NCBI RefSeq assembly: GCF_000143415.4
Contig: NW_003314311.1
Coordinates: 664,181 to 728,180, forward strand
From: Selaginella moellendorffii
Taxonomy: Eukaryota; Plantae; Lycopodiophyta
Reading direction: 5' to 3'
Length of the DNA: 64,000 nucleotides
Part shown: one piece after another, positions 1 through 64,000 of the stretch
Position numbering within the stretch: the first letter of the stretch is position 1
How the letters are laid out: each line of letters starts with the position of its first letter
Program-made: the position numbers and the translations under genes
The notes under the pieces: model-generated
Databases searched by the model: none
What the model was told of the DNA's origin: nothing
Seen by the model: only the letters and a program-made list of their open reading frames with translations

Positions 1-876
1 ATTGGTGATTTTGTTCCTTGGCTGGGATGGATGGACACGCAGGTTGCAAAGATCGAGGAAGTCCAGCACAGGATCGACCTGTTCTTGCAAAAGGAGATTG
101 ACACTCATCGCAAGAACTTTGGTGGCCAGCCGAAGGACTTTATCGACTTGATGATGTCCACGGGGGAGTTGACGGACGCTTCGCTTAAGGCAGTTTCGCT
201 GGTACGTTGTAGTAAAGCTGTATGAAAATCTTTCTATGGACGGGAAAGTTGACGTGAAACTTTGCTGTGTGTTTAAGGACATGATCGCGGCTGGAACGGA
301 CACTTCGGCTGTTCTGATAGAGTGGGCGATGGCGGAGCTAATCAAGAACCCAGAATTCATGGACAAGGCTCGCAAGGAACTCAAGCAAGTGATTGGCGAT
401 GGAAAGCTCATGGAAGACGAGGATATTTCCAGGCTCGAGTTCTTGCAAGCAATCGTCAAAGAGACTTTCCGGCTCCATCCGCCAGTTCCACTCTTGCTCC
501 CTCATGAATCGATCGAGAGTTTTAGAGCTGGAGGATACACGTTCCCTGCCAGAACAAGGATCTTGATCAATGCCTACGCGATCGGGCGTGACAAATCCAC
601 ATGGAGGGATGCATCCAGGTTTGATCCGGATAGATTTCTGGGGAGCTGTGTGGATGTCAAGGGCCAGCACTTTGAGCTCTTGCCATTTGGAGCCGGGAGG
701 AGGGGTTGCCCGGGGATTCATCTCGGTTTGACCACCGTTTACTACATTCTGGGCAATTTGGTTCATGCGTTTGACTGGATATGTCCGAGGTGTTTGGTTT
801 GACCGTGCCCAGGGCTTGTCCGCTCAAAGTTTTTCCGGTTGCAAGACCACCAACAAAAGCACTCAACATACATTAA
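1..876 (+). pseudogene. Cytochrome P450 (CYP71 clan), 3' part, with a frameshift near the C-terminus
   Basis: Exon to 201, GT-AG intron 202-277, exon from 278. Motifs AAGTDTS (I-helix), ETFR (ExxR), FDPDRF and FGAGRRGCPG (heme). After FDW the typical tail DMSEVFGLTVPRACPL is in another frame (778-876). The 5' end is outside the window. Confidence 0.85.
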
Positions 877-1160
877 TTCCTAAAAATGTCAGAAATATAA
901 AGATTATTCACTAAAAACCCTAAGCAAAACTTTAATTAATATCATTAAGTTCACTGGATCAATTGATTAAATTAACTCACTTTACTTTTTAATGCATATT
1001 CTTCTCATTTTACTTTGATTAACTAATGTCCAAAACAACTATGTAATTCTCCAAAATCAAATTTTCGGTATATAGTTCCACCTTACCGATTTGCTCTCCT
1101 AACTTTGCTCCACATGCGCTTTGATTTTTTAGGGCGACCAAGTCGATCGATCACCCACCA

Positions 1161-2822
1161 ATGCATGCCCTGAAAATGCCATGGTTCCGCCTTCTAGGCC
1201 TCGTCCTCTCGCTCACTCTCGCCTTGCACTTCCTCCTCAAAGCCCAGCAATCGCCCAATCCATTCTTCTCCAGCTTCATCCTCTTAAATCACACGCTTCC
1301 TCCTCGCAGCAGCGACGAGAACGAGCAAGGCCTCCTCCCAGAAGTGTGGAAGCAAAAGGATGATCGCGGCCGCCAGTGCCTCAGCCGGTTCCAATACCAG
1401 TCGTATCGCCGCCACCCCTCCAGCCCCTCCCGCCCGTCCGATAGCCTCATCCAACGGCTCCGGGAGTACGAGGAGCTCCACGCTCGCTGCGCTGGAGAGG
1501 CCGACAAGTCACCACCGTCGCCGTCGGATCCCCCGTGCCAGTTCGTCGTGGCCGTCGGATACATGGGCCTCGGCAACAAGATGATCTCGCTCGTCGCGAC
1601 CTTCATCTACGCGCTGCTCACGAACCGAGTTCTTCTCATCGCCGCCGCCGAAAACATGGATCGCCTCTTCTGCGAGCCGTTTCCTCAAAGTTCCTGGCTC
1701 CTCCCAAAGTCGAAGATGGATCTCCTGTACTCACTGAATGATTCTTTCCGGTTTGGCAGCGTTGTCAAGGCGTTTGGATCCGGAGAGTGCAACACCAGCG
1801 GCGTCAAGTACCCCGGAACCGTGCTCGTCCGGATCACCCACGAGTATGATCGCGACGACACCAAGTTCTTCTGCGAGGAGCAGCAGGACGTGATCCGGAG
1901 CCAAGTTCCCTGGGTGTTTGTCCGATCGAACGTCTTCTACGTCCCCAGCCTCTACTACGTTCCATCGTTCAAGTCGGAGATGGAGCGGCTCTTCCCCGGC
2001 GAGGACGCCATCTTTCATCATGCCACGAGGTACTTGCTCCACCCCTCAAACTCCGTCTGGAAGAGGACCACCCGGTTCTACGATTCTTACTTGGCGCACG
2101 CCGAGACGCTGGTTGGGATCCAGATGAGAGCGCCGCCTGGATTTGAGGGCGTCCGCAAGAACTACGCGAGAGAAGTTCTCCAGTGCGCTGTGGAGAACCG
2201 AGTTCTTCCAAACGTCACGCAGGAGGAGCCGGAGATCCTGGGAGAAACCAGCGAGATCAATCACAAAAACATCACTTTGGAGGATCAATCGCAAGCACTC
2301 ACCTCAAAGAAGAGCTCCAATTCTTCTTCTTCTTCCGGCAGATCCATTGCCGTGCTGGTCACTTCGCTCAACCAAGCTCACCTCGAAGCGTTGCGAGCAA
2401 CGTACTTAAACGCTGCCACCGAGGGAGGGATTCGAGTTAGCATCCATCAGCCAAGCCACGAAGAACATCAAAAAACCGGAGAAACTCACCACGATGAGAA
2501 GGCCTTGATGGAGATCTTTCTTCTCTCGCTGGCTGACACTCTCATCACCAGCCCTCTGTCGACGTTTGGCTACGCCGCGCAAGGATTGGCGCACCTCCGG
2601 CCCTGGCTCATGTGGATCCAACCCAATCCCGAGCACCCGGTGTGTACCAGGGTGTTCGCGTCGGATCCGTGCTTCCTAAACTTCGAGCCGTATAGCTGCG
2701 ATTGCAATCGGACTAGAGAGGAGACGACGCTGGAGAATCTCATCCGGCACTGCGAGGAGGACGAGCCGAATCGAAGATGGGTGAAGATCGATAGCCGGAA
2801 AGAGAGAAACGCGAGCGACTAG
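1161..2822 (+). CDS. Xyloglucan/AGP alpha-1,2-fucosyltransferase (GT37, FUT1/MUR2 family), intronless
   Basis: 553-aa ORF with N-terminal TM segment and GT37 motifs GLGNKMISL, YALLTNRVLL, LFCEPFP, YLLHPSNSVW, VGIQMR, HQPSHEE and TSPLSTFGYAAQGL. Confidence 0.93.
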   Translation: MHALKMPWFRLLGLVLSLTLALHFLLKAQQSPNPFFSSFILLNHTLPPRSSDENEQGLLPEVWKQKDDRGRQCLSRFQYQSYRRHPSSPSRPSDSLIQRLREYEELHARCAGEADKSPPSPSDPPCQFVVAVGYMGLGNKMISLVATFIYALLTNRVLLIAAAENMDRLFCEPFPQSSWLLPKSKMDLLYSLNDSFRFGSVVKAFGSGECNTSGVKYPGTVLVRITHEYDRDDTKFFCEEQQDVIRSQVPWVFVRSNVFYVPSLYYVPSFKSEMERLFPGEDAIFHHATRYLLHPSNSVWKRTTRFYDSYLAHAETLVGIQMRAPPGFEGVRKNYAREVLQCAVENRVLPNVTQEEPEILGETSEINHKNITLEDQSQALTSKKSSNSSSSSGRSIAVLVTSLNQAHLEALRATYLNAATEGGIRVSIHQPSHEEHQKTGETHHDEKALMEIFLLSLADTLITSPLSTFGYAAQGLAHLRPWLMWIQPNPEHPVCTRVFASDPCFLNFEPYSCDCNRTREETTLENLIRHCEEDEPNRRWVKIDSRKERNASD

Positions 2823-2919
2823 CTAGAGATTCTTTTGGTGGATTCACCTAAGAAGATTTTGCGGCTCCTCTGCCCTGATTTTAGGGCTCTTCACACATCA
2901 TAGCCAATGTCTGAAATGT

Positions 2920-2949
2920 GGCGGGAAAATTCTAGAACTGGCGGGAAAA
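2920..2949 (-). promoter_or_regulatory. Two E2F sites (TTTTCCCGCC) upstream of RIF1
   Basis: GGCGGGAAAA occurs at 2920 and 2940, 20 bp apart. The reverse complement matches the E2F consensus TTTSSCGC, and both lie just upstream of the ATG at 3000. Confidence 0.6.
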
Positions 2950-2999
2950 TGGAGAATGATGCTAGGTTTTAAGCGCTTGTGCTTGTGGCGTCTTCGCGG

Positions 3000-5900
3000 A
3001 TGAAGATGTCCATCCAGGAGTTTGCGGCGAGCTCGGATGATGAGCGCATTCGCCAGTATCAAGCGCTTCAGTGCTCGCCGCCGCAAGGGGATGCGGATGA
3101 TTGGGGGTTCTTCTTCGAGCAGGCGTGCTTGGATGCAAGCTCTCGAAATTCTCTCTTGTAAGTGTTTTATTTTGTTCTTCATTTGTGTGTGTGAATCGTG
3201 GGAGTTTGCGGCGCGCAGGGCATCAAGCGCATTGAGGTGCCTGGGTTTCTTCATTAGCAACTGGAGCTATGTGGAAAAACTTCCAGGTACCCTTCGCCAT
3301 CCTTCTTTGTTTTAACTCTTTTTCTCTTGCCAAAACCTTAGACGATCTGGCCTCTACAATTCTGCTAACTTTCGTGAAGATCGCTACTGGCAGCAGCGAG
3401 AAGGTTCATACACATTTTTTTCATTTCATGGCCTCGTTTTTTTTAGTTTTTTTCTCTGACCAAGCTGCTTCCTTCTGTGTAGTTGCAACTTAAACTTAGC
3501 ATGTGGTGCGTTTCAGTCCAGCAATTCAAGGCTAGTATCATCGAGAATCACTTTGAAAACCTCATCAACGCTGTAGTGTGTGCGGTCAACAACCATTTGG
3601 GTTCGCTTTCCGTGATCTTCGAGGCTCTACAGGTATGGCAAAAGTTTCATTTTAATTCTGTAACATTTTAGTTTCAGGCTCTTCGTTTCGTCGTTTTCAT
3701 AGCACCAGCTAAAGCACGAGCGCATGCACACGTCTGGGCACCACCACTTTATACGAGGCTCGTTAGTATGGACAAAGCCGAGAGATGCATGGTTTCTCAT
3801 GCCTTGGACGAGCTTCTAGTGTACATTCGGCCTTGCTCACTTTTGTTCTTAGAGGTACTCAGTTTGGTAGTGTTCCTTGCCTGACTTTGAAATTGTGAAT
3901 TTGAAAAAGGTTTGTGCCAACGATATACGCACTATGTTGCTGGCAAAGCTGATGAAAATGGTAGCCGCCGGTGGTCAAGTTGCTCCAGCAGCCATCAGCG
4001 CTTGGAAAATGTTTATCACATTGCTCGGTAGCCATCTTATCAGCAATAAGTCACTAGCAAATGAGCTGATCAAAGTTCCGGTGCTCGCATTCACGAAGAA
4101 CGAGGTTCAGGCCAGGATTGCAACTTATGTGCGTATGTCGATGTATGTCTGTGTTTTTCTAATACTTTTCCTCGTTGTCAGGACGCTTGGGAATCGTTTA
4201 TTGATGCAGTTATACCGCCTGACGACGCTCAGCCGAAGCGCCTCAAGCTCCTGTTGACGCCTATTCTATCTGCTATCAAGAGCGAGCGTGTTCTATCAGT
4301 CAAGTCCCGATATTGCAAGACATGGATACATATCCTGGAAGTGCTCGGTACGCGTTTGAACGATCCTCGAAACTTCAAGCACAGCGTTGTTCCAGTCATT
4401 CAAGCTGTCGTAAATGTCGACCCGGTGCGAGATCCGTGGGTTTGGCGAAACTGCATTGCACTGGTGGAAACGTATGCTTCGACGAACTTATCATCGACAC
4501 CAGACTTCACTCGACTTACGTTTGCAACGTCCGATATCCAAGGAGACCAGCCTCTGTTAGGAGAAGCAACGAAGTTGAAGCTCGAGCCATGGACTCTCAA
4601 AGGTGTTGAAGTTCTTCAAGAGGTAATGAGGCTTTTCTGGGACTGTGGAATGAAGAGCCTGGAGGAAAAGAGAGACTGGAGCCTGGCTGCTGCCGCCAGG
4701 CTATGGTACATCATCGTGAAGACCATGGTGGCGGCTCAACACAGTCCTGAGCAGCGAGACGCTGTACATTGGCTCCTGGGATTCGCCGTCGGGCTTTGCA
4801 ACGAGGAAAACTCTCCGAGCATTTGGAAGACTTGGGCATGGAACTTCTTTAGAGTTCTTATCGACGAGCTCGGACCCATGGTTTTAGCATCGTCCTTCTA
4901 CAGAACTCCATGGCAGCGCTCTCGTACTTTATTATCTTGGACGGAGCATACGACTGTGCTGGTACGTCCGGTTGTGCACATGCTGGCTGCCTGGATGGAC
5001 ATGCTTCTCCGGGAACAAGTAGAGACGCCAGAAGAGTCTATTCTTCACGGGACTGAAACGCTTCTCTGTGCTTTAAGAGCACCTTTCGACGTCCTTGGAA
5101 GTGTTCAAGAACAGGTGGCCTGCTTAAGTCTGCTGTATTCAGCAGCTGGCGGTAAAAAACCGAAGATGGCGAGCGCGTTCCTTCTGCAATGGTGGAACTC
5201 GGTAGCAGAGCAGCTGCTAAACTACGTCGATGAAACTAGTGATATTGGTGGTGAAGGGGAAACTGGTTGTATATGCGACGCCCTTCTTTTCCCCGTGAAG
5301 TGCTTTTTCCAACCCGGAGGAAGAGAACTCAGCTCTACGAGAACACTTTGGATCCAGCTTTATGAAGCAACTTGGAGAGTTTCGTCGTTGAAAAATCGCA
5401 GCTTCCTGCAAGAGCTTTATCGACGGCTGGTTAAGCTTATTGACGAACAAATCTCAAGTGGTCTAAGGTTGACAGGTCTCACCGAATTTCTCGAGCTTGC
5501 GGGATTTGGTGTTAGTCATGCCCTCAGACAAGCAGACGTCCACAAATCCAAGACCGGGAAAAGGAGAAGCTTTAATGTTGCTGATGGAGAAATGCGGGAT
5601 GTTATCACTGTCGCAAACAGGTATGGTTTTATGCAACTTCGCATGCGGACTAACTTTCATCTTTTGCTGTTAATGCTTCAGGGTGCTGATGTTGGCAGGA
5701 ACGGAGTGTCGCTCTACGATTAAAATCATAACAAGGTTAAGCTACTTCTAGTTCTTGATTCTTATGAGCTAAAGCTTGTCACAGGGTCCTGGAAGCACTG
5801 GCATTTTATAGCAAACGAGTCAGCAGTCAGCACAACGCCTTACGACTTCTACACGTAAGAGATTTTTCAGTCGAATAGAAAAAAAAGAAGAAGACCAACT

Positions 5901-6928
5901 CATTTCCCATTTTGAACGCACAGGTTCTCGAGAAGCCTTTGAACTTGTTACTGAGCGCCGACAAGAGCTTTCCTGCATCGTTGCTGGAAAAGCTTCATCA
6001 GTTGTGGGACGGCCTACTCTCCTGTCTTCAAAGGTGTCAGCCCGAGATGGTCTTCGACTCCGACCTTCTCTTTCTCCAGGCATCGAGCTTGGCCTGTGCA
6101 TTGGAGCATCCGTATGATCCAATCTCGAACAGGACTCTGGCATTCTGGGAAGAGACTTACGCCAGGACGCCAGCCTTGAGCTATCCCAGCAGCCTTCTTC
6201 CATCACTAGCGAAGCTCAAAAGTCAGGTGGCGATCACTTTACCAGGACTAGTTGCGTCAGACCTCGAGCCATACACAACGCAAATCATGCCTGGTAGTCT
6301 GGACGCGCAGAGTATGGAGAACAGAACACCTGAGGCCACGCCACTCAAAAAAGTTTTCTCGGCAGCAGCAACAGGTGGACAAGTACTAGCCACTGACGAG
6401 ATCCCGAGAAAGAAAGTCCGGCTCAGCAATGCGGGACGAATGGAGATGGAAGATAAAAGCAGCGGCTACGTGGTTATCCCAAGCCAGCCTCAGAAGGAAC
6501 TCGCTCTCACGGATCACCAGAAGGAAGTCCGGAAGCTCCAGAGGGAACAGGGAGCCGGAGTGAAGACTTACACCACCGTCGACTTCAGCCAGGCCGATTT
6601 CGATACTCCAGCGGACTCCCTCGACGTTGATGTCCTGGACAACGCTGTTGTGGACGAAGCACTCAAGCTCGCCGGGGATTTCACGGGTCCACACTCTCTG
6701 GAGCTTGCTCCAAGGAACCTCAAGGCTCAAAGAATTTACACGTCTCATGGAGGAGCCCAAGCGTTTGAGCGAGAAGAGGAGTCCTCGGGCGAGATTGGCG
6801 TGCTTGAGATGCTGTTGACGTGCTCTTGGGAGAAGTTTGATAAGGAGGATCTCAAACGTTCCAAGGCATTGCTAGAGCTTTTGCAAAGCAAAGTAGATCA
6901 AGCTTTGCTCTCAAGATGTCTTCAGTAA
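3000..6928 (+). CDS. RIF1: Telomere-associated/replication-timing protein RIF1 homolog, multi-exon
   Basis: Helical N-terminal exons resemble plant Rif1_N (SALRCLGF, WCVSVQQF, HFENLINAVVCAVNNHLGSLSVIFEALQ). The last exon has YVVIP...LTDHQKEV...TYTTVDFSQ, resembling a conserved animal RIF1 block. The start codon is approximate. Confidence 0.75.
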
Positions 6929-7044
6929 TAAAGCAATTTGAGGCCGAGTAAATTTTATTTAAAAAACAAATAAAGGAAAAAAGGACCAAAAGTAGTTAAA
7001 AAGGTTAAAGAAAAGATTGCAAAGTATATTATAAAGGCCTAAAG

Positions 7045-8016
7045 TTATTTTGAGAAATAGGTAACATATGAAAGAATCTCATGTTTTAGATCTAAATTAT
7101 CAAGAAACAAAAACAAAAACCCACAATGTAAAATAGGAAACGAAATTTTAAATAATACATCCTTGATGGTTATATGTATTAGTTGCCCACCAAATTTTGT
7201 TTTATAAGATACTAAATTACAATCATTTTGTAATGTAAGGTAAGTAAATAAATAGCAATGAGGGTTAGCTTTACAAAATTTGTTAATGGACCACATCACT
7301 AATTTTTCGTTATTATATAAAACAAGATTACCATCTTTCTGAAGTACTAAAAAACATAAACCATAATATTCTTTTATATTTTGTGATCTCCATAAAAGAT
7401 TTTTTCCAGAATAAATAGAAATTTTACAATTTGATTCTACTAATAAAATGTTTTTGCCATTCCGAGATTGTATAAATTGACCTGTATATAGTATATGATT
7501 TTCAAATGCAGAGTTTAAAGTGGTTATACTATTATCACAATTTTCAGTTTTATAATATTTTCTCAATGAAAAGAAAAATGTCATTATATTATTAATGCCA
7601 AAAGAGGAGAAAGAGTACTGAATTTGAAAATTTTGATTAGTAACTTTACATGAATTAGCACGTGCATTTCTTATATCTTTTGAATAATCAATAAGTAATC
7701 TTGTTAATCCATGATGTACTGTACGACCAATTACTAACTCATTAGTTTTTGGAAAGCATAATGATGGTATTCTTTGAAGTTGTATATTAACAACTCCCAT
7801 TTGATGGTTTAATTCCCAGTTTTTTGTATAATCTTGGGGATATTTATTGTTTTGACCAATTGTAGATATAAGAAAATCTATATTATCTACAATCATTCCA
7901 GTTACTTCTTCAGTTAAACTATTATTTCTAATAAACTCAATGTTTGATTTAGTATAAACTAATTTTGAAGTTAAAATAATTATATAGGAGAGAAATATAA
8001 ATTTAAAATATGACAT
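7045..8016 (-). CDS. Putative secreted lectin: signal peptide + degenerate Gnk2/DUF26-like domain + bulb-type (GNA) mannose-binding lectin domain
   Basis: 323-aa open frame in very AT-rich DNA with a hydrophobic N-terminus. Two intact QxDxNxVxY motifs (QKDGNLVLY, QNDCNLVSY). The N-terminal half aligns by eye to ginkbilobin-2. Confidence 0.6.
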   Translation of the reverse strand: MSYFKFIFLSYIIILTSKLVYTKSNIEFIRNNSLTEEVTGMIVDNIDFLISTIGQNNKYPQDYTKNWELNHQMGVVNIQLQRIPSLCFPKTNELVIGRTVHHGLTRLLIDYSKDIRNARANSCKVTNQNFQIQYSFSSFGINNIMTFFFSLRKYYKTENCDNSITTLNSAFENHILYTGQFIQSRNGKNILLVESNCKISIYSGKNLLWRSQNIKEYYGLCFLVLQKDGNLVLYNNEKLVMWSINKFCKANPHCYLFTYLTLQNDCNLVSYKTKFGGQLIHITIKDVLFKISFPILHCGFLFLFLDNLDLKHEILSYVTYFSK

Positions 8017-9289
8017 TACTCAAGAAATTTAATTTTTAATTAAATAATATTTACTTGTCTAAGTCTATAATATTTACAATTATCTTATTTTTTCGGTAGA
8101 ATTCTTAATTCACATAAATTAAACATTTGACCTATTATCTATGTAAAACGAACAAATGCAAAGCTTTAGAATATACTTTTAAAATACATTAATTAATATA
8201 TTTATAAACTACATTTAAAGTTATTTTATTTATTAACGGAGTATTTTCATTAAAATATAGATTATTATTTTGGAAAGTAAAGTAAAAAATTCTTTTTAAA
8301 AAAGTTTAATTTAAACTTTTCTATTGCTAATATGACCCTTTAGGGTTTATAGTTAAAGTTTTAGGCAATTGAGAGCTCGTCCTCCACGGGCTTTCTTTGA
8401 GAAAATGCAAGTGTGTGTCAAGAGCGACCTGGAAATCGCGCTGTCTTGTTTTGTAGAGGACCGGCAGCTACACAAGCATTGGAAGCTAAGAACCAGAATA
8501 GAATGCCAACAGCGAGGACACAGCTTTGGAGCGGTGTGGAGGCCAAAGTCGAGCAAATCACAGAGGCTCATGAAAAACAATATGTTTCGTAAACGATGTC
8601 CCTTTGTTCTCATAAATATGTAAACTCGGCTAAGACGCTTGGTGACTGCCGAGAAGAATAGCGTGTACAAGCAGGGAACAAGGATCTGTGGCTCAGAAGA
8701 TGCGGCTTTGGAAAGGATGCTTTTGAAAACTCGCAAGGAGAACTTACGATCGTGTAATCAGTTTTTTCGTTCAGCCGCTTGTATAGACATAGGGCTTTTT
8801 CTTTCTTGCAGGCGATGCTTGAGATGAAACGCCATGAGGTTAGCCAAGAAAGAACAGCCACCGATTGAAGTTCTCGTATGTTTTTATCCAGATAAACAAG
8901 CTGGAACAGGCTTGCGAAGTACGAGGAAGTTCAGTCGAAGTACAACTGCTTGTTCCGTCCTGTGGCTGATCAAGTCTATGGCGATCCTGAAATTTTTGGC
9001 GAGATGAGGCCGAATGTAATGAACTGTGAAAAACTGTTTAGTATTCCGTGACCTTACAACTCCCCCTCCAGACAACGAGACAACTCAAGAAGAAAACTTG
9101 AGATCTCCACCGCTTGTAAGCGACATGATCATCCCGGACAGTGGAGGATGAGATTCCAAGAGAAGAGATTTCCTGTAAGAGAAAATAGCAAACGTCAGCT
9201 GATCGTCGAAAGCATCACACTCAGAATCAGAAGGCTTTATATGTCGTCCTTGTCATGACCGACTTGTGGTGGAGCGTCTCGTTACCAGG

Positions 9290-10490
9290 TTGCCGTTCCA
9301 GGAGAGCATTTTTTTCCTTCATTTTCTTGAGTGGCTTATGCGTATCTCCTGATGGTAGTCACCTTGCATTCGTTCTTTCGGGGATGGACAAGGTACTCCT
9401 TTCTACTTGGTTTATCGCGTAATGAAAGCAAATCTCTCACAGGAGGAGTGAACTGAGACTTTGAATTGCGAGCATGCAAACGCCAGAGAGCTTATTGGAC
9501 CTCCAGACTACTGCCTTAATTCCGTATTCGATTCGTAAGCACCTATGTGATGTCACGCCGCCATGTCCCAACAAGGTTATCAACGAGGAAAATCGGGATG
9601 TACCAGGAGCAAGCATATGACGAAGACGTTTCGATTATTATGCTACCAGCGAGCTCCTCCTCGTGACCGTCATCTGCTGGTACCTTTTCAGTCCGATTTC
9701 CCAAGGTGTGGACGAGATCAGGACGACTTGTACGAGAAGTCGCTGACTTGCCGCTCGCATAGATATGATATACCAATAGCTCATGACAGCGTTCGTCAAG
9801 GTCATCCCCTGTTGGTAAGAAAAGAATGTTTTTTTTTCTGTCTTCCTCATTATATGTATATATGTGTTCTACAGGGTGGAAGTGGAGACATAGTGTACAC
9901 ACTTCGTGATAGATTCTAGTGAAGCATAGTAACCGGAGATTCTTCAGAAACTTGATCTTCGCTACGGGTACGTATTGTGTTGCTAAAGTCGAGTCGTTTG
10001 TGATGTGTGTTCTTGGCTGGCGTGCTGTTCGATAGATCGTCGGAAGATGTCTACTCAGACCCCAGCTCTCTGGTGTTGCGCAGAACCTCGTTTGGGACTT
10101 ACGTTCTGGCTCAAGTAAAGACGAGTGATGGTAACAGGAATCTACTGCTTGATGGCAACGGGCAACTCCGGAAGGAAAGATACCGTTCCTTGGTCTTCTC
10201 AACATGTAAGCTCGGATGCCTCACTTCACTCGCTGTTGATTTCGCAAACTCTTTCCTTGCAGTGCGGATTTGGCAAAGCCAGAAGGACAAGTACTCTCGA
10301 CGTGGACAAGCTGCGAATGCTAGCCTCCACTGTACTTTCTTTTGTTTTGGCCCGATAAGAATGCTGTTCACGTCACAAACTTTCCGCATCCTTACCCGCA
10401 GCTTGTCAGCCTCCAGAAATTCGATATCCTGCTCTGATGGTGTGCAGCTAACAGCAACGCTCTACTTACCACCCCCAATCCTGGTGCGTA
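9290..10490 (+). pseudogene. Fragmented pseudogene of chloroplast glutamyl endopeptidase (S9 peptidase, CGEP-like)
   Basis: Blocks DEDVFDYYATSEL, DIVYTL, LFDRSSEDVYSDPSSLVLRRTSFGTYV, RIWQSQKDKY, TNFPHPYPQL and DGVQLTATLYLPP lie in different frames with stops and deletions. The catalytic C-terminal part is not seen. Confidence 0.75.
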
Positions 10491-10659
10491 AGCCACACTC
10501 ATAATGTTGACCTCTACAGTCCACAACAAGGTTGGAGCAGGAACCTTCCGGATTGAGAGCGTGTTGCTCTCCAACTAACTTCTCTGTGAAATCCACAAGG
10601 CTGAAGCTGTCAAGTAGTCCTCCTTGTTTTCAACACACTCGCATTAAGATGTATCTCGC

Positions 10660-11570
10660 CGTCAGTTCTCCGCCTTTCCCTTCGTCCTCAAAATGCTCGT
10701 CACGGCTTTCTTCCCGTGCCTGACATCGTTCCGGCCTCTACAAGCCCCCAGCAAGGACTTCCACTCGACACCATCCGCCGCAGACAATGCCGGATCCCAC
10801 AGACATAGCTCATATATCCTGCAGCTTACTCCGCTGCCAGACCACCTTGGGGAACGGTGCCGATAGCCAGACGTGCATTCAGGACGGCAAGTGCTTGTTC
10901 CCGGCTCACTTTCTGCACACCCTCGCACAGCTTCTCAACGTCCCAAAAAGCACTCTCCGCCAACCAGCTTACAAGCAGCCACAGATCTTCAGCTTCACAC
11001 TTTGGCACTGCATACCTTTCCCGACAGACTGCATCCAGGACCCGAGACTTCTGCCTGTCTTGAAGAATAACGCGGCTGTCACGCCCTCGACCCCTCCACA
11101 TCTTGCAGTGCTGCTCCAAGGCAACAAGCCATATCCCCTGCATGCCTTTTGACCTTCAGGGCAGTTCTTTTCCACCAAGCTTGCAAAGTGTGGGAGCATG
11201 GAGAGAGCTCGTCGAAGATAGAGTTTCGAAACGTTGTGTCGTGCAAGCCTCCCACTCCTCCGCAGAATGCCATCACCCCTAACTTGGAAGTTGCAGTAGA
11301 AAACGAACACGCCCTCTTGCTTTAGCTCAGTAACACTCCCCTTGACTGGACAATCAGAAAGCCGTTCATATACTTCGGCTTTGTCTGAGGTGCTCTGAAT
11401 GGAGCTTTCGTACTCCTTCGTCGAATTGGTGCAAAAGGTGGTCCAAGGTTGGCAACTCCTTCGTACTTCACACTCCAGGCAGAGTTGAGGCCGATCATTG
11501 CGTCCCATTTAGAAGTGTCTCCACATTCAGCAACAGAATGTGGAAAGCTCTCCAGTCGCATTGCGTCATT
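10660..11570 (-). pseudogene. Frameshifted coding-like region of unknown family
   Basis: Overlapping minus-strand ORFs (10969-11508, 10826-11143) read like protein but switch frame. No family recognised. Confidence 0.3.
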
Positions 11571-11792
11571 CTCCTGAAATTTCCTCTTTTTCTCTCAAAG
11601 AAGGTAGTTACCTTCTTTGATCAAGTTTTTGCTTGTGTTAGGGCTATTTATTGCATATGGTTGCATCTCTTGAAACTTTCACTTTTTGTTAAATTGCCAT
11701 AATTCAGCATATTAGAACAACATTTTTACCTAAACACTAACCCTAAGCCTTGAATTCAAATTTAATTAGAGAGAAAAATAGAGAGAAAGCAG

Positions 11793-12695
11793 TTAGTCCG
11801 ACTGAGACGAGAACACGTCCTTGACAGCCGAGGCCGCAGTGAGGTAATTGAGCGTGTTCCTCAGCGTCTCCTTCTCCCTCTTCAACCGCAGCCCCGTGTC
11901 CTCCAGCTCCAGCAACGCCTGCTGCTCCAGCGGCGCCCCCTCGAACGTACTCCCCACCCAGAAACTAAACGGCGTCGGGAACAAGTTCTTGCGCAGGTCC
12001 TCCGGCGTCTCCTTGTCGCCCTTCTTGTTCATCCTGTTCGACAGCCGGATCACGTCCTTCATGTACGCCTCCACCTCGCTTGCCAGCTTCTCCAGATCCT
12101 CCTCCTCCTCCCCATCCTCCTTCAAACGCTGCGGAGGCTTGTCCTCGATCCACTCCACCTCCGCCACCAAGTACGGCGACGTTCTCACCACGCTCGCCAC
12201 CCGGAACCTCTCCTGGCCCTTGCAAATGAGGAAGAAGCGATCGTCCACCAGCCTCTCGTGCTTGATCACCTCGCCCACGCAGCCGATCTCCGCCAGCCCC
12301 GTCGATCGATCCGTGAACACCACCCCGAAGCGCAGATCCGTCTGGAGCAGCGTGTGCATCATGATCCGGTAGCGGAACTCGAAGATCTGGAGCGGGAGGA
12401 TGGCGCCCGGGAAGAGGACCAGCGGGAGTGGGAAGAGAGGGAGCTCGACTGGACTGGGACTTCGATCATTCTCTGGCGATGGCGATGGCGATGGCTTGGA
12501 GGAGGCGTTGCATCTGTGAGGCCTGGACGAGGGAGCGCATTTGGATCGGCGGAGAGGAGGACTGAGAGAGGAGATCTTTCTGGATGCGGCCCTGGATTTC
12601 TGCCCTAGGAGATGCCCGGGAGAATCCGGGCTCCTGGAGAGAGCGAGAGGATTGGACGATGGAGCGGGAGCTAGAATCGCCGGCATTGGCAACAT
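11793..12695 (-). CDS. LON peptidase N-terminal (substrate-binding) domain protein, probably plastid-targeted, intronless
   Basis: ELPLFPLPLVLFPGAILPLQIFEFRYRIMM, GCVGEV, KGQERFRV and EQQALLELEDT; Ser/Pro/Arg-rich transit-like N-terminus; first in-frame ATG at 12695. Confidence 0.92.
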   Translation of the reverse strand: MLPMPAILAPAPSSNPLALSRSPDSPGHLLGQKSRAASRKISSLSPPLRRSKCAPSSRPHRCNASSKPSPSPSPENDRSPSPVELPLFPLPLVLFPGAILPLQIFEFRYRIMMHTLLQTDLRFGVVFTDRSTGLAEIGCVGEVIKHERLVDDRFFLICKGQERFRVASVVRTSPYLVAEVEWIEDKPPQRLKEDGEEEEDLEKLASEVEAYMKDVIRLSNRMNKKGDKETPEDLRKNLFPTPFSFWVGSTFEGAPLEQQALLELEDTGLRLKREKETLRNTLNYLTAASAVKDVFSSQSD

Positions 12696-12949
12696 CGCGG
12701 CCACGATCGTGGATATTTCGGCTAGACGAGGCTCATCGAGGCGCAGGCGATGGCGATGGGACTGACGGCGCTGCTGCTGCTGCTGCTGACACAAACCCCG
12801 GATTTCGACCTTGCCGCCATGGCGCTGGATGGATTGGAGCCGACGACGTACCTGATCGATGCCGCCGACGATCGAGCGCCTTGGAGCCGCCCTGGCCCTC
12901 GCCGCGTGTTCTTCGCCCGGAAAGATTCATTGTGGTGAGGGGCGCCGCC

Positions 12950-13003
12950 GACGTGGCGCAATGTGAGACACGCCTGGGGAATGCATCGCTGACCTACACG
13001 TGG
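12950..13003. promoter_or_regulatory. G-box/ABRE motifs upstream of the LON-N gene
   Basis: GACGTGGC near 12950 and CACGTGG at 12997, between the PIN stop codon and the LON-N start. Confidence 0.35.
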
Positions 13004-13064
13004 ACGGCCCGGATGAGCTTAAATCGTCCTAATAGATGCACGTAAAATCTGGCAACTGTATCAA

Positions 13065-15353
13065 CTATAATCCCAGAAGCACGTAATAGAGCAGTGTGAT
13101 AGGAAGCGATACGAGCATACCAAAGATGACTCTGATAAAAATTGCAAGCACGAGTTAGCTCGTAAGCAAATAAAGCAAAGCAAAGCAAAAGACTTACGCA
13201 GTGCTCAGGACGTCTGGATGCACATTGTACTCTTTAGCAAAAACGAAAGGGACAATACCTTGCGGCAAGGCAGCCTGATAGAACACGAAATGGAAAGAAA
13301 AGAAACAATCCTTTTGTGAGAAACGAAAGAAAGAAGAAACAAAGTATTCTTGCCTGGACAATCGACGCTCTCAAATCCATATTGCGAAGCCCCGCTGCGA
13401 TTGAAGTAGCCGACATGATCGCGGGGCTGGTCACAAACCTGATAACCATTCCGATTATCGTCATCGACGTCCCGCACGCGAGTAGCTTTGGTTGCAAAGC
13501 CATGAACAATCCTAGGATTTGCTCATCGAGTTTGTCAAAGAAAAACAGAAGAAGAAGAAACTCACCCAAGCTAAACATGGCCATTCCAAGCCCGGCGTCC
13601 GATAGAATCGTGATGGAGCCTTCGATAATCTTTGGCATGCGGAGGTTCCATCTGAGTTGCAAAAAACAGTGTGAGTTGGAGAGGTGTAGCTTTCACTTCG
13701 AGAAAAGAAAAAGAAAGAAAAGAGAGAAAAGAATCTTACCGGAAGGAAATGAGTGCCCACGTCAAGCCCAGTAAGCTCGAGTACGTGTTTGGATTCCGAA
13801 CAAGCTTCCTCCACACCATGTCCAGGATGAGCTTCGTCATCACAGCTGTAGACGGCATGTCCGGATCGTCTGGCAGCTTTGCAGCAGCATCCTTTGATGG
13901 TAGAAAAGTTTTGATCCATGGCCTGTTCCTTTCCGCTGGAGTCTGAACAGCAGCAGCAGCACTTCCATCCGGTCTTGTCACTGCTTCTTCGGGAACTAAT
14001 AACAGAGAAAGAGAGACAGAGAGTATGAGCACAAAACAAAGAAAAACGAGTTTGACAATCAAACAACCAATCAAACCAACTGGACATACCTTCCAGCGTT
14101 GTTTCGTGTGACATGAGAACTTTCTCGTCCTTCCGCCACAAGAGCTTCGCCGGAGCAGCCACCGACGCTGGCGACCTCGGCGACGTACTCGCACTCCACA
14201 CGAACATCTGGAGCTCTTTCGCATCGTAGTCCAAGTTGGAGGACGCGCCCTCCTCGTTGTTGTCCTTCTTGGTGATCTGCACCGCCGTCTGCGAGAAGCC
14301 CTGGTTGCAAACCAAGTGCCGGAAGTGGTCGTCAAAGTTTGGAGTTCCTCGGCCGCCGCCACCTCCAGTTCGGTACATGTCCAGCGGGAAGATATGATCG
14401 TCCCTGACCGAGATGACGGCCTCCCGAGGAGTGTGTACGTTGGACGACTGATTCGACGACTGGAAGACCGAGTCGAGCTCCTGGAGACGAAACGGACTGC
14501 CACTCCGGCTGCCGGACGTCATCAGATAGAAATCACTCCGGTCGCTGCTGCGATGGAAGCTGTGCCCCGGAGTCAAGACGCTCGAGGAGTGCACCGAGTA
14601 TATCTCCGCGTTGCTCAGGTCCGAGGCTCCGGGAGTGCTGGCCTTGGAAGAAAACGCCGTGCTCGTCATCGCCGCCGGAGGAAAGAACGGATTTTTCGTC
14701 GCAGGAGCAGTGCGAATTGGTGGTGGCGAGCGCTTGAGCTGGACGTAAATCTTGCCATCTTCTCCCACGGAGGCCTCGGTGGTCAGGCCTTCCTTGAAGC
14801 TGAGAGAAACCACGTCCGGATCGGCCTTGACGGAGGCGATGGCAGCGGCGGGCTTTGGAAACTTTTGCGCGACGAGGATCTTTGCGCTGCGGTACTCGAA
14901 CAGGACGAGGAGGAGCGTGTACCAGACAATGCACTGGAGGACGACGGCTTGGACGACGAGCCTGGAGGGGTCGCCACCATACATGGCGTTGAGCAGCGGG
15001 ATTCCCATCACCAGCGTGTTCGGAAGCGTCGCCAGCATGAAGAGAGTGATCATCCACTCGAGGCTGCCGCGGCGCGAGTATCTCGTCCAGGCTCCCAGGA
15101 CCGCCAGGACGATGATCTTCTGGAGAGCGTCGGCGAGGACGAACTTGAGGCTCATGTCGTAAGGATTGTTGTGAGCGATGATCTGGAAGGAGAGGAGCGG
15201 CACCGCGAAGATGGCGACGAAGCGGTTGATGCCGGAGCACTGGTCAGGCGTGAGGATTCCCCACCACCTCACGGAGGCGTAGGCGAGGAGCATGGCGACG
15301 TAGAGTGGAACCATTGCCGCCATGACCGTGTAGAACTCCGCCGGACTTATCAT
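13065..15353 (-). CDS. PIN: PIN-FORMED auxin efflux carrier (long-loop type), 6 exons
   Basis: [30 protein letters not shown] and [12 protein letters not shown]. Exons 15353-14090, 13995-13740, 13651-13566 (86 bp), 13511-13354 (158 bp), 13274-13198 (77 bp) and 13131-13065 (67 bp); the last four match typical PIN exon sizes. Confidence 0.97.
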
Positions 15354-18103
15354 CTTGTCGCCGAGAGAGAACTTTGCGAGAAACTTGATGGATGATCTCC
15401 TCTTCTTCGCCGAGAAAGAACTTTGATGGATGCTCTTCTTCTTCTTCTTTCGTTACTGGACGAGACTGAATTTTCCTGGCAGCGCAGCGCGATCCATAGA
15501 TTGGACTGGAATAAATCCCCGAAGAAATATGAAAGTCACACGCGTGACGGAAACCCGATGAGATAGCGCTGGTGCCAAGTATCGAGGAAAGATTGTCGTC
15601 CCATGCTATATAAAAATCAGCGTTTCTTCTTTGCGTTATCAGTTACGCTGCATTGCGTCTCGCAGCCTGAAAGAATTCCATTAGCTCATTCGTTTGAAAT
15701 TGAAAATCTGAATGCAGGCGAAAGAGAAATTTTGAGTTTACCCGACGACGAGGAGCAAGAGCACGATGCCCGGAACGAAATTTTTTCTAGATGTGATGTT
15801 GGCGAAAGTCACGCTTTGTTCAACCTCCATTGATGGATTACTTGACAAGCAAGCGGCAGCAGCACAGTAGCTTTCCTGTCATTGAGAGGCGAAAGAATGG
15901 AAATCATTGGCAATCTGCAACGAGATCTCTCTGCTTTTATCTCGTTTTTTTTTTTCTCTCTTTTTCGCTTCGAGAAGACCGCGAATCCGATATGGGATTG
16001 TTCCGCAATTGATGTTTTTGTAAGGAAAGAAGGTATGCGAACGAAAGCAAGGAAAAACAAAGGACAACAATGAATAAAACGAAACAAAACTCGGCAGAAA
16101 AGCGAGGGAGAGACTCAAATTTCCCTCCGACGACACGCAAACCGTGCGACGAAGGACCTCCAATTCTCGTCACCGGCAAGACGGTGGAATAATGCGACTT
16201 TCTCCGGACCAAGAAACAAAACCAGCGAAGAAAAGCAGACTGGAAGAGAGGGAGACGAGCAAAAAGGAAAAGCGTCCTCTGAACCTTCAGGGCAGTGCAC
16301 AAAGAACTTGCCACTGAATCTATCCAATAAATACACAGAACAGGAAGGTAGACAAAGCTACAGAGAAAAAGAGCAAAGAAACATCGATAGACAATAATTT
16401 GATGAGAAACCAGAAAGCCCAAAAAAAAACTCTGCTGGAACTGGAACTTCAAACAGAAGAAAATAAATTTAAAAACACTGTATTTAAGAACAACAACTCG
16501 AGACAATGACAAACAAAGAAAGGGAAGTGTGGCCTCTTTTCCGAGCCGAGAAGCCAGATGCCTTTCCTGTGGCACTGTACGCACACGTAGCAAATGTGGC
16601 AGCGGCAGAGTAATATTAAACACTACTCCTAGTACCAATTCTGATGCGATGCGATGCAGAGAGGAACAAAGAAATAAAAAGGAGACAGCTAAGAAAGAGA
16701 GATGCCAAATTTTTACCTCACAGCACGCAAGATCCGATCCTTCATTCGACTGTTCCTGCGCCGCGCAGCGATCGTCGTCCTCCTCCTCCGCCATACCGCA
16801 GAGTTCAAGAGCCCTAAAACCCCAAACCCTAAAGTGTAAAAGGAATATTCCTGTTTAAATCAAGCAAATGTTTGATTTGAGTGGCATTGTCAAAGAGGTT
16901 GCATCACCAGCAAGCAGGGGCTAGATTGTTCAATCTCAGTCTCCATGTGTAAAGCCATGTGCAGCTGCAGCTGCTGGCCACCTTCACTTCAGAAATGTTG
17001 ACCCACCAAATCTTTCACTTCTTGAATTCAACCTGCAACTCCTTCTTTGCAAAGCCCAGCAGCATCAAATGCCTATTGCACCACTAGTACCAAACATTGG
17101 CATGGAACCAAGAGAAAGCACACACACAGCAAGAATTGCCAGCTCAACTACTAGAAGCTGGGCAAGCACCACTCACTTTTCTGTCTGCCTTGCTATTGAC
17201 ATACATTCCACTTTAAATAAAATAGAGTGCATGGAGCAGGACAAAGCCATGTAGATTGGTAAGTGTCAATGCCTGACAGTTAAGTAGACATGTTTCACAC
17301 TAGACACAACACAGGAGGCACGCTCCATCAGAATAGCTTAGGGCCCAGTATCAGCAACCTCGAATAAAATAAAAACGAAATAACGAAATAAATAAATAAA
17401 TATAAGAAATGAAGTGTTATTCCTCGTATTTGGCGTTTCGCATTTGGCACTTGGCAGCTTTGCTTCCGAGCCAAAGCATTTTAAAAAAATATACTAGAAA
17501 TTTAAAGAAAAAGGAAACGAAGACGTTTGGATCCAATCAACCCTGTGATCGTCTTTGTCTGTCAGCCCTGTCTGTCCCTCGGTGCGCTTTGTCAACAAAC
17601 TAGCCAGCTTGGTCTTCTTCTTCTTCGTCTTCTTCTCCTTCGTTTTCTTTCTTTTCTCCTCGACAGCCATTGTTCGTCCTGATGGTGTGCTAGATTTGAT
17701 TTGATTGATCGATTGCTGCTTTGCTTCCAGCCGGCCATCACCAAAGAAAAGCGCAAACCAGCCTCTCTAGCTAGCTTCTCTTTCTCTTTTGCCAAAAGTC
17801 ATTCTCTCCTAGTAGACAAAGAGGCGAGCATTAGAAATATATATACATCTATATACAAACCAATGGACGTAGAGAAAGGCTAGCATATACAAGGCATATC
17901 CAAAAATAAAAAACAAAAAACAAAAAATGAATCGGTGGTCGCTCTTTTCTCTGTAAAAACAAAGAAACAGCAAACACACAAACGTAATAAGAGATTTGCC
18001 ATATAAACACCACAAATCAACTTGTGCTCACCTGTCACAGTTGAATAAAACTGTAACACACGGCTTCTTTAACAGCTCTCTTTCTTTTCCTACGTGTTCT
18101 TCG

Positions 18104-21100
18104 TCAAGATCGGGGTTGTAGCGACGAACTCATCGACCTGAGCTCGCTGGCAATCTCGGCAAACGATGGCCTCGCCGAGGGATCGGCGTCCCAGCAGCGT
18201 TCCATCAGAGACCTCCACGCTGGCTCACACCAATTTGGAATCGGTGGACGAAGCGTGTTGCTAACAATGCCACCTGGTTTTGACACGAAAAGCTTCAAGA
18301 TGAAACGATCTCGAAAAACATCTCACCTATGATCGCTCCGTAGTGCATGTTTGCATAAGGCTCCTCTCCGGTGAGAAGCTCCCACATAACTATCCCGAAT
18401 GAGAAAACATCCACCTGATATACCAAAACACATCGCCGCTATAAAACCGAAAGAAGGATTCTGGGTGCCGAAGTCACTTACTCTCTCACTGACCATACAA
18501 CTCGAGGTGCTCAAGAGCTCAGGAGCCATCCACGGCAATGTTCCTCGGACGCCACCAGACACCATTGTCTGGCGCTTAACTTTCGACAGTCCCAGATCTC
18601 CAACCTGGAAACGTGCACAGTCACTCACTACAAAGCGAAAGAACGAGAGACGAAGATATCATTACCTTGCACACTGGCCGATGTGGATCCCTCATGTTGA
18701 CCAGCAAATTCTCGCACTTCAGGTCGAAATGAACGATGTTCTTTCCGTGTAGATACTCCATCCCAAAAGCAGCGTCTGTTGCTATCAACAGTCGCTTCCG
18801 ACGATCAATGGTTCTGAAATCTGGCAAGTTAGCCGATACAGTCCATCCTCTTTTGAGTTCACGTACCTGTCTTTCTTCTGAAGCACTTGCTTCAACGATC
18901 CATTTACCATATACTCTGTGACGGTTGCCAGCGTTCCGCCAGGGCCATCGGGAACCACGCCGTAGAAAGCCACAACATTCGGATGGTGGAGCTTACTCAG
19001 CGTGCCCGCCTCTCTCCAGAAATCAAGTATCTGGAAGAAGGTTGTTCAGTTTGGAACGTTTTAATGGGAGGATACATACCAGACGATCTCGTTCCACCGG
19101 CCTTCCTTCGAAACAGCTCGCTTTTATACGCTTAATCGCGACATCTGTTCCCCTCCACTTTCCATGGTAGACTGTACCATATGTTCCAGATCCGAGCTCT
19201 CGGATTTCCTCGAGATCGGAGTTTTTTATTATCTAATCATAACATCAAAAGCATGTTAGCCGAGTCAACGACAAGAAGAAATAAACAAAATTACCTGCAA
19301 GCCACGAGATTTCGCTTCCTGTTCCGCAGCTAACGAGATATCACCTGGAGGAGGAGAGTCATGGCTGGCTTCAGCCTGAAAAGACAGGTTAGCTAAAGAG
19401 GATATAAAAACAAGAGACCACCTTATCATGAGCTTCAACGCTAGTATGCTCTCTACATGCCTCGTTTTCGGTAATAGGCTCCTCGTCACGGCAAAGAACT
19501 TTGTCCCAGTTCTGCACAGTCAACGTTGGTTGTGGCACCAGATCCAATTCCTGGACAGGTTCAATCTCCTTCTGAACTGGAAAATTTGACGACGTTGCCG
19601 GAAACTCGTAGTTGGACCTCAACACTGACGAAACCATGTCTTCCGCCAGATGACCAGTTTCCGACATCATGTGAGAAAGCTTGCGGGATGCGTCGTCATC
19701 AATTTCACTCTTCACAGCACTTGCTTCGAGGTCCCCAGCCCCAATGCTCCGATTCCACTGAGATATGGTATCGAAAATGGGAAGACTAACAGAAGGAGCA
19801 CAACTGTAAGCTGCGGATGCCTGCTGACTCTGAGCTGCTGAACCAACCTGGCTGACTAGACCTGTAAGATTATTATTGCTGGAAGGCCTAGCGATGTTTA
19901 CTCTCGCGCTAGAGCCCGTATCAGTGAGGAGATCCGGTGTCTCGTCTTCGGTCATCCATCTGCTGCCAAATCCTGTCTCGGAAGTATTTATCCCTGACGT
20001 CGATGACCGGTTCAATGGCTGGGAGTCCATAAATTTTGGAGGAACCTGACTAGAGGGCCCAATGCCACTTCCGTGCACCACAAAAGGCAGCGAGTTCGTA
20101 ACAGCTTGGCGGAGCTCAGGCTGCAGGAAAAAGAAAATATATAAATGTAAGCTTCAAAAGAGAAGAACACGAGGCGAGTGGTTTACCTCGATGAGTGGTT
20201 TTTGATTCCTAAGCCCCGAGTCTTCTGCTTCCAAGTTTCTCTCTTGCCAGTCGACGACCTCTGGTTGATGGCCATGAAGCGAAAGTTGCTCCATTTGCAC
20301 CAGATGGTCTTGGTAATCAAATCTGGGATTCAAGTGCGGAGATGTTTTAACTTGGCGCCTTGGCTCGCCACCTCTTTGACCATTGTCCGGATAATAGAAA
20401 GAATTTTCCTGATATCCTGGACCGTATAGGCCCATAGGTTGCCTGGGTAGCATCTCTGGTCCTTGCTTCTTGTCGAACATAAGAGCCATAGCCACTTGAT
20501 CCGATGGAAACCGCTCATGATGTAGAAACGGCAACGGTTCATCAAGGTGATGATCACGATAGCGAGGTGGCGACGATGAAAGCCTGTAGCCCCGACCGGA
20601 TTCTTCGTGTGTATGAGGCCTCCTTCCATATTGATGGTCGACGGGATTTCCAGGATACGGCCTATGCACACTCAACTGCGGATGGAGTCTGCCATCACGG
20701 TACGCTAGTCGAGGTGAAGATGGCGACGATCCAATCTGATATGGAGCTGAGTGAGCTCCCATCCCGCCACCATCTCCGTGATTAGAGTTTCTCTGGTACA
20801 GATGACCAGGACAATAGTCCTCGTGCTGGATAAAGTCGTGGCCTTGATAATCGTCCGGAAGCTGGTGGCGGTGGTATGCTTCAGCTCTGTACACGGGATC
20901 CTTGAGATACACCACCGGCTGCGCTTGTTGGTGCTGAAGCATATGTGGGAATCCACTGTCGGAGTGCTGAAACTCTGGCCTCCTGTAATCCTGGTTGCTA
21001 TCGAGAGGGTGTTGACGATGTGGCTGCGGCGGCTGCACGACGAACCTTGGCCTCGGCTCCATAAAAAGGTCGTGAGGTAGCAAGTCCTGCTGCTGCTGCT

Positions 21101-22494
21101 GCTGGCTGTCATCAAGTTGCTGCTCCTGAAGCCTTGAAAGCTTCCCATGAGAGCCAACCCGAGGCATCTTCGTCTCGTGAGGATAGCCACGTAGAATCCG
21201 GTCATGATCATGCGTCACCTCCGCTCGAGAATTTGGATAGTAGTGATCCAAGTCGAAGTGGCCTACGTCCGTGTTTAAGTTCCCAAAGTGCTGCTGCTGG
21301 CTATCATCAAGTTGCTGCTCCTGAAGCCTTGAAAGCTTCCCATGAGAGCCAACCCGAGGCATCTTCGTCTCGTGAGGATAGCCACGTAGAATCCGGTCAT
21401 GATCATGCGTCACCTCCGCTCGAGGATTTGGATAGTAGTGATCCAAGTCGAAGTGGCCTACGTCCGTGTTTAAATTCCCAAAGTGCTGCTGCTGTCCTTC
21501 CGATGCAAACATCCCGTAAGCATGACCCCCAAGATTCCTGGCATACGGCTGCTGTGGGACTAAAGCTGGCGACGACGACGCCGAGTTAAAGGCCCCCTGT
21601 AGCTTCTTAGCGAGTAACTGCTCTTCGAGGGTGGCGTCTAAAGCAACAAGATTCTCAGCGCTGGGACGAGCACTAATGCCACCGCCACTGACCCCACTCT
21701 CGGATTTCCTCGACCCCGTTTCCAGCAACCCGTTGACAGCCTCCACGTACCACTGCTCGGACTTTCTCGGGTCCAAAGGATCGATCGAGAGGCTCTCACC
21801 ATCAGCAACCGAGAAGAGAAACACCCTGAGCCGCTGCAAGCCATCGTTGTCCTCGAGCCGGTCATACTCCTCCATCATGTTTTGCAAGTCCTCGTCGGTA
21901 GAGACCGATATCAATGCGTCCAGATCCTCGTTGGGCAACTGGTACTTAAGTGACAGATCCTCCCCGTAGTGCTTCTTCATCTTGAGCATGAGCTCCGCGT
22001 AGCTCACGTCCCTCTTGAGGCTCACAATTCGCGTCTCGCCACCAACGTACCGGAGCTTTCCATCGGATGGACGTGGAAGAATTCGCCCACCAAAGCTACA
22101 CATGAGCTTCACGCGTGAAGGCGAGGCCTCTTCTCTCGATCGATTCTGGCCGCCTGGAAGAACGAAGCGAGGGATAAGCGAGAGAAAACATTTCGCCATC
22201 CAGTATCGAGATATTTATACCTGAGTCGTAATCCAGGCGTCCCATGGCCGGGGATCCAATCATTCCCTGGTCCGTCCCGGATTCATCGTCCTCAATTGGG
22301 GGCAAGCTGTCGATCGAGGACAGAGATCCGCCATCGGGGAAGCACTGCCATGTCTGCACGGATCTCCCGCTGTGAAATCCCTCCTCGATATTGGGGCCGA
22401 GCTTGTGCTGCTGCTCCATTCCAGCTGAAATCGCAGAAATTCCAGTGCCGCGCCGGTAATTTCCAAGGACATTATCATCAGACACAAGCATCAT
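18104..22494 (-). CDS. PB1-domain Raf-like MAPKKK (group B4 RAF), multi-exon
   Basis: PB1 domain [28 protein letters not shown]...[14 protein letters not shown]. Kinase motifs [47 protein letters not shown] and RPSFAEI. Confidence 0.95.
21105..21494 (-). repeat. In-frame 195-bp tandem duplication inside the Raf kinase linker
   Basis: Two copies (21105-21299, 21300-21494) encode QQQHFGN...EQQLDDS; 3 substitutions seen between them. Confidence 0.95.
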
Positions 22495-22915
22495 CGGTCG
22501 AGGATGGATCTTCTCATGCTGGAAGCACACAACACAAGCATTGGATCATCGCCGAGGCCACGCGAGAGAGGAAAGAGATCGCGAGATCCGGGGAGGAGAG
22601 AGCGACATACCTTTGGAATTGGCAAAAAACCCTAGTCAAATTCCAAGAGCCCTAATGCACTCACTCCACTTGTAAAAAAAAGTGCCGCATATAAGAAATA
22701 TATTCGAGTGGATATACAAAAAGCATATTCACCGTACAACCTTAGCGTGGACACGTGGAAAAATATAAACCGACACATAGCCAACATCTGGCTATAAACA
22801 AAATGTACTCTAGCGCTTGTTCGTCTTGTTTGTTCTTCCATTCTTTCGACGTCCCACTTTCCTGGAGAAGTTCTAGCTCGCCTTCTCAGTTCTTCCTAGA
22901 AATCCTTTCTTCGTG

Positions 22916-25900
22916 CTATGACGCTCTGGCACCCGATTGCTCTGCGTTTTGATCCGCTGGTGGTGGAACGCCAGTAGCACCCGACGCTGCTGCTCCATTG
23001 TCTGTGACTGGAATCGGCCCCCACTTACCGTCGGGTTCCAATGGTTCCACAACGAGAACTCCACCGTCACTTAGTCCCAGAGCGAATTGATACTTCTCGG
23101 TTGGATGAGCGGAGATTGCTAGAGGGTACACCGAAGTCCTGTCACGGAAAGAGAGATTATTGTCTTGGCTCACGGAAACAAAGAGAGGTGTAAAAGATTT
23201 TGTACCCGCTAGCTCCAGGAGGAAGATAAGTTGATGGTGCTAGACGGCACCTTGGCCGTAAACCATCCGTCTCAAACACTCCCACGGAGCCATCGATGAA
23301 AGCGGCATAAACGAGCTCGCTGTCGCATGAAAATGTAGCACTCGAAACGGAAGCAGGGAAGGGGTCCCGAAGATACCACTGGAAAGAAACAATGTCATGA
23401 ATAGCTTGTTCATGGATCAAAACATGAAAAAATAAATACTTGCCTGATGGATTGGTTCCAGCTTAGCAGCGTCGTATATTGCAAGCTGAGTCTCGTGCAC
23501 AATCAACAGCCGCGTCTGATCAACGTCGAACTGTACCCTCGTGTCACCAGTGGGAGTTGCATCTTTCCCAGGCGGCATTTGAATAAACTTGGACTTTCTT
23601 TTATCCCATGCATCGGTTCCCCAAACACAGAGCTGGAAAACAAGAGATTGTGAGAACAAATTTTATCTTTCCAGGGCAGTTGGTACCTGTCCGTCAGCCC
23701 CAGACGAAACAAGAATATTAAGATTATTGGAAAACGCAAGTCCCGTTATTCTCTTGGAATGCCCTTTTAGTTTGCTTTTCACCTGAAAGCGAGTGCAATG
23801 TTACAATGAAATGCTAATCAATAAACCATGACGCAAATCGGTTTTCCATACCTCATCGACACGAACGTTGTATATATGGATAGCCGAATCCTCCATACCG
23901 ATAGCAATAAAATTATTATCCTGAGGATGAAAAGCGAGGAATGTTGCTGCTGGCGGAGGCGGCATGAATTGTGTCATAATCTGTTTCGACAATGGTTTCA
24001 TCACTGGAGAAAAAGCAACAAATCGGCATACCTTAAACGTCATCATGTTGAAAAGCAGAACTTTTCCACCCGAGGCAGACATCACATACGAATCATTTTT
24101 AGACAAGGCGATGCACGGAACAGCTTCTTCTGGATCAGTTTCGCCCACATCATTTGTCATAAAGCCCGCACTCGGAGGTTGCCATAGCTGGGGAGCAAAA
24201 TTAGCAGTTGCCTGCATCAACAGATAAACGTTATTACTGCAACACTAGCAACAGTAATTTACCTTCCCAGCCACATTCCAGTCGTTCTTTTGCCATTTCC
24301 ACAATTTATGAATGGCGTTTGATCCAAGTGCAAGAAGTGCATTTCCGGCGTTAGTGTAAATTAGTCTCAACACCTGTCAATCCTTACTAGTTACCCAGTT
24401 TATGCAAAGACAAAAACGTACCTTGCTCGCAGCCATTTGATCCCCTAACCTTATTGACCGGCAATGGGCTTGCTCAGTTAAATCAGCTAGTTTCCAATTC
24501 TTTTTGTCAATTCCTTCGTCTGCACGCGGTTTTACTTCGACAGCACGACTATTTTCAGCGCCATTCTGTTAAAAACACGAGTTAACACATCGCAAACATC
24601 CAGACAGTTATGTACCGGTACTGCAGCCGGAACTCTATCTACAGCGACTACTGGAGCAGTTACTCCACTTACTGCTGCAAGCGTGTTAACCGCAGGCTGA
24701 AAAAAGAAAAGTTAGAACACAGTAAAGAAAGATGTCAGAAAGCCATACCTTCACCTCATTTACTTTCTCAATCCCCCTATTCAAAAGCCGTAAACCGTCG
24801 TTGTTAGCTAGAATTCTGATGGAGTTGTCTTGAGTGGTTACAGCCAGTAATGTTCCTTCTTTGTTAAACCGTAAACGAGGGCTTGGCTGTGGAGAAAGAA
24901 CAAGGAAGAATTTAGCTGATAGCAGAACGATCTATTGAAGAACTTACCGGAAGACCACTGTCGGCATCTATCGTCGTCAAAAGATTAATATTATCCATAT
25001 CCCATATTTTGATGGAGAAGTCGTCTCCAGCAGCCAAAAACCGATTCCGTGTAGTATCAAACTGAATCACATTGATGGAGCGTTTCCGAAAACCATTGTA
25101 GGTGTTTTTTATTGCACCTTCACTTTCATTCCACTCCACAAGAAAAGACTCACCATCCTTGCTTGTTCCACAAGAAAACAATCTGGAAAACAAAGGATGT
25201 GATGGAAATACCAAAGGTTGAAGCAAACCTTGTTCCATCCGCACTGTAAGCCATTGTTGTGCACCAGCGACCAGGAGCATCATAATCTACTCGAGAACCG
25301 AGATTATCGTAAAGCCAAGCTTTGATTTTACCATCAAGTGCGGTGGAAAATATAAACTGCAGAGCAATAACCATAAACCCATAATAAAGAAAACGGCAAT
25401 GGATACAGACCTGTATGCTTTCTTTATGATGTGGACATACAGAATACACTGCTGCCTCATGACCTTCAAATACATAAATCTTGCGAGCGGTCATGGCTTC
25501 CCAAACCTACACGTGAAAACCGATATAAGAATGCCGAACAAAAATCGATAGCAGAGGTAACCTTTATGGTCTTATCGTCTCCACAAGTAATAACACAGAG
25601 TTGCTTGTTGGGATGAGAAAATGCAAGGTCGTTGACTCCACCAACATGAGCATCGATCTGTGATTTACATGTTAATCCAAGCGCAAATGATTGAGTTTAC
25701 AGTCGGTACCTCGTGAAGTTGCCTAAGCTCAGATGTTCCATTGTACATATAAAGATGAATAATAAATTTGGAGAAAGCCACACCTACAAAGGAAGGCATG
25801 AGCATGTATATGAATAAAAACTGGGAAGTTACTTACCGATAAGAGCTCCATCTGGACTCCAAACCACCCTGTGAACAAGAACAGCTGGGTCCTTCACAAA

Positions 25901-27657
25901 TGCCGTCTGCAAAGGTGCTATGTCATGACACGGAAAAGAAAAAGAACCAAATTCTACCTGCATCGTAACAGAACATGCAGAAATATCCCACACTTTGAAA
26001 GTCCGATATGCCAATTTCTCTCGCGATGCTACCTCCCAGATGCTAATTTCGCCAATATTTGTACCCACTACAAGAAACAAGGGAAAACAAAACGTAAACA
26101 GAAAGACAAAATGCAAAATAACTCACCAAGCAATACGGTTTGATGCATTGGATGAAAGTCCATGCTAGTCACGGACGACGTCTGGTTTAAAGTTCTAGCA
26201 TGTGTCTTTGGAAGATCGTCCAAAGTAGCGTTGCGTTGATGACTTGCTCCAGCATAGTTCACCTGCACAGGAAACATAATTATCAAATAATGAGAAAAGA
26301 GACCTGGTGATCACACCTCGTCTGCCTGAGGACGCGGGCGTTTAAGAATGTGTTCCGAATCTGCCGACTGATAGTCAATGGTCGAATTTGCCGGTGGTGT
26401 TCTGGGACGCTTCAAAAGAGCAGCTGCAATTGATACAGAGATCAAAAAATATGATAACGGAATGTCCACTTACATACCTGGATTTGGCGGACCAGCTAGC
26501 GCCTGGCCAGGAGCTACTGCTGCGTGAGGGGCTGCGGAATTTGCATTTCCCATCCAACCGGCTAGCGCACTTGCAGGAGGACCAGCAGATGGTTGAAAAG
26601 GCTGAAAAGAAAAAGAAAAAACTTAATGAAATTCCCTTCTCAATGGAACACAAGCCTCTTACCCCGTGTGCTCCAAGTGGAGGGAAGGCCGCAGTTTTCT
26701 GCATCGCTCCAACTAAAGGATTGTTGGCAGGCGGAGGCGCACGCGCTCCGTTCGGAGGACCACAACTGTGATCGATAAATAAAGTTTTGATGTCGGGATT
26801 GGGCCGAGGATTTTTACATAATTGATGTTGCCAATTCAGACTGCAGCAGCACATTTAGAAGGGATAAATGAACCAAAAAAGTGCCAACCTCTGGTTGATA
26901 AGGGTGCGAAGCCGTGATGCCTTCAATGATGGAAATTGATGTTTTTCTCTAAATAGAGGATTCGCTTCGATGAGTTTTTTAAGTTCGATAAGCATTATAT
27001 TTCTTGCGGATTTCGTATCTCCATACTTCGACAGTTGGTCATTTTCTCTGTGAACCAGCGGGTTAGACAAGAGAAAAGTAGAGAGTACTGGCATTACGAA
27101 CCTAAAGTTGTCGAGAGTAAGAAGCTGTGTAATCTCTTTGTATAAGTCCTCATTGAACGACGCAAACACCTTGAGGTCCTTGACGAGAATCTCAACGGCT
27201 TTCGCTCTGTCTTGCCTGACGCCAGAGAGAGGTAACAAACCCGTTAGCTACCAGCGAAGAAACGAATCAATAGCAAACAAACTCCTTACTTGTCCAGTGC
27301 TTCCAAATACTTTTGCTTGCGAATTTCGAAAAAGATCTTCATTGAATAGCGATTGTCATCTACCTTGGTAAAGCCCGACAAGTAACGCTCCACTTCATCC
27401 CATTCCCCGTTCTGAACTTGGTCCTCGAAATACTTCATGTTGAAAAAAAATCCCGACTCTTGCTCTAGCCTGACCACCACAGCACGCAAATGATGTCAAC
27501 ACAAGTACGTGTACGAAATTTATCTCATTTTTTTCTTTCCTATTTATCTCTCCTTTTTTTTCTTTTTTTTTACTTACTTGTGAACAGTCTCCTTGAACTT
27601 CTCCTCGTCGAGGAACTGGAGGATGAGGAACACGAGCTCCCTACTGAGCGACGACAT
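22916..27657 (-). CDS. TPL: TOPLESS/TOPLESS-RELATED co-repressor, many short introns
   Basis: MSSLSRELVFLILQFLDEEKFKETVHKLEQESGFFFN (LisH/CTLH), SRLRTLINQSLNWQHQLCKNPRPNPDIK, WD40 exons, and C-terminal QFALGLSDGGVLVVEPLEPDGKWG. Confidence 0.97.
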
Positions 27658-29162
27658 ATCTTTTTGTATGTCACACACCACAGCCGCTATCAGAGCAAGA
27701 AAACCCCTTTCCTTCCCTTTCTTCCGCCGCCTCCCCTGTATCCCCTAATCCATGCTAAAATCTCACCCGGGAGCCGAGCACCGCCGCCTCATCGCGCCTT
27801 CATGCACTGCTCGGCAATGGCGGCGCCCTGGATCTAAGCCCCGAAAATCTCCGAATGCCAGCACCTAGCCCGAGGATCTGGCGCCGGCGATTGGAGACGC
27901 GCCGTGCGCTACCGCCGTGATGCGCCGCGCCCTGGAATGGGGAAAACCTAAGCGCGATTTCAACGCGAAGAAGGAGGACGAGCACAAAGACAAAGGCACT
28001 CTCAGACTGGCTGGAAGAGACCATATAAACGAAAGATAAAAAAAATTATACGTGGGAGCGCTTATCACACAAACACGAACTGGGCTGGCGGCAGAGAGGA
28101 GAGAGAAAAAAGACATAAAAGAAAAAAAACAAACATGGACAAAAATGTGTGGTTGCTCGAAAATTCCGCGGATTATAAAATTTTAGATGCAAATTCCAGG
28201 CTTTAAAATGGCTCTTTTCTTCTTAAATTTATTTCGGGGAGTTCCATTTTCAGCCATAAGGTAGCTGATATGTCAGTTGCCTTATCGGATGATAGGCTAT
28301 CATGAACTTAAACTGAAATTCCCACTAGAGGCTAATCTGGTACTAAGCATTCTCCAATCTGACAGTGACGACGAATAAGAAATCTCGGCCGTTGATGTCA
28401 CCAATCGCATCCGTCCATTCACTGACTTATCATTTGATAGCGTATCAGGTGATAAGCGATCTGTCGAAATAAAGACCCGATAACCGCCATCACTTATTGC
28501 TTGGGATACGTGAGGTGCTGGCAAGATGTGCAAGGAGTGGCCAGGGTGGTCAGTAATGCCCTGTGGCTCATTTCATCCTTGTGTGTACGGATGCCTTGAC
28601 TCTCACGGTGACTCTGACCCCTCGTCCTTTTGGGTCGCGGTTTAAAACACACTTCAATGGGTGGAGCACTTACATTTTTTAACCCCACCCACGATTTCTA
28701 CTTCCGAAAAGAAAATTACTTTTGGTATATCTTGTAAAATATTGTGTGGCTAGCGTACCTTAGGACAGGCAGTATTTTGGTGGTATGTGGGGGCACACGG
28801 AAAAGAATATCACCCTTACAAGTTATCTGAATGGACCATGTAGTTTGGATCTAACCAGGGTAAGAAACTTCCTTCAATATTATATGGTCTGCTTGTGCCC
28901 GTCTAAGACGCATGGACCCTATCTACATAGATGCAATGCATTAGACTCCCTTGTTAAAATATACGTATTGATCTAGAATGAGATTAACTTATTAGACAAC
29001 GGTCTACCATGATCTTGACAATTCCGCGGGAAAGCAGTAAAAGCTATCACGAAACCATGTTCTTCATAAATTTACAAGGGCATCTCTGACCAGCGTTAAA
29101 GAACATATAATTTTAAATGGTTTGACAAATTCTTCGAGCTCACACTCTTTACGCTCTCCTAG

Positions 29163-29592
29163 CGTACGGCACAAGTAAACAAATGTCGATCATTCATGAA
29201 CTCAAGGCTTTGGGCGATTCAATCCCAGCTCCGTACGCGAGCTCTATCGATTTTGATGCAAGAATCCGCGTCACGCATGCCTGGAAATATGTGTTGTGGC
29301 AATGCATGCATGCACCGCAAGAATCAAAATTAAAAAAAAAAAACAAAATTCTATACGGAAAAGCTCATATGAGTCATATGTCTATCTATAAATCAAGGTG
29401 GCTCCTCCTGGATCGTTGCAGATCACTCCAAGCATTTCTTACATCATGCCTTGATTTCAGCAATTTCTTCACGTACGACACAAGTAAAATATAGAGATCC
29501 TTCATGATCTCGCACAGTCAATCCACTTCCGTACGCGGGCACTATCGACTTTGATGTAAAAAATGCTCGCTGCCTGAAAAAAACGTGTTGTG
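29163..29592. repeat. Diverged direct duplication (about 130 bp) downstream of MCU
   Basis: 29163-29300 and 29472-29592 share CGTACG.CACAAGTAAA, TTCATGA, TCAATCC, TCCGTACGCG, CTATCGA.TTTGATG and GTGTTGTG in the same order. Confidence 0.7.
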
Positions 29593-29793
29593 ACGAGAAA
29601 CGCATTCACCCAAAACACAAAAACAAAAAGGAAAAATGGAAGAGAACCTTGTTCTTCATTGCCTTGCCTGGTTTTACCTGTACACACACACCCCCCAAAA
29701 CTTCTGGATACCACGGTGGTGGATCCGCATTACCACCGTCGAGGTTGGTTAGCTCCCAATGTGAGTACCTCGTTACTCGGCAGTAAGCTGTTC

Positions 29794-31258
29794 TTAGTCG
29801 TCCTCGTCGCGCTCAAAGTGTTTCGCCGGCTTGTTGACCTTACATGTCGTGATGCACTGCTTCTCCAGAGCTTTGTACTTCTGGTAGTCGAATCCCATTC
29901 GTCTCATGAGCCTTCGCCGCCGGCTGGCCAGCAGCGAGTGCATGAGCCCCTGGTAAGTTGGATCGCGGCGGCTGAACAGGAAGTAAGCGTAGCCCGCGAT
30001 GATAAAGCCCGTTGTCATGAAGAAGGCGATGGGTTCCATCACGTCCCAGGAGAGCTCCCAGAAAGTCAGGCGGACGAAGAGCCCGGTCCCGCCTGTGAGC
30101 GCCAGGAGCCCCACCCAGAGGAATTTTCTGACTTGCCTGTCCGCGATCTCGTCAATGGATTCCTTACGGTCGTGGAGCTCCTCGAATTCCTTCACGCGGG
30201 GATCGTCCTCACCGACCAGGCGGAGTGGAAGTGCGCGAGAGACGAGCTCAGCGATCTGTCACGAGGAAAAAGATAGAACGCGCGTCAGAAACGAATATAA
30301 GTTTGGCAGTCTTATCAAGCATGGTAAGCAAAGATCGATTTGAATTCTACTCACGACCCAAGACAAAGACTGACAACAACCAGCCAACCAACCAAGTCAG
30401 ATTTCGACCGAGAAAATCGCATGCTTTCAACAAGGGAAAGAAAAACTCAATCCAGGAACAGCCACAAAAGCCATGGCACAGAAAAATAGTTGTGGCCTGG
30501 TCTTAATCACGCACAGAAACAGAGTTCCGACACAAGCGACGACAAGCTTTCAATCCATCAAACAAGCTAGACTAGCGGAGCAAACAACGAAACAATCTTA
30601 GAAACAGAAAAGGATACTTAACTCGAGGAAACGAGTAAAGAAGCCTAGCAACGAAAACGATCAACTTTCAGAAACCAAAACTAGCGAGCAAACGACCTTG
30701 CAAAACAAACAAACCAAAGAAACAAACCTTCTTCTCAGCTCAATCAAAATTCAAAGAAACACACAGAAGGAAAGGCTCGATGAAAGAAAAACAAAATACC
30801 CAAGCACGCAAACTCGAAAGAAAACAAGGGCAAGGAAAGTAAAGTACCTCTTGCGCGTCTAGATAAACTTTGTTGCGAAAGAGAACGATCTCCCCAGCTT
30901 CATCCATGGCGAGGACGAGCTTCCTCGCTTCGTCGGAAGAATCAGCCAGTCCCATCTCCTTACACAAGCTCGCGAGCTCCGTGTAGTCCATGCAAGGGCA
31001 CTCCTTGGTGTGGAGCTGCTTCTTGAGAGCCTGGACGTTTACCTGGCGAATCAAGCGCTTGGCCTCCTGGACGGTCATACCCCCTTCTCCTCCAGATTTT
31101 TCCACCTCGTCGCAGAAGAATCGAGCTTGCCGGAGAAACCCCCACGAATCGACCGCATTCTTCCTCGAAATCACTCGCGGCGACGCTGGCGCGACGATTC
31201 TCCGCCAGTAGCCGCCGCCGCGCCTGCCTAGGGCTTGCGCTAGGGCTCGCGTCGCCAT
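29794..31258 (-). CDS. MCU: Mitochondrial calcium uniporter, 2 coding exons
   Basis: Arg-rich presequence; exons 31258-30848 and 30255-29794 join in frame; two TM helices flank the selectivity motif FWELSWDVMEP. Confidence 0.93.
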
Positions 31259-31523
31259 GGAGGAAATGCGCCTTCTCTTTCTCTCACGATCGCATTGGAG
31301 CACGCGCCATACTATGAGGAGAAAGGATTCGATCGAGAAAGCCCCGCGATCGCGATTGCGAGCTCTTGTCTAGCTCCCACGATGGATCAAACACGAAGAA
31401 GAGGGAAACAAGGCCGTACCTATGGCGCTGTTCGTACGCTCGTGGACGCTGCATTGGACGCGTCCTAGATTTTCAGCTGAATAGCCCAGCCCTAGAAATA
31501 CTTTTTGGGCGCCGCCAAGGGCT

Positions 31524-31533
31524 GCCACGTGGC
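31524..31533. promoter_or_regulatory. Perfect palindromic G-box GCCACGTGGC upstream of MCU
   Basis: Exact match about 270 bp upstream of the MCU ATG; function not demonstrated. Confidence 0.35.
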
Positions 31534-32056
31534 CATGACGGTGCACGCACGATCTTTGTCAACTTTCAAAATTTGCGAGTGCGTTTTGTGCTTTTACCCC
31601 ACGCGAAAAGAGAAATTCGTGGGAAAGTTAACCGTTGCTTATTATTGGTAAATTTTTTATTTATCATAGAAATTTTACTAATTCTATGTTACAGGTAGAA
31701 ATTTTCAACATTTTAAGCACACCTTGGGTACACGCTTTTGTTTCTTGGGGGCGTGGATCTTATCGAGGAGCTTGGCTTGGAATTCATCCAATATTGATTG
31801 ATAAGGTCCAAAAAGTTTGAGCTTTGAACAATAAGATAGAATCCAACACGAACTCTATCCCAACAAGACAAAGCTTGCTTGTTACACGTTTTTCGTGGCG
31901 AACACGATCATGGAACGATCATAGCAATGGATCTTTCTATACTATAATCATTTGGCTTTATACGAAATCAGCATGCTGAGTAAGATCGTTCTTTCTCATC
32001 TTCAAGTCCTTCACGTCAGGTATTCTGTGCTGGAATCCATCCTTCGACATGAGAAT

Positions 32057-33359
32057 CTATACGTCGAAGGTGTTAAAAGACTGTCAATATGAATTTAATC
32101 TTACTTTGGCTTCCCAAAACTCGTTCTCCTGAATCTTGGCTTCCGCAGCTAGCACTCGATCTAGAAAAGATAGACAAATCAGTATACTAGAAGGACGATC
32201 TCTATAATCTTGAGAAACTTACAAGTTAGACTTGGGAATTGGTGGTAAATCGGTGAGTCGCTTCGCAGAAGCCAAAGCCGGGCGTGCACAGCGCAATCTG
32301 ACACAGCTAGCAAATGCGAGAGGAACACTGATCTTGGAGGGCGAGTTATGAAGAGCGATCGAGCCAAAGAACTCCGAGACGAGGCCTCGAGGAGAGATTT
32401 GGCCTGGGCGACTGTCAAGGCGCCCCAGCTAAACCCAAAGTTGTCGAGCTCCACCGATCGCAAGCCCTGCCCAATGATTTCTTCGCACTGTGTTGCAGAT
32501 GGAGCGAAGCGTTGCGTAGCGTTGTAGAGTTCTGTGATCTTATCGCGCGTCATCCACAAGTGCTTGTGAGTGGCGATTTTTTGCTGGATTTTTGCGAAAA
32601 CGGCTGTCCAAGCTTGACCCTGTGATAGATTATGATGAGAATGTTTTAATTATCATAGGATCACAAATCTACTTACTTCGGGAAAGATGGAAAAATACGG
32701 TGAATGCACCACCTTTGTAAGTACGTCCCACCTTGATCAAAGAATGAATGTCAATACAATCCGGCTTTTGGATCTTTGAAGATTTCTTACAGCAAAGGGC
32801 GCTTGACTACCAGTATGACCTCCTCACTCTCCTCAACTGTGATAATTCTGATAATTCCAACATTGATAAATAAGTTTCATACTAGTTTACGTAAACTTAC
32901 TCTTCTTCATTCGCAGTGTCACCCCTTCTATTACTGCAAAACACGTTGTTAACAAACAAGGAAGAAGATTTCAAAGAAAATTTACTATAATTCTTCGAGG
33001 GCTGTGAAAGCAGGAGTCAAATCATCAAATCCATTAAGACTCTGCGAAGAGAGGTCTTGCCCAAAGTTGACGAGCTTTCTTAGTTCTTTGGAAGCTGCCA
33101 GTGGCTTCCCTTTGAGATGATTCGAGACGTAGAGAAGGGCCAAGAAATAGTAGAGGTGGGCATCCACAACGAGCGGGCAAAGATTATCCGATAGAATCAC
33201 GTTGCTGGCGCGGAACGAAGCCTCCGCGTCTAAAACGTCCTTGTTGGCGGCCACGAGAATTTCCTCGTCCACAAGCCCAAGCTCGTACTGCGACTTCACG
33301 TAGGAGAGAACTCTTTTTGATACCTCCATTTGTGAGACAAGGAAATTAGGGCAGGCCAT
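32057..33359 (-). CDS. Unrecognised multi-exon protein-coding gene
   Basis: ORFs 32985-33359 and 32179-32559 plus small exons bounded by GT-AG sites. The last exons join in phase (...FPSLT/YRVLAAEAK...WEAK/SFNTFDV*). Confidence 0.55.
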
Positions 33360-33389
33360 CTTTTATCGAAGGTTTAGGGTTCTTGGGCG

Positions 33390-34182
33390 ATGGCGAACGA
33401 GGAGGAGGACGCTAGCGAGCTCAAGCTTGGCGAGGGTATGTGAGCTTTCTAGTTCCTAAGAGTAGGATTAGGCCTAAATGGGAGAAGATGTCGCGGACAT
33501 TGAAGCGATCGGCGTTTCCTTTGTCTAGCGATTTGATTTTGGCTCTTGGATCGATTCTAAGTTTTTCTTTTGTAGATTTCTTGAAGGAGAAATGCCTGAT
33601 GAATGCCGAAGTGGCCAAAATCCTCCAGCACAAGTACGACACTGCGAATCAAATGAGCGACGATCCTTCCAGTCAGTTGTCCCAGTAAGTTTTGTGTTCT
33701 TCGTGCTCTTGGTTCTCTCCTCACCACGGGGACTTGGCAGAGTCTTCGAGAAGTCCTTCGCTTATGTCAAGCGCTTCAGCCGCTACAAGAATCCGGAGGC
33801 TGTCCAGCAAGTTCGAGAGTAAAAATCTAAACTTTTCTCTTTCCGGTTTTGGAAGAATCACACTGACTTTGCTTCGTTTTCCCCTCGTTCCAGAGTTTTA
33901 AGCAGGAACCAGCTCGCAGAGTTTGAGGTATTCCCTGGAAAGTTTTTTTCCCTGGTCTTGAATCTCATTTCTCTTGCTGCTCCAGGTTTGCGTTCTTGGG
34001 AATTTATGCCCAGAGACTGTCGAAGAAGCCACTGCTTTAGTCCCGTCCATAGCTGTAAGAAAAATGGATTTTTTTCTTTCTTCTGGTTTTATGTTTGATT
34101 GTTCCAGAAAAAAGGTCGCTTGGACGACGAAAGAATCGAACAGATGCTCGCGGATCTCGCAAGAATCAAAACATTCGAGTGA
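33390..34182 (+). CDS. NRPB4: RNA polymerase II subunit RPB4, 6 exons
   Basis: MANEEEDASELKLGE / CLMNAEVAKIL / VFEKSFAYVKRFSRYKNPEAVQQVRE / LGNLCPETVEEATALVPS; stop TGA at 34180-34182. Confidence 0.95.
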
Positions 34183-34262
34183 AATTAAACTTCTCTATGT
34201 GCTCGCAAATCAAAACATTCTCTGTGCAGTATATACGACTTCAAATTCCAGAGAAGGCAGCG

Positions 34263-34280
34263 TTTAGGGTTTAGGGTTTA
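34263..34280. promoter_or_regulatory. Tandem telo-box (TTTAGGG)2TTTA before NTF2
   Basis: Directly visible. Related AAACCCTA motifs also occur near 16824, 22628, 33373, 47433, 59082 and 61211, mostly near gene starts. Confidence 0.6.
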
Positions 34281-34299
34281 GCCCAGAGAGGCGAGCGCG

Positions 34300-34815
34300 A
34301 TGGATCCCAATCAGGTTGCCAAGGCGTTCGTGGATCACTACTATTCACTCTTCGACACGAATCGCCCGGCGCTGGCGGGTCTGTACCAGGATGGATCAAT
34401 GCTCACGTTTGAGGGCGAGAAGATCCAGGGCGCTGCTAGCATCTCCGCCAAGCTCAATGGATTGCCCTTCCAGCAATGCCAGCACCAAATCTCCACTGTG
34501 GATTTCCAGCCCTCGGGCGCCGGCAGTGGCATGCTCGTCTTTGTCAGCGGCAGCCTTAAGCTCCAAGGCGAAGATCATCCTCTCAAGTTTAGCCAGGTTC
34601 GTCTTGTCTTTTCTTTCTTTTAACGTTTCTTTGCCGGTTTTCTTCCTTCCATTTCTTCTTTTCTTGTCCTCTTTCCGTAGCGCTCTTTGATTTGAACTTT
34701 TGGACTGTTTTCTTATTTCTATTTTGATTTTTTATTGCAGTTGTTCCATCTCATCCCGACTCCACAAGGAAGCTTCTACGTTTTCAATGATATTTTCCGC
34801 CTGAACTACGGCTAA
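34300..34815 (+). CDS. NTF2: Nuclear transport factor 2
   Basis: MDPNQVAKAFVDHYYSLFDTNR...MLTFEG...LVFVSG; intron 34597-34740; last exon ends NDIFRLNYG*. Confidence 0.96.
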
Positions 34816-35451
34816 ATTGAGTTAGATCTTCTAGACTTTTCTGGTGTGAGCTCAAAGTTCCTGGTTTTATTTAAGGTGTTATTTTTAGAAACCTTTTTAA
34901 ATTATCATATACTGTAGCTAGATTATAGTTGTGCATTTTTTTCCTTAATATATTTGTGTTTTTAGATACATGTATGTATATATATGTATTACCTTAACTT
35001 TAACTAAGTAATACATTAATTATATGGACCATCTATTTAGAATTGAATTTGGTCCATTCATTCTTATATATAAATAAGGGTTTAAACCCCAATTAATATA
35101 TTTATTCTTATATCCCAATCACTCATATTGCCCAAACATTCATAATGTTTGTTTTTTGGAATATTTTGAATTTTTTCAGACTTTGGTATAGCTTATACAT
35201 CTCTGTAAATCTTTAGTTTATTATTCATGATTATAATTTGTTTAAAATTGGAAAATTGATAAAGTTTACTATAATATCTTTCAAAAATATAGAAATATAT
35301 TTGATATGGTTGGTTTTTAAAATTGTGGTTGAATTTAGGATAAGTAGTTTAAAATTTAGGATAAGTAGTTTTATTATAACACTATAAATTTTAAAGAATT
35401 TATTTACTTTTTTAATTTTCTAATCCATAATTATATTTAGTGATAATATAT

Positions 35452-35555
35452 TGTAAGCAACCGAAGAGAATGGTGAATAGTCTTGGGATACTTAAGGTTA
35501 AATGTCCTTTGGTTTAAGTAATATTGAGAATGATCTATGAGGAAAGAAGTTTACA
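35452..35555 (+). mobile_element. Decayed relic of the 5S-bearing (Cassandra-like) LTR
   Basis: GTCTTGGGATACTTAAGGTTAAATGTCCTTTGGTTTAAGTAATATTG aligns to the reverse complement of about 48590-48640. Confidence 0.65.
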
Positions 35556-36097
35556 CATTAAACTGTTTATTTTTATTTTTATTTATGAACAAATAAAATA
35601 TATAAAATATATACCTAATATTGGGAAAATAAATATACTCCACAATAAAAACTGTAACATGTTGCTATCCCACTTATCTATAACCAAAACATTTAGTAGA
35701 ATATGCTTAAAGAAATGAAAAAATGCTCGTTAAATATTAAGAATATCCTTCTCAGCCATTAATGTTTGCTAATATTTATAAATGAAATCCAACTTGGTGA
35801 GCTAATAGCTTTGCTTTAGACAATTTAGGAGATCTACAATATAAGGAAGTTGGATATACATATGGAATTGTTATATTGTTCAATGGATAATAATCAATAC
35901 ATAATCAAATACCTCTATTAGACTTTATTAGAAAATGAAGATCACAAGCCTAAGGATAAGTTAGCATAAATAACAATTTTCTCCAATATCTCTTTAATAT
36001 TGACTTGCAAAATCGCAATATTTTAATCTCCTAGTGACCAATGCTAAACATATATCTTTATCAAATGAGGTTATCTCTAATATGAATAGGAGGCGTC

Positions 36098-36480
36098 TGT
36101 AAACTCTTGAGTTTAGACTTTAAACCTTTAATTAATTGGAAAAAAAGAGTGCACTCTTATTTATGGGCTTTTTCTTTCTATATTGAAACTTTATAGATAA
36201 TCTTTGATTATTTATAATCCATTATGTTTAACTTTTGAAAGCCTCGCTCTATTGATGGATTGAGGCTAAATTGGAACCTTCTAGATGTGGTGTGATTCCT
36301 TTAGCAAATCAATAGAGTTGGGATTTAAAACTTTTTTAATACCAAATATAATTTAAGCTTTTTAAGAGGTTATCCAGCCTATATTACTCAAGTCTAAAGA
36401 CATTTAACCCCAAATATCCCAAAGTGCACCCTTTTTTAAAGGTCTTTATTTATGGGTTCTTTCCCTCTATATTTTAATTT
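36098..36480 (-). mobile_element. Decayed TRIM relic related to the element at 48152-48721
   Basis: TGTAAACTCTTGAGTTTAGACTT and ATTGGAAAAAAAGAGTGCACTCTT resemble 48552-48671. Internal TTCTAGAT..ATTCCTTTAG, a PBS remnant ATACCA near 36339 and a second LTR piece TTAACCCCAAATATCCCAA are also present. Confidence 0.6.
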
Positions 36481-37544
36481 TATGAATGTTTTTTAAGTCA
36501 TTCTCTGTAATTAATTATAACATTACAAAAGATAAATTGAAGTTGAAGAGATCAATATACTCTTTCTTGAGCTGATCAATTGACATTTCATAAAAACTAT
36601 TTGAGGAAGGAAAACAAAAGGAAATAAAGGTGATATAAAAGTAATTGAAATAAATATAGAAGAAAATTTACAAAGTGAAATAAAAGTGAGAGTAATGAAA
36701 AAGATATAAAGAGGTATGAGACAAATGAAGAAGCTTCATAATCATTTATAATATAATTTTTCTTCAATTAATTTACACTAAGGATGAGGTTAAAAACTTG
36801 ATTTGGCACTACCTAAACTTAGAACTCAAACATGTGATCAGCCACACATATTCCAATTGTTTTATCCTTATTCATACAATAGGCTAAGTGGAATTCAAAC
36901 CTATTATAAAGAGGATATTAAATAACTTTTTATTATAAAAATAAACTTGAAAAACCAGATAAACTAGTGCTAAATGAACCCCTCAATAATACACTCAACA
37001 AAAGGATGGAGGAGTTACTAATTTATTCATTCAAAGACCTTTATTACTCATATAATTGCTCAATTCTTTAAAAAAAATTTTGTATCAAGCTTTTCCATTA
37101 TAACAACATCAATAGCATGTTGTCCATGCCAAAGTCTCTACCTAGAAAATATAAAACACTAATTTGTGAAATGACCTAAATTAAAATATTCCTAAAAGAA
37201 TGTTTTAATCCTCATGAATTGTTATATGTACCACTTGAATAAAATCATCCCAGGAATGATAAATGATAATCACTATAAAATGATCAAACCAATTATATAC
37301 ATAGAATTCCCATAAAAAACAATTAAAATTTAGTAAGAGCAAAAAGATGAGTTGCACATGTGTTGTGAATGCCACTATAAAGTGAGTTTAATTATCTAGT
37401 TGCAGCCATAACACAATTGAGAAATTACAATAATTACTACTCCACAAACAAAGTATTTGCCACACAACCATTATTGCCTCTTGCCAAAAAGAGGAGAAAC
37501 TAAAGAAAAAATAGTGAAAAAACCACAATAATACACACATACAC

Positions 37545-37644
<100 letters not shown>

Positions 37645-39283
37645 CTGTTGTTATTTTAAATTAATACAAATTTAGGGTATGCTGCCTATAATCACCAAGT
37701 CCTTAGGATGAAAAAACAATTATAAAAAAAAATTAAAAAAGTGTAGTAAAAAACAAGGCACAATCAATATTACTTTTCACCTTCACTAATGTGAGAGTTT
37801 CAAATATAGAAATCTACATTTGTATTAGTTAAAACATTAGTTTATATACAAGAGTGAGTTGCTTGGATTGAATTTAATCTAATGGTTACCAAAATATAAC
37901 TATGTTAATAATAGTATATGACATTTATAGTTCACATTTAGACATCACAACCTTAACTAAGTAGCAAATTTTTCTTTTGCTTTATTTGAACGAATTAATC
38001 TTGATTATATACTAATTGATTTCATTAAAGAGTATCTCCATATTTTTAATTGATATTTCTTCATCTAAATAATATAATGCACTATTGATGTTTATCTATT
38101 GTATTTTATCATCATTTAGGACTAATAGTTAATTTTCTTAGCATGATGTATTTTTTTTAATAAATTTAATAAATTATTATATTTATCTATACTATATAAT
38201 ATAATTTTAGCTTAGTAGTAGTAGATCATACTAGTTTTTCTATAAAAGGTCATCCCTTTAATTTATGACATAGACATATAGATGGCATATATTTACTAGT
38301 TTTGTTTATAAAAAGAAAATAAAAATAAAAATAAAAATAAAAATATCAACTAAAATACTGCTTATTATATCAATTATAAAATTGTTTTTATGTATAATAT
38401 AACATATTAACTTTGGAAAAGTACTTTATTAAAATTCCTTTGATTTTTATAAATTTTTGATTAAGTTTTATATTCATAAATTAAGTATGTATCTAAAGTT
38501 TTGGAAATACTTAGATTATATCTTCTATCGTTGGACAGTTTTTAAATTATATAAATTTATTTTAATTAATTATAAATATTTTAATTTTCTTTAGACTATA
38601 GCCATTAATACTCTATAGCTAAATAGTTATTAATGCATTTTATCCACACACATTAGCAATTCCTATGGATGATGTAAAATATTTTTGCTGAGTATTATAA
38701 TGACTCATAAGCGTATATAATTTTAATATGCATTTTATATTAAGTAATATGCATAAAACAATTTGATTTTATATAAATCAACATCTATAAAATTTTGATG
38801 TTGAATTTTATTTAAGATTTCTTAAAATAGAGATAAATTAAAATGCAATTTTCAATAGATTTACTTGTTCTTTTTGTGACGTGTACTTATAGATTGTTCT
38901 AGTACACTATTTTACACTATAATTTTTAACCTTAAACACTTAAAGCAAAAATTCTCTTTTATTTATTTAATAGAATTTATTTCTGAACACTAAAGAGGTT
39001 AAAGTTTAACTATGAATATTGGACCTTTTGTTGGATTCATGCGCCTTGCAGCAAGAGCAGCCATATTATATATATACACACGTTTACCCCCACTGGATTC
39101 TTCTTACCGCGTGAAAGAAAACCTATCGGGGATTGTCTTATTTCTTTTTACTCTTTGGTTGCTGCTGGTTCTTGTCTCGATCCTTGCTACAAAATGTTGC
39201 TAGCCGCGATACGCTAGTAAAACCTAGAAATTTGAAGCAATGGAAGTTATGTAAATATTAGTCTGAACGAGTTCTTACCTGGT

Positions 39284-41542
<2,259 letters not shown>

Positions 41543-41760
41543 TCGACCTAAGCGCCGCGCCTCCGAGCTCTCACCTCTCCCCCATTAATCTTAGCACGGC
41601 TTTGCCTGCTCCGTTTACCCTTAACAGCGCTGTTAAGCTCTGGCTTTATACTCCACTGACGGAGCTGACGGAGCCGTTTGTTTGACGGACGGAATTCAGT
41701 TGTTACTCGATATTTTAGGGTTCTTGCGGAGGAGAAAGGGGGAGAGGATCGATCGCGACA

Positions 41761-42675
41761 ATGCAGGCTCCGCGCCGGCAATTCCTGTGCCCCAAGTTCG
41801 AGATCGAGCCTCTGGACATGGCGGGCAGCGCGATGCAGATGGTTCCGGCGCCGCACGTAATGCGGCCGCTCCAGGAGATTTGCTGCTCGGTGGATGCGTC
41901 GGGGTTGCAGCAATTAGAGCGGCTGGAGAAGGATCTGGAGCAAGCCAAGCAAAAGGCAAGAACTCTCTCGATCGATTCTTTCGTTCTTTCATTTTCCTTT
42001 CTTTCGCTTGAGGGTAGTAAAGTTTTTTGCACAGAGGAAACACAGTGGAGGATTGCGGGGATTTGGAATTGTTTTTTTTTTTCTTTCTTCGTGGTAATAG
42101 CTTTGGATGAAACAGCTTCTAGTGTTGAGAGCACAAGGACACCAAGAATCTCTACAGAGCGAAAACAAGGTGAAATTCTCTCAGGTAATCGTCTATCGTG
42201 GCTTCTTTCATTTCTTCTCACTGTCTATCATACAGAGAGTTTCTGAGAGCCGCTATTGGACTAACGAGGAGCGCCAGAGATTCAAGAAAGCCTTGAAAAC
42301 GTAAGCAAAAGCTCTTAGCTGTTTATAAACTTTCTTCTAGTTTTCTTCACACCAGTGATACTCACTTTGAGAAAATTCTGAGATTCTCTTGCAGCTTTGG
42401 AACCGATTTTGCTGCCATTGCAAAGTTCGTCGGGACGAGAAGCTCCACTCAAGTTCGCACTCACGCGCAGAAATACTACGCCAAACTTGTAAGTGCCGAG
42501 CTTCCCATCCGCGATTCTAGCAGTGCAAACTTGTGGATCGCTTTCGCTTTAGATCCGGGACTATAAGCGCTCCGGGAAAGCTCAGGCAGCAGCAGCTTCC
42601 GGTGTCAAGGACAAGTCGGGGGCCGCCAACGCAAGAATCGCCACTGAGAGCTCATATATTAGGTGCTCGCAATAG
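41761..42675 (+). CDS. MYB-related (SHAQKY-type) single-repeat protein, divergent from UKL
   Basis: Spliced RYWTNEERQRFKKALKT/FGTDFAAIAKFVGTRSSTQVRTHAQKYYAKL. The first donor site is uncertain, possibly GC at 41956. Confidence 0.8.
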
Positions 42676-42849
42676 ACCATTGTTTTGGCAGTGTTTGCCT
42701 CCTCCATTGTAGAAAGTCTACTTGTTCGTTTCGGACTGGAATAATGGAAAAGCTTCGTGAGTGAAAAACTTGTGTACTTCCTTGGGTTTTAAAAAAGGAA
42801 AATGTTGCCTATTATCTGATAGCAGTAAACTTCTTGAATTGATGTTTAG

Positions 42850-43668
42850 AAACAATGCGTGCCCGCAGCCTTTTGGAGAGCTTCAGGCGACAAGAGATCT
42901 ATCGGCGAGTGTTCCAAACTGGAAGTCAGTGCGCGCTAGAGATAAAGTTGAGGAGATTGCCTTATCAGACGAAGACGAAGAGGATGACACTGCAGCTGAG
43001 ACTCTTGCCGTCGATACTGGTGGTAGTGGCAAGAGTGGTAAAAACTTGGATGTGCTGCGAAGAGAAGGAAGATCTTATATGAATCTCCATCAACTTTAGA
43101 GTCTGGTGTTGATTCTGCTCAGCCGTCAGAAGCTGCAAAGACAGTTGCGGTGTTCATCAAAAGGTGGGAGACCAGGCTGCGAGAAAAGTACCAAGCTCTT
43201 TGTGCTGTTAGCGCGACATTGAAAGAAGCTTATGACGATTTAATTTGGTTGGATTTAAAATTTACATTTTTGTTTTCCTTTACAGCTTTCTCGAGCTAAA
43301 TGCTTAATGCAATGAGCATATGAGGTGATTTAATATGACCAAGATGAAGCTGCTACACAGTGAAGGGAGATTTTACAGCAGCATATCAACCAATTGTCAC
43401 AACTTTTGGGAGATGAGCTTGCTGCTGCTCGCCCAAAGATCGAAGCATTTCAAAAGAAGCGAGAAGCAATCCTTCAACATCAGCAAAAGTTCCAGGCTAC
43501 TAGAGTGGTTGGAGTTCATGCGCGATGGGGAAGACGAGCAGTTAAAAAGTGAGAAGGATGCTAGGGAAAGCTCATGTGATCTTTACTCTATGTAGATTTC
43601 ACTGCTAAACTCCAGGACTTTTCTGCAGTCGAGAGCTTGGAGGAGATCTTCAATGTCTCTATTGACTA
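42850..43668 (+). pseudogene. Decayed acidic/coiled-coil gene of unknown family
   Basis: Coding-like stretches (EEIALSDEDEEDD; REILQQHINQLSQLLGDELAAARPKIEAFQKKRE) with splice-like sites and in-frame TAA/TGA codons near 43305-43365. Confidence 0.4.
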
Positions 43669-45519
43669 AGAACACCAAAGACCTGTGACATCATGCGTGG
43701 AGTGTAACTTCTGGAAGGACTATATCCATGGTGTTCTTTAGGCCTTGCAAGTGTAAGTACTTTAAGTTGCTTTTCCTTTTTTTCGTTTCTGGTGCTTTTA
43801 TCTTAAGTGTTTATAAGGAATTTTTTCTTAAGGGTTTTTCATGGCAGTCAGGCAGGCAGCCTACATCATCAAAATTCCTTATATACTTTTTATAATATAC
43901 CTTAGAAAATAAATATGAAAAATATTTTAAATACTAATAATAATAATTTTAATAAAAATAATCAAAATCTAATCAAATCAATTAAAGCTTTTGCATAGTT
44001 GCAAATTATTGTAAAAATGCTCACTCTTTGCCTTGATTATAGAAATTTTATAATCTTTTCAGCTAAAGGTTTACTTTAACAAATTCACCAAACTGTGTAA
44101 ATTTATCAGTAAGAGATCTTTAGTTTTCAACTTAAAGCCCTAAAATTTGGGATTAAATGGTTTTGTAATTTAAAAATTATTTAGTGGCTTAAGTGCCCAC
44201 ATTTTAGGGCATTTTGCCGTAAAAGGGATTAATGTGAATTTAAAAATAAATGGCTTCTGGCAAAAGCCAAGTCTTTTTTGTGTTTATTAATGAGAATTAT
44301 TCATTAAGGAATTTACACTTTAACAGCTAAATAATATAAGATTGATGTGTTGGAATTTTGGCAGTATTTATTATGGGGTGGCACATACTTAATCTTGAAG
44401 GCAACAATTAAACTCATCAAAATCTATAATTACTCTAGAAATTGGTAGAAAGCCAAAAACAGTGGTAAGAAAAGAATATAAAAAAAATTAAACTGAGTTT
44501 TATAATTTTATTTAAGATTTATAAAAAAAAATTAAAATCTTTAAGTAATTTTTAATCTACATTTTACCAGTTATTTTATAGAATAAACTGGGATATTCCA
44601 TGATATGGCTCGACTGCCAAATAGGTTTTGCTTTGTCAATGCTTTTTTAAAAAGGCTACAATTATAAGTGCCCAAAGAGGTAAGGCTTTATAATTTAGGT
44701 ACTTAATTTTCTTCTTCAGTAGCAGAGTATTTTGTAAGTTGTAGGTACTCTGGTTTACTAGTTCTTAGAATACTTTATAAGAACTTGCTATTTTCATTAT
44801 TGTTGTTTGATAACTACTTTGGGGGTCACTTTTTGTAGTTGTTCATTGGGTTGTTTAAATTGGTTTTTGTGTTAACCAGTGATAGTACTTACAACAAACC
44901 ATTAAGTAAACATTGAAATATACATATAAACTAATGCATTGTTCTATAGATAGGGATTTGTGTATTTTCATAGATCTTTTCTTCATAAATGGTTGCTTAA
45001 CTAGTGCTACCAGTGGTGATGTTATACCTTCTAGCCCATACAAGATGGATTTGAAGGTATGTGTGTATTATCTGCAATAGTTTTCTAATTGCTCTTAATT
45101 ACAGGATATCAATAAAGTTATTGACAAAATTGATATGGCTGCAAATGAACGGGTATTTAAGTGGTGTACATAAAGATACTTTCAGGTGGAAAAGAAAGTG
45201 GTGAGCACTGACCCTACTGGTGTTGCTACTTACCAGTCTCCCAATGCACGATCCAGCAGCAGTGGCATGGTGAGCTATGCAAAAGGGGAACTCAGTTGAA
45301 TAAAGTAAAAGTCTTGCACTTTATTTAACTTGTAAAGAGTATCAGCAATTATTTGATTCCAAGATGTTACTTCTCATCAAATGCTGTGTTGTCTTTAACA
45401 AGGAACTATAACAAAACACACAAAAAAAAAAAAAAGAAAAGAAAATGAAAGAGAGAACTTTTGCCTTAGCAGAGTAGAGAAGAGCCATAGTGCTAGCCAG
45501 TGGCTTTTATATAAATATA

Positions 45520-46250
45520 TGAAATTGAACCATATTAAAACCAGATTGTGTTGTTTATTAATATTAAAAGCAAGATTATGTTTTAGCTTTTATAGTACTT
45601 CATAGAATGATATGTCATCAACTATTGAAGGCTACATTATGTTTCAGTTTCTTAAGAAAACAATGATCTAATATAATAAACCATTAATAACATAATCTAT
45701 ATTGAAAATTAGATTGTGTATCAATTTTATAATAGTGCTCAAGAGAATCATATTGAAAAAAAACCATTGAGTTTCAATTTCATATTAATTTTTCATGATT
45801 AGATAGTGTAAACCATATCATTAGCTATGCTGAAAACTATATTATGTTTTTGATTTTGTATTAGATATATATCTATATTGAAAACTATATTCTATTCCAC
45901 TTTCAGAATAATGCTTAAAAGAACTATATGTTATCTATATTAAAAACCATATTGTGTTTCAAATACCATAAGATTATCTATTGAAAATTAAATTGTGTTC
46001 CAGGTTTAAAATTGTGCTTGAGAGAATCATATGTTATCTACATTAAAAACCATATTGTATTCCATTTGTGTATTACATATAATACACCACAATATTGAAA
46101 ACTAGATTATATTCCATTTTCAGAATAATACTTGAGAGAACCATATGTTATGTATATTGATAACTAGATTCAGTTCGGTTTTCATAACTATATTTTGAAT
46201 TCATTTATTCAAACCATATAGGTTTTATATGAAAGTTATGTGAAAACCAC
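45520..46250. repeat. Degenerate AT-rich tandem repeat array
   Basis: Recurring ATTGAAAA(C/T)TA(G/T/A)ATT...GAGAA(T/C)CATATGTTAT units near 45701, 45877, 45980 and 46094, with shorter AAAACCATATT subunits. Confidence 0.75.
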
Positions 46251-46821
46251 GTATGTATTGACAATCATATTTGTTAATTCTTATCGATGAGCTTGGTCGA
46301 TCAACCTATGGACTGGCTCTGACCTGGAGTTTCAGTACTTAACTTTTAACACACATGCAGAAGCTTGGAAAACTGTCCACGATTTCTTCGCTGTCAATAT
46401 CAATAACAACCGTTTCAACTTTGAGGTATCGTGTGAAAGATTGATTCATGGTACTCACCAGTGGCAGGGTCAGTTGACACGGTTTACTGCTGTCAAATCA
46501 AATGTTGCCTTCGGTGATCCAAGGGGCCAAGAAAGTCATCGATGCAAGGTAAGGAGCTTGCGAATTTAGGGATGGTCAGTCTTTCGTCTTTCTTCTTCGC
46601 AGGACTCAAAAGCTCTGGAAACGTATGCTGTCATCAACCGGGAGATCTGCAAAAGGATATATTCAACCATGTTGCACAACGGCTGCTTCCGTTCAAGCAC
46701 AGCTCCTCGATCGTCGTTGCCGGACCTTTTCTCGCTGTTGCCTAAAATACTCCTAAGCGTTTCTAACTAGACATTAAATGCCGTATATATTGATTCGACT
46801 AGTCTGATACGAGGAGAGAAT

Positions 46822-47336
46822 TCAACTAAGTGTGTTACATCTCTCTAGTGTAAGCTTTCCAACAGGGACCATGATGAAAATACCGACGCCTGACTTGCGT
46901 GTATCTGAAAAGGAGATTTTGAAAGTTTTGTTCTGTGCGGAGGGATCCACGAGGATCCAGGACGCAGCGTCGTATCCAACGAGTAGAACACATCGGCTTA
47001 GCTGATTGTGGTGATATGGGCCACGGAATACTCCCTGCGGATCAAAGCAACCGCTGTCACCGAGATCGCGCTGTGATGACCGGAAACCTGAAACCATCCT
47101 CTTCATTTCCTCGTCGCTCGGAATTTCCATGCAAGCGAGAGCTGGTGGAAGTCCGGAGCTCATTTCACCTGCAAACCTGTGCTTGTCCAAGCAGCTAGCG
47201 CGCTCCCCTCCTCGATCGCAGCAACCATGTCTGCTGCTAACTCCGAAACGTTTTCACTCCAATCCACACCGCCTGGTGCTGCCGAATTCACACCCAAAAG
47301 ATCCAAAAGGGCGCTCGCGTATGCCGCGGGCGACAT
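46822..47336 (-). pseudogene. Degenerate papain-like (C1A) cysteine protease remnant
   Basis: APGGVDWSE resembles the mature N-terminus P..VDWR. GVFRGPY..LSRCVLLVGYD..WILVDPS resembles G.Y.GPC..LNHAVLLVGY..WIVKNSW. The two halves are out of frame. Confidence 0.45.
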
Positions 47337-48151
47337 CGGCGCAGCAGCACCAAGTGGGAGCTCGCCACTCTCGCCTGCGAAACCTCAAGCCCGTTGCTTG
47401 GGGCTTAGCAACTTAGAGCTTAATCTACGATAAAACCCTAGCCCTAAACCTAGCGCGATATTGTCCTATTTCTAGGGCTTTACTAGGGCTTCGAATTTCT
47501 TGGTATGGCAGGTATGATCTTCCTTGCAGCACTCGCGCTTTGCAATCTCGCCAGCGGCAGCAGCAAGCTCGACGCCATCGCCTTCCAGCGCAGGGATCTC
47601 TTCCCGGAAGGGATCGACTGGGACGAAAATCACGGCCGATTTCTGCTAGGATCAATGGGCAGGGGCTCCATTTGGTCCCTCTCCGACACAGGGAAGCTCG
47701 ACCTCTTCGTGGAGGACGAAGATTTCTCCGGGAAACACCCAGTCCTGGGCGTGAGAGTGGATCCCTCTCGCAACAGAGTCCTCGCTGTGATCCACAATTT
47801 CGACGACTCCACGCCGGCCTTCGATGCCGTGGCGAGCTACGACTTGGATTCCAGCGCCAGGAATTTCCTCGTCCGCCTCGACAGCATTGGAGCTCCTGGA
47901 TCGACGAAGAAACCAGTGGCGAACGATGTCACAGTCGATCGAGAGGGAAATCTCTACGTGACAAACTCGGCGCACAATTTCATCTGGAAGGCAACTCCCG
48001 ACGGTAAAAACGCGAGCGTTTTCACCGAGAGCACAGTTTTTACGTCGCCGCCGGTGGTGACAAAGGACGAGCACGTCCGGCCTTGCGGGTTGAATGGGAT
48101 CGTCTACCACTGGGACAACTATCTCCTGGTCGGGCAGAGCAACACGGGCAT

Positions 48152-48545
48152 TGTTAGGCACCAGGTCAAAATAATAGGATAAAGAAAGGGCCTTGCAATC
48201 AAGTGATCACCCCTTTAGCCAGTTGGCTTAGGGTGTAAGGGATAGGATCCTAACATTGGTATCGGAGCCCAGTTCGATTCTCGTGGCTGACGAGTGGGGC
48301 AGAATATTCTAAAGGAATATTCAACATGATGGATCTAGAGGGAGAACCAAGGTTTGGTAGACCCTAAGAGAAGGACCATGGTGACCGGATGGTGGCCTAA
48401 GTATGATTGTGGACGATCATTCCCTGACGAGGGGGAGGATTGTTTAGGCACCAGGTCAAAATAATAGGATAAAGAAAGGGCCTTGCAATCAAGTGATCAC
48501 CCCTTTAGCCAGTTGGCTTAGGGTGTAAGGGATAGGATCCTAACA
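48152..48545 (+). mobile_element. Complete TRIM (non-autonomous LTR retrotransposon)
   Basis: LTR1 48152-48255 and LTR2 48441-48545 (TG...CA, identical except one extra T); tRNA-Met-type PBS TGGTATCGGAGC at 48257; polypurine tract GAGGGGGAGGA at 48429-48439. Confidence 0.93.
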
Positions 48546-48551
48546 TTCAAA

Positions 48552-48721
48552 TGTAAGCTCCTGAATTTGGACTTCCCGGGAGGTCAACCAGCCCAGTACT
48601 ATTCAAACCCAAGGACGCTTAACCCCAAGTATCCCAAGACCCTTAACCGATTGGAAAAGGGGGTGCACTCTTGATTGCAAGGCCCTTTCTTTATCCTATT
48701 ATTTTGACCTGGTGCCTAACA
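48552..48721 (-). mobile_element. Inverted 170-bp LTR carrying a 5S rRNA-derived domain (Cassandra-like)
   Basis: TG...CA ends. Minus strand 48623-48569 reads GTTAAGCGTCCTTGGGTTTGAATAGTACTGGGCTGGTTGACCTCCCGGGAAGTCC, matching the A-box to C-box part of plant 5S rRNA. Its first 52 bp are identical to the TRIM LTR. Confidence 0.88.
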
Positions 48722-49204
48722 GGCATGCTGTTTAAGACCAACTTGCGAGGCGATCAAGCCCACCTGGTGAAGATCTCCACTCCACTCGTGGGTGGTGATG
48801 GCATGGCGCTGCGCCAGGACGGTGCTTTGATCGTCGTCTCCAGCTCCAAGGCCTGGCTGCTGAGGAGCAGTGATCACTGGCGAAGCGCGAGCGTGGCGGA
48901 CGAGTTGCGATTGAATGAGACGGGCTTTGCCACCGCCGTGACGGTCCGGGACGGCCTCAAGGCGTACGTGCTGCATAGCTTCCTGCTGGAGCTCAAGCGG
49001 GGGTCCTCCAGGAGTGACTTTCTCGTCGAGCGCGTGGAGTTTCCAAAGGACGCGTACGATGATCCGGTGTGGCTCATTCTCGTGCTCGTCGTCGCGGTGG
49101 TGCTCGTCTTTGCCTGGAGGTTCCAGATGTCTCGTTTCTTCGACGACTACAGGAGGAAGAGGCAGTAACTGATCAACAGAGACGAATAAAAGAACCGGGC
49201 AGGA

Positions 49205-52200
49205 TCAGGCATCGCTGCTGTGTGAAGTGCTTTTCAGAGGTGATCTAGCGGATTGCTCCGGCTGCCATGACAAAAGAACGTTAGTATAGAGCGAGAGGAA
49301 GAACATCTTTCGCACCTCTGACTGGCCGGGACTAGTGTCTCTCAAGCGGTTCATGATCCGAGCTTGCAACCTTTGGATCTCGGCATGGAGCCCGTTCACT
49401 GCTCGAGGATCTTCGTCGACGATTACTCTCGGCGCTTGCTCCTGCCTCTCCAAGTCCGATGACTCCGTCGTTACGTATTGCGGAGTTTCCTGTCCGGCTG
49501 CTGTGGCCGGCCTGGGTGCCGTCGACACGAGCGCGAAAGAAGTGTCCCAGTCTGCCCGAGTTGAGAAGGATTCCGGCCTGTCATCGTCTCCATTGTCGTG
49601 AGAGCCGAGACCATCTTCGCTGGAGCTGCTACTGGCGGATGATAACACCTCGTCGCCACCTCTTGACGCGTCGGATGTGTTTTGCTGGGCTCTGTCCGCT
49701 TGCTTTGAGCTGCGGGAGCTTGGGGTCTCGTCCTGGCTGTCCATCTTGGTGATGAATGCGAAGGGAGTGACGGCCGCTGCTTGGATGGCGTGCTCCGTGT
49801 AAATCGTTTCTTCCAGTCCTCCCCGCTGCCGTTGCTGCTGCTGCTGCACGATAGACTTCGAAAGTTTCGTTGGTTCTTGGTGCTGGAAGCTGCTTCTAAA
49901 GCTCATATCTACATGGTGAGTCCTGGGCGACGAGAGCGAACTGAGTCCGGATATAAAAGTTCTTGCAATGTGAGACTCCCTGTCTGCAATGCACAAAAAC
50001 CAGTTTTTCAAATTAGAAATGGTCCCAAAGCACAAGCAGTACTCACCAGACTTGAGCTTTATCTCATACTCTAGCTTTCGCACTAGGCACTCTCGATTGC
50101 TCAAAGCCACTTTCATCTCTTGCAGATCGGTCTGGGCCTCTTGGGACTGGAGAACATTAAAGAACAGTATTAACGGAGGAAGAAAACAATGTTGGCTTAT
50201 ACCTCGGCCTGTTTCTGTGCCAAAAGATTTTCCAGCTCATGTATCCGCGAGTCACGAGCCTCGACAGTTTCACAAAACTTGGAGTGAACGACGTCAAGTT
50301 TCTTCTGAACCTCCCCAAGTTCTAGTTCTTTCCTCTGGATAAAATAAATGTACTCGCACGCAAAATTAGAATGCACCAGGCAGGCCAACTTACCCTGCAA
50401 GTCCCTTCGAGTGTCGCATATTGTGTCTCTCTGTCCTCGAGCAACTTTCGCAGGGAGGCAGCGATTTTAAAAGCACTTGAAAGCTTCTCGTGGGACTCAT
50501 CGGATGCTCCCTCAAGCTTCTCGGCTGTTTCTTTCAGAGCCTGTAGAATTAAATTGAAACTTCTGTGTATGCAAAAGAAGTAGCTGCCAGACCTTCTCAT
50601 ATGCATTGAGCTGCAAGGTTTTGTCCGACAGCTGCCTCTGAAGATCCTTCAGAGCCCGTTGGAGCTTCTGCGTGGCCATTGTGTGATGAACCTCTCCTTC
50701 GGTGTCTTCAATGTTTTTCTTTTGCAGCTTTCTCTGGACGAGCAAGTCAGTGTCAAGTGATCGAAAAAGCAGGAATGTTGAAAACCTGAAGTTTGAAAAG
50801 TTCCAGTTGAAGCTCTTGGACGTGCGCCCGCTGCAAGTCCAGTTCTCCCTGCATTGAGCTCTCAATCAATGCGCCATCTTCGAGAGCGCGGTGCAAATCT
50901 TCTTCTTGCTTCTCTTTTTCATTGATCGTCAGCTTCAGCATGGCAATCTCAGAGGATAAACTGTGAAGACGATCGATGAGCTGAAGATTTTCAACGTCTA
51001 TCACATTCGTTTGTTCTTTCTGGTCTTCAAATTGTGCCTGAAAGTAAGAGCACCATTACACAAAAGTCCACCATGCAATACAGAATGCCATACCTTGGAA
51101 TCTAAAAGATCATTTTGAAGCTTCAGATTTGACACTAGAACATGTCCGAAAGCCGCATGCAGCCACGCCTTTAAAGAGGACCGTATTTTCGCATGCATTC
51201 GTTGAGCAGCCAGTCGATATGCCAGTCGCAATGCAAGTTTTCTGGCTACAGTTTCCTCCCACCAGAACAAGAACAAAGACCGTGCAACCTGTAAAGAAAA
51301 CAAAAAATGATCGGAAAAATTGAGCGATCGGCTTGAACCTTTAAAACGAACCTTTCTGTCCCTCCTGCTACAGTTGATCAACGCTTTTAGCTCCTTACGC
51401 TTCCTGACAAAAAAACATTTTTCTTTCATGAGTTGCATCAAATAGCTTAGCCTACAACTTACTTCCTTACTTTATAGCGTGCGCAGCATGATAGTCTTGC
51501 CATAGAGACAGCGATGCTTTGCATAGAGCATAGTTCATTTGATGGATGGCCCTTTCTTCCGCTCGTTGAAACTTGACGTTCTTCCTCCAAGTTGACACGC
51601 CCTGCAAGCAACCGCTCTCAGCTCAATTTCAGAAATGGTTCAGACCATACCTTCGACTTCAAGACGTGAAGGTAGTGCCTGAAGGCCATTGTTTTTGAAA
51701 GCTTTTCGTTTCTTTTCAAGTGTATGAACCCTTTCCAGGTATGAATTATCGTTTGGTACTGATGAAGTTTGTAGAATGCCAAGCCCCTCGAATTCAACTT
51801 CCGCCCTCTCTTGTTTGAAATAGTAGCACTCTTCCATCTGACACATCAGTGTGAGTTATGTTCTTGCTAATTAACCAATACTTACCGGTTGAGAGCTCGT
51901 ATCTGAAGCCAACGTCGCCGCTGCGTATCTCCCTGAGATAACCTCAGTCTTTTGCACCGTCTAGCTCGTACCAAGGACTGCCATCCACATATGACTTGCT
52001 TGCATGTGAGCCGGTGTAAGCGACACTGTAACCCCTTGAGTCTTAAATGTTTCGGTCGAGCCCAGTATAAAACCCACTGAAGCCAGTAAGTGAGAACCCG
52101 GCGGCGGATGGTGTCAGACCAATGCCTACACGCCGCATTGGTAAGAGACTTCTCTTCCACGTCGCTAAGCTTCCCCATTTGCACCGCTTTCCTCCACTTG

Positions 52201-53526
52201 AACATCATCCTGCATTTGCAGGTACGGTTTTTGTGCTCCAGGGTCCCAAAATACTTTCTTTTGGCTAAAGTTGACAGACGCCATGCTCTCCAACAGTCTT
52301 GTAAACATGCCTGTTAAAAGAGCACACCGTTAACAAAGGAGAACCAGAAGATTACAGAAAGCTAAGCTTGTACCTGACCTCGGCGCTTCTCGGAATTTCG
52401 TATTTTAGCTGCCCTCCTCGTGGCCAGCCGAAGAGCTCGCATTCCTCTTTTGGAGCAGCTACACTTGGCAAAGACTGTAGCAGCGTCTTCGTTGGCCATT
52501 AAAGCAGATTTCTCCTTGATACATTGTTGAAACCATCGAAACCACCTCCGAAGTTGCACCTTTTTTCCTTTGTTTTCAACTAACGTGTCACGATGTTCCT
52601 GAAACAAACAAATAAGTTCACGGACTTCCTCAATTTCATGCTTTTGCAGCACCTTCGCAATAAACCTGTCAAGTTCGTTCTTGTATTCTTCTGCCTGTCG
52701 CTTCACAGATTCGGAATCATTAGAATAGTTTCGCAGCTGCTCTTCAAGCTTCTGCTTTGCTACTGAAGCTTCTTCGAGCTCTGCCTGGAATCCGAGACAA
52801 TGGTAGGTATTAAACGAATAGAAGAACAACCACCTGAAGAGCTTTAGACCGGTTATGCAAGTCCTGCCTCGAAGCAATGTCTTCGACTAGAGTATCAATA
52901 CGAGTTTGTAAAGACGAACGCTCGCTCTGGAATTCTTGGGAACGTTTTTGAAGAGCTTCCTCGAGCTCCTTTTTCTCCTTCTCCAGTAACGAGGCTCTGT
53001 GATAAAAGCTTCGTGACCACCATATCTTTTCAATCACCACAAGCCCACCTCTGAGCCAGTCTCCTCTGCAGCTCCAACGTCTGCTCCATATCTTCATGAA
53101 GTGTGTTCAGCTCACTCTCCGCGCGCTCCACATTCTCGTGGTTTTGCTTCATGTAGAGCTCCAACCTGCCTTTGGATCCACAAAGGATGTCAGCTAGCTA
53201 AGGAAGAATCCAGACTCATTCTACTTACATTTTCGTGAGAGAATAGTCAGCGATGGGGCCAAGTTTCACCTTTCTCGCAGCTGCTGATTGATGGTCTGGA
53301 GCCGCGCCTCGCCATCGATGTGCGCCTCGAGATCCATCTGGAGCGCCGAAACTTGCCGCCGGAGCGTGGCGGCATCGGAAGCTGGGGGCGCCATGACGCC
53401 CTCGGCGCGCAATCGCGGCCCTACCTTAAAGTGGCTGCTCGCCTTGAGGCTCGGCTCCGGCGCCAGCAATCCCTCCATGACTCCTCCTACGCCGCTGCCA
53501 GCGCCAGATCCTCCTCCGCCCAGCAT
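49205..53526 (-). CDS. Large multi-exon coiled-coil protein with Sfi1-like Trp repeats (putative centriole/basal-body protein)
   Basis: N- and C-terminal coiled-coil exons. Central basic exons have periodic Trp (LRRWFRW, CWRAWRL, MFKWRKAV, LTYWLQWV, ICGWQSLV, LKAWLHAA). The family call is inference. Confidence 0.65.
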
Positions 53527-54419
53527 TTCCTCCGCCTCGTCGCTGCCTCGCGAATCACACGAAAATATTTCGAGCGCGCGCTCCCCAAACCTAAACTCCT
53601 ATTAACTGTTTCGTTCAACCAAACAAACTGGGAGACACCCAGTTAGTTAACGCTCACAAATTTTTACTGTAGCCTTCGTGGTAAATGTGGGGTGGGTCAA
53701 ACCGATCGAACGATGATGGCGATGATGACGATAAGCCTCCTCCAGGTAGATGTAGCAATTACTTCACGGGCAAATGCGGTCGTTTTCACCGCGAGGAAAA
53801 AAAAATGGAAAAAGAATATCGTGAGCGCCCCCGACGGCCACGATCGCACAACGTCGATCGCACCGTTGGCTCGCTTTGGCGCCGCAATTTTTAGGGCATC
53901 CTTCTTTCGCAGAATGGCGGGGGGCATTTACTCGTAGAAAACGATCCCAGCGCGCCAACAGGGTATCAGCAGATGGTAACTTTTGGGGGAATTAACTAAC
54001 CTCACGCCGACAGAGCCGGCCGTACCGTTCGTACACATCCCCGTGAGCCGGCCGTATGCGTCCTAAACCAGCCGCGCGCGCCATGGCCAAAACCCGCGGT
54101 CGCCCTAAAGTCTTATTTTTGGACCACCCTTCCCGGGCGAGATATTTCGTGTCGGGAAAGCCTCGCGGTGGCGATCCGTGGCCGTCGGATCGGGGGCGTA
54201 GATGGGGCATCGACGGCTGGAGATGGGGCTGGGATTGGACGGCTGTAAAGGACCAGCGGCGCCACTGGATTCCCTCTTCTTGGGATATGGCGGCGCCGCT
54301 TTATCAAAGAGAGAAAGATCGCCCATTCCTATTAAGCGGGCCTCTTTTCTAGCGTCGCGCGCCCTTCTCATATTCTCGCCGCCTTGTCTTGCAAGCTTTA
54401 GATCCGGCCGCGTGATCTT

Positions 54420-54456
54420 CACACACACACACTCTCTCTCTCTCTCTCTCTCTCTC
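54420..54456. repeat. (CA)n(CT)n microsatellite upstream of the GATA gene
   Basis: Directly visible; a GAGA-type element about 300 bp before the ATG. Confidence 0.85.
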
Positions 54457-54737
54457 GATCATCGATCCAGCCGCGCTCACAGTCTTTTTTCTATTTGCTT
54501 CCCTCGATCGAGCGGGCGGGCGGTGGTTCTCCGATCGCCGAGGGTTTGCGCGGCCCTAGCGCGCGGCGACGCTCGATTCCGATGCTGCCGCGCCCCGGCG
54601 GCGCAATTCCTCGCAGGTTAGCGAAATATTTCGCGTGCGCGGGTCTCTTCTTGGCAGGATCATCGTGATCGCGGCGGCGGAGGCGTTGGATCGCGGGGAA
54701 TTCCCCTGTGGATCGCGCGGGGAGAGGATAGATTATA

Positions 54738-56481
54738 ATGCTGCAGGTTCCATGCCTCTCTCCTCCCATCTACGGGCGCAGTCACTATAAGAAGTTTTGG
54801 CTCCGGCAGACCAACGAGAAGGATCCCAGCGGCGCCGCCCTAGCCGAGAGAGTTTCCACCAGTTGCAGTGATCACATGAAGAGCGCCAGCGCTAGCGCCG
54901 CCACGGCGGCGTCCCCGGATCATGGATCGTCCCCCGCGGCCAGCAAGCGCATATGTGGTAAGCGTCGCCCGCAGCTACGCTCGCAGTTCTCCAGCTCCTC
55001 GATCAAGGTTGCCGTTAATCACGACTCGCCGATCTCGGCCTCCCCGACCTCGTCTGGGGAGTGGAAGAGGAGCCCAGCGTCGGCCACTGGAGCTGCCAAG
55101 GCCGGATCCTCTGATGCCGCCAGCAGTCCCTTCTCCTCCGCGGTGGTGGATAGGGAGGTGGAGCTAGAGGAGCTGGAGACGACGCCCAAGAGCCTTGTGA
55201 TCCAGCATCCAGAGGAGGAGGGCGATCGCGATACGAAGTTCGATGGTCTTGTCCCTGGGGTACTGGCAGCCGGCGAGGCTGGAGAGGATCCGGTGGATCA
55301 GGGAGTGGCGGAGGAGGAGGAGGAGGAGGAGATCGAGGGCGGCGGCGACGATCGTAAGGTGCTGGTGGTGAGGCAAAACATGATCAGCTTCGACGATCGC
55401 GATCAGGATCATCACGATCACGAGCAGGAGCGCTCGAGCGAGCAAACGGCGGTGGATTGCTTGACGAGCAAATGCAAGGGGATGGATCAGGAGCAGAGAC
55501 AGGATCCGGACACCATCTCCAACTCCTCCGCCGCGGAGTCGGATTCGACCACGAGTAGCACATCACAGGTAAAGTGAAAAAGGCAAAAAAAAAAAAACAA
55601 AAAAAAAAGGAGAGAGAGAGAGAGAGAAGAATGCTGATACCGTCTTGAGTTCTTCACTTGATCCTTGTCCTCTTGCGTGGTTTTTCATTTTCCTCTCTTT
55701 TTTCCTTTTTTTTTTTTCTGGTTTTGGTATTGACGCTTTCTTTTTTTCTTGGGTGTGCCAGGCGAGTGATGATCACGACGATGCAAGGAGCCATTCCGAG
55801 AAATCGTCGTCCTTTCGGCAGTCTTACATGAAGCGACATCCAAAGGGGTCATCCGAGATCGATCAGCTCCTTCTCGGCTCGCCGAGGACAAGGCTGGCCG
55901 CCGCTGCCACTTCCGGCGCGGTGGACAACCCCGTTTCGCCCAGCGGGAGATCGAGCCGGGGCGACGGGATGGGCTCCGTTGGCGCGCACGGCAACAATAA
56001 TGTCTCCACGAGGACGTGTAAGCACTGTGGAACAATGAAAACGCCGCTGTGGAGGAATGGTCCACTTGGTCCAAAGGTAAGTCTTACACGAAAGTTCTTG
56101 GTTTTCCCGATCAACTCACTCGCTGCTGTCGTTTTTCTTTTCCAGTCTCTTTGCAACGCCTGCGGCATCCGGCTGAGGAAAGCGAGGAGGAACAGCAACA
56201 ATCAGGAAGCTCCGGCCGCGAGCCCGGCTGGGAAGCGGAAGCTGGATCAGTCTAGCTCGGCCCGGATCACGAGCGATCAGCAACACCTCCGGCATCCTTA
56301 CAAGAAGAGCCGGATGGCCTTCGCGAGGGAGAAGCGGCAGATTGGAAGCATGGTGCGCTTGCTTCCTCAAGAACAGCAGCAACAGCTGCTTATCAGCAGC
56401 AGCAACAGATCGGTGCCGAAGGACGAGGAGGAAGGCGCGGTTTTGCTCATGGCTCTCTCCTGCGGTCTGGTTCTAGCCTGA
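54738..56481 (+). CDS. B-class GATA transcription factor with C-terminal LLM domain, 3 exons
   Basis: Introns 55569-55761 and 56077-56144; zinc finger [26 protein letters not shown]; C-terminal EEEGAVLLMALSCG. Confidence 0.92.
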
Positions 56482-57991
56482 CGATCCAGCAAACTTTGAT
56501 TGACGAGCTAGGCGACGAGAAAGAGGAAGGAGGAATTAAAACCGGGAGGGGACCAAGAACATCACACAGCTGAAACGCAGCCAGCCACCACAGCTAGCCA
56601 AAGGTCATCACAGGGAGATTTTATTTTATTTTTCGTTCTTCCTTATTCTTTCTCCGTCCAGGAAGAGGTAGCTTATCACTTTAGCAAGTTTAAAGCCTGT
56701 TTTGTCGAGGCAGAGTTTGCAGAGACCGTGGCTACTTCTATCATCAAAGAGCAAAGGAATGAAAGAAAAAGAGAGTGGCAGATCCAGCGTCGACAATGCA
56801 GTGCTTGAAAAAAAGAAAAGAGAGATCTTTGCGCTCGAGCGGCTGTCCAGCTTTGTTCCAGAGATGCATGAAGAACAAACAAGACGAGGAAGACGAAGGA
56901 AAGCTTTCTTAGTTTCTGAGCTTTAGAGTGGGACACAATGCTAAAATTTTGTTGTGAATACCAACAACAAGAGAGGAGACAGTGAGTGAAGAGGCATCAA
57001 GCCAGGGTTTTAATTATTCCATTGTCATTCATTTCCACTCCAGTCTATGAGTTCTTCACTGCGACCCATGCCCAAGAAAAAAAAAAAAACCAAGAGCTCG
57101 GTCAAAGACGGCGACTTTTAAGCATCGAAGCCCGCGAGATTCGATCCCTGGACGCCCCACGACGCTATAGACAAGGGAATCGAACACCCAACCACTGTCG
57201 CCCGTACGGAAGATCACACGGACGAGCATATGGCGTCCTCCAGGCCACTGGTATCTTATCTTAGCCGCGCGTGTCTCCGTGTGTTTATCGTTCCTGTAAG
57301 TGACAAAGCCAAACGGGGCCCATTTTGTTTTTTTACCTCGCAGCTTTTTTTTTTTGCGCTTTTCTTCGTGTTTCATGGCGACGTCGACAAGCCACCCACA
57401 CTAACTTCTGCGCGCGTCGCAGTTCTTACGAGATTTTTTCCGCTTTTCATTTTTTCTGGAAACGAGCAGCGAGAGAGAGCGCAATGCGATTTATTTCCTG
57501 TGGTGTAAAGGCGGACCACATACCTCTAGCGCTCGCCATTCACACATAATGCCCCGACTAGGAGAAGATAAGAGAGTGACTTCGCAATATGCGGACACAC
57601 ACAAAAACGGACGTCAGTAGCAGCACATATACGCGAGCGCAGCGATGCTAACAGCAATCAGCAGTAGCAGCAGCTGGCCCTGAAGAAACACAGTCGAAAC
57701 TGCCAAAAGACATTACTGGTTACCGTGTGACTCCTCAACGCAAATGTGTGAAGCGAAGCCCGGCCTGAGCCGAGCCAAAACTCTGGAACAATGGAAAGCA
57801 AAGCAAAGAAGAGAGAAGAAGAGAAAAACAACAAACCAGCTCTCTCTCAAGGTGTTACCACTTTATTCGAATTGCCAGAAGCGCGGCCAGCAGAGGGAGA
57901 GGATATATCACTCTCGAGGAGGGAGAACGAGGCACAAGCCACGAGAGACTGGTGATCTCTCATTCTCCCCCTCTCTCTTTCGCTCTCTCTT

Positions 57992-59134
57992 TCAGGGAGT
58001 TAGACCCACAACACCTGCGTTTTAAAAGCGATTAGCTCTGATTGATGCGAAGTAAATGGTTACCGCAAGCGAGTCGACCTCCTGCGTTACCAGTTGTCGG
58101 ACTGAGTTCGTGTCCACCTGGAGCAAGCGTCCAACAAAACGACACCGAGTTACGTCAGGGTATGGCACTTAACATGAAGATTCAGGAGGATTCGCACCTT
58201 TCCCGAGGTCATCCTCCAGCTCGTGAATCACTAGAGCTCTTCCAATGACCGAGTTTACACCCGAAAGCGGGATCTGCAGCAACAAGGAAAAGAGTCCAAA
58301 GGTTAGAAGAAACTTTAGTTCTCGTACCTGGGAATCGACGATAACTTCGTCCACATTGCCTGTACTCAAAAGCGTTTGCAGTTTGCAGAAGAAAAGAGAG
58401 AAGAAAAGACGTCGAACCTTTGTCATCCGCTACAACGTTTCCGAGATCTCCAGCATGCCTGACCGAGTCATTCGGTCCACCGTGCGTCTTGTTCTCGGGA
58501 TTGAAATGCGCGCCTGCATTTAAAACCACCAGAATGGGATTGATTGTAAGCTAACAAGGATCAAGAAAAGCAAAAAAAAAAAAAACAAAAAAACTGAGGG
58601 ACTCACCCGTAGATAGGCAGCCATTAGTCGTGTCCCCGAATTCATGCTGTAAGTTTTGTTATCAAAAAGCCAAGAACTTTTTTTCCATGCATACCAAGTG
58701 AAACCCATGCTTGCCAGGAGTTAGCCCAGAAATTTTCACCTTCACAGTCGTTGGGCCTGCATGGAGCAAAGAAAACAAGAATCAACGTAAAGAAGATCGA
58801 AGAAACACAACTGTAAGCTACATTTCTTCCAAATTGCTCGCCAATCTCTACTTGCAAAAGCCTAAAAGAAAGAAGAAACGTTACCGTCTCCATCCTGTTC
58901 CAAATTCACGACTCCATCCACGGAGCCCTTGAGCACAGCCACGGCCTTCTTCAGCTCCGCCGTGATTCCAATTCCCCTCGCCGCCCGAATGCAATGCAAC
59001 TGCCTCCTCCCGGGCGCAATCCGCGCCCCGGCGAACGCCGAGCGCCCGAGCCGAGCAGCAGCGGCAGCACGCTCCCCTCCATAAACCCTAAACCTAGCTA
59101 GAGGCGCCTCTACGCAAATGCCGCCAATTGCCAT
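57992..59134 (-). CDS. CSD2: Plastid Cu/Zn superoxide dismutase, 8 exons
   Basis: Transit peptide then [66 protein letters not shown] and [16 protein letters not shown]. Confidence 0.96.
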
Positions 59135-59642
59135 GACACGAGATTGGAAATCCCCTCCCGTCCTTTCTCCCCCTCCTAGCCGCAACACAATGCTCTACCA
59201 AATATGTATTTACTATTTATCTCTTGTGGTATAACTATTGTCCAAATGCGATTTTGTAGAACACTATAGTGCTATCTCAAAATCTCACAAACAGTACAAC
59301 ATTTATACTTTATAAGTTGTGATTTTTTTATGGACATTTATAAGTTATTAATGGGCTTCAAACACTAAAAACTATTTCTTCTTCCTCGCGCAAAATACCA
59401 CTAAAACCAAAACAGGGATGCACACAAGCAAGATCCCTCAGAAATATGCAACATGCACACCCAAATTCCCCCACAAATTTCTAATAGAATCGCCCCCAGG
59501 ATGCACATAAATACCCCCAGGCCAAAATAATAGAGATTTTCGCATTCACATGAAATTTGGAAAGAACACATTGCTTGATATTTCATGTTTTCTGTGTCCC
59601 AACTTTTGATTAGCATTCACAAATCTGTGTTTCTAATCTACA

Positions 59643-61155
59643 TTAATTTCTCTCTTTTCTACTTGGCTCGAGCTCCATCTTTGTAAGGACTAGGAGAACA
59701 CCACCTATGAAGCCATTGCTGCGAGCCTGGCTGAAAAGAAAGAGCCATTTGTCCCCCTCTTACGGACTTTGAGTTGTGGAGCCTCTCTCTTTGTGGCGGG
59801 CTTCTCAGGTTATATTTTGGAAGATCTTCGTCATGTTGGGGTTGGGGTTGATCGAGTGGTACTTTTGATCTTTCCTGGAATGTGAAACAGCATGCCGGAT
59901 ATGAGACAATCTGGAATATCAGAGAAAAAAAGGTTTCTCTTACATTTGATTCTATAGAAGTCCGGGAGAGAGCTTTGCCTGCGCGAGAGAAAAGTAAATA
60001 TGAAAACCATGGTTTATAAGTAGCAGATCATGAAAGCTCACCTCCAGTTTTCGCAGTGTTGAGTTCGTCACGGCGCGAAAGAGACTGGACCTCCTCGCCA
60101 CCTTCATCCTCGAAAAGGCTCTTGGTATCAGACGACCTCGATGCATTGGAGTTCTTTCTCGAAGGCCTGACGGTCCCATTGATGAAACCGAATCGGTCCT
60201 GCAAGCTCTTGGTGCGATCGGAGTTGCTCCTCTCGTTCGCGAAGTTTGAAGGCAAGCTGCAAGTGAAGGACGATCCCGACGCACTCACCGAGTCGAACAA
60301 GGAAATAGTTCGTATCAGCGATGGCGCTTCCTTCTCATTGCTGTCGTCTTCTTCGCTATCGTCTCGAGGCTTTGGCGGCACAGCGACTGGAGTGAGCAAA
60401 GGCAACGATTGTTCCGACCTTTCAGTACTTCTCGTCGATGGTATCCTCAGCGGTGGCAAACCAGACGGCTTCAAAGTTCCCGGCCACTGCTCCCCGGATT
60501 TAAGTGGAGGAAAGGATCGTAGTCCCTGCTGCTGTTGCTGCTGCTGCTGCTGCTGATTACTATCACCATCTATCGAGAAATCCTTCCGAGTTATCCTTGC
60601 AAACCATGCCGACCCGAGAAGCTCGTTGTGCTGCTGTTCCAATCCCTGTTCTTCTACAACCTTTGCGCTCGTAAACTTGGAACTTATCACCTCGTCTTCC
60701 GCGACAGGAACCACTTTCGAGTCGGACGAAACCGAGTTCTTGCCCCGTAATCCTGTGGAATGCTGTCGCGATCCAGAGATCCTTGCCCCTGGAAACACCT
60801 CTGTTTCTTCTCTCTCGGAGTTTCTCATCGTCAACCAGCTCGATGGAGCATCGAACTTAAATCCCGAGACCTCCGGCTGGCAATCCTCTTCTTCGTCGGT
60901 ACACTCCATATTATCGATCCTTTTCTTTACGTAGAGCTCTGGATGATCTTCCGACACGAAAGTCCGTTGGAGAGGGATAATCCTCTGGATCCACGCTGAC
61001 TGCAACGCGGATTGAGAGCCGCCACACCCGGTCCTCGTCGCAATTGGCGAGAGAGCCAGCGCCGACGCCTCTACATTGGGCGATTTCTTCCTCCCCGCTC
61101 TGGACGTCCGTGGGGAGCTCTCCGCGCTTCTGGCCCGGCCAATTCCTGATGACAT
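59643..61155 (-). CDS. Unknown Ser-rich low-complexity protein with a poly-Q tract
   Basis: Long first exon 61155-60042 followed by two phase-compatible exons ending ...EPSRKERN*. No domain recognised. Confidence 0.55.
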
Positions 61156-61622
61156 CCTCCCAGCCCCAGGCAAGCTTTAGCGCCCGGATTTCCTTCAAAT
61201 TCCACTACCTAAACCCTACCTAGGCTCGTGAAAGACGCCATCGCCCTCGGCGATCCGGAAGAACCCTAAAAATCATTTTCTTTCCAATGCCAGTTGTGCT
61301 CTTTGATGAGTGCGCGCAAATCCCAAAGGCTTTCGTGCAGGCAACAATGAGTTCTTTGGAAGATCCTGGCCATCCGATAGAACTCTGCATTTCTGACAAG
61401 TGGTACGATCTAGATCGTCCGATGGTGAGAAAATTTCTAGACTACGCCGCCGCCGCGGAGGTGATTGGATCTTGATCGATCGCACGGGCAGCGCGCTAGT
61501 TCTTCCGCGCGATCCTAGGGAGTGGCCACTGCCAATGCGCGGGAGGGAGATCGAGCGGCGGCAACGGCAGCGCAAGATTTAGGGTTTATGTGGCTCCAAA
61601 TTCCGCGCTTCCCGATCGATCC

Positions 61623-62347
61623 ATGGGCTTCCTCTCCTTCTCCGGCCGCGTTCTCTTCTCCTCGATTTTCATCCTGTCGGCCTGGCAAAAGTAAGATCTC
61701 TCTCTCTCTCTCGCTGTAGAATTTGATCTATAATTCTTCCTTGGAACAGGGTGAACGATTTTGGAGGCGATGGCGGAGGAGCAGCGCGGCTCCTACAGCC
61801 GAAATTCTTCACTTTGAGCCATCATCTCGAGTCTCGACTTGGATGGAACCTCCTCAGCTTTAACGTAAGAATTTCCTTCTAAACCTTCAAGCTTGATCTC
61901 TCACAAAAACCATTTTTTTCTTCCATCTTTGCAGCTGAAGTATGTGGTTTTCGCGTCCATCCTACTGCAAGGCGTGGGAGGGATTCTCTTCACTTTCGGT
62001 AGCGTTTTCGGGGCCTACTTACTCGTAAGTTTCCTTTGGATTCTTTCGCTCGAGTTTGTCATCTCATTGTCTCGGATTCTTTTTGGTTAGCTCCTAGATT
62101 TGTTCATCGAGACACCGATATGGCACGATTTCTACAACTTTGACGTAGGAACACCAGAGTATGCGAACGAGTTTATGCAATTTCTCAAGGTAAGTTTCGT
62201 GAAATTCGCTAGAAATTGTTCGCCATTTTGTGTTTTTTCTCGCAGAGCCTGTCACTGTGTGGAGCTCTCTTGTACTTTGTGGGAATGAAGCGAGCGCATT
62301 CGAAGAGATTTAGAAAAAAGCAGCAGATCAAAGTGAAGACAACATGA
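61623..62347 (+). CDS. HR-like lesion-inducing protein family, 5 exons
   Basis: MGFLSFSGRVLFSSIFILSAWQ, NDFGGDGG, LQGVGGILFTFGSVFGAYLL, TPIWHDFYN, LCGALLYFVGMK and a basic tail. Confidence 0.9.
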
Positions 62348-62728
62348 AATTAAGAAAATCTACTGCATACAAATCTCCTTTTCGATTATTCTTTCCAATT
62401 TTTTTTCGTTTGCTCCCTCAAGGAGCAAAGATAGATCCTCCTCTTCTTTAAAGCTTCAAAAAAGCATCTTATTCTCTTCTCTCAAAGCAATGCTTTTTAG
62501 CTGGTTTCCATTTCCTTTCGAAATTTGCTTGCTTTTCACAAAAGTTCTAGTGAATCTCTTGAGTTTACTCACAATGATCTAGTGAAATCTCTAGGATTTA
62601 CTTGCTTGTTCTTGGAGAAAGCGCAAGCGCGGGATCTATACACAAACAAAAGAAAGACAAAAAGGAAAGAAAAGAAAAACCACAAAACAGAGCTCTGAAG
62701 AACCCTAAATTTCTACACCCCAAGAACC

Positions 62729-63550
62729 CTAATTCCCGCCAACGACGATATTGCTGATCCCCAGCGGCCGATCCAGCGGCCGATCCGTCTCGTTGCGCGT
62801 CCTCTTCACCTTGGCGCTGCCTAGCGCGCGGTGCCGGAAGCCATAGATCTCCAGGATCTGGTTGTCCGCGAAGTTGAATGCCCGCTCCATCTGCTTGAGG
62901 CATCGCTCCACCGGGTAATCGCCATAGCGGCCGCAGGGCTTGCATCCCACGAAATGCGTCACGAATGGCCACCGATCGTCGCCCAGCCCCGGGTGGTTCT
63001 TCTCGATCATTTCCTCGTACTTGTCCACCAGAATCGCCCAGTAGCCGTGGAGGTAGTAGGAGCTCTCGAGGAAGACGCGATCACCCCAGCGATCGCGCTT
63101 GGTCATGAGGAGGTAGACGAGCGCGGATTGATCGTCGGCCTCGAATGCCGGCCTCCCGGCGAGCGATGCCGTGAGGATCTTCCCGGCCTCGTCGCGGATC
63201 TTCCCCTTCGGCCCCATTGGCGCCCAATCGTCGAGGATGTCGAGCGTCCACTGGCAATTCCGGATGAGGAAGCTGCCGGTGTTGAGGCCGATCCAATTCT
63301 TCTTGTTGTAGACGAGCTCGTCCCAGCCGTGGAGGACGAAGTTGTAGTTCGCGTACTTCTCCATGGGGAGCTCGAAGACCATGTCCGTGAACATCGCGTC
63401 GCTGTCCATCCACCAGATCCATTCCACCTCCGGGTGCGCGAGGAGGAGCTTGCGGAGGAGCGGGAGCTTGGCCCAGTAGCCGGCCATCTCGTGATCGAGA
63501 TGCGCCATGTTGTAGAAGATCTCGATGCCGTGGAGCCGGCAATAGTCCAC
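62729..63550 (-). CDS. GT34 xyloglucan 6-xylosyltransferase (XXT-like), last exon; 5' exon outside the window
   Basis: DYCRLHGIEIFYN, YWAKLPLLRKL, WWMDSDA, LNTGSFLIRNCQW, DDQSAL and WPFVTHFVGCKPC; AG acceptor immediately upstream. Confidence 0.95.
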   Translation of the reverse strand: MDYCRLHGIEIFYNMAHLDHEMAGYWAKLPLLRKLLLAHPEVEWIWWMDSDAMFTDMVFELPMEKYANYNFVLHGWDELVYNKKNWIGLNTGSFLIRNCQWTLDILDDWAPMGPKGKIRDEAGKILTASLAGRPAFEADDQSALVYLLMTKRDRWGDRVFLESSYYLHGYWAILVDKYEEMIEKNHPGLGDDRWPFVTHFVGCKPCGRYGDYPVERCLKQMERAFNFADNQILEIYGFRHRALGSAKVKRTRNETDRPLDRPLGISNIVVGGN

Positions 63551-64000
63551 CTGGGGAAGACGAAGATAGAAAAATTAGGGTTCTTCGAAAAACGAATTTG
63601 GGGGGAACCGATGAGGAAAAATTCTTCCATGTGGGTGATTTCGACCGGAAAAGACTGGAATTTGGAGCTTCGACTGGCAGGACTGGCGAGATGGAAGACT
63701 TTGGAGAATGTGACTTCACCAATTTGAGAGGGATTTTGCAAGAACAGGGGGGAGGAGAGAAATTAGGGTTCTTGGAGGGCAATGTGGTGAAATTCTTGAC
63801 CAGCATTGTCGAAAGATGTGAATTTTCAATGCCCAAAACAAAGGAATGCGAGAAATCTTTGGAAATCCGGAACAAAACGAGAGAAGTCAAGGATTCTCAG
63901 AGCCCGGAGATTAATCCCGACGGAATCTAGAGACCCAAAACTCCAAGCAAGGAAAAGGAGCTCTGGATGAAGCAAAACCAGCAATCCAAGCAGGAGATGG

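Follow-up and report, generated by a model that had tools for sequence, protein, structure and literature searches.

What kind of element is a 570-bp insert that presents the U3 end of an LTR at both of its outer termini, and by what route could it have been made? Such an insert interrupts a protein-coding gene of Selaginella moellendorffii, within a 64-kb stretch of genomic DNA (hereafter the window). The original prediction, made from the sequence alone, saw in it a complete TRIM and an inverted sister LTR that had been inserted together and might move again together.

A single insertion in an SMP-30/LRE-like gene

The features of the insert and of the gene that surrounds it are collected in Table 1. 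LTR1, a PBS, an internal region, a PPT, LTR2, the hexanucleotide TTCAAA and an inverted LTR of 170 bp are found in this order, as had been predicted. The insert as a whole (48152-48721) is 570 bp long, of which the TRIM accounts for 394 bp. It is bordered on both sides by GGCAT, as had been proposed; the chance of a match of a 5-bp TSD alone is ~1/1024. The predicted inverted repeat is also present, since 48152-48203 and 48670-48721 are exact reverse complements of each other over a perfect run of 52 bp.

Table 1. Positions in the window of the insert, its parts and the two pieces of the host gene
Feature	Position	Strand	Remarks
Host gene, N-terminal 215 codons	47505..48149	+	100% identity over 215 aa to XP_024542545.1
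Left TSD copy GGCAT	48147..48151	.	Reconstruction of the empty site needs one GGCAT (codons GGC ATG)
TRIM LTR1, 104 bp, TGTTAGG...CCTAACA, TG..CA	48152..48255	+	Direct repeat, 100%; 5′ end is the left outer U3 terminus
TRIM internal region, 185 bp	48256..48440	+	1-nt spacer T, PBS, non-coding sequence, PPT, T
TRIM PBS TGGTATCGGAGC	48257-48268	+	One mismatch against the tRNA-iMet PBS TGGTATCAGAGC
TRIM PPT GAGGGGGAGGA	48429-48439	+	Adjoins the LTR2 side, with T after it
TRIM LTR2, 105 bp	48441..48545	+	One extra T at position 5
U5-to-U5 junction TTCAAA	48546..48551	.	Read from the junction sequence and the relic sequence
Single inverted Cassandra-like LTR, 170 bp, TG..CA on minus strand	48552..48721	-	U3 terminus is the right outer end
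5S rRNA-like segment within inverted LTR	48555..48642	-	Rfam RF00001 match and box test
Box C	48582-48594	-	11/13 match to the Kalendar 2020 query
Box A	48613-48624	-	11/12 match to the Kalendar 2020 query
Right TSD copy GGCAT	48722..48726	.	Sequence
Host gene, C-terminal 147 codons and stop	48725..49168	+	147/147 identity to residues 216-362 of XP_024542545.1

The host gene is LOC9648257 of S. moellendorffii, a single-exon gene for an SMP-30/gluconolactonase/LRE-like protein. Its frame had been described as otherwise intact, and it is indeed restored exactly: removal of 48152-48726 (the insert together with one GGCAT) leaves an uninterrupted ORF of 362 aa, with no host base lost or gained. 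Protein searches were carried out with the two pieces separately (47505-48149 and 48725-49165), both being 100% identical to XP_024542545.1; the joined ORF was translated only, for the frame. The TRIM taken by itself has GGCAT to its left but TTCAA to its right, and the inverted LTR lies between TTTGA and GGCAT, so that neither has a TSD of its own; the TSD encloses the two together. The single TSD, the lack of one belonging to either part and the exactness of the host frame indicate that the 570 bp entered as one unit, as had been suggested.

The gene model EFJ17166.1 from the same scaffold continues for five codons (IVRHQ) into LTR1, and then splices from 48165 to 48736. The allelic locus on the other haplotype is LOC9632802, on a scaffold of 3.15 Mb, and the models from that haplotype, EFJ31179.1 and XP_002967832.2 (5 aa differences), read GMLFK straight through the site. 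We infer from these protein models that the other haplotype carries an empty allele. The insertion knocks out one allele of the SMP-30/LRE-like gene, and it has misled two gene annotations; RefSeq places a 'GC-AG intron' here. The event had been judged to be recent, and we agree, because the direct LTRs differ by one T and the gene models of the other haplotype cross the site uninterrupted.

The TRIM, the inverted LTR and their junction

The left part of the insert has the organization of a TRIM. Two short direct LTRs (104 and 105 bp) with TG..CA ends enclose a 185-bp interior, with a tRNA-iMet PBS by the 5′ LTR and a PPT by the 3′ LTR. At 394 bp in total it lies below 1 kb, and it lacks coding capacity; the only ORFs of at least 60 aa that overlap it are read-ins from the host frame and two others that continue into host sequence. 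The PBS-like site is the sole such site in the window. LTR1 and LTR2 match at 104/104 positions, with one extra T in LTR2 (TGTTTAGG vs TGTTAGG). The element is similar in size to SmoRetroS4 (Gao et al. 2016, Table S16; reference copy ADFJ01000100:60349-60741), an S. moellendorffii TRIM of 393 bp that also has LTRs of 104 bp, although this correspondence is one of dimensions only. The same table lists SmoLTRA4 (ADFJ01000078:22401-26773) as the putative complete Ty3-gypsy partner of SmoRetroS4.

Two other assignments of the TRIM were rejected. Motifs resembling an A box and a B box straddle its LTR/PBS junction. It is not a tRNA-bearing element of the Helenus type: ARAGORN finds no tRNA, the Rfam tRNA model gave no match across the LTR/PBS junction at E up to 10, and Helenus-1_SMo (Helenus, Kojima 2024) differs in having an LTR of 120 bp and an interior of 85 bp. 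A hammerhead or retrozyme was discarded too, for CTGACGAG occurs twice in the TRIM interior but there is no Rfam ribozyme match.

The inverted LTR had been taken for a sister of the TRIM LTR. This view has to be abandoned, as it carries a 5S rRNA-like segment, is 66 bp longer and diverges after base 52. The near-identity claimed for the LTRs consequently holds for the direct pair (0 substitutions, one 1-nt indel) and does not extend to the inverted copy. Rfam RF00001 matches the inverted LTR with 35.1 bits, slightly short of its gathering score of 38; E is 2.4e-5 when 901 nt are searched and 0.0017 for the complete window. The alignment spans model positions 1-120, of which 36 correspond to a stretch of 4 nt; ~32 nt from the 5′ half of 5S are absent internally. 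Sequences close to box A and box C are present, separated by a spacer of exactly 18 nt. Because of these features and the 5S-like segment that holds them, the inverted LTR is, on its sequence, a member of a different, 5S-bearing (Cassandra-like) TRIM family.

The same features constitute its likeness to Cassandra (Kalendar et al. 2008; Kalendar et al. 2020, PMC7215508). Moreover the 5S part adjoins the 3′ end of the LTR, an arrangement also known from the Cassandra elements of ferns, in which 8 nt separate the 5S sequence from the PBS. There are also differences. The strict published box pattern has no mismatch-free match in the inverted LTR (11/12 for box A, 11/13 for box C), part of the 5S sequence is gone, and there is one LTR only. 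Cassandra has two LTRs and the PBS TGGTATCAGAGC 5-200 nt after box C, whereas here a single LTR is followed by TTTG and then by the inverted TRIM. The absence of the PBS and of the second LTR is a property of the present truncated copy, and not necessarily of its family. In the published descriptions that we found, Cassandra occurs in ferns and seed plants; lycophytes are not among them.

The two types of LTR have a common 5′ module, in which the inverted-repeat arm extends beyond the perfect 52 bp to 83 nt at 88% identity. All 10 of the 10 mismatches fall within the last 31 of the 83 nt (P = 1.8e-5), a confinement that indicates a terminal module shared by both LTR types. To judge from this comparison, a mosaic 5′ module is all that they share.

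Old Cassandra-like copies elsewhere in the window show that the family has long been active here. A decayed relic ending at 35555 has the U5 boundary ...TTACA, as in the inverted LTR, and at 36338-36349 a Cassandra-like LTR is followed by TTTG and then by GGTAT. The interior of the TRIM has no similarity above shuffled controls to the interior of the decayed Cassandra-like relic. Three decayed Cassandra-like LTRs at 35.4-36.5 kb, in the order +,-,- and with the first ~540 bp away from the other two, were considered as a second composite; they are too decayed and were not counted. No further copy of the composite was found within the 64-kb window, and the shared 28-mer gave 0 matches in a metagenome scan.

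What is the origin of the six bases at the junction? The TT of TTCAAA is the same 2 nt that follow LTR1, and CAAA is the complement of the TTTG that follows the relic Cassandra-like LTR. On the evidence of that one decayed copy we tentatively assign CAAA to the Cassandra-like partner, the LTR of whose family would then be followed by TTTGGTATC. All six junction bases can be assigned in this way to the PBS-proximal bases of the two partners, and TTCAAA is probably not random filler. Since it is explained by bases of both partners, two untrimmed cDNA ends on the side of the primer site were probably joined, and not by integrase. The junction thus lends support to the earlier idea that two reverse-transcription products had been linked tail to tail (U5 to U5).

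There is a parallel in retrovirology. The 2-LTR circles of retroviruses are formed by host end-joining of unprocessed linear cDNA ends, and retention of bases past CA is a signature of ends that lack integrase processing. Their junctions, like the present one, keep bases beyond the conserved CA on both sides. However, in the circles the U5 and the U3 of a single molecule are connected head to tail, whereas in the insert U5 meets U5 of two different elements, and the product is linear and integrated.

Origin of the insert

The best explanation, to which we assign a probability of about 0.78, is one integrase-catalyzed insertion of a chimeric reverse-transcription product via two identical U3 termini, on one haplotype. 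One part of the chimera would be a complete 394-bp TRIM cDNA with its 104-bp LTRs, tRNA-iMet PBS and PPT, and the other would be exactly one LTR of the different, 5S-bearing Cassandra-like TRIM, the two being linked through their U5 ends. On both of its sides the junction would keep the bases between U5 and the primer-binding site, CA+TT on one strand and CA+TTTG on the other, and such retention implies an end that was neither processed nor joined by integrase. Host end-joining may have connected the cDNA ends, still untrimmed, or reverse transcriptase may have jumped from the end of one template to the end of the other. In shape the single-LTR partner (U3 through U5 with a stub of the PBS) corresponds to a plus-strand strong-stop duplex or to a linear solo-LTR cDNA, and it may have been either. 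RNAs or cDNAs of both elements would have been present together in one particle or pre-integration complex.

The U3 nature of both outer ends had been recognized; they have precise TG/CA termini and the 52-bp perfect inverted repeat. The pairing of two U3 ends had been regarded as abnormal, but it is less anomalous than was thought: the termini of the TRIM LTR are themselves 7-bp inverted repeats (TGTTAGG...CCTAACA), so that integrase meets the same last 7 bp in a U3/U3 molecule as in a U3/U5 molecule. Because the U3 termini are identical over 52 bp, and end in TGTTAGG/CCTAACA as at the TRIM U5, integrase could pair the free ends and then make its normal 5-bp staggered cut (GGCAT).

Comparable products have been described. 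The inverted TA-TRIMs 'R-L4I2' of maize (Gao et al. 2016, Genome Biol 17:7, PMC4717578) have inverted mini-LTR material within one 5-bp TSD and so went in together; there are six cases, five Zma-SMART and one Zma-Cassandra, and an example of 559 bp was validated by PCR (Fig. 2C and Table S3 of that paper). They comprise two complete TRIMs under a single subfamily, whereas here the second arm is one LTR from another family, and Gao et al. give neither junction sequences nor a mechanism. Complex elements with three LTRs (Sabot and Schulman 2007, PMC1950507; Zeng and Sun 2018, 10.1101/452573) are also abnormal multi-LTR products with one TSD, formed during or after reverse transcription, although all of their LTRs are direct and of one family. 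The model in the preprint of Zeng and Sun (10.1101/452573) also yields free solo-LTR cDNA. The conclusion that emerges is that the insert represents a rare accident of copying, for which maize offers a precedent, and not a new kind of mobile element.

The order of joining and integration might also have been reversed. An intasome would then pair the U3 end of the TRIM with that of a separate Cassandra-like LTR, and host end-joining would seal the U5 ends after strand transfer. The parts and the outcome are the same, so this is a sub-variant whose probability lies inside that given above and is not additional to it; we consider it unlikely, though worthy of consideration. Concerted integration of two separate donor ends of one type is a routine reaction of purified integrases, and intasomes for structural work have been assembled from two identical U5 oligonucleotides. 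The junction, moreover, keeps CA+2 and CA+4 unprocessed bases, as for ends untouched by integrase. However, the chromosome break would have to be bridged and repaired without loss, whereas a molecule joined beforehand needs no such rescue.

It is very unlikely that the TRIM and a Cassandra-like element or solo LTR inserted sequentially, with a later deletion or rearrangement that removed the internal TSDs. The Cassandra-like family has been long active, as its old copies in the window attest, and for other TEs there are recorded cases in which one target site received two insertions, such as an inverted Rover pair in Drosophila (PMC5932611). That model leaves the target site in the junction, where we find TTCAAA and not GGCAT, and double insertion at one target site was rejected for this reason. 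The conservation of every host base, the 0 substitutions between the direct LTRs and the read-through of the site by the models of the other haplotype all argue against successive events. Inversion between inverted LTRs of nested elements fails on logic, because inversion between inverted arms cannot alter the outermost ends. Two further routes were rejected: an inverted duplication of the TRIM LTR itself by snap-back or self-priming, because different LTR ends flank the junction, and autointegration, which would give circles and an internal 5-bp duplication, neither of which is seen.

In outward appearance the composite looks like a non-autonomous Ginger. Could it then belong to a mobile family, MITE-like or Ginger-like with LTR-derived 52-bp TIRs, that is moved as DNA by a Gypsy-type integrase? 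Retroelement integrases are not known to cut DNA out of a chromosome. Ginger elements (Bao, Kapitonov and Jurka 2010, PMC2836005) have TIRs of tens of bp, TGTNR termini and TSDs of 4-5 bp, and the insert has a perfect 52-bp TIR, TGTTA at its ends, fitting the TGTNR common to Gypsy LTRs and Ginger, and a 5-bp TSD as in TDD-4/5 (PMC2836005). But Ginger encodes or depends on a transposase and moves as DNA, whereas the insert has the interior of an intact retroelement, with PBS, PPT and a second direct LTR. The bases at the junction resemble raw cDNA ends, the window holds no other copy, and Ginger was not reported from plants in PMC2836005. We regard such a family as highly improbable. The original prediction that the composite might move as a unit finds no supporting evidence, and there is no plausible replication route because transcription from LTR1 to LTR2 followed by reverse transcription would regenerate only the plain TRIM. 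On our preferred reading the chimeric cDNA would have given a dead-end copy, of which the TRIM part could be transcribed and copied, without the inverted LTR.

That the junction of LTR2 with the inverted LTR is a mis-join of the assembly has a practically negligible chance: it sits between repeats, but the U5 end of the TRIM has only 7 bp in common with the U3 end of the inverted LTR, which is too little to make an overlap error likely, the right boundary needs a read containing the inverted-LTR U3 with GGCATGCTG and the left boundary one containing host sequence with LTR1, the gene model deposited in 2010 already enters LTR1 at the site, and if the assembly was made from Sanger reads, as we take it to have been, a single read would probably exceed the 570-bp structure in length.

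Implications for Cassandra-like elements in Selaginella

The insert is a clean and young aberrant product of LTR retroelements in which every junction base can be read, and in this respect it is a structural curiosity. Any read-through transcript of the host gene is predicted to fold into a long perfect hairpin, and this could feed small RNAs against both families. In maize the inverted MuDR copy Mu killer is a hairpin source of small RNAs.

We see an extremely remote prospect that the insert or its genomic siblings constitute a proto-DNA-transposon, with identical integrase-recognition ends that would allow a Gypsy-type integrase to mobilize it once more as DNA. If true, this would be a living intermediate of the relationship between LTR retrotransposons and Ginger, in a plant.

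The more useful content lies in the pairing, i.e., a 5S-bearing Cassandra-like LTR and an ordinary TRIM that have an identical 52-bp U3 and were inserted in one integrase event. The shared U3, the joint insertion and the SmoRetroS4-like dimensions, with the Ty3-gypsy partner proposed for SmoRetroS4, suggest that both elements were probably copied, or at any rate integrated, by the same machinery. Provided that the TRIM is SmoRetroS4, and that the U3 module is shared family-wide, Gypsy elements of the SmoLTRA4 type would be a testable candidate in Selaginella for the autonomous element that mobilizes Cassandra.

Anatomy of the insertion

The insertion comprises a complete miniature LTR retrotransposon (TRIM), a short junction and a single LTR in inverted orientation. 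All the features of the original prediction, including the GGCAT pair and the outer inverted 52 bp, were found in place and are listed in the table with other elements of the window.

Features of the insertion and of the surrounding window
Feature	Position	Strand	Remarks
Target-site duplication (TSD), left copy	48147-48151		GGCAT
LTR1 of TRIM	48152-48255	+	104 bp, TGTTAGG...CCTAACA
Primer-binding site (PBS)	48257-48268		TGGTATCGGAGC, after one T; tRNA-iMet type, one mismatch
TRIM interior	PPT 48429-48439		185 bp, non-coding; 3′ end is the polypurine tract (PPT) GAGGGGGAGGA
LTR2 of TRIM	48441-48545	+	105 bp
Junction	48546-48551		TTCAAA
Inverted LTR	48552-48721	minus	170 bp, TG..CA
5S rRNA match	48555-48642	minus	in inverted LTR
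TSD, right copy	48722-48726		GGCAT
A-box and B-box	48212-48285		TAGCCAGTTGG and AGTTCGATTCT, ~59 nt apart
CTGACGAG with G-run	48287-48294		~20 nt past PBS
CTGACGAG with G-run	48424-48431		PPT 5′ flank
Decayed LTR relative	~35412-35570	+	inverted solo copy, ~540 bp upstream of the other two
Decayed LTR relative	36099-36215	minus
Decayed LTR relative	36352-36485	minus
PBS-like sequence	36338-36345		AATACCAA
Tandem duplicate	21094-21483		195-bp unit, 98% identity
AT-rich block	36001-40000		26% GC, 264 N
(AT)n run	37547-37642		long; inside AT-rich block
AT-rich unit, three in tandem	45875-46175		84-nt core, ~105-nt spacing, 80-83% identity; ~1.3 kb upstream of interrupted gene

The direct-repeat part fits the definition of a TRIM, with short LTRs, a PBS, a PPT and a non-coding length of 394 bp, the only exception being that it has no TSD of its own. 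As predicted, its LTRs are nearly identical (104/104 identities), differing solely by one additional T close to the 5′ end in LTR2. The PBS is the sole site of tRNA-iMet type in the 64-kb window. The TRIM is equal in size to SmoRetroS4 (393 bp, 104-bp LTR; Gao et al., 2016), for which the putative autonomous partner is the 4,373-bp Ty3-gypsy element SmoLTRA4, with 104-bp LTRs of 98% identity and a 1,218-amino acid polyprotein (Gao et al., 2016, PMC4717578, Table S16); the tie to SmoLTRA4 is a match of dimensions only. Helenus-1_SMo was rejected as an identity for the TRIM, having an LTR of 120 bp and an interior of 85 bp. The tRNA-gene-like A- and B-boxes span the LTR/PBS junction; neither ARAGORN nor Rfam gave a tRNA signal in the TRIM. 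The CTGACGAG motif of the interior suggested a hammerhead core, for which Rfam returned no ribozyme match.

A 5S-bearing inverted LTR

The inverted LTR had been taken for a sister of the TRIM LTR, and this is contradicted by its sequence. Its 5S rRNA match in Rfam scores 35.1 bits against a family gathering score of 38 (E = 2.4e-5 in a local search, 0.0017 over the whole window), with 4 nt standing for 36 model positions. Using the Cassandra pattern RGTTAAGYRHGY-[18]-RRRATRGGTRACY (Kalendar et al., 2020, PMC7215508) as a test, we found agreement at 11/12 positions of box A and 11/13 of box C, separated by a spacer of exactly 18 nt. The 5S-like part stops 3-4 nt short of the LTR 3′ end, a placement like that in fern Cassandra, whose 5S part and PBS are 8 nt apart. 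The Rfam match and the arrangement of the boxes indicate a Cassandra-like, 5S-bearing LTR of a family other than that of the TRIM LTR.

The outer 52 bp of the insertion are exact reverse complements of one another, within an arm that reaches 83 nt at 88%. Bases 1-52 of the two LTRs are identical, and the 10 mismatches of the arm are all in its last 31 nt (P = 1.8e-5). Beyond it the TRIM LTR ends, and the inverted LTR runs on through its 5S part. The two LTR types have a mosaic 5′ module in common.

The Cassandra literature consulted (PMC7215508) places the family in ferns and seed plants; here a 5S rRNA-bearing TRIM LTR is seen in a lycophyte. Gao et al. (2016, PMC4717578) found 5S sequences in no TRIM family except Cassandra, and list no 5S-bearing TRIM for Selaginella. 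A limited search of literature covering Cassandra and Selaginella found no description of one in S. moellendorffii. The window contains three relatives of the inverted LTR decayed by C-to-T changes, which makes the 5S-bearing family an old one in this genome. The relatives are located in an AT-rich stretch. The two on the minus strand flank the PBS-like sequence and resemble an old minus-strand Cassandra-like TRIM. The +,-,- order of the three mirrors that of the composite, in copies that are non-contiguous and too decayed to call. A mir-297 match in the AT-rich block was spurious.

The junction and the mode of formation

The insert is real and young, a chimeric retroelement insertion that arose in a single event. 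The best reading as a whole, to which we assign a probability of nearly four in five, is that one integrase event inserted a chimeric cDNA with two U3 outer ends. Both outer ends are indeed U3 termini, and because the ends of the TRIM LTR are 7-bp inverted repeats, a U3/U3 molecule offers integrase its normal terminal bases. The TSD of exactly 5 bp shows that integration was concerted and two-ended.

Within the junction, TT corresponds to the bases after LTR1 (CA/TTGGTATC). CAAA complements TTTG, and the relic at 36338-36362 has a Cassandra-like LTR and then TTTGGTATT. If CAAA is assigned to the Cassandra-like partner, TTCAAA would contain no untemplated base, U5 plus 2 nt being joined to U5 plus 4 nt. 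Retroviral integrase trims off the bases beyond CA by 3′ processing ahead of joining, whereas here they persist, and so the U5-U5 join was not made by integrase. Either host end-joining ligated the unprocessed cDNA ends, much as it closes 2-LTR circles, or reverse transcriptase jumped from the end of one template to the end of the other. On one side the single-LTR partner has a precise U3 terminus, on the other U5 with a stub of the PBS. Plus-strand strong-stop DNA together with its template would have this shape, and so would the free solo-LTR cDNA that models of pre-integration recombination predict (10.1101/452573). The proposal that two cDNAs were joined tail-to-tail is retained, with U3 outer ends and a non-integrase U5-U5 join read at the junction, except that the partner was no 'related' sister cDNA but came from another family.

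We prefer to place the U5-U5 join ahead of integration; a join that instead resealed the chromosome after integration of two donors is less preferred. A mis-join in the assembly is unlikely: if the assembly is Sanger-based, a single read probably covers the 570 bp, the boundary sequences have only 7 bp in common, and a deposited gene model already enters LTR1. A snap-back copy is rejected: its junction would lie between two U5 ends of the TRIM, and here the far side belongs to the U5 end of the other LTR family. Two independent insertions and the double-insertion model (PMC5932611) are ruled out, because the TRIM stands between GGCAT and TTCAA and the inverted LTR between TTTGA and GGCAT, so that neither has its own TSD and the duplication encloses the whole 570 bp as predicted, and because GGCAT is absent from the junction.

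The composite had also been considered possibly mobile as a unit. An RNA running from LTR1 to LTR2 and copied with the usual strand transfers would yield a plain TRIM, and thus the whole has no replication route. Pol III transcription from the 5S promoter of the inverted LTR would give an antisense RNA with no usable PBS. The 64-kb window contains no further composite and no further young LTR of either type, and a metagenome contig scan for further copies gave no match. The resemblance to Ginger/TDD transposons, which lies in the TIRs, the TGTNR ends and the 4-5 bp TSD (PMC2836005), is real but formal only.

Aberrant LTR-retroelement products as such are already known, and 'R-L4I2' arrays of inverted TRIMs (n = 6) were reported in maize without junction analysis (Gao et al., 2016, PMC4717578). 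The present case is new in three respects: its pairing is heterologous, of an ordinary TRIM with an LTR that bears 5S sequence; one of its arms is a single LTR; and its junction is legible base by base.

The interrupted gene and its two alleles

On local translation, removal of 48152-48726 gives a single 362-codon open frame. Searched separately, its halves are 100% identical to XP_024542545.1 (LOC9648257, S. moellendorffii), 47505-48149 matching residues 1-215 and 48725-49165 residues 216-362; the host frame is otherwise intact, as anticipated. Judged by the names of its relatives, the protein is one of the SMP-30/gluconolactonase/LRE-like group.

Two loci make up the protein cluster of the gene, each on a scaffold of its own. 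For the locus on the 1.47-Mb scaffold, the JGI model EFJ17166.1 corresponds precisely to 47514-48164 joined to 48737-49165; five codons (IVRHQ) enter LTR1, and 48165-48736 is spliced out as a 572-bp GT..AG intron. The RefSeq model XP_024542545.1 is obtainable only via a 575-bp GC..AG 'intron' (48148-48722), within the ambiguity of the TSD, and may be based on reads of an empty allele. Both public models of this allele disguise the insertion as an intron, and since both need such introns the deposited assembly carries the insert. LOC9632802, on the 3.15-Mb scaffold, has 5 amino-acid differences, and both of its models are continuous across the site (...NTGMLFKTN...). These uninterrupted models, together with zero LTR substitutions, point to a heterozygous and very young insertion, in accord with the predicted recent event, the empty allele being represented by protein models only.

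One allele of the host gene would be cut off after residue 215 plus 10 foreign codons, with a stop at 48180-48182. A transcript across the insert is predicted to form a long terminal hairpin, by construction (MFE -255.7 kcal/mol, against -173 ± 7 for shuffles), which could make the locus a source of small RNA against both families. That the two families have a 52-bp terminus in common and were integrated together suggests that a single integrase serves both, and this would bear on the question, posed by Kojima (2024), of which element mobilises Cassandra.
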